From: Anaeramoeba ignava BMAN
Taxonomy: Eukaryota > Protista > Anaeramoebae
Direction: 5' to 3'
Assembly (NCBI GenBank): GCA_028826165.1
Contig: JAPDFW010000103.1
Location: 310,001 to 374,000 of the forward strand
Length of the DNA: 64,000 nt
The notes under the pieces were generated by a model, which worked only from the letters and a program-made list of their open reading frames with translations, had not been told where the DNA came from and made no database searches. Positions 1 to 64,000 of this stretch are shown here, piece after piece. Position numbers and translations under genes: made by a program. Position 1 is the stretch's first letter. Each line of letters starts with the position of its first letter.

Positions 1-2242
1 TTTTGTTGATAATTTTGTTGATAATTTTGTTGATAATTTGGATTTCTTCGTGTTATTGTTTCTGTTAATTGTGGTGTAAATCCTGGATAATATGTTTGAG
101 GATAAATTCTTAAATTATCTGGTTCAAATTTTTGTTTGAATTTTCGATATTTTTTTTTTCTGATGTTTTTGTTTTTCTTCTTTTTTTTGGAATAATAATC
201 ACTTGAATCACTTGAATCACTTGAATCATTTGAATCACTTGAGTCATTGAATCACTTGAATATTTATTTTTCTTTTTCTTTTTCTTTTGTTTTTTCTTTT
301 TGTTTTTGTTTTTGTTTTTATTTTCTTTTTCATCTTTTTTTTCATCTTTTTTATCATCTTTTTCATCTTCTTTTTTATCATCTTTTTTATCTTCTTTTTT
401 ATCATCTTTTTGATCTTCTTTTTGATCTTCTTTTTTATCTTCTTTTTGATCATTTTTTTCATCTTCTTTTTGATTATCTTTTTTATCTTCTTTTTTATCT
501 TCTTTTTCTTCATCTTTTTGATTATCTTTTTTATCTTCTTTTTCTTCATCTTTTTTATCATCTTTTTTATCTTCTTTTTCTTCATCTTTTTTATCATCTT
601 TTTCTTTATTTGGTTCAATACTAACAATTTCAATAAAAAATAATAATACTGAATTTGCTGGAATTGTTTTTTTTTCTGATTTTCCATAAGCTAAACTAGG
701 TGGAATTATTAAAAAACGTTTTGAACCAATTTTCATTCCAGTAATTCCTTCACTCCAACCTATTAAAATATTAAATAATTATTATTAATTAAAATATTAA
801 ATAAATATTAAATTATTTTTTTATTATTTTACCTTTGATTGTATTTTTAGAACCAACTTTAAAACGATAATCTTTTCCTTTTTCAAAACTTGAATCAAAA
901 GATTTTCCAATTTTAAAAGAATGAGTTGAATCAACAAGCCAACCTATATAATTCACTTTAACAAAATCTTGAGGATGAACTTCGTTTCCTTCTCCATTTT
1001 GTAGATCAAAAAATTCAATTGAGTTTGTAGGAAATTTAAATGAAATCTTTTGTATTGTTATTATCATTGATAATTGACATGAAAATGAAATGAAATCAGT
1101 CATTGGTTGAATATTTAAAAGCCAAGTTTGTTGATGTTCATCAGAAAATCTAAGAAAATTATCTTTCATCATCTTTAAAATGTGAAGAAAAATATTTTTA
1201 ATTTTAATTTTAAATTTAATTTTGATTTTAATTTTAATTTTAATTTTAATTTTGATTTTAATTTTAATTTTAATTTTAATTTTAATTTTAATTTTAATTT
1301 TAATTTTAATATTAAATTTTAATTTTAATTTTAAATTGAATTTTAATTTTAATTTTAATTTTGGATTTTAATTTTAAATTTTAAATTTTAATTTTGATTT
1401 TAAATTTAATTTTAATTTTAATTTTAATTTTAATTTTAATTTTAATTTTTAATTTTAATTTTAATTTATATTTTAATTTTAATTTTAATTTTAATTTTAA
1501 TTTTTAATTTTAATTTTAATAATTTAAATTTTAATTTTAATTTTAATTTTAAATTTTAATTTTAATTTTAATTTTAATTTTATAAATAAATTTGAATTTT
1601 AATTTTAATTTTAATTTAAATTTAAATTTTAATTTTAATTTTAATTTTTATTTTAATTTTTAATTTTAATTTTGATTTTAATTTTAATTTTAATTTTAAT
1701 TTTAATTTTAATTTTAATTTTGATTTTAATTTTAATTTTAAATTTAATTTTAATTCTAATTCTAATTTTAATTTTAATTTTAATTTTAATTTTAATTTTA
1801 ATTTTAATTTTAATTTTAATTTTATAAATGAATTTTAATTTGAATTTTAATTTTATAAATGAATTTTAATTTTAATTTTAATTTTAATTTTTAATTTATA
1901 TTTTAATTTATATTTTACAATAAATTTTGTGTTTGGAGTAATATTCAAAACGATAATTGGTTTATTCTTATCTTGATAAACAATTAATTGAAAAGTTCTT
2001 TTTTGAAAAGAGAACATAATTAAAGAAGCAACTTTTCCAATCATTTCATAATTTTTAATATTAGGATTATAACGATATAAAGAAGCAACAATAGGATTTA
2101 AAATTAAACTTTGCTGTTGAGGAGATTGTTGTAATTGCGGTTGATTTGAAGGCAAAACATTTGTTGGCTTGTTACTATTTGGTTTTGAAAACAATTCATT
2201 TAAACTTTGACGAGGAGGACTTGCAGAAAACTCACGAGACAT
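1..2242 (-). CDS. FKBP-type peptidyl-prolyl isomerase, FKBP15-like (N-terminal EVH1/PH-like region, FKBP domain, low-complexity tail); 3' end runs out of the window
   Basis: Exons 2242-1919, 1172-833 and 759 onward, joined by GT-AG introns. FKBP motifs VKVNYIGWL, GKSFDSS, IKG|WSEGITGMKIGSKRFLIIPPSLAYG and IPANSVLLFFIEI. An apparent 1-nt frameshift lies near 247, after which another frame stays open to position 1. Confidence 0.85.
1200..1900. repeat. Intronic (AATTTT)n microsatellite
   Basis: Degenerate hexamer array filling FKBP intron 1. The same unit occurs at about 2720-2820, 6660-7065, 9235-9675, 21255-21655, 23100-23430 and 43925-44070. Confidence 0.9.
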
Positions 2243-2419
2243 TGAAAAAAAAGGGATGAAAAAAAAATGAAAAAATGAAAAAATGAAAAAAAAATAAAAA
2301 AATTTTTTTACTTTTCATTTTTTTTCTTTTTTAAAATTCTTTTTTAAAATTCTTTTTTAAATTTCTTTTTTAAATTCTTTTTAAAATTCTTTTTAAATTT
2401 CTTTTTAAAATTCTTTTTA

Positions 2420-5400
2420 ATGACTTCTGAACTTTTTTATAAAGGTTGGTTAAGGAAATTTGTTAAACAAAAAATTAAATCTCATTGGGATATTCGTAAA
2501 TTTGAATTGTTTCGAGAAGAGTTAATATATTCTGCTGTATCTTATAGAGCTGTAAGTTTTGAATACTCCAATATATCAATTTTTTTATTTATTTTATTTA
2601 TTTTTTTTATTTTTTTTTTCCTCATTTTCCTTTTTTTTTTTGCTTTTTAAAAAATTTTTTTTAATTATAAAATGACATTCAATCAAATTCCAACATTAAA
2701 ATCAAAACCAATTATTTTTAATTTAATTTTAATTTTAATATTAATTTAATTTTAATTTTAATTTTAATTTTAATTTTAATTTTAATTTTAATTTTAATTT
2801 TAATTTTAATTTTAATTTTAAAAAAAAGGAAATAAATGATAAAAAAATTCTTGGTGATTCAAAGGCAAAGTTTTATGAAGCAGTCGAACAAGCAAACTTG
2901 AAAAAATCAGATTTAACAATTATAAAAAAGAAAGATATTCGAAAAAGAATTAAAGTTAGTGAAATTGAAAAAGTTAATTTCGAACTTAATGGTGTTAAAA
3001 ATAGAAACTTTCCTAAAAAAAATCAAATGGAAAGATGTTTTACAATTGAAACAAAGAAAAGAACATATGTTGTTCAGGCTCAAGTTTGCAACCATTAATT
3101 AAATATTTAATATAATATTTAATTTAATATTTAATTTAATATTTATTTTAATATTTATTTTAATATTTAATATAATATTTAATATAATATTTATTTTAAT
3201 ATTTATTTTAATATTTATTTTAATATTTATTTTAATATTTATTTTAATATTTATTTTAATATTTAATTCAATATTTAATTTAATATTTATTTAATGTTTA
3301 TTTTAATATTTATTTTAATATTTATTTTAATATTTAATATAATATTTAATTTAATATTTATTTTAATATTTATTTTAATATTTATTTTAATATTTATTAT
3401 AATATTTTAATTTAATATTTAATTTAATATTTATTATAATATTTAATTTAATATTTATTTTAATATTTATTTTAATATTTAATATAATATTTATTTTAAT
3501 ATTTATTTTAATATTTAATTTTAATATTTATTTTAATATTTATTTTTAATATTTATTTTAATATTTAATTTTAATATTTATTTCAATATTTAATTTAATA
3601 TTTATTTTAATATTTATTTTAATATTTATTTTAATATTTATTTTAATATTTATTTTAATATTTATTTTAATATTTATTTTAATATTTAATTTAATATTTA
3701 TTTTAATATTTATTTTAATATTTATTTCAATATTTATTTTAATATTTAATATTTATTATAATATTTATTTTAATATTTATTTTAATATTTATTTTAATAT
3801 TTATTTTAATATTTAATTTAATATTTAAATGTTTATTCCAACAAAAAAAAGGATGAAAATTCATTATTATTTTGGGCTTATGCTTTTCAAGATGTTGGAA
3901 TAAGTGTTAACAAAAAAAATTTATTAATCAACGGAATGCGTTGTTCAGGAAAAAAACCACCTATGAAACCAATTTTTCAAATTCCTTCAATAAAAATGGA
4001 TTTCAAATTGGTTCAAAAAAGAGTTTCTGAAAAAATTTTATCAACAATTGTTGTTACAAGAATTCCCCAACAAATCAATACTCAAGAAATTGTAGATATT
4101 TTTCAACGAGAAGATTTAAAAGTTTTAAGATCAAAACAGTAATTTTTATTTGCAAAAAATTTTTTTCTTCTTAATTTCTTAATTTAATTCCAATTTTTTT
4201 GTTATTCAAAAAAAAATATAGTATTTTCTCTTCAAATCTCAAAAAATGGATTGTTTTTGAGTTTGAAAATTTTGACAAAGCAACTTTAGCAATGCAATAT
4301 ATTCGCAAACTAAAAAAAATAGGGAATGATTCTGTTCATTTTTATAGTTTTTTACCACTAGTACATTTCTATTCAAAATATATTAAATATATAATTAAAT
4401 TTATAATTAAATTTATAATTATATTTATAATTAGATTTATAATTATATTTATAATTAAATTTATAATTAAATATATAATTAAATTTATAATTAAATATAT
4501 AATTAAATTTATAATTAAATTTATAATTAAATTTATAATTATATTTATAATTAAATTTATAATTATATTTATAATTAAATTTATAATTAAATTTATAATT
4601 AAATTTATAATTAAATTTATAATTAAATTTATAATTAAATTTATAATTAAATTTATAATTAAATTTATAATTAAATTTATAATTAAAATTTATAATTAAA
4701 TTTATAATTAAATTTATAATTAAATTTATAATTAAATTTATAATTAAATTTATAATCAAATTTTATAATTATATTTATATCAAATTTATAATTACATTTC
4801 TATTCAAAAAATATATAATTAAATATATAATTAAATATAATTAAATTTATAATTAAATTTATAATTAAATTTATAATTAAATTTATAATTAAATTTATAA
4901 TTAAATTTATAATTAAATTTATAATTAAATTTATAATTAAATTTATAATTAAATATATAATTAAATTTATAATTAAATTTATAATTAAATTTATAATTAA
5001 ATTTATAATTAAATATAATTAAATATGAATTAAATTTATAATTAAATTTATAATTAAATTTATAATTATATTTATAATTATATTTATAATTATATTTATA
5101 ATCATATTTATAATTAAATATATAATTAAATTTATAATTAATTTTATAATTAAATTTATAATTAAATTTATATCAAATTTATAATTAAATTTATAATTAA
5201 ATTTATAATTAAATATATAATTAAATTTATAATTATATTTATAATTAAATTTATAATTAAATTTATAATTAAATTTATAATTAAATATATAATTAAATTT
5301 ATAATTAAATTTATAATTAAATATATAATTAAATTTATAATTAATTTTATAATTAAATTTATAATTAAATTTATATCAAAATTTATAATTATATTTTATA

Positions 5401-7232
5401 TCAAAATTTATATCAAAAATTTATAATTAAATTTATAATTAAATTTATATCAAAAATTTATAATTATATTTATATCAAAATTTATAATTAAATTTATAAT
5501 TAAATTTATAATTAAATTTATAATTAAATATATAATTAAATATATAATTAAATTTATAATTAAATTTATAATTAAATTTATAATTAAATTTATAATTAAA
5601 TTTATAATTAAATTTATAATTAAATTTATAATTAAATTTATAATTAAATTTATAATTAAATTTATAATTAAATTTATAATTAAATTTATAATTAAATTTA
5701 TAATTAAATTTATAATTAAATTTATAATTAAATATATAATTAAATTTATAATTAAATTTATAATTAAATTTATAATTAAATTTATAATTAAATATATAAT
5801 TAAATATATAATTAAATTTATAATTAAATTTATAATTAAATTTATATCAAAATTTATATCAAAATTTATAATTATATTTATATCAAAATTTATATCAAAA
5901 TTTATAATTAAATTTATAATTAAATTTATATCAAAATTTATAATTATATTTATATCAAAATTTATAATTAAATTTATAATTAAATTTATAATTATATTTA
6001 TAATTAAATTTATAATTATATTTATAATTAAATTTATAATTATATTTATAATTAAATTTATAAAAAAAGTGTACTTTGGATAATTTTTCAGATCTAAAAG
6101 AAGATCCAAATAAACCCAAAGAGGATTGTTTCTTTGTTTATTTAATATATGATGATGGTGATGTATTTGAAATTGAAACATCAGCTCAAGAAAGAATATC
6201 AGATGTTTGTTTTAAAAAAAACCATAAAACAAATTCAGAATAATCTTTTTTTTTGGATTAGATTTATAAAAAAATTGGAAGAAAAATAGGAGATACAACA
6301 ATAATTAAACCTTTAGATGAAAGTCAACCTACTTTTATAGTATGGCCATCATTTTTTCCTCATCAATTTTTATCAGAATCTGTTGCATTTGTTTCTTCAA
6401 CTAAACTTATGCAAGTTTATAATTTTTATATCAAATGAATTCTAATTTATCAAGTTATTTAACAAAAATTTTCATTTTATTTAATATTTTCACAAAAAAT
6501 AGGCCTCAAATGAAAGAATCTCAAAAAATTTATGCTTATATTTTATTTACTGGTGCTAAAACATTTTTTGAAATTAAAAGTTTAACAACAAAAAAAGATG
6601 CTTTTATAGCAATTCAACAACAAACTGATATTTCAATAGAGAAACAACTGTATTTTAATTTATATTTTAATTTTTATTTTAATTTTAATTTTAATTTTAA
6701 TTTAATTTTAATTTTAATTTTAATTTTAATTTTAATTTTAATATTAATTTTAATTTTAATTTTAATTTTAATTTTAATTTTAATTTTAATTTTAATTTTA
6801 ATTTTAATATTTATATTAATTTTAATTTTAATTTTAATATTAATTTGAATATTAATTTTTATTTTTGATTTTAATTTTAATTTTAATTTTAATTTTAATT
6901 TTAATTTTAATTTTAATTTTAATTTTAATTTTAATTTTAATTTTAATTTTAATTTTAATTTTAATTTTAATTTTAATTTAATTTTAATTTTAATTTTAAT
7001 TTTAATTTTAATTTTAATTGAATTTTAATTTTAATTTTAATTTTAATTTTAATTTTAATTTTAATTTAGTTGGGTTTGGCCTGGTGGTTTTATGCGTTTT
7101 AATTCTAATGAAAGTTTTTTTGGAGATTCAATTCCAAAAAACCTTTATCTTTTTAAAATTAAAAAACCAAAAAATTTACAAAATAATAATCAAATGAACG
7201 AAAATATTCAAAATATAGATAGTGATAATTAA
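2420..7232 (+). CDS. PH-domain plus RRM-like protein (about 8 exons)
   Basis: PH motifs YKGWLRK...WDIRKFEL, CFTIETKKRTYVVQAQ|DENSLLFWAYAF. RRM-like TIVVTRIP...WIVFEFENFDKATLAM. Approximate exons 2420-2551, 2829-3084, 3852-4138, 4222-4360, 6091-6204, 6262-6413, 6503-6648, 7070-7232. Confidence 0.65.
3100..3830. repeat. Intronic (AATATTTATTTT)n 12-mer array
   Basis: Directly visible tandem array inside a GT-AG intron. Confidence 0.9.
4380..6060. repeat. Intronic (AAATTTATAATT)n 12-mer array
   Basis: About 1.7-kb array. Related arrays occur at 20090-20965 and, as the reverse complement, at 63020-63200 and 63425-64000. Confidence 0.9.
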
Positions 7233-7466
7233 AATTAATCTAGAAAATAAGAAAATCAAGAAGCAAAGTTTAAAATAATTCAAAATTTTCTTTTTCTTCT
7301 TTTTTTTTGAAAGAAAGAGTTTTCTATTCAAATCAGTAAATCTTTTTTTTTTCTTTTTTTTTTTTTCTTAAAATTTTCAAAATGGAAAATAAATGCTATT
7401 CAACTTAAATCACAATTTTCGTTGCACATTTTATTGAATTTTTTTTTAAAGTTTTGTTTTTTGTTT

Positions 7467-8674
7467 TCAATCAATATTTTCAGAATTCATTAATCTTTCT
7501 GTTATACGTTCCATTTGAATCACTTGTTCTTTTATTTTGAAATTAAATATTTAATTTGGAAAATATTTAATTTAATTAATATTTAATTTGGAAAATATTT
7601 AATTTGATAAATATTTATTTTGGAAAATATTTAATTTAATAAATATTTAATTTGGAAAATATTTAATTTGGAAAATATTTAATTTGATAAATATTTATTT
7701 TGATAAATGTATTATTTACTTTGTGATTTTTTTGCTGGAAGTTCAAAAATAGAAACAAAACAAAATGAAGCCATAACTTCACCAATAATAATATAACAAA
7801 GAAAATAAGCCTCATTTGAAGAAGTATTTTTATCCAAAGAATATAAAGCTAAAAGTGGAATACGAACAACAAAACAAATTAAACAAAGAATAACACCAAT
7901 TAAAAGCCTTTTAAGTGATTTATGAAGAGCTAAAACTTGCAATTTGGGAATAGAAGTCATTTTAAATAAATGAAAAGAATAAATTAAAATTCCGATTGAA
8001 GCAAGAATAAAAACTATAGTTTCAAATAAACGATCCCATCTTCTGTTTACTCCTGTATAAGAAACAATTAAAGAAAGTGAAATAATAACCATAACAACAA
8101 CTAAAAGAAACACCCATTTTAGTTTCCGATTTCTCGATTTTAATTGTGAATTTGAAAGTGTTGAGATCTCGTTCCGTATTTGCCCTCTTAATTCATTATT
8201 AAATTAAAATTCAGAATTAAATTCAAATTCAAAATCATAATCAAATTCAAAATCAAATTCAAAATCAAAATATTATTTACAACCAGAAAATTAATAGAAA
8301 ATATGCAGAAAAGTAAAAAGCAAAATCAAAAATCCATAAAAAAATAACAATAGTTGAAGATTTTCGAGTATCTTCAAAAAAGGAAATTATTAATGCTATT
8401 AAAACAATTCTAGGAAATAGCTCCAATAAGAATTAAAAGAAACATAAACTATTTTTTTCCAAATAATCAAAAAAATAAATCAAAAAAATAAATTGAAAAA
8501 ATAAATTGAAAAAATAATCAAAAAAATAAATTGAAAAAATAAATTTATTACCTTTTGATATTTATAAGAAATTGAATAACGTTGAAATAATAAACTTAAC
8601 CGGATAATAATATAAATTCCAAATATTGAAAAAAATGATAATTGAATAATATCAACAACTACTGAAGGAATCAT
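7467..8674 (-). CDS. Multi-pass (about 7TM) membrane protein, possibly TOM1/THH1/GPR137-like
   Basis: Exons 8674-8552, 8448-8281, about 8186-7720 and 7528-7467 encode successive hydrophobic helices. The model needs one 1-nt correction near 8417 (GCT ATT TCC TAG versus GCT ATT CCT AGA). Confidence 0.55.
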
Positions 8675-8823
8675 TTTTAATTTTTAATTTTTAATTTTTA
8701 AATAAAGAAATAAGGAAATAAATGAAAAAATGAAAAAATGAAAAAAAAAATTTAATTTCCATTTTTTAATTTTTCATTTTTCTTTTCACAATTTTTTTGC
8801 TTTGATTATTTTAAAAAGAGAAA

Positions 8824-11800
8824 ATGACAGGTTTATTTTTTAAATTTATTAATTAAATCAGAATTCTTATTTAAAACTCCTTTTTTATTTAAATTTTTTT
8901 TTTAAAAAAAAGAAATTGAATCAGATGAATGGAATGAACAAAAAATTACAAGTTCAGAAACAAATCCAAAACAACAAAGCGAAATTGAAACTCAAGGATT
9001 TGAAACTATAGATGAAGATGAAGATGAAAAAAAAAATAAAAATAATAATAATAATAACAAAGATGAAATTGAACTTGAAAATGAAAATGAACTTGAAATT
9101 GAAGATGATAATCATTCAGAAAATTTTGAAAATCATCAAAAAGAATTACTTTCTAAAACTAAAGCAATAAATGAAACAGAAAAAAAAACACTTCCAAAAA
9201 AACCATTTAAAATTATTATTAAAGATATAAGTGTAAAAATTAAAATTAAAATCAAAATTAAAATTAAAATCAAAATTAAAATCAAAATAAAAATTAAAAT
9301 TAAAATTCATTTATAAAATTAAAATCAAAATTAAAATTAAAATTAAAATTAAAATTAAAATTAAAATTAAAATTAAAATTAAAATTAAAATTTAAATTAA
9401 AATTAAAATTAAAATTAAAATTAAAATTAAAATTAAAAATAAAATTAAAATTTAAAATTAAAATTAAAAATTAAAATTAAAATTAAAAATTAAAATTAAA
9501 ATTAAAATTAAAATTAATATTAAATTTAAAATTAAAATTAAAATTTAAAATTAAAATTAAAATTAAAATTTAAATTAAAATCAAAATTAAAATTAAAATT
9601 AAAATTAAAATTTAAATTAAAATTAAAATTAATATTTAAAATTAAAATTAAAATTTATATTAAAATTAAAATTAAAAAAAGATTCAAAATTGTGAAATGC
9701 CTTCTCTTGCTCTTTCTTTCTTTTTTGAAAGAATTTTAAATGAAAAAGATTTAAAATCAAACCAAAAACGATTTACAATTCAAGAAGGAAAAGCTTTTAA
9801 AACTCATTCTTTAAAAAACATTAAAGGTTTTGGAAAATTTACAAATGAATTTATAAGAGAAGTTGAATTTTCATATGAAGATTTAAAGAATTATAATTTA
9901 GTCATTTCTGTATTTTTTATTAAAATTTAAAATTTAAAATTAAATATTAATATTAAAAATTTTTTTGGATGAAGTTATTAACAAAAAAATGTACTGGATA
10001 TAGCAAAGAATCACATGGAGAAGCTAGAATTAATCTTTTTGATTTGGCTAATGGAAATATACATCAAACAATTAATACAAAAATTTATACATCAGAAAAT
10101 AAAGAATCAAATGAAATCACATCAGAAGTTACATTTTTATGTTATTTTCAAGAAATATTTGTTTTTCATTTACATTTTTATGATTGGTTTGGCCAAAATT
10201 TACTTCCTGCAAATGAAAATGGAACATCCGATCCTTTTATTACTTTTGAAATCAAAAAAACAAGTAGTAAATTTTGGAAAAAAAATCAATTTAATAATCA
10301 TTGCAAATCAAATTTTATCCCAAATACATTAAATCCAAAATGGGATGATGTTGGCGAGATTACTTTTCAAGGAATATTAAGTGAACTTCAAAAAGAACAA
10401 ATTTCTTGTGTTATTTATGATTGGGAGTATGATGATCTCTTTATTTAATTTAAAAATTTAAAATTTAAAATTTAAAATTTAAAAATTTATAATTAAATCA
10501 AATTAAAATGAAAAGTCCAAAAACAAAACCAACACAAATTGGAAAATGCCAAATTGAATTACGAGGTTTTTCAAGTTCCGGAATTTTAGCATCACCATTA
10601 GTTTTAGGAATAGAATCAAAAGATCCCCAAACAAATAAACCAATGAATAAAGATACACCAGCAGGATTTATTCAAGGATTTGTTGAAATGAAAGAAATTT
10701 CGCCTCATCAACAATTTGGATCAGAAATTCCATTAAAAGAAAATGAAAAATATCTTGGAATTGAAATAAAAGATGCTGTTGATCTCATTTCAACTGATGA
10801 TAATGGGCTTACAGATGCTTATGTTATTGTAGAATGGGGTGGATTTCAACAAAAAACTCGAGTTATTGAAAAAACTTTGAATCCTGTTTTTAATGAGAAA
10901 ATTTATTTCACTCTTAATTTGCCAAGTTTTACCGAACAAAGTATTGCCGATAAAGGAAATATTAAATTTAATCTTTTTGATAGAGATGAATTTGGTGATG
11001 ATTTTATTGGATTTGCTTTTTTGGAATTGTATAAAATTACTCAATCTCCAAAGGAAAAAATTGATTCAAATCGTACGATAATTTTTATTCATTTAAAAAT
11101 TTATTCCGAAAATTAATTTGAAAAATTTATTCCATTTTTATAGTCCAAAAGCATAAAACTATCTTAACAAATGTTTTAACTGCACCTCTCAAACTCATCA
11201 AAAATGGAGAACTCACAAACCAAACTTTAAACGTTAGAGTTTGGTTTCAACCTAGTTTACCAGATTCATTTAAACTTAAAAATGTTAATCCGTTCGGAAC
11301 AAAAATCCCTTTAAATGAAAAATTTCGAAGAAGAGAATTTGAATGGAAAAAATACATTCCAAAAGAAAGTCTGAAACAAGGAAATTATCAGATTTTTGGA
11401 ACAGATGAAAATTATTCAGAACATCTTTTATCTTCGTATATCACAAGAACAGTTATTCCCCAAGAATTACGGAACATTCAAACATTATTCCGATTTGTTC
11501 GACTTTTTCCATTTGAAGAAGATGAGAAATCTTTTAACGGAAGATCGGATGTATTTTGCAGTCAAAACTTCTTTTTAAGAATGATGAAAGGATCAATAGA
11601 AGAACATGCAGTTTTGCTTGCAAATTTGTTGCTTGGAATTGATATGGATGCTTATCTTTGCGTTGGAAAAAGATACAATGGAAATTATCATTTTTGGGTC
11701 ATGACTTTAAATGATGACAAAACAGTTTCCTTTTATGAAACCTTAACAGGAAAGCAATATCTTCTTCCCGAAAGATGGGAAGGAAAAGAAACTTCTTCTG

Positions 11801-12756
11801 ATAGTTTTTTAACAGAACTTGATTTGGATTCAAACACAGAATCAAACACAAACAAAGTGGAGCAAAAAGTGATATTAACAGATATAGAATTCCAAACAAC
11901 AGACATAGGAACAGATTCAGAATCAAAAAACAAGAAAAAGAATAATAATAAGAATAAGAATAATAATAATAATAAGAATAATAATAATGAACAAGAACTT
12001 GAACTAGTTTCTGATTCTGAAAAAAATCAAAATGATAAAAAAAATAATTCTGTTTTTGACCAAGATTTGGTTCCTTATAAAACAATCGAAATTGTTGCAA
12101 ATTCAAAAAATCTTTGGGGAAATGCTCAAAATTCATTGGATCCAAGAAAAATTCATTACAATCTTAAAATGTCAAAAGATTGGGTTCCATTTATTGTTGA
12201 TGATTTATTTTCTGAATTGGAAACTTTTTTTTATCCTATTCAATTCGGACATAAATTATCCGAATCACGAGCAAAAATTATTGAGGAAAAAATCCATAAA
12301 GATTTAATTGACTCATTTACAAATTGGAGAAAGAATTCAAATTTAGAAACAGAATTCTTATCAAGCATGACATCAGTAATACATGAAGGACTTCCTTACT
12401 TTGAAAAAGTGGAATTGAAAGCAATCGAAGCTGAAGATGCTCATAATCACTCTTTATGGAAAGGAAAGCTTAGTTCTTTAGTTCCAAGTGGATATTCTTT
12501 TGAAGCCGCTCCTGTTAATTTTAATTATATTGATTCAGAAAAAATTTGGAGATTTTTATCAGAAAATTTTGATTTCCATAAAGAATTTAATCCAAATGTT
12601 AAATTTGCTCTTGGTGTTTTTCTTCAACCTTATTATAATTCTGTTTCTTCTCTTTGGGTTTTTATTTCCAAAATGATTCCTAAAATTGATAAGAAATTAA
12701 ATGAAGAGAAATCAAGAATTAATACAAAAAAGAGCAAAAACAAGAAGAAAAAATAA
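8824..12756 (+). CDS. Multi-C2-domain protein with a CEP76/CC2D2A-type transglutaminase-like C-terminal domain
   Basis: C2 motifs NLLPANENGTSDPFI...TLNPKW and DLISTDDNGLTDAYV...TLNPVFNE...FDRDEFGDDFIG. CEP76/CC2D2A-like GSIEEHAVLLANLLLG.DAYLCVG...HFWVMT...FYETLTG and NSKNLWGNAQ. First exon is ATGACAG|GT at 8824. Confidence 0.75.
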
Positions 12757-13099
12757 ATTCAATTTTAAATTAAATTAAATTAAATTAATTCAAATTAAAT
12801 CAAATAATCAAATAATTAAATAAGAATTTAACTTAATTTTAAATAAGAAATTAATCAAATAATTAAATCAAATTAAATTAAATCAAATTAAATCAAATTA
12901 AATTAATTCAAATTAAATCAAATTAAATCAAATTAAATCAAATCAAATAATCAAATCAAATTAAATTAAATTAAATTAAATTAAATTAAATTAATTAATT
13001 AAATAATTAAATCAAATTAAATCCAATTCAATTAATTAAATTATCAAATAAGAATTTAACTTAAATTTTTTTTTCCAAACAATTCAAAAAATAAAAAAA

Positions 13100-13140
13100 T
13101 TTTTTTTCATTTTTTCATTTTTTTCATTTTTTTTCATTTT
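13100..13140 (+). promoter_or_regulatory. Tandem TCATTTT initiator-like motif upstream of CRM1
   Basis: Four TTTTCATTTT copies end about 17 nt before the ATG. The same motif precedes most genes in sense orientation. Confidence 0.55.
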
Positions 13141-13156
13141 AAAAAAAAAAATTTAA

Positions 13157-16100
13157 ATGGCAGAACAATTATTGAATTTTTCAGAAGAATCATTTAATGT
13201 TGAATTATTAGATGAAGTTGTAAATGCACTTTATTATGGAACAAATGAAGAAGTAAAAAATAAAAAATAAATAAAATAAAAAAATAAATTAATAAAACAA
13301 AATATTTTTTAATAAAACAAAATATTTTTTAATAAAATAAAATAGAGAAATTTTGCACAAGAAATTCTTACAAAATTTAGAGATCATCCTGATTCTTGGA
13401 AAAGAGTAGATGTTATAATTGAATATAGTAATAATGATAATACCAAATTTCTTGCAGTTCAAATACTTGAAAAAACAATTAAATTTAATTGGCTTATAAT
13501 TCCAAATCAACATCAACAAGCAATTAAAGAATTTATATTAAAAATGATTTTTGATTTAAGTTCTGATGATGAAAAAATGAATTCAAATAAAGTTTTATTA
13601 ACAAAATTTAATGAAGCACTTATTGAAGTAAATAATATTAATTTTATAAATGAATTTTAATTTTAATTTTATAAAATGAATTTTAATATTAATTTTAATA
13701 TTAATTTTATAAATGAATTTTAATTTTATAAATTAATTTTAATTTTAATTTTAATTTTAATTTTATAAATGAATTTTAATATTAATTTTAATATTAATTT
13801 TAATTTTATAAATGAATTTTAATTTTATAAATGAATTTTAATTTTATAAATGAATTTTAATTTTATAAATGAATTTTAATTTTATAAATGAATTTTAATT
13901 TTAATTTAAATGAATTTTAATTTTATAAATGAATTTTTATTAAGATTGCTAAAAAAGAATGGCCTCAAAATTGGAGTTCTTTTGTTCAAGAAATGATAAA
14001 CTCAAGTCAAACAAGTGAAACTGTTTGTGAAAATATAATGATGATATTTAAACTTTTAAGTGAAGAAATTTTTGATTTTAATGAAGGTCAATTAACTCGT
14101 GAAAAAACTCAAAATTTAAAAGATTCACTTTATAATGATTTTTCTTCAATATATAAATTATGCGAATATATTTTAATTAATAGTGAAAAAACATCACTTA
14201 ATAATGTAATTTATTTATTTGTTATTATTTAATAATTTATTTATTAATTTATTTTATTTTATTTTATTTAGACAACTCTTGCAACTTTTGAAAAATTTTT
14301 AAAATGGATTCCTCTTGGTTATGTTTATGAAACTGAAATTATAGAATTGCTTTGCAATAAAGTAAATAAAAATAAAAATATTTTAAATATTTTAAATATT
14401 TTATTTATTTTATTTATTTTATTTATATTTAAATAGTTCGTTTCAAATCCAGACACAACTCAAAATGCTTTACAATGCTTAATTGAAATTTCTTTATTGG
14501 AATTCATTCCTAATTATGCACATAAATTTGTCAGTTTATTCAATTTATCACTTGAACCAATTTTGGTATTTATTCCACCAACAACAGATCTTGGAATCAT
14601 TTATGAAAATGGAACAGATAACGATAGAGCACTAATAAACACTTTAGTTGTCTTTTTAAGCACCTTTTTAAAAAATCATCTGAAAACACTGGAAAATTCC
14701 AATGAAGTTGGTGATGAAAAAATATTTATAGCTTTAGAATTAGTTGTTTCGATGTCAAGAATATCCGATATCGAAATATTCAAAATTTGTTTGGATTTTT
14801 GGAATTCATTTGCAAGTGATTTAGTCAATGAAAATATGATATACAATTCTACTCAACGATCATCTGTTCTTGGAATTGGAAATCAAACATATTCTGCAAA
14901 TAATTCACAAACACGATCACCAAGAGTTCAGAAATACGAAGAAATTCTTGCCAAAGTTAGATATATTATGATTGAAAATATGGTTAAACCTGAGGAGGTT
15001 TTGATTGTGGAAGATGAAAATGGAGAATTAACTCGAGAATATGTAAGAGATAATGATACAATAGAAATTTATGAATTGATGAGGAAAACAATGGTTTTAT
15101 TAACCCATTTAAATTACCAAGATATGCAAGATGTTATGCTAGATCAATTAATTGCACAAATTATAGCAACCAATTTCTCATGGAGTAAATTAAACAAAGT
15201 TTGTTGGGCAATTGGTTCAATTAGTGGTTCAATGCCTGAGGAAATTGAAAAAACTTTTTTGGTTGTTGTTTTTAAGAAATTACTTGGGTTTTGTGAACAA
15301 AAAACAGGCAAAGATAATAAAGCTGTTATTGCAAGTAATATTATGTATGTTGTTGGTCAATATCCAAGGTTTATGAGAATGCATTGGAAATTTCTCAAAA
15401 CTATTGTAGATAAATTGTTTGAATTTATGCATGAACCTCATCCAGGGATTAAAGATATGTCAATTCATCGTGATGAAATTGTTATTCTTAAATTCAGCAA
15501 TAACAAAATTATCCCATTTAAAATTGGTGATTTTATAGACGCAAAAATTAAAAACGAAACAAATGAAAATTCTTTGATATCAAATGGAAAATCATTTGTT
15601 TTATTTCCAAATGATAATGTTGAAATTATGAGTGTAAATCAAAATGAAAAAGTTGAATGGAAAAAAATTACAAGCTTTTCTCGCCATCCTTTAAATGATA
15701 ATCTGATCAAAATTAAAACACAGACAAATAGAACTATTATTGCAACAAAAAACCATTCTTTTGTAATCAAGAAAAATGATAAAATTATACCAATTCTTGG
15801 TAGCGATCTTCAATCTTTTAAACATAGACTTCCTATTTCAAAACGATTTATCGTTGATTCTTCTGATGTTATTAATTCAATTAACATATACAATTTTATT
15901 TCATCTCAAAATCAAACAAATCCTAAAAACAAAATTCATTTTAACAAGGAAATCTTTTTAAATTCAAAATTTGGATTTCTTATTGGAATATTCATTTCAT
16001 CTGGAAAATTTGATTCAGATTCAAAACAAATGGAATTTTGTTCAGCAAATTCTTCTTTAAATTTATATTGTTGGGAAATATTTGAAGATATTTTCATTTC

Positions 16101-18537
16101 CAAAAAACAATTTTGGGATTCAAATCTTGTTTTATTTTTTAATAATTTAAGATTGTTTATAAATAATTTAGGATTAGAATTTGAAAACAAATTTAGATCA
16201 TTTTTGTTATTGGCAAATGAATCATTTCTTTCTGGTTTATTAACAGGATATTTTTATCAAAATTTGATTCAAAAAGAAGAAAAGCTAATTCTTTTTTCTT
16301 CTTCACAAAATTTATCTTCTATTATTCAATTAATACTTGCTAGATTTGAAATTTTAACAACTTGTTCTAAAAAAGAAAAAAATACAGATTTAGTTTACAT
16401 TCAAATATTTCAAAACGAAAATTCAAGACAAATTCTTTCTGAATTATTAAATCTGGAATTCATTGAAGAAAATATGAAATTTGTTATTGAAAAAATTAAT
16501 AAAACTTTATCATTAGAAAATAACCAACAAGAAATTAAGAAATTTGAAACTATTCCTTATATTGGAAATATTTCATCAAGATTAGCAACATTTTTCGATA
16601 TTGAATTAAGTAAATTTGTGGATATAAATGGAGATTCAACAAGAAAATCATTACAAAAATTGATTGAATTAATTGAAGAAAAATGGAGTAAAAAAGAAAA
16701 TTTTTTGAATTCATCTGAAATTGAAATTTTAAATTCTAGTTCCATTTTCAATTTCGAAGTTCCTATTGAGTTAAAATTGAAAATCAAAGAATATTTATTG
16801 AAAGCAAAAAATTCACAATTATTATCAAAAAAAGAAAGCATCGAAAATAGATTAATGGAATCAAAAGAACAAATCAACGAAGAAATAGAAAAAGATATCA
16901 AATCACTTAAACAAGCACTTTATAGTGATGTTTTCCATGATTTAATAATCGATATAGAAGAACCAAATTTAGATCAACAAGAATATGTATATGATATAAG
17001 TGTTGAAGAAGATGAAACTTTTATGGTGAATAATTTAATGATTGTTCATAATTCTTGTGATACTTTTTTGAAAATATCCAATGAATGCAGATGGAATTTT
17101 GTTTCAACACAAGGAAAAGACACAAGTCCATTTATCAACAAAATCATCAACAAACTTTCAACAAACATTTCCGATCTTGAAAATCATCAAAAACTAATAT
17201 TTTTCCAGGCATTGGGAGTTATGATTGCACAAGCAAAAAAAACAGAGAAGGAAAAGTTAATTGATAGATTGATGGATTCATACAATGCATTATGGGAGCA
17301 TTCGATGAGAATTGTTTTATCAAATAATATAAAAATGGCTGATTCAGATTTTTGCAAAGATTTGATTTATATTTTGAAAATTAATTCAAGAGTGGCACTT
17401 AGTGCAGGATCACCATTTCGCAAACAGTTTATGTTTTTATTCCCAAATATGCTGAATATTTATGAAATTTATTCCAAATTAATAAATGAAATTATAAACA
17501 GCGATGGAAGTCGAATAATCAAAAAACAAAAAATAAAAAATTTAAATTCAGTGAAAAAAGAAGTGCTTGGATTAATACAAACATTTATTTACAAAAGCAT
17601 AGATCCGCAAATGATTGTTCGCGATATCATTCCATCCTTATTTGAAATTATGTTGGTAGAGTATAAAAACTCGCTTCCAGAAACAAGATGCCATGAAGTG
17701 TTGTATGTATTAACAACCATTGTAGAAAAAGTGAAAGGGTTGATTTCAAGCAAAATCCCAGAAATTATGGAGTCAATTTTTGAATCAACAATCCAAATGA
17801 TTTCTCTGAATTTCGAAGACTATCCTGAATTTCGGCTCCATTTCTTCAAATTGATTCAAACAATCAATAAAACTAATTTCAATCATTTATTCCAATACAC
17901 ATCAAATAACTTCCAAGTTTTTGTAGATAGTGTGATTTGGGGTGTTAAGCACAATGATAGAAACATTTCTGAAATTGGACTCCAAATACTTATTGATTTG
18001 ATTAATAATATTTTATCTGTTCCTAATATTGCAAATGGTTTTTTCCAAGCGTTTTATCTTTTGATAATTGAGGAAATTTTCAAAGTTTTGACAGATACTT
18101 TCCACAAATCAGGATTTCCTTTACAAGCTGATATTATACAAAAAATGATCAAATTTGTTTCTTTAAATCAAATTTCTGTTCCACTTTTTGATTCTGCTCA
18201 AAATAATCTTGAAAATGAAAAATATTTAAGAATTTATCTTGTTAATTTCTTTTCAAATCAATTTTCAAATTTAAATCAAACTCAAATTGAAATTTTTGTT
18301 GATGGTTTGTTTGAATTAAAACAAGATTTACCTAAATTTAAAATTCATTTAAGAGACTTTTTAATTCAATCAAAAGAATTTTCTCAACAAGATAATAAAG
18401 AATTATTTGAAGAAGAAAAAAAACGTCAACAACAAGAAGATTTAGAAAAGAAAAGTGCAATTCCAGGTTTAGTTTCAATTCGAGAAAAACCAGAAGAGAA
18501 TGTTGATTTAGAAGAAAAATCAAATGATCAAAATTAA
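13157..18537 (+). CDS. XPO1: Exportin-1 (CRM1) precursor containing an intein
   Basis: Exons 13157-13252, 13346-13627, 13946-14205, 14272-14361, 14437-18537. CRM1 motifs [77 protein letters not shown] and FKIHLRDFLIQSKEF. Confidence 0.97.
15460..17052 (+). mobile_element. Intein (531 aa) in CRM1 with a degenerate LAGLIDADG homing endonuclease
   Basis: In-frame insertion that splits the conserved HP/DGxxDM(A)CDTF motif. Starts SIHRDE, has block B IIATKNHSF, and ends with blocks F/G YVYDISVEEDETFMVNNLMIVHN; the +1 residue is Ser. Endonuclease-like blocks FGFLIGIFISSG and FLSGLLTGYF lack the catalytic acidic residues. Confidence 0.96.
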
Positions 18538-18658
18538 AAATTTTAAAACTTAAAAAAGGAAAATAAAATTCAAAAAAATAATAAATATTTTTCAAACAAT
18601 TTATTTAAAAATTAAAATAATTAAAATAATTCAAATAAATTAAAATTTAAATCAAAAT

Positions 18659-19655
18659 TCAATACCACTTTACTCCAGAATCATCTTTATTTGATTTTTC
18701 AGAGAAATCTTCCCATTTTTCAAATTCATTTTTCTTTTTATTTTTATTTTTAATTTCATTTCCATTTTTAATTTCATTTTTAATTACAAAAGTTTCAACA
18801 ATTTCAAAATCATCGAAAGTATTTTCTTCTTTTTTTTCATTTGAAACTTGATTATTTTTGGAATCTTCTTTAGGAGAAGTATCTGATTTAATATCTAATA
18901 AATTTTCAAAAACATTATCAAATATCAAATCCTTTTTATCAGGAAGTTTTGATTTTCTTTTTTGATTTGAATTTGAATTTGAATTTTTTTGAAATGAAAA
19001 AAGAGATTTTTTGGATTGAAATTTTTGTGTAGTTTTTCTTTCTGATAAAAATGGTTTTTCTAATTGAAATTTTTGAGATTTTGCTGAATAAAGTAATTTT
19101 GTTTCTGAAATATTAACAACTTGAAAAATTGAATTTAATTTTTTTGATAAAGAATCAACTAAATCATTTGGATTTTGAATTTTTTGATTTTTATTTAATT
19201 CAATTTCTTTTAGAATATTTGATAAATTTTGGAATTGAGTAAATAAATTATTTTTCATTTGTTCTTGTTCTTTTGATAATTTATATTTTAATTTTGGAAA
19301 GTTTTCAAAAAAATAACTCAAATCTTGAATAAGAGATTCTTTATGTTTTTGAATATTTTCATTCCGAACTCTTTTTTCTTCTTTAATTGATTCAATCTAG
19401 AATAAAAATTGATTTAAAAAAAAAGGGAATTTGAATTTGAATTTAAAAAAATTTTTTTTTAATAATTTAACAAACCATTAAAGAAATTGTTATTTTTAAT
19501 TGACGTATTTTTTCTGATATTGTTTTTAATGTAGAATCATAACCTGAAATTAAAAAGAACAGAAAAGAAAAGAAAAGAAAAAAAAATAATTTTAATTAGT
19601 CATTCTATATATTAAAAAAAATTTTTTTAAATTCTTAAAATAAAAATTAACTCAT
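18659..19655 (-). CDS. Hypothetical protein (N-terminal coiled coil, charged tail)
   Basis: Probable exons ATGA (19655-19652), about 19543-19476 and about 19397-18659, giving MSYDSTLKTISEKIRQLKITISLMIESIKEEK... No family recognised. Confidence 0.55.
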
Positions 19656-19769
19656 TTTTTGTTTTGAAGAAAAGAGAAAAAAGGATTAAAAAAAAAAAAT
19701 GAAAAAAAAAAAATGGAAAAAATTTTTTCATTTTTTTTTCATTTAATAAATAATAAACTAATAGAAATA

Positions 19770-22700
19770 ATGCAAACACAACTTCAAATGGTTGATTATG
19801 ATGGGAATTTCAATCCCAATTTATCAGAAGAACTTGAAAAATGGGAATTAGTTCGAAAAAGAAAAGATTATCATATAGTTTCAGTTGTTGGATGTCAAAG
19901 TAGTGGAAAAAGTACTTTATTTAATTTATTATTTCAAACAAATTTTCCAGTTATGGATTCAGATCAAGGACGAACACAGACAACAAAAGGAATATGGGTT
20001 GATAAGTCTACAAATGGAGAAATTTTAGTAATTGATGTTGAAGGAACAGATTCTTCAGAAAGAGGTGAAGAACATGAAGTAAATAAATTTTCTAACGAAT
20101 TTATAATTAAAATTTATCTATTGAATTTATAACGAAATTTATAATTAAAATTTATCTATTGAATTTAAAAACAATTTATCTATTAAATTTAAAAACAATT
20201 TATAATTAAAATTTATAATAAAATTTATAATAAAATTTACAATTAAATTTATAATTAAAACTATAATTAAAATTTATAATTAAAATTTATAACGAAATTT
20301 ATAATTGAATTTATAATTAAAATTAAAAACAATTTATCTATTAAATTTAAAAACAATTTATCTATTAAATTTATAATTGAAATTTATAATTAAAATTTAT
20401 AATTAAATTTATAATTAAAATTTATCTATTAAATTTATAATTATAATTAAAATTAAATTTATAATTAAAATTTATAATTAAAATTTATAATTAAAATTAA
20501 AAACAATTTACAATTAAATTTATAATAAAAATTTATCTATTAAATTTATAATTGAAATTTATAATTAAATTTATAATTAAAATTTATAATAAAATTTATA
20601 ACGAAATTTATAATTAAAATTCACAATTAAAACTAAAAACAATTTATAATTAAATTTATAATTAAAACTAAAAACAATTTATAATTAAAATTTATAATAA
20701 AATTTATAACGAAATTTATAATTATAATTAAAATTTATCTATTGAATTTATAATTAAATTTATAATTAAATTTAAAAACAATTTATAATAAAATTTATCT
20801 ATTGAAATTTATAATTAAAATTAAAAACAATTTATAATTAAATTTACAATTAAATTTACAATTAAATTTATAATTAAATTTATAATAAAATTATAATAAA
20901 ATTTACAATTAAAATTTATAATTAAAATTATAATTAAAATTTATCTATTAAATTTATCTATTAAATTAGCAATTTGCTCGTAAATCTGCTTTGTTTTCTT
21001 TTGCTTTGTCTGAAGTTTTAATTATTAATATGTGGATGCAAGATATTGGTAGATATAGTGCTGCTAACAAAAGTCTTTTAAAAACTGTTTTTGAAGTTCA
21101 TTTAGAATTGTTTTGTTCGGAAACGTAAATTTGTTTCTTTTTTTTTAGAATGTTATCTTATATTTTTTAAAAAAATTTTTTTTTTCTTTTTTGTGATTTT
21201 TAATTGAAAAATTTTTCAGATCAATTAAAAACTCAACAATTCAAATTCAAATTCAAATTAAAATTAAAATTATAAACTCAACAATTAAAATTAAAATTAA
21301 AATTAAAATTAAAATTATAAACTCAACAATTAAAATTAAAATTAAAATTAAAATTAAAATTAAAATTAAAATTCAAATTAAATAAAATTAAAATTAAAAT
21401 TAAAATTAAAATTAAAATTAAAATTAAAATTAAATTTAAAATTAAAATTTAAAATTAAAATTAAAATTAAAATTAAAAATTAAAATTAAAATTAAAATTT
21501 AAAATTAAAATTAAAATTAAAATTAAAATTAAAATTAAAATTAAAATTAAAATTAAAATTAAAATTTAAAATTAAAATTAAAATTAAAATTAAAATTAAA
21601 ATTAAAATTAAAATTAAAATTAAAAATTAAAATTAAAATTAAAATTAAAATTAAAAGTTCGAAAACATTTTTGTTATTCATTATTCGAGATCATACACTC
21701 ACACCATTAAATGTATTACAAGAACAAATTATGAAAGATGTGCATGAAATTTGGGTACAAATAGCCAAACCAGAAGAATTTTCCAAATCCAAAATTGAAG
21801 ATTTTTTCTCGATTGAAATTACATCATTACCACATAAAATTCATGAACCTGAAAAATTTAATGAAGGAATTGAATTATTGAAACCTAGATTTTTTAATCC
21901 TCAAACTGATAATTATTTGTTCCAAAAACAATTTTTTAAAGGAATTCCTATTGATGGATTTTCAAAATTTTCAGAATCAATTTGGAAAGTTATTCTTGAG
22001 AATAAAAATTTAGATATTCCTACTCAAAAACAAATGTTGTCTCTTTTTAGATGCACAGAAATTTCTGGTGAAGCTTTTTCGAAATTTAAAGAACAAGAAT
22101 TAATTCAAATTATTGAACCTTTAGAAAAAGTTAATTATCTTAAAGATTTTGGGAATCGTTGTGAAAAATTATTATTAAATTCTTTAGGTAATTTTTTTAA
22201 AAAAATATATTTAAATTCAAAAAATATATTTAAATTCATAAAATATATTTAAATTCAAAAAATATATTCAATTCAAATCAAAAAAAATATTTAAATTTAA
22301 ATTCAAAAATATATTTAAATTCAAAAAATATATTTAAATTCATAATATATTTAATTCAAAAATATATTTAAATTCAAAAAATATATTTAAATTCTAAAAT
22401 ATTTAAATTCAAAAAATATATTAAATTCATAAAATATATTCAATTCAAATCAAAAAATAAATTTAAATTCAAAAATATATTTAAATTGAAAAAATATATT
22501 AAATTCAAAATATATTTAAATTCAAAAATATATTTAAATTCATAAAATTTATCATTTAGAATTTTTTGATGAATCTACAAAAAGATACCAAAAAGAAGTT
22601 AGTGAAAAAACAAGAGAAGAATTAAGAGTCAAAATTATCGAAGAACTATTCAAACAATTTTCAATTCAAATGGTAAAAATCCAAGAACACATATGTAGTG

Positions 22701-24585
22701 AATTTAACAAAGAAATAGAAAAAGTAGTTCCAAAAGATCGACCACTAAAACAATTCTCTAGATTAATGAATGATATCAAAATTAAAACAACTTCTGAATT
22801 TGAAAGTCTTGGAAAATCATCTGTTTTTCAAACTTCAGGATGGGAAATTATTCAATTTTCTGAAAAAGTTATTAATGTTATTGTTTCTAGAATTAATAAG
22901 GAAAAAGAAAGAGGTGTTAAATTATTATTGAAAAAAGCTTTGGATTCTTTGGAAACAGAAATCAAAAAAGATATTCCTTTTCTTTTAGACCAAGCTTTTG
23001 AAAATATGTGGCAAAAAATTAGAGAAAAAATTGACCAAATTAGAAATTTATTAAACCCAAAAATGGAAGAATATTTACAAGGTTAATTGAAAACTCCATT
23101 TATAATTAAAATTAAAATTAAAATTAAAATTAAAATTAAAATTAAAATTAAAATTAAAATAATTAAAATTAAAATTAAAATAATTAAAATTAAAATTAAA
23201 ATTAAAATTAAAATTAAAATTAAAATTAAAATTAAAATTAAAATCAAAATTAAAATTAAAATTAAAATTAAAATTAAAATTAAAAAATTAAAATTAAAAT
23301 TAAAATTAAAATTAAAATTAAAATTAAAATTATAATTAAAAATTCAAATTTAAAATTAAAATTAAAATTTAAATTAAAATTAAAATTAAAATTAAAATAA
23401 TTAAAATTAAAATTATAATTATAATTAAAAAGGATTTGGGTTATTACAAGAAGAAAAAAAAGTATTTTATAAGCAATTCGAAGATAAATTAGTATCAATA
23501 ATTTCTAAAATGGTTTCTGAAGCTTCAAATTTTGTTCTTTTAAAAATGAAAAAACGATTTGATGAAAGATTTAGATATGATGAAAAAGGATTGCCAAGAG
23601 TTTGGAGACCAGAACATCCAATTTCCGAAATATTTCAAAGAGCAAAAAGACAAGTTAGAAATCAATTAAAAAAAAATTTATTTGAATTTTAAATTACAAA
23701 AAATTAAATTCAAAAAAAAATTATTTGAATTTTAAAAGGCACATATTGTTTTAGATCTATTTTCATATATAAGATTAACAGAAAATCCAACACCAAAACC
23801 AGAAGATATGATTATTCAAGAAAAAGAACAAAATAATATTCGAACAAATTTCGAAAAAGATGCTGAAAGAGCTTTTATTGAAGCACAATATATGCAAAAT
23901 TCAAACGTTACTAATTTCAAAATTCCTCCAATTTTTTGGATTATTTTCTTTGCTTTAAGTTACAATAAAATTATTTCTATAATGAAAAATCCACTTCTTG
24001 TCATGTTTTTGACTTTTATTGGAGCATTTGGTTATTTAGGTTATCGTTTAAATCTTCATAATATTCTTTCAAGGTAATTAAATTTAATAATTTAAATAAT
24101 TTAAATTGAAATTAAATTAAATATTAAATTGAATTATAAATTAAATATTAATTTAAATATTAAATTAAATTATAAATTGAATTATAAATTGAATTATAAA
24201 TTAAATTAAAATTAAATTAAATTATAAATTAAATATTAAATTGAATTTTAAATTAAATTATAAATTGAATTATAAATTGAATTATAAATTGAATCAATTC
24301 TCCAGATTTCTTGGGCCTACAATCATTCATACTTTAAATGATTTTTTTGGAATTTCTGTTAAAGAACCAGTTAATATTAAATTAGTTGATCCTTTTGCTA
24401 TTTCTGAAGAAACACCAAAACCTTTTGAAGAAACACCAAAACCTCCTAATTCTAATTCTAATGAAAATTCTAATGAAAATTCTAATGAAAATTCTAATGA
24501 AAATGATAATGATAATGATAATGATAATCTTCAAATTGAAAAAGAAGATGATAATATTCAACTCGAAAAAAATGATGATTGGTAG
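19770..24585 (+). CDS. SEY1: SEY1/RHD3 atlastin-like ER-fusion GTPase
   Basis: [69 protein letters not shown] and a C-terminal TM hairpin. Exons 19770-20078, 20970-21124, 21658-22187, 22560-23081, 23433-23653, 23739-24073, 24306-24585. Confidence 0.95.
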
Positions 24586-24858
24586 AAATTAATTAATTAG
24601 TTAATTAATTAGTTAGATTCAAAACAAACTCTTTTTTTTTCTTAGAAAAAATTTTTCTTTTAATTTTTCTTTTGATTTTCTTTTGATTTTTCTTTTGATT
24701 TTTCTTTTGTTTTCCTTTTCTTTTCAGAAAGAAGAAAAATAATTTCAAATTCCACTTTTCTAAATTCAGAACAAAATAATAATTGTTTTTTTTTTCTTAA
24801 ATTTGCCTTTTTTTAAATTTGTAAAGAAAAAACCAAAACAAAATTAAAAGAAAATTAA

Positions 24859-25731
24859 TTATTTTTTTTGTAAAAAATTTAATAAATGATCCAAAGCTTC
24901 TTGAGCATTTCCGTTACATAATTGGACAGCTTGGATTAATTGTTCTGAAGGTGGAAATCCCATATTAACAATATCAACAAAAGTTTTACGAAATTTTGGA
25001 TCTAATTCCTTTATCATATGTTCTGTCTTTTTTGCTAAAATATTTGGAGAATTTATATCAAATTCAAAAGCAAATTGTAACAAAGAAGATTCCAAATTAA
25101 GATCAGAAAAAGTTTTTGAATTTTTTTTATAAGACAAAACAAAATCCATAAATAATTTGGCAATTTCGGTTATTTTCGGTGTGTCTTTCCATTCTGAGAT
25201 ATTTTTGTCTTTGAGAATTGATGATTGAACTAAATTCACAAAGGAATCCAAATCAGGAATTTTCGATTCAAAGATTTCTTTGATTTTTTGAAGAAAGATT
25301 CCAGAATTTGAATCGAACCATTTTTGGATTCTTTCATCAAAAAAGGAAGTAGTAATGTTTTTTATATAATTTGCCGTTAAGGTTTTTAAACTGCCTAAAT
25401 CAACTGGAGGGAATAAATTTGATTCAACTGAAAATTTTGCAATTTTTTCTAATTGACTTTTGTCATCAACTACATAAAGATAAAGAATCTTGTTTTTTTC
25501 TGTTTTTATGCTTGAAATTGCTTCCCAAAGATTCCCTTCATTTGAAATTTCTTTCCATTGTTTTTCTTCAGTTTTTTGATAAATTATTTTCTTTTGATTT
25601 GAATTTAATGCTTTATCATTTTCACACATTTTGTTAATAAGTTTTATTAAAAAAGCAAATGAAACATCTTGTGGAAGAGCAAATCGTCGCAAAACAGAAG
25701 GTGTTTTAATTTTAAATCTTATTTTTTCCAT
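24859..25731 (-). CDS. PB1 + UBA domain protein (p62/NBR1-like adaptor, no ZZ finger seen)
   Basis: N-terminal PB1-like IRFKIK...LRRF...IIYQKTEEKQWKEISNEGNLWEAI. C-terminal UBA IVNMGFP...AVQLCNGNAQEALDHLL. Confidence 0.7.
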   Translation of the reverse strand: MEKIRFKIKTPSVLRRFALPQDVSFAFLIKLINKMCENDKALNSNQKKIIYQKTEEKQWKEISNEGNLWEAISSIKTEKNKILYLYVVDDKSQLEKIAKFSVESNLFPPVDLGSLKTLTANYIKNITTSFFDERIQKWFDSNSGIFLQKIKEIFESKIPDLDSFVNLVQSSILKDKNISEWKDTPKITEIAKLFMDFVLSYKKNSKTFSDLNLESSLLQFAFEFDINSPNILAKKTEHMIKELDPKFRKTFVDIVNMGFPPSEQLIQAVQLCNGNAQEALDHLLNFLQKK

Positions 25732-25929
25732 TAATAAATGAAATTTTTGAAAATCAAAAATGAAAAAAATAAAAAAGAATTTAATTTTTTTAATTTTTTT
25801 AATTTTTTTAATTTTTTATTTTTAATTTTAATTTTGGATCAAATCTTTTTTTTTATTGTAAAAGAAGAAAAAAGGGAAAAGAAAAAAGTAAAAAAATGGA
25901 ATCTTTTTGAAAGAAAAAAAATTTTTTTT

Positions 25930-28900
25930 TTAATATCGATAATTTTCTGATTTAAATGGACCTTCAATTGGGATTTCAAGATACTTTGATTGTTCCTCAG
26001 TTAATGCTTCTAATTCAATTCCCAAATGACCTAAATGAAGACGAGCAACTTTTTCATCCAAATGTTTTGGAAGATTATAAACTTTCTTCTCCAATTTACC
26101 TTTTTGTTCGACAAGCATAAGTTGAGCAAGAACTTGATTTGAAAATGAAAAAGACATAACAAAACTTGGATGACCAGTTGCACATCCTAAATTAAGAAGT
26201 CTTCCTTCAGCAAGAACATGAACACCATGTCCATCTTTAAAGACAAATCGATCGTATTGAGGTTTAATGTTTTCTCTAACAACATCTGGATCTTGATAAA
26301 GTCCATCCATATCAATTTCGTGATCAAAATCTAAAAAAAAATAATTTAAATTCATTTTTTAATTCAAATTTAATTTTTAATTTAATTTTAAATTCATTTT
26401 TAATTTAAATTTAAATCCATTTTAAATTTAAATTCAATTTTTAATTTTAAATTCATTTTTAATTCATTTTTAAATTTAAATCCATTTTTAATTTTAAATT
26501 CATTTTTAAATTTAAATCCATTTTTAATTTTAAATTCATTTTTAAATTTAAATTCATTTTTCAATTTTAAATCCATTTTTAAATTTTAAATCCATTTTTA
26601 ATTTTAAATTCATTTTTAATTTTTAATTTAAATTCATTTTTGATTTTAAATTCATTTTTAAATTCATTTTTTAATTTAAATCCATTTTTTAATTCATTTT
26701 TGATTTTAAATTCATTTTTAAATTCATTTTTGATTTTAAATTCATTTTTAATTTTAAATTCATTTTTAAATTTAAATTCATTTTTAATTTTAAATTCATT
26801 TTTAAATTTAAATTCATTTTTAAATTTAATTTCATTTTTGATTTTAAATTCATTTTTAAATTTTAAATCCATTTTTAATTTTAATTTCATTTTTTAATTT
26901 AAATTCATTTTTAAATTCATTTTTAAATTCATTTTTAATTTAATTTTTAAATTTTAAATTCATTTTTAATTTTAAATTCATTTTTAATTTTAAATTCATT
27001 TTTAATTTTAAATTCATTTTTAAATTTAAATTCATTTTTAATTTTAAATTCATTTTTAATTTTAAATTCATTTTTAATTTTAAATTTAAATTCATTTTTA
27101 ATTTTAAATTCTTTTTTGATTTTAAATTCATACGCCCAATATTTCCTACAATCGCTCCATCTTTCATTTGTCTCATATGATCAATTGTAACAACCTTTTT
27201 GCATCCTGTGCAAGTTACAAAAATATCTGCAGTTTTAACTAAACTATTCATTTTTCTGACTTCAAAACCATCCATAGCAGCTTGCAAAGCGCAAATAGGG
27301 TCAATTTCAGTAACAACAACTCTAGCACCTTTTTTTTTATTGGATATTTGAGGAAAATTTTTTGAAATTTTCAGAATTAAAAAAGAAAAAGAAGAAAAAT
27401 TAAAGATAAAAAAAAAAGTACCTTGACCACGCATTGCTTCAGCACAACCTTTTCCAACATCACCATAACCAGCAATCACAACAGTCTTTCCTCCGATCAT
27501 AACGTCTGTAGCTCTCATGATTCCATCTGGAAGGGAGTGTCTGCATCCATAAGTATTATCGAATTTACTTTTTGTAACTGAATTATTGACATCAATTGCT
27601 GGGAAAAGAAGTGTTTTTTTCTTTTCCATTTGCTCTAAACGATGAACACCTGTTGTTGTTTCTTCAGAACATCCATAGACTTCATCCACAATTTTATGCC
27701 AATATTTTGGATCTTTCTCGTAAATTTCTAAAAGAACTGTAAAAATGGCTTTTTCTTCTCTGTTTTTTCCTTTGCTTGGATCCGGTGCTATTTCTTTCTC
27801 TTCAAAAAGATATCCTTGGTGGATAAGAAGTGTTGCATCTCCTCCATCATCTACAATACAATTTGGTCCTTTTCCATCTCCAAAATCTAATGCTTTTGCT
27901 GTGTATTCCCAATATTCTTCAACACTTTCTCCTTTCCATGCAAAAATTGGTACTCCTTCAGGTTTTTCTGGTGTTCCATTTTTTCCGACAACAATTGCTG
28001 CAGCTGCTGGATCCTAATTTTTATTCAATTCAATTTAATATTTAATTTAATATTCAATTTAATATTCAATTTAATATTCAATTTAATATTTAATTTAATA
28101 TTCAATTTAATATTCAATTTAATATTCAATTTAATATTTAATTTAATATTCAATTTAATATTTAATTTAACATTCAATTTAATATTCAATTTAATATTCA
28201 ACATTCAATATTCAATTTAATTTAATATTCAATATTCAATTTAATATTCAATTTAATTTTTAATTCAATATTTAATATTCAATTTAATATTTAATTTAAA
28301 ATTCAATTTAATATTTAATTCAATTTTAATATTCAATTCAATTCAATGTTCAATATAATTTAATATTTTAATATTTAATTTTAATATTTAATTTAATATT
28401 TAATATTCAATATTTAATATTTAATATTCAATATTTAATATTTAATATTTAATTTAATTCAATATTCAATATTCAATTTAATTTAATTTAATATTCAATT
28501 TAATTTAATTTAATATTTAATTTAATTTAATTTAATATTTAAGGTGGAGTCATCAGTGAAAATTTTTCTTAACTTTTTTGTTATTTCATCAATAAACAAA
28601 CAAAAAAACAAATCTATCTAATTTTTTATTTTTAATATTAAAAATGTTTTCTCAAGATCTAGATCAAAATTAAAAAAAAAATTTTTTTTCAAGCTCAATT
28701 CTTGATCAGTTTTGATCCTCTTTTTAATTGAAAATAAGTGTAAAAATTCAAATTGAGGGAAATTGAAATCATTTTTTTCTTTTGCAAATTTTAAAATGGG
28801 TAAAAGAAAGCAACCATGCTGTGTCTGTGGCTATTGGTTTGAGAATTACTGGAATCGACCAGATACAATAATAATTTCACTTGATTTTGAAAAATTTGAA

Positions 28901-31314
28901 TCACCATTCATATGTCAAGGATGCTACAGAACCAATTATAGAATGGTAAGTTTAATCGGGAAAAAGTGAGGAAAAGTGAAACAAAGAGTTTAGACGATTT
29001 GTTCAAGTTGAGGAAAGAAGATTTCATACAAAAAAAATCAGCCCCAACCAGCCCCACTTGAGCAAAGTGAAAAAATTAACGGTCCTTATTGATTTTTTTT
29101 CTTTTTTTTCTTAATAAAAAATTATTTCATCTACAAAAATCAAAATTAAATCAAGAAGTTATTTTAAAATTGAAGAAACCTCTCTTTTGCAATTTTAAGA
29201 ATTTTTTATAAGTAAAACTCTTTTCAAAATAAATGTAAATTTATGTTTTTAATTTAAATTTGTCTTTCAAAAATTATCAAATTATGAAAAAGAAGTTGAA
29301 ACTGAAACTGAGAGTAGAATAAAAAAAGAAACAAAATGAAATTCTCATATCTTAGTTGTTTTTATTACAAATTTTCTTTTCAATTTTATTGAATTTTTTT
29401 TTTCATTTAACGTCAACTAATTTTGTTTTGGTTTTTATAGTTAAAAAAGAAGAGAAAAGCCAAATGAAAATAAGGATCAAATTCAAGAAAAGGAAAAACT
29501 AATAATATAATTGATCCAGAATGGAAAAACTAATGTAACACCTCAACAAGTTGTTGTGGCGAGTTTAATGTCAGGTTTGTTTTACTCACAATACTCCATG
29601 GTTTTCCTTATTGGGAATAGAAATTGTTAGTGAAACACAATTTAACAGAATTTGTCGAGATTATGGGAATGATATCCAATACTTATTAGATCAAGCACTT
29701 GATTTCAATCGACAATGTGCTAAAAAATCATTCAACCCAAAGTGTAGATCTTTATTGATTTTTAGCGAGTAACTTGAAAGAGCTCAAAATTGCTCTTTTG
29801 ATGGAGGATGGTCACATAGAGGATGGAAAGCAAGAGAATCATCTACCATATTTTTTGATGTAGATCAGAATTCTATTTTTGATGTTATTCATGTAACTCG
29901 CAGGCAAGGGTATAAAGGATTTTCTAATCAAATGGAAAAAGAAGCAGTAAACAGATTTGGACAAAAATGGAAAGATAAAATAACACTCCACACATTAATT
30001 CATGATAATTGTAAAAATATAAAATCAGTTGTTCAAGGATATTGGCCCAAAGTTCAAGAACAATTAGATGTTTCCCATTATGGAAAAAATATTCGAAAAA
30101 AAATTGAAAAATCTGGAAAAAAATTTCATTCACTGGAAGGAAAAGGTCAGAGTGTGAAGAACTGGTTTCGTTCATCGATCGAAAGTAGCAATGGAGATGT
30201 GAAAAGATTTAATGAATTGATGCAGTTGGGAGTGAACCATTATGAAAATAAGAATCATGACCATTGTAGTCAATGTAAACAGAAAAAGCAAAATCCAAAT
30301 TATTGGATTAGTGACCCAAATGAACAAAAAGAGTTTGAACGGCACATTGAAAATATCATAAAAGATTCAGACAAAATAATTGGTGGTTATAACACAAACT
30401 CTTGCGAATCTTTTTTTAGTTCAAAAACAAAGTATATTCCAAAAAGGATAAATGCCCCGTCCCAGTATGAATTTCGCGTCAATATGGCGGTACTTGATCG
30501 AGAATGTCCAGCATGGAGAGAATTGTTAAGTGAGCAATGGGGATGGAAGATTCCAGAAGTATTTTATAATATACAAAAAAGAAAAGATCAAAAGAAACAA
30601 CATAAACAAAACTCCCAAAAATTACAAAAAAACAAGAAAAATAATCAAAAATAAAATTTATCAAAGATCTTTATTTTAGTTTTTTGTTTTCCAAAAAAAA
30701 ATATTATTAAATGAAAAAAAATCCAAAAATGAATTATGATGTCTCCCCCTTAATATTCAATTCAATATTCAACTTAATATTTAATATTCAATATTCAATT
30801 TAATATTCAATTTAATTTAATATTCAACTTAATATTAAATATTCAATTTAATTTTTAATTTAATATTTAATTTAATATTCAATTTAATATTCAATTTAAT
30901 ATTCAATTTAATATTCAATTTAATATTTAATTTAATATTCAATTTAATTTAATATTTAATATTCAATTTAATTTAATTCAATATTTAATTTAATATTCAA
31001 TATTCAATTTGGTTTTAAATAAATGATCTTAAACATACCTGTGTACTGAAAATATTACAACTGCACCATCTCAGACTTGCTCCCAATTCAACTAATGTTT
31101 CAATTAAACACGCAGTCTGAATTGTCATATGAAGTGAACCTGTAAGTCTAATACCAGACAAAGGCTTTTTATCAGCATATTCGTTACGAATAGACATTAA
31201 TCCTGGCATTTCCTTTTCTGCTAAATCAAGTTCTTTACGCCCAAGCTTATAACTATTAATATCCTTTATAATATAAGGAAAGGGTGTTTGTCCAATACAT
31301 AATTTATTTTCCAT
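25930..31314 (-). CDS. AHCY: Adenosylhomocysteinase (SAH hydrolase)
   Basis: Exons 31314-31039, 28013-27422, 27328-27134, 26330-25930. Motifs [24 protein letters not shown]|[36 protein letters not shown]|HFD and [18 protein letters not shown]. Confidence 0.97.
26345..27130. repeat. Intronic array of about 18-nt units (TTTAAATTCATTTTTAAT)n
   Basis: Fills AHCY intron 3. Confidence 0.85.
28020..28540. repeat. Intronic (AATATTCAATTT)n array, interrupted by the transposon and resuming at 30754-31010
   Basis: Same unit on both sides of the TTAA insertion site. Confidence 0.85.
28543..30749 (+). mobile_element. Kolobok-like DNA transposon (2207 bp) in intron 1 of AHCY
   Basis: TTAA at 28539-28542 and 30750-30753 (target duplication). 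13-bp imperfect TIRs GGTGGAGTCATCA and TGATGTCTCCCCC (11/13 match), with RR...YY termini. The same AATATTCAATTT intron repeat continues on both sides, and a DDE transposase lies inside. Confidence 0.85.
28796..30654 (+). pseudogene. Disrupted Kolobok/Mutator-like DDE transposase with an N-terminal Cys-rich finger
   Basis: [11 protein letters not shown]...FICQGC, then [29 protein letters not shown] and [11 protein letters not shown]. There is a frameshift near 29605 and an in-frame TAA at 29770-29772 just upstream of the first catalytic Asp. The 5' exon structure is uncertain. Confidence 0.75.
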
Positions 31315-31349
31315 TTTTATTTATTTATTTATTTATTATTGCTTTTTCA

Positions 31350-31388
31350 AAAATGAAAAAATGAAAAAATGAAAAAATGAAAAAAAAA
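31350..31388 (-). promoter_or_regulatory. Tandem TCATTTT initiator-like motif upstream of AHCY
   Basis: (AAAAATG)x4 on the plus strand, about 40-70 nt upstream of the minus-strand ATG. Confidence 0.55.
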
Positions 31389-31489
31389 TTTTTCTTTTAA
31401 AAAAAAAAACACGTAAACATTAAATCTAATAAAAATAAAAAATTATTATTAATGTTTGTTTTGTTTTTTGTTTTTTGTTTTTTGGAAAT

Positions 31490-32497
31490 TTAATTTGTAT
31501 TTTCAAATAAAGCTTCAATCCAAATTCTATGCATGACTAAACATTTTTTTCTATTAAGAATTTGTCTTGAAGTATATTGGTTTTTCAGAAGTTTAAATTC
31601 AGTTTCAGAAGCAATTTTTGCGATCACTTCTGTCGAAAAGAAATAAGAAAGTGTTCCAGTCCAACGAACATACAAATTTTCTGACAATTTATTTTCCTTT
31701 TGATTGAATCGAAGTTGGGAAAGATCATAAACGGCATAATCACGAAAAACAATAACACCATTTGGCTTTAACATTTTTTTGAGACGCCTGAAAACAGGAA
31801 CATAATGATCAGGATGGATCGCGCTGAGTGTAAAAATCAAAGTCACAATGTCAAAAGATTTTTCTGGCAGATCGGGAATATCAGATTTTGTGATATCATG
31901 AACAAAAACATTTTTCACTCGCTCGGAATCAAATTCGGGGTTCTCTTTCAGAAGTTGCAGTGCTTTTGGACTGAGATCAATCCCATAGAAATCGAGCTTC
32001 TTTGTGCGACGCAACAAAGGGAACATTGTAGAGCCTGTGCCGCAGCCAATATCAAGGAGAGCAACACGTTCTTGGTCCTTGAATCGTTCCTTCTCAAGCA
32101 ACTCTTCAAACAAGGCCTGATAGAAGTAGTTGCGATCTTTGAAGGCATGATCCTTGTTGGATTTGTAAAACTTGTCCCAAAACTTGCTGCTCTCCTCTTT
32201 GTACTTGTTTGCCCAGCGCTCTGTTATTGTACTTGTTGTTTCTTCGCTCAGAAGTTTCTTCGCTTTTGCGAGATATTCTTCCGGTATTTCCGCAAGCTCA
32301 ATCTCTCGTCCTGCTGTGTTTTGTTTTTGAATTAACTCTTCCATTTCTTGTTTCGTTACTCGCGAAATGAGTTCCCCAAGATTCCGATATTCCTTTTTTT
32401 TCGGTTTTGTGTTTTTTTGTAGCATTTCGATATTCAATTCTAGTGATGGAATGCTGTTATTTTCCTGTTGATTTGATTGATTCTCTTTTTTTTCCAT
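31490..32497 (-). CDS. tRNA N3-methylcytidine methyltransferase (METTL2/METTL6/Trm140 family)
   Basis: FWDKFYK...FKDRNY, LLDIGCGTG, DIVTLIFTLSAIHP, LKPNGVIVFRDYAVYDLSQLRF, NLYVRWTGTLSYFF and MHRIWIEA. Confidence 0.92.
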   Translation of the reverse strand: MEKKENQSNQQENNSIPSLELNIEMLQKNTKPKKKEYRNLGELISRVTKQEMEELIQKQNTAGREIELAEIPEEYLAKAKKLLSEETTSTITERWANKYKEESSKFWDKFYKSNKDHAFKDRNYFYQALFEELLEKERFKDQERVALLDIGCGTGSTMFPLLRRTKKLDFYGIDLSPKALQLLKENPEFDSERVKNVFVHDITKSDIPDLPEKSFDIVTLIFTLSAIHPDHYVPVFRRLKKMLKPNGVIVFRDYAVYDLSQLRFNQKENKLSENLYVRWTGTLSYFFSTEVIAKIASETEFKLLKNQYTSRQILNRKKCLVMHRIWIEALFENTN

Positions 32498-32705
32498 TAT
32501 TTATATGTTTTTGTGTTTTTTTTTTCGGTTTGGAAATTTGCAAATTTATTGATTGAAAATATTTTTGTTTTAAAATGGAAAATCTTGAAAGAATGGAAAA
32601 GAGAAGAAATGAAATGAAAAAATTGGAAAAAAATTGACAAAAAAATGAAAAAAAAATGATTGAAACCATTTCATTTTTTTTTTCAAAATTTTTTTATTTT
32701 GTATT

Positions 32706-33293
32706 ATGTTTATTGCAATTTTGTTCATCTTTTTTACAATTCTCCCTTTTTTTTTGTTACTACGTCAATCTATTAAGCATTTCCCTTTACTTATTATTCT
32801 TTCCAGTTTTTTCTTTTCTTTGTGGATAACGGTTACTGGAGAAGAATTTAGTTATCTTCAATTTATTCGTATTTTACAGAATAGTGATATTTGGTTTAAT
32901 TTCAAACAACATCTTTCAAATTGTTTCATTTTTCATTCAAAAATTAAAATTCCTGCATCTTTTTTACAAGGCTCTATTTGCACATCAACATATTTCTTAA
33001 GCGATCTTGTTGATATTTGTGAGCAAAATCGGGTATTTAGAGAATTTGGACTAAAAGATAATATTTCTTTTTCTCTTTCAGTTGTAGTTTTTCTTATTGG
33101 AATTTTGTTATATTTAACTAACCAATTCCGAATGGGTTTATTTTCGCTTCTTTTTTCTCAAATTTTAATTTTTAGATTTGTAAATGAAAACAAACAAACA
33201 ATTCATTTTGGGATTGGGTTTTATCTTATATTATTAGGAAGTTTATTAGGATTGATTAGATTTTCTGTATGGAAAAATGCCGGCAAAAATTAA
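32706..33293 (+). CDS. Hypothetical multi-pass membrane protein
   Basis: 195-aa intronless ORF with 4-5 hydrophobic segments, preceded by the TCATTTT motif. Confidence 0.55.
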   Translation: MFIAILFIFFTILPFFLLLRQSIKHFPLLIILSSFFFSLWITVTGEEFSYLQFIRILQNSDIWFNFKQHLSNCFIFHSKIKIPASFLQGSICTSTYFLSDLVDICEQNRVFREFGLKDNISFSLSVVVFLIGILLYLTNQFRMGLFSLLFSQILIFRFVNENKQTIHFGIGFYLILLGSLLGLIRFSVWKNAGKN

Positions 33294-33682
33294 TAAAATT
33301 ATTTTATTTTTCTTTTGTTTTAAATTTAATTAAAAAAATAAACAAAACAAAAAATTTTCTTTCAAATAAAGATCATTCAATTACAAAAAATAATTTAAAA
33401 TAAAAACACAAAAATATTTTTTTTTTGGATCTCCTTTTAAATTAAAATTTAAATTCAAAATTGAATTTGATTTTGAATTTTTAATTAAAATTTTTTATTT
33501 TTGAATTAAAAAAAAAAAAATTTTCTTTTTAATTGAATTTTTTAAAAACAAAATAAAAAGAAAAAAAAATTTTTTTCTTTAAATGAAATATTTCGAATGA
33601 ATAAAAAGATTACAAATTCATTTTTTTTTTTCTTTATTTTTTTTCTTTATTTTTCGCATAAATAAAAAAAAATTCATTTAAA

Positions 33683-35004
33683 ATGGGAAACACAGAAAAT
33701 TCAAATGTGATCCCTAAAAAAAAAACTTCAAAATATATTAAATCTGTTAAAGAATCAGCAAACCCAATCTTTTTGTTAGATAATTTGATTAAAATCCATT
33801 TTGCAAATGAAAAGTTTCTTGATTTAACAAAATTAAATAACCAAACTATTATTGATAAGCCATTAACAAGTATTTCTGCAGAAATTCAACCCAATGAACA
33901 AACTACTTGTGATTTAAATTATGCGCTTCTAACGAAATTTAAAACAGTTTTGAAGTAACAAAAAAGGGATCATTTTTTCAATGTTATTTGATCAATGTTG
34001 AAAAACTTGATTCATTTTTATTATCAATTTAATAAAAATCAAATTAAATTTAATAAAAATCAAATTAAAATAAATAATAATAAAAATTAAATTTAATAAT
34101 AAAAATCAAATTAAATATAATAATCAAATAAAATTTAATAAAAATCAATTTAATAAAAATCAAATTAAATTTAATAATAAAAATCAAATAAAATTAAATT
34201 TAATAATAATCAAATTAAAATAAATAAAAATCAAATTAAATTTAATAAAAATCAAAATTTAAAAATAGTTCACCTCATGGTTCTGATATTGATTGGATTA
34301 TAAAAGGAAAAGAATTATTGCAAATCTCAGCATCCATCTCTTTAATTTGTTTAAATAATAAACATCTTGCAGAAGTTAATATAAAAAGGGTAAGTCCTGT
34401 TGGTTCACAACCAAAATTAGAAACAGAAACAGAACCAGTAAATTTTGCATTGGATCGATTTGAAACATTAAGTGAAATGAGTTTTGATAGCGATCTAAGT
34501 GAAGTAGATAAATTTCGATTATCAAGAACATCAAGTTTAGCAGATGAAAATGTACCCAAAAGAATGACTCTTCTCAGAAATGAATCAACAGATAGTTTTA
34601 ATGATTTTCAAAATTTTGACAATCAAATAAAGGCAAATATTGACTTAATCAATAAGTATTTGAAATCAATCCAAAATCAAAAACTTGCGGATTCAACAAA
34701 CAAAAAAATCAACCAAATTCATGATCTAGTTTTCAATTTTGTTGATCATAAAGATGAACAAATTAACAAATTAAAAGAAAAATTTTCTCAAGAAAAAAAA
34801 GAACAAAAAAAGAAATTTAGTAAATTGGAATCCCATTTCCAAAGAAGACTTGGTGGAATGGAATCTCAAAAAAATGAAAAACAATCCATTTTAGAAGAAA
34901 ATCTTCAATTAAAAAAGAAAATCAATCGTTTGACATCTTTGATTAAAAAACAAGAGGAAATTACTAAAGAATTATATTCCTGTTTAAATACAGTTAAAAA
35001 TTGA
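33683..35004 (+). CDS. PAS-like domain plus C-terminal coiled-coil protein with a putative N-myristoylation site
   Basis: MGNTENS (MGxxxS-like start) and PAS-like PIFLLD...IHFANEKFLDLT...IIDKPLTSIS. Exons 33683-33954 and 34269-35004. Confidence 0.6.
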
Positions 35005-35247
35005 TTTAAATTATCCAAACACGAATATCCAAAAATTATGAACATTTAAAAAACAAATTATTAAACTTTTTCTTTTTTCTTTTTTCTTTTATTCTCTTTT
35101 GGGATAAGAAAAAATAAGCTTAAAAAATTATTCATTTTCTTTTATCAAATTTAATCCCAAAAAAAAAAAACCAATAAAAAAAAAGGAATTGAAATTTGAA
35201 ATTTGGAATTTATGATCAAAAAGTTCTTAAAAGTTTTAGATTCAATT

Positions 35248-38212
35248 TTATAATTGTCTCAAAATTGCCAAAATTTTGATATAAATTTTTCGAGTAACTT
35301 TTCTTGCAAGGAGATAACTAAATTTAAAAAATTAGAAAAGAAATTTTTAATATTTAGTATTTAGTATTTAGTATTTAATATTTATTTAATATTACTCAAT
35401 GTGTCCAAATTCTTCGTTTTTTTCAATATAAAATGGTTTTTTTCCAAGTTTTGAAAGTAAAGATGATTCAATATCATTTGGAGTTGATAATTCATCAAGT
35501 TTCCCATAAAAAACAGCAATTGGAGGGCAACATTCATCAATTAAACCAAGATTATATTCTGATGAAGATTGTGAGAGTTTTTGATTATTTGAATCCAAAT
35601 CTGCAAATTTGAGGAAATTTTTTGAGTTTATCATCATTATCCAATGCTTAAGATTCATAACAGAAGTTTTTCCCAAAAGATATGATTCGTATATTTCTAT
35701 TCTTTGTTGATAAATATTTTGTCCGTCAAGGAAATGAAATAAATGTGTAGGTTTTAGTTCAGATTTTGATTCTGTTTTTGATTTTGATTCTGTTTTTGGT
35801 TTTGATTCTGTTTGTAATTTTGATTCTATTTTAGATTTTGATTCTGTTTGTAATTTTGGTTCTATTTTAGATTTTGATTCTGTTTGTAATTTTGATTCTG
35901 TTTTAGATTTTGATTCTATTTTAGATTTTGATTCTGTTTGTAATTTTGATTCTGTTTGTAATTTTGGTTCTGTTTGTAATTTTGATTCTATTTGTGATTT
36001 TGATTCTGTTTTGTTTTGTTTTTCAATCCTATTATTTATTTGTAACAATATTTCAGAATCTGCTTTAAATTCTTTATATCCAAGTGTTAAAAATAGTGAA
36101 TCATTTGAGAAAGAAGAGAGTTTTCGTAAAAGTTTGTTTTTTGTTGAATAAAGAGAGCACATAGGTGCAAGAGCAATAAAAAGATTGATTTTACTTGATA
36201 AAGAAGAAAAATAATTATGTTCAATTTTATTTTCATTTTGATTTTGATTTTGATTTTGATTTTGATTTTGATTTTCAATTTGATTTTCAATTTTATTTTC
36301 AATTGATTTTCGATTTTGATTTTGATTTTGATTTTGATTTTGATTTTCAATTTGATTTTCAATTTGATTTTCAATTTTATTTTCAATTTTATTTTCAATT
36401 TTATTTTCAATTTGATTTTCAATTTGATTTTCAATTTGATTTTCAATTTGATTTTCAATTTTATTTTCATTTTCAATTTTATTTTCAATTTTATTTTCAA
36501 TTTGATTTTCAATTTGATTTTGATTTTGATTTTGAATTTGATTTTGATTTTGATTTTGATTTTCAATTTGATTTTGATTTTGATTTTGATTTTGAATTTG
36601 ATTTTGATTTTGATTTGAATTTTTCACTTCTTGATCTAAACAAAGTGCTACTAATAATATTGAAGCACCTTGACCATGACCAATATAAGTTAAAGTTTTT
36701 GCACCTGTAAATGTGAGTATATAATCCACAACAGCAGGGATATCAAATTTTGCCATATCTTCCCAAGAAAATTTCCAATAATCACTATCTTTTGTTTTTA
36801 AAGTCAAGTGTTTATTACTAATTCCATTTCCCCTTGAATTTGCAAGAAAAACTGTGAATCTTTTTTAAGAAGTTATTTTTTTTTTAGTTTTGAAATTGAA
36901 TGAATATTGATTCATATTCATTTTGGTTTTAGTCTTGAAATTAAAAAAATACCCATTATTTGCTAAAAGAAAAGCAAGTGAACTATTTTTTCCATTAATA
37001 ATCCATGAAAATGCATTATCCAAAAATCCATGTTGAAGAAGAACAACTTTTGCTGGATTCATTTCTGTATTCTTTTTATCGATAGAAAACAAACAAAGTT
37101 CATAAAAATCTCTTGTGATAACTTTATGATTTTGAGCATGATAACCTGAAGAACTGAAAATAAATTGAAGAAGAAGAAAAAGAAAATTATTCTCATTTTT
37201 TTCATTTGAAATATTCAGATGTGAAAATATTTACGTAACATAGTCAATAAATTCTTCTGCGAAATTTTGTTGAAATGATGATTCTATTGTTTCGCCAAAT
37301 TGTTTGACTTTTTCATAAACAACATTTTTCCTTTAGATAATTCTGTTTTTAAAAAGGAAAAAGCTCGTTTTGAATCTTGCTTTGTTTCTGAAAAAGCTGA
37401 AACAACACCTTTTTTAATTCCTGAAAAGAATGATTTAACTGAATTTAAATCAACACCAAATTCTTTTTCATTTTTATTTTGATTTTGAATTTGATTTTGA
37501 TTTTGATTTTGATTTTGATTTTGATTTTGATTTTGATTTTGATTTTGATTTTGATTTTGATTTTGATTTTGAATTTGATTTTGATTTTGAATTTGATTTT
37601 GATTTTGATTTTGATTTTGATTTTGAATTTGATTTTGATTTTGATTTTGATTTTGATTTTGATTTTGATTTTGATTTGATTTTGATTTTGATTTTGATTT
37701 TGATTTTCAATTTGAATTTGATTTTCAATTTGATTTTGATTTTGATTTTGATTTTGATTTTGATTTTGATTTTGATTTTGATTTTGATTTTGATTTTGAT
37801 TTTGATTTTTGATTTGATTTTGATTTTTATTTTGATTTTGATTTTGATTTTTATTTTGATTTTGATTTTTATTTTGATTTTGATTTTGATTTTGATTTTG
37901 ATTTTTATTTTGAATTTGGTTTTGATTTTGATTTTCATTTTCATTTTCAATATGTTTTTCTGTTTCTGTTTCTTTGTGTTTTTCTTTTTCTTTGTCTTTT
38001 TCTTTGTCTTTTTCTTTGTCTTTTTCTTTGTGTTTTTCTTTTTCTTTTTCTTTTTCTTTTTCTTTTTCTTTGTCTTTTTCTTTGTCTTTTTCTGTTTCTG
38101 TTTCTGTAACTAAATTAATTTGTTTTTGTCCCCATTGAATTGCAGATTGTGCAGAACTTTTAAAAAAAGATCCAATTTGTGAAGGAAATAAAGTCCAATC
38201 CTTTTTTGACAT
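35248..38212 (-). CDS. Acid-lipase-family (LIPA/LIPF-like) alpha/beta hydrolase, predicted catalytically inactive
   Basis: VVLLQHGFLDNAFSW, SLAFLLANNG, LANSRGN, YWKFSWEDMAKFDIPAVVDYIL, YIGHGQG, FIALAP, DELS and GHID. Long NQ and ESK repeat inserts. Apparent 1-nt slip near 37676 inside the GATTTT repeat. Confidence 0.85.
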
Positions 38213-38377
38213 AATCCAAATTTTCAGAAATAATAAAAATAAAAAAAATGAAAATAATTAAAAAAGCAAAAAAAAATATTTTAATTATTTTTTTTTTTCA
38301 TTTTTTTCTTTTTTCAATTTATTTTTTATATAAAGGAAAAAAAAACAAACCAAATTTAAAATCATTTAAAAAAAAAA

Positions 38378-40523
<2,146 letters not shown>

Positions 40524-40717
40524 CTAACAAATATTTCAATAAATTCTCAAAACAAAAAAAGATTCAAACAATTTAGAAATGAGAAAAATACAAGAAAATG
40601 GAATCTAAAAAAAAATTCTTTTTTTCATTCAAACACAAAATCAAAACCTTTTTTTTTTACTTTTTTTTTTCTTTTACTTTTTCAATTAAAAAGAAAAAAA
40701 AAAAATAATAAAGCAAT

Positions 40718-43700
40718 TTAATATCGAGAATTTTTCTTTGAAGGGAAATTGAAAACAAGATCTTTTTTGATAATTTGCATTAAATTTTTTGGATCATTAA
40801 TTTTTGCTTTCAAAGCTCCAATAATTTTGTTATTATTGTTATTATTATGGAGATATTTTCTCTTATTTTCTTTGTTATTTTGAATTTGATTTTGAATTTG
40901 AATTTGATTTTGATTTTGATTTTGATTTTGATTTTGATTTTGATTTTGAATTTGATTTTGATTTTGATTTTGATTTTGATTTTGAATTTGATTTTGATTT
41001 TCAATTTGACTTTTGGAGATTTTTTTTTTGGGAATTTGGATTTGATTATTATTGATATGGGAAAAATTTTTTGAGATGACATTTGGAGAATGAAGAACAT
41101 TGCGGAATGGAGAAAGATTTTTTATTAATGGACTAGAATGAGGACTATTAGTTGTATAGGAAAGAATTAAATTTCGAAGTTGATTGAGTTGATTAGTTTG
41201 TAATTCAATCAAATCAACAAGTGATTGCTCATTTTGTCTAAGTCGAGTGTTTTCGATTTCAAGATCTTTTAAACGAAAATTAGAAAGCAAAAAGTCTATT
41301 TGAGATTTATCGAGAGAATCATGATTATTAATAAGTTTGATTAAGTTCTGGCAATTTAATTGAGCATTTTCCACTTTTTTTTGCAATTGTATTTTTTGAT
41401 CATGAAATTGGGAGATTTTTGAATGAAGATTTTTCAATTCTGAATTAATGGATTCATTTTCATAAGAAGTTTTTTGGAAGGAAAGTAGGAGGTGTTGAGT
41501 TTTCAAAGATTGAATGGCTATTTTTGTTTGCAAGTATTGATTTTCAAGTTGAGTAAATTCGTCAGTAAGAGAAGCAAGATGATCAAATAAGAATTGACCA
41601 TTTTTATGGAGATTTTCAGAGAGATTGTTGATATTATTTTGATTTATATTCATGTTTTGATTTATATTCATATTTTGATTTATATTTATATTTTGATTTA
41701 TATTCATATTTTGATTTATATTCTTATTTTGATTTATATTCTTATTTTGATTTATATTCTTATTTTGATTTATATTCTTATTTTGATTTATATTCATATT
41801 TTGATTTATATTCATATTTTCGTTGTGCTTGGATTGCTTAATCTCTTTAAATCTTTTGATAGCTGACTTAAGAGTAAATTTGCAAGCATTGATATCATTA
41901 GAGAGAGAGATGGTTTCCATTATTGTAGGATTGGATTCATCATTCATGAGCGGATTTCCATCTTGGTCTGAGTTCTGGACAAATTTGGAAAGTTTTTGCA
42001 GAAAGGTTTCAGGATGAGAAGGATTTTGATTCGAAGATGTGTTTGGTTGATCAAGTTTGAGAGTGTGAGAAAATTTTTCGAGTTTGCGCTTGAGGGTGCC
42101 TACTTCACGACGGAGATCCGCGATGATACGGGTGTATTCTGAGATATGGGCATGGATTTTACGGCGATTGGTAGAAGGCTTTGTTTGTATTTTGCTTGCA
42201 CGAGAGGCAAAAACAAGAGTATTGAAAGTATCCTCATAATTTTTGTCTGATGGAGAAATATTGGCTATCATAAGAGTGAGACAGTTGCCTCCAAGAGAAT
42301 CTTTGAGAAGACGAGTGAGCTTGCTATCTCTATATGGGACATGAGCTTTCTTGGACTTTTTCGCAAGAGAGTTGATGCAGTTGCCTAGTGCAAGAAGAGA
42401 CTTGTTGATGTTTGCTCCTTCAACAAGTCTCATTCCAGAATTCTGTGTTGAGCGCTCTGAGCCAGCGAGATCAATCAAGGAAAGCTTTGCGGAGACTGTT
42501 TGCGATTGGAGACCGGGTGTGCGTTCTTTCTTGAGGAGAATGACTTGGAGAACAGCATGTGATCTTGATGAGACTTGATTTGCCAAAGTGGGAGATTGTT
42601 TCCTCTTTGCGTTTCCTTGTTTCAGCAAATCGAAAACCTGAGACGCATTGGCAATCGGGATCTTTGTGATGTTTGTGACCTCGGTACCGTTGTCGGATTC
42701 CCTGATATGAAGTGATTTTTCTGAGGAAGTTCCAAGAAGATCGCGGATCGTTTCGTTGTAAATCTCCAAATACGAAATGGAAAGTGAAAACGAAAAATCC
42801 GCAGATTGCTTATCAATCAACGAGAAGATGTCGCTAATCGCCATGTACATAATCCCTGGCTGCTCGTTCTCGCGGTTTCCAAGCATTGTGTATGTGTTGT
42901 GAGTGGGCACGAAATGGCGAGTCAAGAACAAATGGCGTGAGTCGGTAATTTCGATGCACTGGCATTTGTGTCTGCCGACAGAGACGATATTGCAGAGCCG
43001 ACGAACCAATCCTTTACCTTCTGGTACGGGATGGAACAACATCTTGTGAGGGTGTTTTTTCCTTGCAATCTCGAAATAGTTAAAGGATACTTGAAATAGG
43101 GAAAAATTGTGTTTTTCGAAAATAAAACAAATGGATCCAAGTGATTCAAATAACGAACGAAGTTGCGACACCAAAGGCGCAGAAATTATGAATGGAAGTT
43201 TAAATATAAGCGAACCACCTGGCGAAATATTGAATGGGATGCAAGTAAAAAATCCTTGAATAAATTCCAATCGAGAGTTGAGCGATGTGAACAAGTATTT
43301 TGGAGGAATCGAAAGTAATTCGGCGAATTTTTGAGCTTGGGAAATGAGCTTAAGAAGCGCGGAAAAAATGATACCGAAGGCATAAGATGATATTGATGTT
43401 TTCTGTTGAAAGAAAAACGCAGGTTTTGAAATGGGGATCGCGATATTAAAATGATTATTTTTAAGACACTGAGCCAGGAAGAAGGTGTCTGTTAATATTG
43501 ACAACGGGGATTTGAGTGCAGTGTTTCTTGGAGTAAGAAGAGCAGCCCAAATATGGTCTGCAGAGCATTCTACAAATGATTTATCATGGAAGACTAAACG
43601 ATAAACAGGTATTTTTCCTTGAGGGAAAATGCCTGAAATTGAAGAAAATTTGCCATTTGGTGTGCAGACATGATCTCCAATTTTGAGACTGGAGTTTTTT

Positions 43701-44332
43701 CGTGGGCCATTTGGTGTGTAGACTACTTCTGAGTTGATAAGACTCTTGCCAGCTCCTGTTGCACCATAAGCAAAGACTGTGCAATTAAAACCGTTGAAAA
43801 TTCCTTTTTCTCCACAAATTAAATTTCGAGCAGTTTTAGAATAGAATTCTCTTTGTGTGATATCTTCATCAGCTACAAAATCAAAAGCGAATCTCGAATC
43901 TTTTGCTTTTCTCTTTTTTTTTTTTTAAATTAAAATTAAAATAAAAATTAAAATAAAAATTAAAATTAAAATTAAAATTAAAATTAAAATTAAAATTAAA
44001 ATTAAAATTAAAACTAAAATTAAAATTAAAATTAAAATTAAAATTAAAATTAAAATTAAAATTAAAATAAAAAGTGGAACAACAATTTTGGATTTTATTT
44101 TCGAAAATTTTACTTTATGACCTGGATTTGAATTTTGTACTTGATTATCTTCTTCTCCTGGATCGAAAAGAAGAATATTTTCTGAAAGTGGTTGAACAAT
44201 TTTTTGAGTATTTTTTTCATCTCCAATCATTGGACGAATTCTTAAATTTTTAAATTTTAATTTTTAATTTAATTTTCAATTTAAATTTTTTTAAAATATA
44301 ACGAACCTAATTGCAACTGAAATGGAACTCAT
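40718..44332 (-). CDS. Kinesin-8 family motor (KIF18/KIF19-like) precursor containing an intein
   Basis: Exons 44332-44307, 44240-44114, 43912-40718. Motifs VAIRIRP, FAFDFV, FAYGATGAGK|TYTM, SYLEIYNE, SSRSHAVLQ, LSLIDLAGSER, EGANINKSLLALGNCIN and HVPYRDSKLTRLLKDSLGGNC. Confidence 0.93.
42896..43744 (-). mobile_element. Intein (283 aa) in the kinesin P-loop, with a class-3-type WCT signature and an eroded endonuclease remnant
   Basis: In-frame insert between GAGK and TYTM. Starts SLINSEVVYTPNG, block B is VECSADHIW, block F is CQCIEITDSRHLFLT, block G is FVPTHN, and the +1 residue is Thr. Remnants IPPKYLFTSLNSRLEFIQGFF and LRSLFESLG. Confidence 0.95.
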
Positions 44333-44761
44333 TTTTTTAATGAAAACAATAAAAATAATAATAAAAAAATGAAAGAAAATAATGAAATCGGAAAAACGAT
44401 AAACAAAAAGATAATTTTATTTTTAATTTTAAATTTCATTTTTAATTTCATTTTTAATTAACGGTTTGAAAAAGAAGAAAAAAAAAAGAAGAAAAAAAAA
44501 GAGGAAAATTGAATAATAAATAATAAAAAGAAAAAATTGAATTTCTTTTTTTCATTTTTTTCTCTTTTTTTTTTTAATTTTTTTTTTGTTGTTTGTGTTT
44601 GTTTTTTTTTCTAAATACAAAGATCACTTTTAAATTGATTAATTGACTTTATAAAGAAAAGAAAAGAAAAGAAAAATACAAAATCAATTATAAATTTAAT
44701 TTTAATTTTAATTTTAATTTGAATTTAAATTTAAATTTAAATTTCCATTAAAAAGATAAAT

Positions 44762-47162
44762 ATGACAAATAAATCAAGAATTCCACCTAAATTACCAACA
44801 ACACCACCACCACCTTTGAAGAAAGACTATACACACAATAATCCACCACCTCAACCTCCTAGACCTTATCAAGATTTCAATGATTCTAATCAATCAAATT
44901 TACAAAATCAAACACAAGATGATTGTATGTTTAGAGCATTCAATTTCTTTAATTCTCCTTGATTATCATTCATTATTCTTCATTAATTTAATTTTTTTAT
45001 TTAATTGTTTATTCGTTCAATTGTGTTTCAATTCAAAATTAAATTCAAATTAAATTAAATTAAAAATGAAAATTAAATTCTAAATTAAATTCAAAATTAA
45101 ATTCAAAATTAAATTCAAAATCAAATTCAAAATTAAATTCAAAATTAAATTCAAAATTAAAATCAAATTTAAAATTAATTCTAAATTAAATTAAAAATTA
45201 AATTCAAAATTAAATTCAAAATTAAATTCAAAATTAAATTCAAAATTAAAATTAAAATTAAATTCAAAATTAATTCAAAATTAAATTAAAATTAAAAATT
45301 AAAATTAAATTCAAAATTAAATTAAAATTAAAAATTAAAATTAAATTCAAAATTAAATTAAAATTAAATCAAAATTAAATTCAAAATTAAATTCAAAATT
45401 AAATTCAAAATTAAAATCAAAATTAAATTAAAAATTAAATTAAATTAAAAATTAAAATCAAAATTAAAAATTAAATTCAAAATTAAATTCAAAATCAAAA
45501 TTAAATTCAAAATTAAATTCAAAATTAAATTCAAAATCAAATTCAAAATTAAAATTAAAATTAAATTCAAAACTAAATTCAAAACTAAATTCAAAATTAA
45601 ATTCAAAATTAAATTCAAAATTCAATTCAAAATTAAATTCAAAATTAAATTCAAAATTAAATTCAAAATCAAAAATTAAATTCAAAATTAAATTCAAAAT
45701 CAAAATTAAATTAAAAATTAAATTAAATTTAAATTCAAAATTAAAATTAAAATTAAATTCAAAACTAAATTCAAAATTAAATTCAAAATTAAATTCAAAA
45801 TTAAATTCAAAATCAATTCAAAATTCAAAATTAAATTCAAAATTAAATTCAAAATTAAAATCAAATTCAAAATTAAATTAAAAATTAAATTAAATTCAAA
45901 ATTCAATTCTAAATTAAATTCAAAATTAAATTCAAAATTAAATTCAAAATTAAATTCAAAATTCAAAATTAAATTCAAAATTAAATTCAAAATCAATTCA
46001 AAATCAAATTTAAAATTAAATTCAAAATTAAATTAAAAATTAAATTAAATTCAAAATTCAATTCTAAATTAAATTCAAAATTAAAATTAAATTAAATTCA
46101 AAATTAAATTCAAAATTAAATTCAAAATTAAATTAAAAATTAAATTCAAAATTAAATTCAAAATTAAATTCAAAATTAAATTAAAAATTAAATTAAAAAT
46201 TAAAATCAAATTAAAATTAAAATTCAAAATCAAAATTCAAATCAAAATTAAAATCAAATTCAAAATTAAAATCAAATTCAAAATTAAAAGTTATCGAATT
46301 TGATCCATTGGCAGAAAACCTAAAACAAGAAGAAAAAAGTAACAATCAAAGAAGAGGATCAACAGACAAATATTCTGGATTAACAAAAGAAGAGCGGAAA
46401 ATTGCAGACAAGCAACGGAAAGAGCAAGAGCGACGAGAAAAACAAGAACGGAAGGATATGAAAGAAAAGCTAAAGCGGGAACAAAAAGAAAAAAAACTAG
46501 CGGATAAAAAAGAACGGAAAGAAAAAAAAGAACAAGAAAAACGAGAGAAAAAGAAAAAAAAAGAGCAGAAAGACAAAGGTAAGGAAGCGCAAGATAACGA
46601 GGATACCAAAGTGTTTGGGGTGCCGTTAATGGCGGCAATTGGGCATGAAAATCGTTCAGAATTCTCACCACCGAGTATAATTGAAAAATCAATAATGTAT
46701 CTTGAAGAAAAGGCAAAATTCGAAGAGGGAATATATCGACTCACAGGCAACGTGCGGGAGATGAACGAGCTCAAAGAGGCTTTTGACAGAGGAGAGGATG
46801 TGGATTTGGCTGGAATTCGCGACGAGAATACAGTCGCTAGTCTTATCAAGCTTTACTTCCGCGAATTACCCGAACCAATTTTCGGTGACTTCACTGATTC
46901 GCTTTATGATGTATCCTCTCTCGAGAACGAAGACCGCATACTCGCCCTCCGACACATCTATAACAGTATCCCCGAAGTCAATAAGGCTGTCCTGAGATGG
47001 CTTCTTCCCCATTTGGATCGTGTGCAAAAACAGAGTTATAAGAATAAGATGACTCCTGAAAATTTGGCCATTGTTTTTGCTCCTACTTTGCATATCCCTA
47101 CTGGATTGCTTGCTTTGATGATTACTAATTGGGCTGATATACTTTGTCCAGAAAATAATTGA
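44762..47162 (+). CDS. RhoGAP-domain protein (RalBP1-like layout: Pro-rich N-terminus, K/E-rich coil, RhoGAP)
   Basis: Exons 44762-44924 and 46291-47162. Motifs VFGVPL, EEGIYRLTG (Arg finger), VASLIKLYFRELPEP and NKMTPENLAIVFAPTL. Confidence 0.9.
45030..46285. repeat. Intronic (AAATTCAAAATT)n array
   Basis: Fills the RhoGAP intron. Confidence 0.9.
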
Positions 47163-47423
47163 AATTTTCCTTTACTAAAAACAAAATAATAATAAACAAA
47201 ATATTTCCCTCTTCTATGATTTTTTTTGAATTATTTCTAACTTAAATTGTTTTTGATTTTTTTTGAATTTTTTTTTTATTTTTTGGAATGATAATTTTGT
47301 TTCTTTTTCAAGAAGAAAAAGAAAAGAAAAACAAACAAGAATCAAATTGAAAAAAAAATTGAAAGGAAAAGAAAAGAAAAGAAAAATCAGAATTAAAAAA
47401 GGAAAGGAAAAGAAAGGAAGAAA

Positions 47424-50400
47424 TTAAACATCTTCATCTGCTTGAACATTAATTGGATCTCCTAATCGATCAAGAATTTCTTCAAGTTGTGAAAGTAAAT
47501 CATTGAATTTTTGTTCATCTTGAATTTCTGTTTGCATTGTTTCAACAATTTCAGTTTTGTTAAGAGAAACATATCTGTGAATATTAGCACATGAAATTTC
47601 AAGAACATCTTTAGGAAGTGGTGATGATTCAAATGAAAGTTCATCTCTTGATTCATCATTTGGTGTAGAAATTGAATCAAGATAATTAATCATTTTTTCT
47701 TCATTTGTTGAAATAAAATCATTAACTGTATTCATATATTCTTCTTTAGCTCCAAAAAGTGTTCCATTTGCTAAATTTTGAAGAACTTTAGCAACAAGAA
47801 TAAGTGTTCTTAAAAGTTCATCACTTGGTGGTTCTTTAAGAAGTCCAAATTCATCTGATGCAGTAATTGCTGGTGAAAAATATCTTAATACAACCATTCC
47901 TCCAAGTGATTGTGAAACTCGATCTGGGAATTTATGAAGAACTTCTTCTTTAAGATGTGAAAGAACAAATCTAAATTGAGGTGGGAAATTATCAACATTC
48001 TTGAGAATAGATGAGAAAATAGCTTGAACAGCTGCCATAAGATTGTATTTATTAACAGTTGGTGTTGTATCAGTATCAATACGATTAGGATCAAGTTCTA
48101 TATTAGCCATATCTTGTGAAACCATAAGTTCATGAACAGTTTCAGAAAGTGATCCATGAATATAATTAATTCCATAAGCAAGATGACAATATGCTCCCCA
48201 AAGTTTAGAAGCCATCGAATAACCTCTGAAAAGAAGATCACCATCATCACAAGTAGATACTTCTTTAGTAATGAAATATTTAAGAAGTTGTGGTGATTCT
48301 CCATTAGCTTCAAAAATATAAAGTAAAGAACGACCTAAATAACTTGCAACTTTGGTTTCAGAAGCAATACATAAACAATCAACTAATATCATATTTTCAA
48401 TAAGTAATTGTTGAAGATCAAAGTTTGCAGATTGAATATTGGGACGTTTAAGTTTTTTACGATCTTGAGGAGAGATATAGAAATTTTCACCAAACAAAGA
48501 TTCAACAGTAAAAATAGGTAAAGCAAGAATATGAGCCCATTTATCTCTATCATGTCTTTTTTTCCAGAAAATAAAAGCAGCAGCAACAAGAATAATTCCT
48601 AATGCAGCCATACATGTTGAAAAGAATGCTAAGAAAGCAGCTCCACTCATATTCAGTTTATCTCCCATTTTATCTGCCCACTTATCTGATGTTACTTCAG
48701 TTTCACATAATTCACCAGTCCAATGATCATCACATACACAATGACCTTCCATTTGATCACAATAACCATGGTCTCCACAATCAATTCCTTCACACCAAGA
48801 AATATTACAATGCTCGCCAGTCCAACCTTGATAGCATAAACATCCACCAGTTTGATTAATACAATCACCATTTCCATTACAAAGATCAACACTATCATTA
48901 CAATATTTGAATTCACAATTATCTCCAAAATATCCAACATTACAAGAACATAATCCAGTATAAACAACACAAGTTCCATTATTACAATCAGTTCCATTAC
49001 ATAATTGTTCTGTGCAATTAGGACCTGTCCATCCTTGAGTTGGATCACAAATACATCCTCCTTCTGTTCCTTCATATGAACAATAATTATTTGAATTTGG
49101 AGCATCATCATTACAATTATCATGATCTCTTTCACATAAATTAACATCACAATATTGACCTGAATAACTATCGTTACACCAACAAAATCCAACTGAACCA
49201 GAATCATCACACCATCCATTATTATTACATGTTTGATAAATTCCATCTGGGCATTTCAATACTGAACAATCATATCCCATATAAGCTTGTTCACAAATAC
49301 AATTACTTGATGTTGTATTACAAGTTCCATGTCCACATTCACTATCATTTGTACATCCAGCTATTATTATTATTTAATATAAGATTATAATTAAAATTCA
49401 AATTTTAGATTAAAATTTAAAAATTATATTACCTAATATTGTAATATCAGGTGTTCCACTCATCCATCCTTTACTTTCATCCCAAGTAACATATAAAGTA
49501 CCATTATTAAGAGGTGAAATATCAGGTAAAGTACATGTAATTGAATTAGGAGGATTAACAAAAGATGCATCAGAAACTACATCTTGATATTTACATTTCC
49601 AATGAATAGTTAAATTGTTATATTGACCATTTGCAACAACATTCCCAGTCAAATTAACTTGAATTGGTGATCCGCCTCTTCCTTCTGTATTACCATATCC
49701 AGTAACCCAAGCTGAATATGTATAATTAACTTGAACTTGTGCACAATCCCAATATGCCATTATAGATAATGGTTCTGTTGTTCCGACATCACCTATATGA
49801 GTCATAACATTTTTCATATTTATTCCAAAACTTCCATTATCAAACTATAATCAATTTAATTCAAAAAGAAAAGAAAGAAAAAAAGATTAATTGAATTTAT
49901 TTTTATTTTTATTTTGGTTTTGATTTTGGTTTTGAAATATAATAATTACACTTTGATAATTCCAAGTTGCTCCTGCAAGATCATTTAATCCTCCAAAACT
50001 TTTGTTTCTTTGAACAGATGAGTTATCTCCAACTGTTGCCCAATTATCTGGAGATGGAGTAAGTGTATAATCTACATTTCCATTTCCTGTTGCTAATTGA
50101 CAAAGATCTTCGAGTAGGTCAGTGAAATAAGGATTATAATAAGTATAATGACAATTGTGGTGGTTTTTGTTGCAAGAATAAGTGTTTCCTTGATTAAGTT
50201 TTCCATTTCTTCCAATCCAACCATAAACTCCATGAATTTGAAGTGAATCTGTATCTGGAAATTTGAAACTATATCCTCGAAGATAAGATGTTGCTGCTTC
50301 ATTATTAAGAAATTCGTTTGATGATGCACCACTTGCTATATCAGGATTAGTATCTGGTGAATATTCTCCTCCACATACATATAATTCTTGTGTTGCAAAC

Positions 50401-50632
50401 CATCCATCAACATATATATAAGAATGAGGTTGATGCCAATCTGTTAATCCTGTATAACTTATGACTTCACCTGCTCCTGAAATAAATCCAATCAATAAAA
50501 TTACCAAAATAAATTTTGATAAAGAAATCCTATTTTAATCAATTTATGAAAAAGAAAAAGATAAATTTATTTATTTTGAGAATTAATTGGATTAAAAAGA
50601 AACAAATTTATTCATTTTGATTTAACTTACAT
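47424..50632 (-). CDS. Receptor-like RasGAP copy 1 (signal peptide, unknown ectodomain, IPT-like segment, EGF repeats, TM, RasGAP), about 976 aa
   Basis: Exons 50632-50631, 50529-49950, 49844-49433 and 49360-47424 total 2931 nt in frame. About six EGF-like repeats, TM AAFLAFF...AAAFIFWKKR, and GAP motifs LFRGYSMASK, VLRYFSPAI and LILVAKVLQNLAN. Confidence 0.9.
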
Positions 50633-51604
50633 TTTTATTCTCTCTTTGTTTTTGGATAAAGAATGCTAAAAAAAAATAATCACAAAAAACAATTAAAATT
50701 TGAAAAGAAAAGTGAATAATAACAAAAATTTTTTTTTTTTGATGTTTTTATTCTTTTTTTTTTTTTATTTACATTTTACCACCTTCTGATTTTCTTATTA
50801 AAAAAATTATTTTTGTCCTCTTTGCCGGACTATATAAAAAGAGATTTTCAATTAAATTTTTAATTGTTTTTCTTTTTATTATTAAAATGATCGTTTGTTT
50901 ATTTATAAATTAATAAAGGAATAAAAATTGAAAATAGAATTAATAATAATTCAAATTATTTTATTTACTATTTTGAATAAATTTATTTGCTAGATTGGAA
51001 TAAATAAGAATAACAAGATCGTTTTATTTATTTATATTTTTTAATTTAAATTCAAATAATTTCAAAAAAGAATGTTTTTACAATAAAAAAGAAAAAATAT
51101 TTTTTTTTTAAAAGTTTTATTTTGTTCTCTATAGTTTCATTGTTATTTTTTCAAGAAATTAATTTCTATTTAGATTAGATAAATATTGAATAAACAATTA
51201 GACAAAGGAGTATTTAAATATGGATTTGAAATCAAAATTTATTATGCTTTCTTTTACTACCATTATATTTAATTGGATTTGATCTTCAAATGTAACGGCA
51301 ACACAGATTTTAATTAAAAATAATTAATTTAAATGTTAAACGTTGCAAAATTTTTTAAAAGAAAAATTCGAAAGTAAATGAATAAAATTTGTAAGTAATT
51401 TGCTATTCTTCTTCTTCTTCTTCTTTTTTTTTTGTAATTTCTTTTTCCCTTTTTTTTTAAAAGGAATAGAGAAAATACACCAAAAATTTTGATAATAAAT
51501 CAATTAATTAACCATTCCAGAATTATTTTTTATTTCTTTTCTTTTCAAAATATTTGGGAAATGCTTTAAAATTTGTTTTTGAAACTGGAAATCTTCCCTA
51601 ATAA

Positions 51605-52980
51605 AAGAAATCAATATTAAAATCAATATTAAAATCAATCTTAAAATCAATCTTAAAATCAATATTAAAATAAATCTTAAAATAAATAATAAAATTAATC
51701 TTAAAATCAATATTAAAATTAATCTTAAAATTAATCTTAAAATTAATTAATCTTAAAATAAATTAATCTTAAAATAAATCTTAAAATAAATTAATCTTAA
51801 AATAAATCAATCTTAAAATAAATAAATCTTAAAATAAATTAATCTTAAAATAAATCAATCTTAAAATCAATCTTAAAATAAATCAATCTTAAAATTAATC
51901 AATCTTAAAATAAATTAATCTTAAAATAAATCAATCAATATTAAAATAAATTAATCTCAAAATAAATCAATCTTAAAATAAATAAATCTTAAAATAAATT
52001 AATAAATCTTAAAATCAATCTTAAAATTAATATTAAAATCAATATTAAAAATTCAATCTTAAAATTAATCTTAAAATCAATCTTAAAATTAATAAATCTT
52101 AAAATAAATTAATCTTAAAATAAATCAATCAATCTTAAAATTAATAATCTTAAAATCAATCTTAAAATAAATTAATCTTAAAATTAATATTAAAATCAAT
52201 CTTAAAATAAATCTTAAAATCAATAATAAAATAAATCAATCAATATTAAAATCAATCTTAAAATAAATAAATCTTAAAATCAATATTAAAATCAATCTTA
52301 AAATTAATATTAAAATCAATCTTAAAATAAATCTTAAAATCAATATTAAAATCAATATTAAAATCAATCTTAAAATTAATCTTAAAATTAATCTTAAAAT
52401 CAATATTAAAATTAATATTAAAATCAATATTAAAATCAATCTTAAAATAAATCAATCTTAAAATCAATCTTAAAATCAATCTTAAAATAAATTAATCTTA
52501 AAATCAATATTAAAATTAATCTTAAAATAAATAAATCTTAAAATCAATCTTAAAATAAAATAAATCTTAAAATCAATATTAAAATTAATATTAAAATCAA
52601 TCTTAAAATCAATCTTAAAATAAATCTTAAAATCAATCTTAAAATTAATCAATCTTAAAATCAATATTAAAATAAATCTTAAAATCAATCTTAAAATTAA
52701 TATTAAAATAAATCTTAAAATCAATCTTAAAATTAATCTTAAAATTAATATTAAAATAAATCTTAAAATTAATCTTAAAATAAATCTTAAAATAAATTAA
52801 TCTTAAAATTAATCAATATTAAAATTAATCAATCTTAAAATAATAAAATCAATCTTAAAAAATAAATCAATCTTAAAATTAATCTTAAAATAAATTAATC
52901 TTAAAATTAATCTTAAAATAAATTAATCTTAAAATAAATTAATCTTAAAATAAATTAATCTTAAAATAAATTAATAAATA
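51605..52980. repeat. (AATCTTAAAATC/T/A)n array between RasGAP copies 1 and 2
   Basis: Intron-style 12-16-nt tandem repeat that does not lie inside any complete gene model. Confidence 0.85.
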
Positions 52981-53179
52981 GCTTATTAAATTGTTTTTGA
53001 TTTGATTTGAATTTTTTTTTTATTTTTTGGAATGAATTTTGTTTCTTTTCCAAGAAGAAAAAGAAAAAAAAGAAGAAAAAGAAGAAAGAAAAACAAACAA
53101 GAATCAAATTGAAAAAAAAATTGAAAGGAAAAGAAAAGAAAAGAAAAATCAGAATTAAAAAAGAAAAGAAAGGAAGAAA

Positions 53180-56100
53180 TTAAACATCTTCATCTGCCTG
53201 AACATTAATTGGATCTCCTAATCGATCAAGAATTTCTTCAAGTTGTGAAAGTAAATCATTAAATCTTTGTTCATCTTGAATTTCTGTTTGCATTGTTTCA
53301 ACAATTTCAGTTTTGTTAAGAGTAACATATCTGTGAATATTAGCACATGAAATTTCAAGAACATCTTTAGGAAGTGGTGATGATTCAAATGAAAGTTCAT
53401 CTCTTGATTCATCATTGGGTGTAGAAATTGAATCAAGATAATTAATCATTTTTTCTTCATTTGTTGAAATAAAATCATTAACTGTATTCATATATTCTTC
53501 TTTAGCTCCAAAAAGTGTTCCATTTGCTAAATTTTGAAGAACTTTAGCAACAAGAATAAGTGTTCTTAAAAGTTCATCACTTGGTGGTTCTTTAAGAAGT
53601 CCAAATTCATCTGATGCTGTAATTGCTGGTGAAAAATATCTTAATACAACCATTCCTCCAAGTGATTGTGAAACTCGATCTGGGAATTTATGAAGAACTT
53701 CTTCTTTAAGATGTGAAAGAACAAATCTAAATTGAGGTGGGAAATTATCTGCATTCTTAACAATAGATGAGAAAATAGCTTGAACAGCTGCCATAAGATT
53801 GTATTTATTAACAGTTGTTGTTGAATCAGTATCAATACGATTAGGATCAAGTTCTATATTAGCCATATCTTGTGAAACCATAAGTTCATGAACAGTTTCA
53901 GAAAGAGATCCATGAATATAATTAATTCCATAAGCAAGATGACAATATGCTCCCCAAAGTTTAGAAGCCATTGAATAACCTCTGAAAAGAAGATCACCAT
54001 CATCACAAGTAGATACTTCTTTGGTAATGAAATATTTAAGAAGTTGTGGTGATTCTCCATTAGCTTCAAAAATATAAAGTAAAGAACGACCTAAATAACT
54101 TGCAACTTTAGTTTCAGAAGCAATACATAAACAATCAACTAATATCATATTTTCAATAAGTAATTGTTGAAGATCAAAGTATGCAGATTGAATATTGGGA
54201 CGTTTAAGTTTTTTACGATCTTGAGGAGAAATATAGAAATTTTCACCAAACAAAGATTCAACAGTAAAAATAGGTAAAGCAAGAATATGAGCCCATTTAT
54301 CTCTATCATGTCTTTTTTTCCAGAAAATAAAAGCAGCAGCAACAAGAATAATTCCTAATGCAGCCATACATGTTGAAAAGAATGCTAAGAAAGCAGCTCC
54401 ACTCATATTCAGTTTATCTCCCATTTTATCTGCCCATTTATCTGATGTTACTTCAGTGTCACATAAATCACCAGTCCAATGATCATAACATATGCAATGA
54501 CCTTCCATTTGATCACAATAACCATGTTCTCCACAATCAATTCCTTCACACCAAGAAATATTACAATGATCACCAGTCCAACCTTGATAACATGAACATC
54601 CACCAGTTTGATTAATACAATCACCATTTCCATTACAAACATCAACACTATCATTACAATATTTGAATTCACAATTACTTCCAAAATATCCAACATTACA
54701 AGAACATAATCCAGTATAAACAACACAAGTTCCATTATTACAATTAATTCCGTCACATAATCTTACTGTGCAATTAGGACCTGTCCATCCTTGAGTTGGA
54801 TCACAAATACATCCTCCTTCTGTTCCTTGATATGAACAATAATTATTTGAATTTGGAGCATCATCATTACAATTATCATGATCTCTTTCACATAAATTAA
54901 CATCACAATATTGACCTGAATAACTATCGTTACACCAACAAAATCCAACTGAACCAGAATCATCACACCATCCATTATTATTACATGTTTGATAAATTCC
55001 ATTTGGACATTTCAATACTGAACAATCATATCCCATATAAGCTTGTTCACAAATACAACTACTTGATGTTGTATTACAAGTTCCATGTCCACATTCACTA
55101 TCATTTGTACATCCAGCTATTATTATTATTTAATATAAGATTATAATTAAAATTTAAATTTTAGATTAAAATTTAAAAATTATATTACCTAATATTGTAA
55201 TATCAGGTGTTCCACTCATCCATCCTTTACTTTCATCCCAAGTAACATATAAAGTACCATTATTAAGAGGTGAAATATCAGGTAAAGTACATGTAATTGA
55301 ATTAGGAGGATTAACAAAAGATGCATCAGAAATCACATCTTGATATTTACATTTCCAATGAATAGTTAAATTGTTATATTGGCCATTTGCAACAACATTC
55401 CCAGTCAAATTAACTTGAATTGGTGATCCACCTCTTCCTTCTGTATTACCATATCCAGTAACTGTGGCTGAATATGTATAATTAACTTGAATTTGTGCAC
55501 AATCCCAATATGCCATTATAGATAATGGCGGATCATCTCCAGTTGTTCCTGAATGAGTCATAACATTTTTCATATTTATTCCAAAACTTCCATTATCAAA
55601 CTATAATCAATTCAATTCAAAAAGAAAAGAAAAAAAAAAAGATTAATTGATATTATTTTTATTTTGGTTTTGGTTTTGGTTTTGATTTTGAAATATAATA
55701 ATTACACTTTGATAATTCCAAGTTGCTCCTGCAAGATCATTTAATCCTCCAAAACTTTTGTTTCTTTGAACAGATGAACTAGATCCTGATATTGCCCAAT
55801 TATCTGGAGATGGAGTAAGTGTATAATCTACATTTCCATTTCCTGTTGCTAATTGACAAAGATCTTCGAGTAGGTCAGTGAAATAAGGATTATAATAATA
55901 ATCAGTACATCTCCGGAAAATCCACCAACCACTACATGTTTGAGTATGTCCTTGATTAAGTTTTCCATTTCTTTTAATCCAACCAGCAACTCCATGAATT
56001 TGAAGTGAATTTGTATCTGGAAATTTGAAACTATATCCTCGAAGATAAGATGTTGCAACTTCATTGTTAAGAAATTCGTTTGATGATGCTCCAGTTGCTA

Positions 56101-56409
56101 CTGTTGGATTAGTATCTGGTGAATATGTTCCTCCACAAGTATATAATTCATCTGTTCCAAACCATCCATCAACATATGAATAAGAACGAGGTTGATGCAA
56201 ATCTGTTAATCCTGTATAACTTATAACTTCACCTGCTCCTGAAATAAATCCAATCAATAAAATCACCAAAATAAATTTTGATAAAGAAATCCTATTTTAA
56301 TCAATTTATGAAAAAGAAAATAAAAGTAAATATTTTTTTTTGTTTTTGGATTAGTCAATATTATTTTTGTTATTATTTTTGTTATTTAACTTTAGTTTTT
56401 AACTTACAT
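53180..56409 (-). CDS. Receptor-like RasGAP copy 2, about 978 aa
   Basis: Exons 56409-56408, 56291-55706, 55600-55189, 55116-53180. Same architecture and intron positions as copy 1. Confidence 0.9.
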
Positions 56410-57485
56410 TTTTATTCTCTCTTTGTTTTTAAATAAAGAATGCTAAAAAAAAACAATCACAAAAAACAATTAAAATTTGAAAAGAAAAATGAATAATAAC
56501 AAAAATTTTTTTTTTTTGATGTTTTTATTCTTTTTTTTTTTTATTTACATTTTACCACCTTCTTATTTTCTTATTAAAAATTATTTTTGTCCTCTTAGCC
56601 GGACTATTACTAAAAATTAATAATCAACTTTTTTATTTTATTTTATTTTATTATTTTATTATTAAAAATTAAATTTGATCATTTTATTTATTTATTTATT
56701 AAATTAAATTAAATTAAAAAGAAAAAAAAAAAATTCTATTTGATTCCTTGTTTATTAAAAATTTTTTTTTTTTAATTTTTGTTTATATTATTTAAAATTG
56801 GTTTTAAATTAATTTTTAGAATTGATCATTTAACCAACTTTGAAACGTTTTTTTTAATTTCCTTTATAATTTATCCCTTTTTAGAAATTAATTATTTCTT
56901 CAATTTTCTCTTTTAAATTCCGGGGATCGACATCAATATTTTTCCTGTATATATTCCCTTATTCTTTTATATTTGTTTTTCTATATAAAAAAAAAGATTT
57001 ATTAACGAAATTTCCAAAAAAAAAAATCAAACAATTAGATTTGGACTGTATAACAGTGTTAAATTTAAATTTTATTGGGAATATAAAATATTTTTTGCTA
57101 TTTCTATCTACCCAATCCTTTTTTTAACCCTCAAACTTGTATCCTAATTGCTCTTTTCGTTTAAATGAGATGAATTCAAATTCCACTTTTTCCAAATAGA
57201 GATCGGATAATTATTGGTTAAAAAAAAAACTACAATTTTTGATCCTTCTTTTATTTCTTGATTCTTGATTATTCCCTCCAAAAAATAAATAAGATTTTGA
57301 TTATTATTTAATTCTTAAATTGTTTTTTTGAATTTTTTTTTTATTTTTTGGAATGGATTTTGTTTCTTTTCCAAGAAGAAAAAGAAAAGAAAAACAAACA
57401 AGAATCAAATTGAAAAAAAAATTGAAAGGAAAAGAAAAGAAAAGAAAAATCAGAATTAAAAAAGGAAAGGAAAAGAAAGAAGAAA

Positions 57486-60400
57486 TTAAACATCTTCATC
57501 TGCTTGAACATTAATTGGATCTCCTAATCGATCAAGAATTTCTTCAAGTTGTGAAAGTAAATCATTGAATCTTTGTTCATCTTGAATTTCTGTTTGCATT
57601 GTTTCAACAATTTCAGTTTTGTTAAGAGTAACATATCTGTGAATATTAGCACATGAAATTTCAAGAACATCTTTAGGAAGTGGTGATGATTCAAATGAAA
57701 GTTCATCTCTTGATTCATCATTTGGTGTAGAAATTGAATCAAGATAATTAATCATTTTTTCTTCATTTGTTGAAATAAAATCATTAACAGTATTCATATA
57801 TTCTTCTTTAGCTCCAAAAAGTGTTCCATTTGCTAAATTTTGAAGAACTTTAGCAACAAGAATAAGTGTTCTTAAAAGTTCATCACTTGGTGGTTCTTTA
57901 AGAAGTCCAAATTCATCTGATGCTGTAATTGCTGGTGAGAAATATCTTAATACAACCATTCCTCCAAGTGATTGTGAAACTCGATCTGGGAATTTATGAA
58001 GAACTTCTTCTTTAAGATGTGAAAGAACAAATCTAAATTGAGGTGGGAAATTATCTGCATTTTTGAGAATAGATGAGAAAATAGCTTGAACAGCTGCCAT
58101 AAGATTATATTTATTAACAGTTGTTGTTGAATCAGTATCAATACGATTAGGATCAAGTTCTATATTAGCCATATCTTGTGAAACCATAAGTTCATGAACA
58201 GTTTCAGAAAGTGATCCATGAATATAATTAATTCCATAAGCAAGATGACAATATGCTCCCCAAAGTTTAGAAGCCATTGAATAACCTCTGAAAAGAAGAT
58301 CACCATCATCACAAGTAGATACTTCTTTAGTAATGAAATATTTAAGAAGTTGTGGTGATTCTCCATTAGCTTCAAAAACATAAAGTAAAGAACGACCTAA
58401 ATAACTTGCAACTTTAGTTTCAGAAGCAATACATAAACAATCAACTAATATCATATTTTCAATAAGTAATTGTTGAAGATCAAAGTATGCAGATTGAATA
58501 TTGGGACGTTTAAGTTTTTTACGATCTTGAGGAGAGATATAGAAATTTTCACCAAACAAAGATTCAACAGTAAAAATAGGTAAAGCGAGAATATGAGCCC
58601 ATTTATCTCTATCATGTCTTTTTTTCCAGAAAATAAAGCCAGCAGCAACAAGAATAATTCCTAATGCAGCCATACATGTTGAAAAGAATGCTAAGAAAGC
58701 AGCTCCACTCATATTCAGTTTTCTTCCCATTCTATCTGCCCACTTATTTGATGACACAGAAACATTACATAAATCACCAGTCCAATATTTATCGCATTCG
58801 CAATGACCTTCTAATTGAACACAATAACCATGTTCTCCACAATCAATTCCTTCACACCAAGAAATATTGCAATGATCACCAGTCCAACCTTGATAACATG
58901 AACATCCACCAGTTTGATTAATACAATCACCATTTCCATTACAAACATCAACAGTATCATTACAATATTTGTATTCACAATTATCTCCAAAATATCCAAC
59001 ATCACAAGAACATACTCCAGTATAAATAACACAAGTTCCATTATTACAATTAACTCCGTCACATAATCTTACTGTGCAATTAGGACCTGTCCATCCTTGA
59101 GTTGGATCACAAACACATCCTCCTTCTGTTCCTTGATATGAACAATAATTATTTGAATTTGGAGCATCATCATTACAATTATTATGATCTCTTTCACATA
59201 AATTAACATCACAATATTGACCTGAATAACTATTATTACACCAACAAAATCCAACTGAACCAGAATCATCACACCATCCATTATCATTGCATGTTCCATA
59301 AGTTCCATTTGGACATTTCAATACTGAACAATCATATCCCATATAAGCTTGATCACAAATACAATTACCTGATGATAAATCACAATAACCATTTCCGCAA
59401 GAGCTGTTTTCGATACATGAGTCTTTTCAAATTAAAATTTAAAATTAAGATTCATTTATAATTAAAATTTAAAATTTAAAAATTATAATTACCTAATATT
59501 GTAATATCAGGTGTTCCACTCATCCATCCTTTACTTTCATCCCAAGTAACATATAAAGTACCATTATTAAGAGGTGAAATATCAGGTAAAATACATGTAA
59601 TTGAATCAGGAGGATTAACAACAGATGCATCAGAAATCACATCTTGATATTTACATTTCCATTGGATATTTAAATTGTTATATTGACCATTTGCAACAAC
59701 ATTCCCAGTCAAATTGACTTGAATTGGTGATCCACCTCTTCCTTCTGTATTTGCATATCCAGTAACTGTGGCTGAATATGTATAATTAACTTGAATTTGT
59801 GCACAATCCCAATATGCTGTTATAGACATGGCTGGACTATCTCCAGTTGTTCCTGTGTATTGCATAACATTTTCCATATTTATTCCAAAACTTCCATTAT
59901 CAAACTATAATCAATTTAATTCAAAAAGAAAAAAAAAATTAATATAATTTATTTTTATTTTGGTTTTGATTTTGATTTTGATTTTGAAATATAATAATTA
60001 CACTTTGATAATTCCAAGTTGCTCCTGCAAGATCATTTAATCCTCCAAAACTTTTGTTTCTTTGAACAGCTGAACTATCTCCAACTATTGCCCAATTATC
60101 TGGAGATGGAGTAAGTGTATAATCTACATTTGCATTTCCTGTTGCTAATTGACAAAGATCTTCAAGTAGGTAAGTAAAATAAGGATTATAATAATAATCA
60201 TGACAAGTCTGGAAAATCCACCAACCACTACATATTTGAGTATGTCCTTGATTAAGTTTTCCATTTCTTCCAATCCAACCAGCAACTCCATAAATTTGAA
60301 GTGAGGCTGCATCTGGAAATTTGAAACTATATCCTCGAAGATAAGATGATGCTGTATCACTAGCAAAAAATTGATATGATGCTGCTCCAGTTGCTACTGT

Positions 60401-60831
60401 TGGATTAGTATCTGGTGAATATGTTCCTCCACAAGTGTATAATTCATTTGTTCCAAACCATCCGTTAACATATGAATAAGAACGAGGTTGATGCCAATCT
60501 GTTAATCCTGTATAACTTATAACTTCACCTGCTCCTGAAATAAATCCAATCAATAAAATCACCAAAATAAATTTTGATAAAGAAATCCTATTTTAATCAA
60601 TTTATCAAAAACAAAATAAAAGTAAATATTTTTTTTTTTTGGATTAGTCAATATTATTTTTGTTATTATTTTAAATTTAGTTTTTAACAAATTGTAAATT
60701 GATCAACTTGTTAAAAACAAAAACAACTTGAAAAAAAAAATTTTTTTTTGTAATCGAAAATTAAATTAAATTAAAATAAATAATTAAATTGAATTAAACT
60801 AAATTAAACTAAATTTAAAAAAGGTTTACAT
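57486..60831 (-). CDS. Receptor-like RasGAP copy 3, about 978 aa
   Basis: Exons 60831-60830 (less certain), 60587-60002, 59904-59493, 59422-57486. Same architecture as copies 1 and 2. Confidence 0.88.
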
Positions 60832-61505
60832 TTGTTTGGTTGTAAAATAAACGCTAAAAGAAAACAATAAAAATCACACAATCAAAAAAAATGGATGAAA
60901 AAAAAAATAAATTTTTCCATTAACTTTTTTTTCTTTTAATCGGTTTTGTTTTTTTTTTATTTTTATTTGACATTTTAACCATTTCGATAATTTTTAAAAT
61001 GGTTTTTTTTTTATTAAACTTTCCGGATTCAATAAAAAAATTACTCATATTTTTTATTTTGATCTTTATCGATCATTTAAATAAATTGTTTCATCAAAAA
61101 AAAAAAAAAAAAAAACCAAATCACCACTTTTAAATTAATTAAAATAAAATTTTCTTTTTCGTTTTTATTTAAAATTAAAAATTAAAAATTAAAAATAAAA
61201 ATTCAAATTAAAAATTCAAATTAAAAATAACCACATCTTCATTTTTGATCAAAATCCTTCTATTTTTTTTTGATTATTTAATTAATTTTAAAACATTTTT
61301 TTAGATTCAATTTGCCATTATTTATTTCAATTCGCACAAATTTTGGAAATATTTTGGAAAATCTTAATTTGATTGAAAAGAATCAAGATAAAAAAAATTT
61401 TTTTGTTTTGTATCAAACAACTTGAACAAAAAACAAAAAGCAAAATTAAATGGTAAAATTTGAAAAGGAAAATATAAAAGAAAAGCAAAACAAAAAAACG
61501 GTTTT

Positions 61506-63420
61506 CTATAAGAAATAATCAGGAATTGCTTTTTTGGATGGAAATGCTCGATCTTCAAAAGGAGCAGCTTCAAAAACTTTAAAACTTTGATTTAAATTTT
61601 CATCAATTTCAAGAATTGCAGCTTGATTTCCGCATCGATAGCAGTAATTTGGAGCAGACCATACTGTTACTAATGATTTCTCAAACATGTAACTATATCC
61701 TTCCATAATTAATTGATGTGCTCGTGCTATCATATCTATATTATTTTTGCGACAGAAATCATGAACAATATCCCCTCCAAATGTAAATCCCGCTCCTCGT
61801 GGACTAGAACCCCAACCATCAACAACTAATTAATTTTATCAATGAATTTTATTAATTAATTTTGAATGAACTTAATGAATAAATTATATGAACATATTTT
61901 ATAATTTTATCAATAATTATGAATGAACTTAATGAATAAATTTTATCAATCCATTTTATAATTTTATTAATTAATTTTATCAATAAATTTGAATGAACTT
62001 AATAAATAAATTTTATCAATCTATTTTATAATTTTATTAATTAATTTTATCAATAATTTTGAATGAACTTAATAAATAAATTTTATCAATCTATTTTGAA
62101 TGAACTTAATGAATAAATTTTATCAATCCATTTTATAATTTTATTAATTAATTTTATCAATAATTTTGAATGAACTTAATAAATAAATTTTATCAATATA
62201 TTTTATAATTTTATCAATCTATTTTGAATGAACTTAATAAATAAATTTTATCAATCTATTTTATAATTTTATTAATTAATTTTATCAATAATTTTGAATG
62301 AACTTAATGAATAAATTTTATCAATAAATTTTATAATTTTATATTTTAATTTTATCAATAATTTTGAATGAACTTGATAAATAAATTTTATCAATCTATT
62401 TTATAATTTTATATTTTATAATTTTATGAATTAATTTTATATTTTATATTTTATATTTTATCAATAATTTTGAATGAACTTAATAAATAAATTTTATCAA
62501 TCTATTTTATAATTTTATATTTTATATTTTATATTTTATATTTTATATTTTAATTTGATAAATAAATTCTATAAATTATAAATTCCATTGATAAATTTTA
62601 TAAATCAATTTTATAAATCAATTTTATAAATCTATTCAAGATAAATTCCAATTTACTTTCAGGATCACTCCAAAGAAGATCACACATTGGTCCATCATGC
62701 GGAACTTCTTGTTTACGATCTATATTTCTAATCTATTAAAAACAATAAAAAAAGCAAACAAAATTGTTTGTTTGTTTTCAAATCTTTTTAATTTTTAAAA
62801 ATTTTTACTTCATCAATTGTCTCAATACTTGGTGATAATCCACCATGAACACAAAAGTAACGATTTCCGATCATTGCTCCAAGTGCAATATAATCAAAAA
62901 CTTCTGTGCAATATCTCCATACATTTATTCCTCCATATTTTTTAAGGCACTCATCATAAAATCCATAAACCTATTTACAGAATTTCGAGAATTAAATTGA
63001 AATAAAAGTGATATAGAATTTTAATTATAAATTTTAATTATAAATTTTAATTATAAATTTAATTATAAATTTTAATTATAAATTTAATTATAAATTTAAT
63101 TATAAATTTTAATTATAAATTTAATTATAAATTTAATTATAAATTTAATTTTAATTATTAATTATAAATTTAATTTTAATTATAAATTTTAATTTTAATT
63201 TTACTTGAGTTATTTGTCGACTTTCGTGATTTCCTCGAATTAATGTAATTCTTTTTGGATATCGGACCTTTAATGCAAGAAGAAGTAAAAAAGTTTCTAC
63301 TGAAAAATATCCACGATCTACAAAATCTCCCATAAAAAGATAATTTGTATAAGGGCATTGCCCTCCAATTGAGAAAAGCTCTTTTAAATCATAAAATTGA
63401 CCATGTACATCTCCACAAAT
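61506..63420 (-). CDS. PPP4C: Ser/Thr protein phosphatase 4 catalytic subunit (PP2A family); 5' exon(s) lie beyond the window
   Basis: [49 protein letters not shown] and [15 protein letters not shown]. The C-terminus [11 protein letters not shown] resembles PP4. Confidence 0.88.
61830..62640. repeat. Intronic minisatellite with a longer composite unit (core TTTTGAATGAACTTAATAAATAAATTTTATCAAT)
   Basis: The core recurs about ten times in the last PP4 intron. Confidence 0.8.
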
Positions 63421-64000
63421 CTAATTTATTTTATAAATTTAATTATAAATTTAATTATAAATTTAATTATAAATTTAATTATAAATTTAATTATAAATTT
63501 AATTATAAATTTAATTATAAATTTAATTATAAATTTAATTATAAATATAATTATAAATTTAATTATAAATATAATTATAAATTTAATTATAAATTTAATT
63601 ATAAATTTAATTATAAATTTAATTATAAATTTAATTATAAATTTAATTATAAATTTAATTATAAATTTAATTATAAATATAATTATAAATTTAATTATAA
63701 ATTTAATTATATATTTAATTATAAATTTTTGTTATAAATATAATTATAAATATAATTATAAATTTAATTATATATTTAATTATAATATAATTATAAATTT
63801 TTTGTTATAAATATAATTATAAATTTAATTATAAATATAATTATAAATTTAATTATAAATATAATTATAAATTTAATTATAAATTTAATTATAAATTTAA
63901 ATATAAATTTAATTATAAATTTAATTATAAATATAATTATAAATTTAATTATAAATTTAATTATAAATTTAATTATAAATTTTGTTATAAATATAATTAT

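Follow-up and report, generated by a model that had tools for sequence, protein, structure and literature searches.

A probable phage-derived class 3 intein in the Walker A loop of an Anaeramoeba ignava kinesin-8 gene

The analysed window comprises 64,000 nucleotides of the Anaeramoeba ignava BMAN genome (assembly GCA_028826165.1, contig JAPDFW010000103.1, positions 310,001 to 374,000), and all positions given here are counted within it. A kinesin gene is encoded on the minus strand, most of it in a single long exon that ends in a coiled-coil tail with abundant Asn/Gln repeats. Two short upstream exons and two introns are proposed from reading of the sequence; the putative exon 2, in continuation of exon 1, yields the N-terminal motif of the motor. 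Domain and structure searches were run on separate exon and extein pieces. The Pfam Kinesin profile matches exon 3 at 1.9e-92 and reaches the end of the motor profile. The match is split into two around a large in-frame insert, the C-terminal flank being matched separately from profile position 89 of 327, which locates the break in the P-loop. Searched against solved structures, the C-terminal flank, or C-extein, returns kinesin-8 proteins for all of its top 14 matches (3e-68 to 4e-62), followed by KIF4 at 3e-54. The best solved relatives are KIF19, Plasmodium kinesin-8, Kip3 and KIF18A, at 1e-62 to 3e-68, and by these matches the host is kinesin-8-like, closest to KIF18/KIF19/Kip3.

The insert lies within the Walker A motif (GATGAGK / 283 aa / TYTM), across which the host sequence is continuous. 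In translation, it runs from Ser-Leu-Ile-Asn to Pro-Thr-His-Asn with zero stops and is flanked by ...FAYGATGAGK on the N-terminal side and by TYTMLGNRENEQPGIMY... on the C-terminal side. The initial annotation had remarked that a list of open reading frames misses the start of this element; the frame indeed extends past it to about 43912, with an AG acceptor just before. Coordinates of all features are collected in Table 1.

Table 1. Features of the kinesin-8 gene and its insert, in window positions.
Feature	Position	Strand	Basis
Inferred exon 1, ATG at 44332, Met-Ser-Ser-Ile-Ser-Val-Ala-Ile	44307..44332	-	sequence reading
Inferred intron 1, 66 bases, GC 7.6%	44241-44306	-	sequence reading
Inferred exon 2, includes ...ILLFDPGEE...	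44091..44240	-	sequence reading, GT..AG borders; 3' end +/-3 bases
Inferred intron 2, 178 bases, GC 4.5%, mainly TTTTAA repeats	43913..44090	-	sequence reading
Exon 3: remaining motor, intein, coiled-coil tail to stop codon	40718..43912	-	1064-codon open frame
N-extein end, Walker A residues GATGAGK	43745..43765	-	translation, Pfam
Intein, Ser1-Asn283, 283 aa	42896..43744	-	in-frame, stop-free; AF2; Foldseek; paralogue profile
N-terminal half of HINT splicing domain, about aa 1-110, blocks A and B	43415..43744	-	paralogue alignment
Block A, Ser1 codon	43742-43744	-	
Block B, Ser61-x-x-His64-x-Trp66	His64 codon 43553-43555; Trp66 codon 43547-43549	-	
Degenerate LAGLIDADG homing-endonuclease domain, about aa 111-234, approximate boundaries	43043..43414	-	AF2 and Foldseek
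C-terminal half of HINT domain, about aa 235-283, blocks F and G	42896..43042	-	paralogue alignment
Block F, Cys261-x-Cys263	Cys263 codon 42956-42958	-	
Block G, Thr281-His282-Asn283	42896-42904; Thr281 codon 42902-42904	-	
C-extein start, Thr+1 (42893-42895) then YTM, completes GAGK-T	42884..42895	-	translation, Pfam

A chance open frame is ruled out as an explanation of the insert. None of 20000 shuffles of its 849 bases kept this frame open, for which an analytic probability of 4e-7 is obtained, and 6 and 10 stops occur in the two remaining frames. The insert could alternatively be an unusual intron that is removed at the RNA level, so that the intein-like frame is never translated. This reading is rejected on sequence grounds and is extremely improbable. 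The one public read run found, of unspecified kind, contains 96% of the sampled words, and none of its contigs was placed on the region. The junctions (...GGCAAG/AGTCTT... and ...CACAAC/ACATAC...) lack GT...AG borders; the insert, with 849 bases and an exon-like GC content of 39%, contrasts with the 66 and 178 bases and 4.5-7.6% GC of the inferred introns of the same gene; and it is open in the host frame alone (P about 4e-7). Removal as RNA is likewise at odds with the conservation of catalytic residues at the protein level in divergent paralogues and with a fold predicted at high confidence by AF2.

The AF2 model of the insert (pLDDT 90.3) combines a HINT splicing fold with a LAGLIDADG endonuclease fold. 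Foldseek matches this model to PI-SceI at 1e-10 and assigns a probability of 1.00 to its matches with many solved inteins; 6bs8, 6rix and 6riy, all class 3 DnaB inteins, are also among the best matches. A profile built from nine copies of the element found in the same genome matches the gp41-1 intein at 9e-14, Msm DnaB1 at 2e-6, and also Mch DnaB1; the Trp, Cys and Thr of this profile align residue for residue with solved class 3 inteins. The features expected of an intein are present, namely block B (Ser61-Ala-Asp-His64), a terminal His282-Asn283 and a Thr+1 nucleophile, the His and Asn being invariant in 9/9 paralogues and 190/190 relatives. The insert alone had no Pfam or NCBIfam match in single-sequence searches. 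Homologous-protein searches returned no matches either for the insert alone, where hosts are far longer than the length window allowed, or for the whole exon restricted to the intein, where few 5-residue words are shared. An exhaustive profile search of a representative library recovered 19228 relatives, and the blank homologous-protein searches are thus uninformative. Taken together, fold, homology, the break in the Pfam Kinesin match and the C-extein matches agree with the initial annotation, which had placed an intein within the Walker A motif of a kinesin-8, and the insert is very probably a real splicing intein.

No fewer than 11 intact copies were identified in the genome, and each of them is located in a Walker A loop at GK/S...THN/T or GK/A...THN/T. 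Their hosts are two kinesins, dynein AAA1 and AAA3, DEAH/DEAD helicases, a Rad51-like protein and SNF2; the other kinesin is a second kinesin-8 paralogue with an intein at the same site. Nine of the copies were aligned for residue comparison, eight of these being Ser1 copies. In its N-terminal HINT half, the intein analysed here shares 41-47% identity with most of the other Ser1 copies and 37% with the Rad51-like copy. In the tree, the eight Ser1 copies of the alignment group together to the exclusion of all other sequences (support 0.998), and their clade is nested among a very large, mostly Ala1, family of phage and bacterial inteins. The intein analysed here forms the longest branch of this clade; together with the missing Pfam/NCBIfam match for the single sequence, this makes some loss of efficiency possible. 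On its own, it matches 215 phage records and, among the matches listed, several lie in genes annotated as terminase or helicase. The initial annotation had proposed that a prokaryote- or phage-type intein jumped between non-homologous P-loops, and both parts of this proposal hold up: the relatives are overwhelmingly P-loop inteins from phages and bacteria, and paralogous copies sit in such P-loops of one and the same genome. Judged from alignment and tree, the Ser1 copies are a lineage-specific radiation that spread among unrelated P-loops.

The class 3 signature, a Trp/Cys/Thr (WCT) triplet, is complete. Trp66 occupies block B position 12, two residues past His64, and aligns with Trp67 of both Msm DnaB1 and Mch DnaB1; the pair His64/Trp66 corresponds to His65/Trp67 of Msm DnaB1 (numbering from PMC5222942). 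Cys263 is found at block F position 4, in a block that aligns with Cys118...Thr-His-Asn of Msm DnaB1, while Thr281 occupies block G position 5 and Thr is also the +1 residue. The triplet was already recognized in the initial annotation and is found together with His64, His282, Asn283 and Thr+1. His64, Trp66, Cys263, Thr281, His282 and Asn283 are invariant in the nine aligned paralogues, although these are just 24-37% identical. Among the 190 closest inteins, Trp is present in 184, Cys in 190, Thr in 188 and Asn in 190; the +1 residue is Thr in 129 and Ser in 52, and 115 of the 190 come directly after GK. It should be noted that grafting the WCT triplet onto gp41-1 did not yield a working class 3 intein (PMC7664689), so that the triplet alone is no proof of mechanism.

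Position 1 is Ser, which departs from the original 2010 definition of class 3 inteins as lacking a nucleophile at this position. The annotation had pointed out that WCT coexists with Ser1 in this intein. Both are indeed present, but WCT inteins with Ser1 or Cys1 had been recorded before as a minority, 3 of 37 in Tori 2010 (PMC2807308), and such position 1 residues occur here in 17 of the 190 closest inteins (Ser1 in 11, Cys1 in 6). Ser1 is retained in all eight aligned clade copies, encoded by AGY codons in five and by TCN codons in three. Retention across both codon families points to selection on serine itself, and Ser1 thus appears to be under selection.

We propose, with a probability of roughly 0.85, that a phage-derived class 3 intein fixed in the Walker A loop of an Anaeramoeba kinesin-8 gene is the best explanation of the locus. 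Translation would yield a precursor in which the intein interrupts the P-loop after Lys; the intein would then excise itself, joining Lys to Thr+1 and restoring GAGKT. By homology and from the invariant residues, Cys263, activated by His64 together with Trp66 and Thr281, would attack the Lys-Ser1 peptide bond, the N-extein would be transferred to Thr+1, and cyclisation of Asn283 would release the intein. Such a class 3 route, as opposed to one initiated by Ser1, seems reasonably likely from the conserved residues. It is less probable, at perhaps one chance in four or five, that the intein is real and splices by a class 1 or mixed route, in which Ser1 makes the first ester and the WCT triplet is an inherited relic or a helper. 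The retention of Ser1 in 8/8 clade copies of merely 24-37% identity, the use of AGY codons in five and TCN codons in three, which indicates selection on serine, and the class 1 nature of gp41-1, which has Cys1 and is the nearest solved relative in sequence, all speak for such a route. However, Cys263, Trp66 and Thr281 are equally invariant, class 1 inteins usually carry Asp at block F position 4 (PMC2807308), a minority of WCT inteins is known to begin with Ser or Cys, in a class for which an N-terminal nucleophile is 'not required' (PMC5222942), and the Ser1 clade is nested among Ala1 inteins. Somewhat more speculatively, the Ser1 clade may represent a natural intermediate, a class 3 scaffold with a regained position 1 nucleophile, in which either Ser1 or Cys263 starts splicing. 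This rather improbable idea arises because Ser1 was kept in every copy through AGY/TCN switches; a change between the two codon families by single steps passes through Thr or Cys, which are nucleophiles as well. The formally complete Walker A motif of the precursor (GAGK-S) could conceivably also allow nucleotide- or redox-dependent timing of motor maturation; a precedent for redox sensing is M. smegmatis DnaBi1.

Between splicing blocks B and F, the model contains the two-motif alpha/beta fold of LAGLIDADG endonucleases in a helix-rich region, its helices and strands lying at aa 120-230. PI-SceI, PhoVMA, TliVMA and PI-PfuI are the top fold matches of the model. Pfam LAGLIDADG_3 gives a weak match in 3/9 paralogues. 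In the kinesin-8 copy, the Asp of motif 1 is replaced by Ala and the two Asp of motif 2 by Thr and Ile, and about 60 residues after motif 1 are absent relative to the paralogues. Among the relatives, the motif 1 Asp is found in 155/190 and the last motif 2 Asp in 171/190; both motif-end positions are non-acidic in 9/9 of the aligned copies from this genome. The homing endonuclease of the kinesin-8 copy therefore looks catalytically dead on the evidence of these substitutions, and the loss of the active site in all aligned copies argues that spread among P-loops is over or independent of this enzyme. With a dead endonuclease, the copy would persist through the need of the motor for precise splicing and not through mobility.

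Decay may also have gone further, leaving a non-splicing intein in a dead kinesin gene or a permanently interrupted motor, with the second kinesin-8 paralogue covering for it. The longest branch of the clade, a degenerate and shortened endonuclease domain, the missing single-sequence Pfam match and the existence of that paralogue are what such decay would predict. It is nonetheless very unlikely, since the splicing residues are all intact, the 1064-codon exon is open with a Kinesin match of 1.9e-92 that covers the motor profile to its end, and fixed inteins normally lose their endonuclease while continuing to splice. An intein also occupies this site in the other kinesin-8 paralogue, which is therefore no intein-free backup.

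The fixed class 3 intein proposed here resembles several known systems. Mycobacterial and mycobacteriophage DnaB class 3 inteins (MP-Be DnaB, Msm DnaBi1 6bs8, Mch DnaB1 6rix) share with it the P-loop insertion after GK, the WCT triplet at aligned positions, the HINT fold, Thr or Ser at +1 and the block F/G pattern C-[VI]-E-[VI]...HLYL...THN. They differ in beginning with Ala or another non-nucleophile instead of Ser, and the solved examples are mini-inteins without endonuclease, whereas the kinesin-8 intein retains a dead endonuclease fold. They occur in replicative helicases of bacteria or phages, in contrast to the eukaryotic cytoskeletal motor found here. Of the solved inteins, the naturally split, cyanophage-like gp41-1 (6qaz; 6riz with grafted WCT) matches the family profile best by sequence, at 9e-14 with the grafted triplet and 6.5e-10 as wild type. 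Like the kinesin-8 intein, it has a position 1 nucleophile and Thr at block G position 5; unlike it, gp41-1 is split, has no endonuclease and belongs to class 1 (Cys1, with Phe and Asp in place of Trp and Cys). Inteins of the PI-SceI/VMA1 type have the same two-domain architecture, a HINT domain with LAGLIDADG between blocks B and F, and give the best whole-model fold matches (1e-10) at just 10-12% identity. They are class 1 inteins with Cys1 and Cys+1 and an active endonuclease, while the kinesin-8 intein lacks the catalytic acidic residues.

The closest correspondence is with inteins already published for the genus. In the main text of Gallot-Lavallee et al. 2023, PNAS (PMC10710043), Anaeramoeba 'cluster 1' class 3 inteins are described, all in P-loops of unrelated proteins; 'one Kinesin' is named as a host, kinesin is listed among eight sites common to A. 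ignava and A. flamelloides, and a phage link is proposed for the cluster. Organism group, class 3 signature and P-loop insertion are the same as for the kinesin-8 intein and, as far as that main text goes, nothing essential differs. The same text reports five Prp8 inteins, including one at a new AKWK/TAEE site, in A. ignava BMAN. Prp8 of the present genome agrees with this set in carrying five inteins (junctions HN/CWKA, HN/CPKE, HN/SGFE, HN/CQVF and AKWK/...HN/TAEE). The intein family and its kinesin host are thus already described for Anaeramoeba in the main text of the 2023 paper, and the phenomenon is not a discovery made here. No A. flamelloides orthologue was found in the present search, the three clade members in the top 150 representatives being 99.6-100% identical to genes of A. 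ignava itself, and the evidence for vertical inheritance of the kinesin site comes solely from PMC10710043.

If the proposed excision takes place, a eukaryote-specific motor should not bind ATP properly until a phage-derived element has cut itself out. Kinesin-8 regulates microtubule length in other organisms. Inteins can move between unrelated proteins that have just a P-loop in common, a point made for this organism in 2023, and the present analysis is mainly an independent confirmation of that finding from raw sequence. It adds some smaller points, namely that the Ser1 copies belong to a single lineage-specific radiation within the Ala1 phage inteins, that serine is retained at position 1 whether its codon is AGY or TCN, and that the catalytic aspartates of the endonuclease are lost in all nine aligned copies. 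With these points, a few mutants would suffice for a clean test of the mechanism, be it class 3, class 1 or both.

The kinesin gene lies on the minus strand, where window positions 40718-43912 translate as a single open frame of 1064 codons. Directly after the Walker A sequence FAYGATGAGK, this translation holds 283 residues, beginning Ser-Leu-Ile-Asn-Ser-Glu-Val-Val-Tyr-Thr-Pro-Asn-Gly and ending Phe-Val-Pro-Thr-His-Asn, before the motor sequence restarts with TYTMLGNRENEQPGIMY. The Pfam Kinesin model matches two stretches, the second from profile position 89 of 327 directly after the insert. The initial annotation had placed an insert splitting the kinesin-8 Walker A motif at 42896-43744 and an exon start at 43912; translation and flanking Kinesin matches show the insert and its coordinates to be exact, and the 43912 start fits a correctly phased AG acceptor. 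Exons and exteins were searched as separate pieces. The best solved relatives of the C-extein are KIF19, Plasmodium kinesin-8, Kip3 and KIF18A (3e-68 to 4e-62), compared with 3e-54 for the next kinesin family, and kinesin-8 is therefore a fair name for the host. GT..AG borders, looked for at the insert ends, were absent there. GC content is 39% in the insert, 35% and 43% in the flanking exon parts and 7.6% and 4.5% in the gene's predicted introns. A chance open frame was ruled out: 0 of 20000 shuffles of the insert frame stayed open (analytic probability about 4e-7), with 6 and 10 stops in the other two frames. Long tandem repeats rich in Asn and Gln are encoded in the kinesin tail (window 41590-41870 and about 40750-40950), namely Asn-Ile-Asn-Gln-Asn-Lys/Met units plus Asn-Gln runs close to the C terminus. 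Intergenic window positions 45100-46000 are 6-9% GC with a GC skew of -1, G being absent from the plus strand, and consist of short repeats that mechanical ORFs render as (Leu-Ile-Leu-Asn)n or (Phe-Glu-Phe-Asn)n.

Kinesin gene parts and intein hosts in the A. ignava genome (exons 1 and 2 and the introns are read from sequence only)
Feature	Location	Strand	Site or content
Kinesin exon 1	window 44332-44307	minus	starts Met-Ser-Ser-Ile-Ser-Val-Ala-Ile
Kinesin exon 2	window 44240 to about 44091	minus	contains ...ILLFDPGEE...
Two kinesin introns		minus	66 and 178 bases; GT..AG borders
Intein host, kinesin-8	intein at window 42896-43744	minus	Walker A GK/T
Intein host, second kinesin-8 paralogue	L010:2934-3971 (contig G000:C27, about 34.9-36.0 kb)		GATGAGK/TYTM, identical site
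Intein host, dynein heavy chain AAA1 (Pfam AAA_6)			two or three near-identical gene copies
Intein host, dynein heavy chain AAA3 (AAA_7)			two or three near-identical gene copies
Intein hosts, two DEAH-type helicases			GETGSGK/TTQ and GQTGSGK/TTQ
Intein host, DEAD/Brr2-like helicase
Intein host, Rad51-like protein
Intein host, SNF2 remodeller
Prp8, five inteins	L019+L020 (G000:C98:191000-210500)		C-side junctions HN/CWKA, HN/CPKE, HN/SGFE, HN/CQVF, HN/TAEE

Searched alone, the insert matched no Pfam or NCBIfam model; the genome holds many paralogues of it. In an alignment of nine of these (A1; 24-37% identical to the kinesin copy), His64, Trp66, Cys263, Thr281, His282 and Asn283 are invariant. 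The A1 profile matched gp41-1 with a grafted WCT motif (6riz, 9e-14), wild-type gp41-1 (6qaz, 6.5e-10), the class 3 DnaB intein of M. smegmatis (6bs8, 2.4e-6) and M. chimaera DnaB1 (6rix, 6riy). The family His-Leu-Trp paired with His65-x-Trp67 of the M. smegmatis intein, and Cys-Ile-Leu-Ile-Asp...His-Leu-Tyr-Leu...Thr-His-Asn with its Cys118-Val-Glu-Val-Asp...His-Leu-Tyr-Leu...Thr-His-Asn (numbering from PMC5222942). The class 3 WCT signature coexisting with Ser1, as initially proposed, is present, with Trp66, Cys263 and Thr281 invariant and aligned with solved class 3 inteins. An AlphaFold2 model built from A1 (pLDDT 90.3, pTM 0.87) retrieved in Foldseek the intein-endonucleases PI-SceI (1e-10), PhoVMA, TliVMA and PI-PfuI as a whole, and class 3 DnaB inteins plus many other mini-inteins with its splicing part. 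The profile matches and this model fit the insert to the intein class; judged by sequence and modelled structure, it is an intein of demonstrated anatomy, fold and homology.

Surveying other kinesins and P-loop NTPases, as had been suggested, revealed the same insertion in non-homologous P-loops, with all copies at one Walker A point (GK, intein, T) in unrelated proteins. These same-site copies support the suggested transfer between non-homologous P-loops, already proposed by Gallot-Lavallee et al. 2023 (PMC10710043). Their count is 103 inteins for A. ignava BMAN and 45 and 47 for two strains of A. flamelloides; the newly recognised kinds of host include "two types of Dynein ... and one Kinesin". 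A dynein with three P-loop inteins is mentioned there too. Their "Cluster 1" inteins are apparently class 3, all lie within P-loops of non-homologous proteins and have atypical, phage-like N-terminal residues; eight insertion sites, a kinesin site among them, are common to both Anaeramoeba species. Their BMAN Prp8 carries five inteins, one at AKWK/TAEE, exactly as in the Prp8 gene found here. Our analysis confirms that the kinesin P-loop intein is real and striking, but a kinesin intein of Anaeramoeba had already been described there. Broken fragments of the family also occur. Two of them (L014, G000:C113:181000-184995; L015, G000:C103:1-4000), with in-frame TGA, TAA and TAG stops close to contig ends, probably represent pseudogenised inteins or edges of the assembly. 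Two DEAH-helicase genes about 89 kb apart (L004, G000:C68:372972-376445; L005, G000:C68:461695-465141) share the same N-extein before GQTGSGK; the L004 intein has its N part in one ORF and its C part in another reading frame, which could reflect a frameshift or an intron within the intein. A weak genome-search match (E 0.2; G000:C56:333500-339000) is a different intein ending ...Phe-Ser-Val-Thr-His-Asn/Ser and seems to represent another intein family.

An exhaustive A1 profile search returned 19228 proteins with E-values of at most 0.001, of which 6720 reach 1e-30 or below. The best 150 of these proteins supplied 190 full-length inteins, in which the block F Cys, block B His and terminal Asn occur in 190/190, Trp (B:12) in 184 and Thr (G:5) in 188; the +1 residue is Thr in 129, Ser in 52 and Cys in 9, Gly-Lys directly precedes 115, and position 1 is Ala in 121, Pro in 27, Ser in 11 and Cys in 6. 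Judged from these residues, the family is squarely class 3 as defined by Tori et al. 2010 (PMC2807308), who located most WCT inteins in ATPase P-loops and found a Ser or Cys start in 3 of 37. Against phage records, the kinesin copy alone gave 215 matches that cover at least 96% of it with about 25-28% identity, several of those listed being in large-phage genes whose annotation is terminase large subunit or helicase, and the dynein AAA1 copy gave 615, of which 294 are mycobacteriophages. The prokaryote/phage-type origin initially put forward agrees with these matches, and at sequence level the phage kinship is direct.

In a FastTree phylogeny of 199 inteins, against class 3 inteins as first envisaged, the eight aligned Ser1 copies and three library proteins, themselves 99.6-100% identical to the A. 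ignava genome's own genes, form an exclusive clade (support 0.998). Ala1 inteins make up its sister group, and on motif reading their flanks resemble those in DnaB. The SNF2 copy, starting Ala-Gln-Pro-Leu-Asp, branches outside the Ser1 clade among phage-like sequences. The two kinesin-8 inteins at the identical site are not sisters, and their exteins are 57% identical while the inteins are only 26% identical, a pattern suggesting that the inteins either diverged fast after an old duplication or invaded separately.

In the wider family (190 inteins from the best 150 of 19228 proteins), LAGLIDADG motif 1 ends Gly-Asp-Gly, with Asp in 155, and motif 2 is Asp-Thr-Asp-Gly, with its Asp residues in 187 and 171. 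In the nine own copies, both catalytic positions are non-acidic throughout, and all aligned copies have an endonuclease that looks dead. The kinesin copy, with Thr replacing the first motif 2 Asp and a gap of about 60 residues following motif 1, has the longest branch within the Ser1 clade and is, by these features, the most decayed; every splicing residue is intact despite this decay. Its GC is nearer the host exon than that of other copies (21-35%), which may indicate long residence.

Before splicing, the precursor would not properly bind ATP, a precedent being the intein in the RadA P-loop of P. horikoshii, cited in PMC6195587; splicing would restore GAGKT. By analogy with MP-Be DnaB and related inteins (Tori et al. 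2010, PMC2807308; PMC5222942), a class 3 route is most likely, in which attack by Cys263 on the Lys-Ser1 bond would be followed by transfer of the N-extein to Thr+1 and cyclisation of Asn283. All eight aligned members of the clade have Ser1; five use an AGT or AGC codon and three TCA or TCT, with both types interspersed on the tree. A change between serine codon families takes two substitutions. Because Ser1 is kept in all eight across both families, it appears to be under selection, and Ser1-initiated splicing, or a dual route, is for this reason a real if rather unlikely rival. Ser1 also leaves the precursor with a formal Walker A reading, G-x4-G-K-S, to which we attach no function. Set against the main text of PMC10710043, the apparent Ser1 selection, the seemingly dead endonuclease, the decay of the kinesin copy and the formal Walker A are small additions.

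For the class 3 route, related inteins offer redox parallels. In Msm DnaBi1, H2O2 traps the catalytic Cys118 as a disulfide with Cys48 (PMC6195587), and the Figure 2c legend of PMC7664689 describes inhibition of Mch DnaB1 N-cleavage by H2O2. Cys27, Cys60 and Cys261 of the kinesin intein lie near splicing blocks in sequence, and redox control of its splicing is plausible by analogy.
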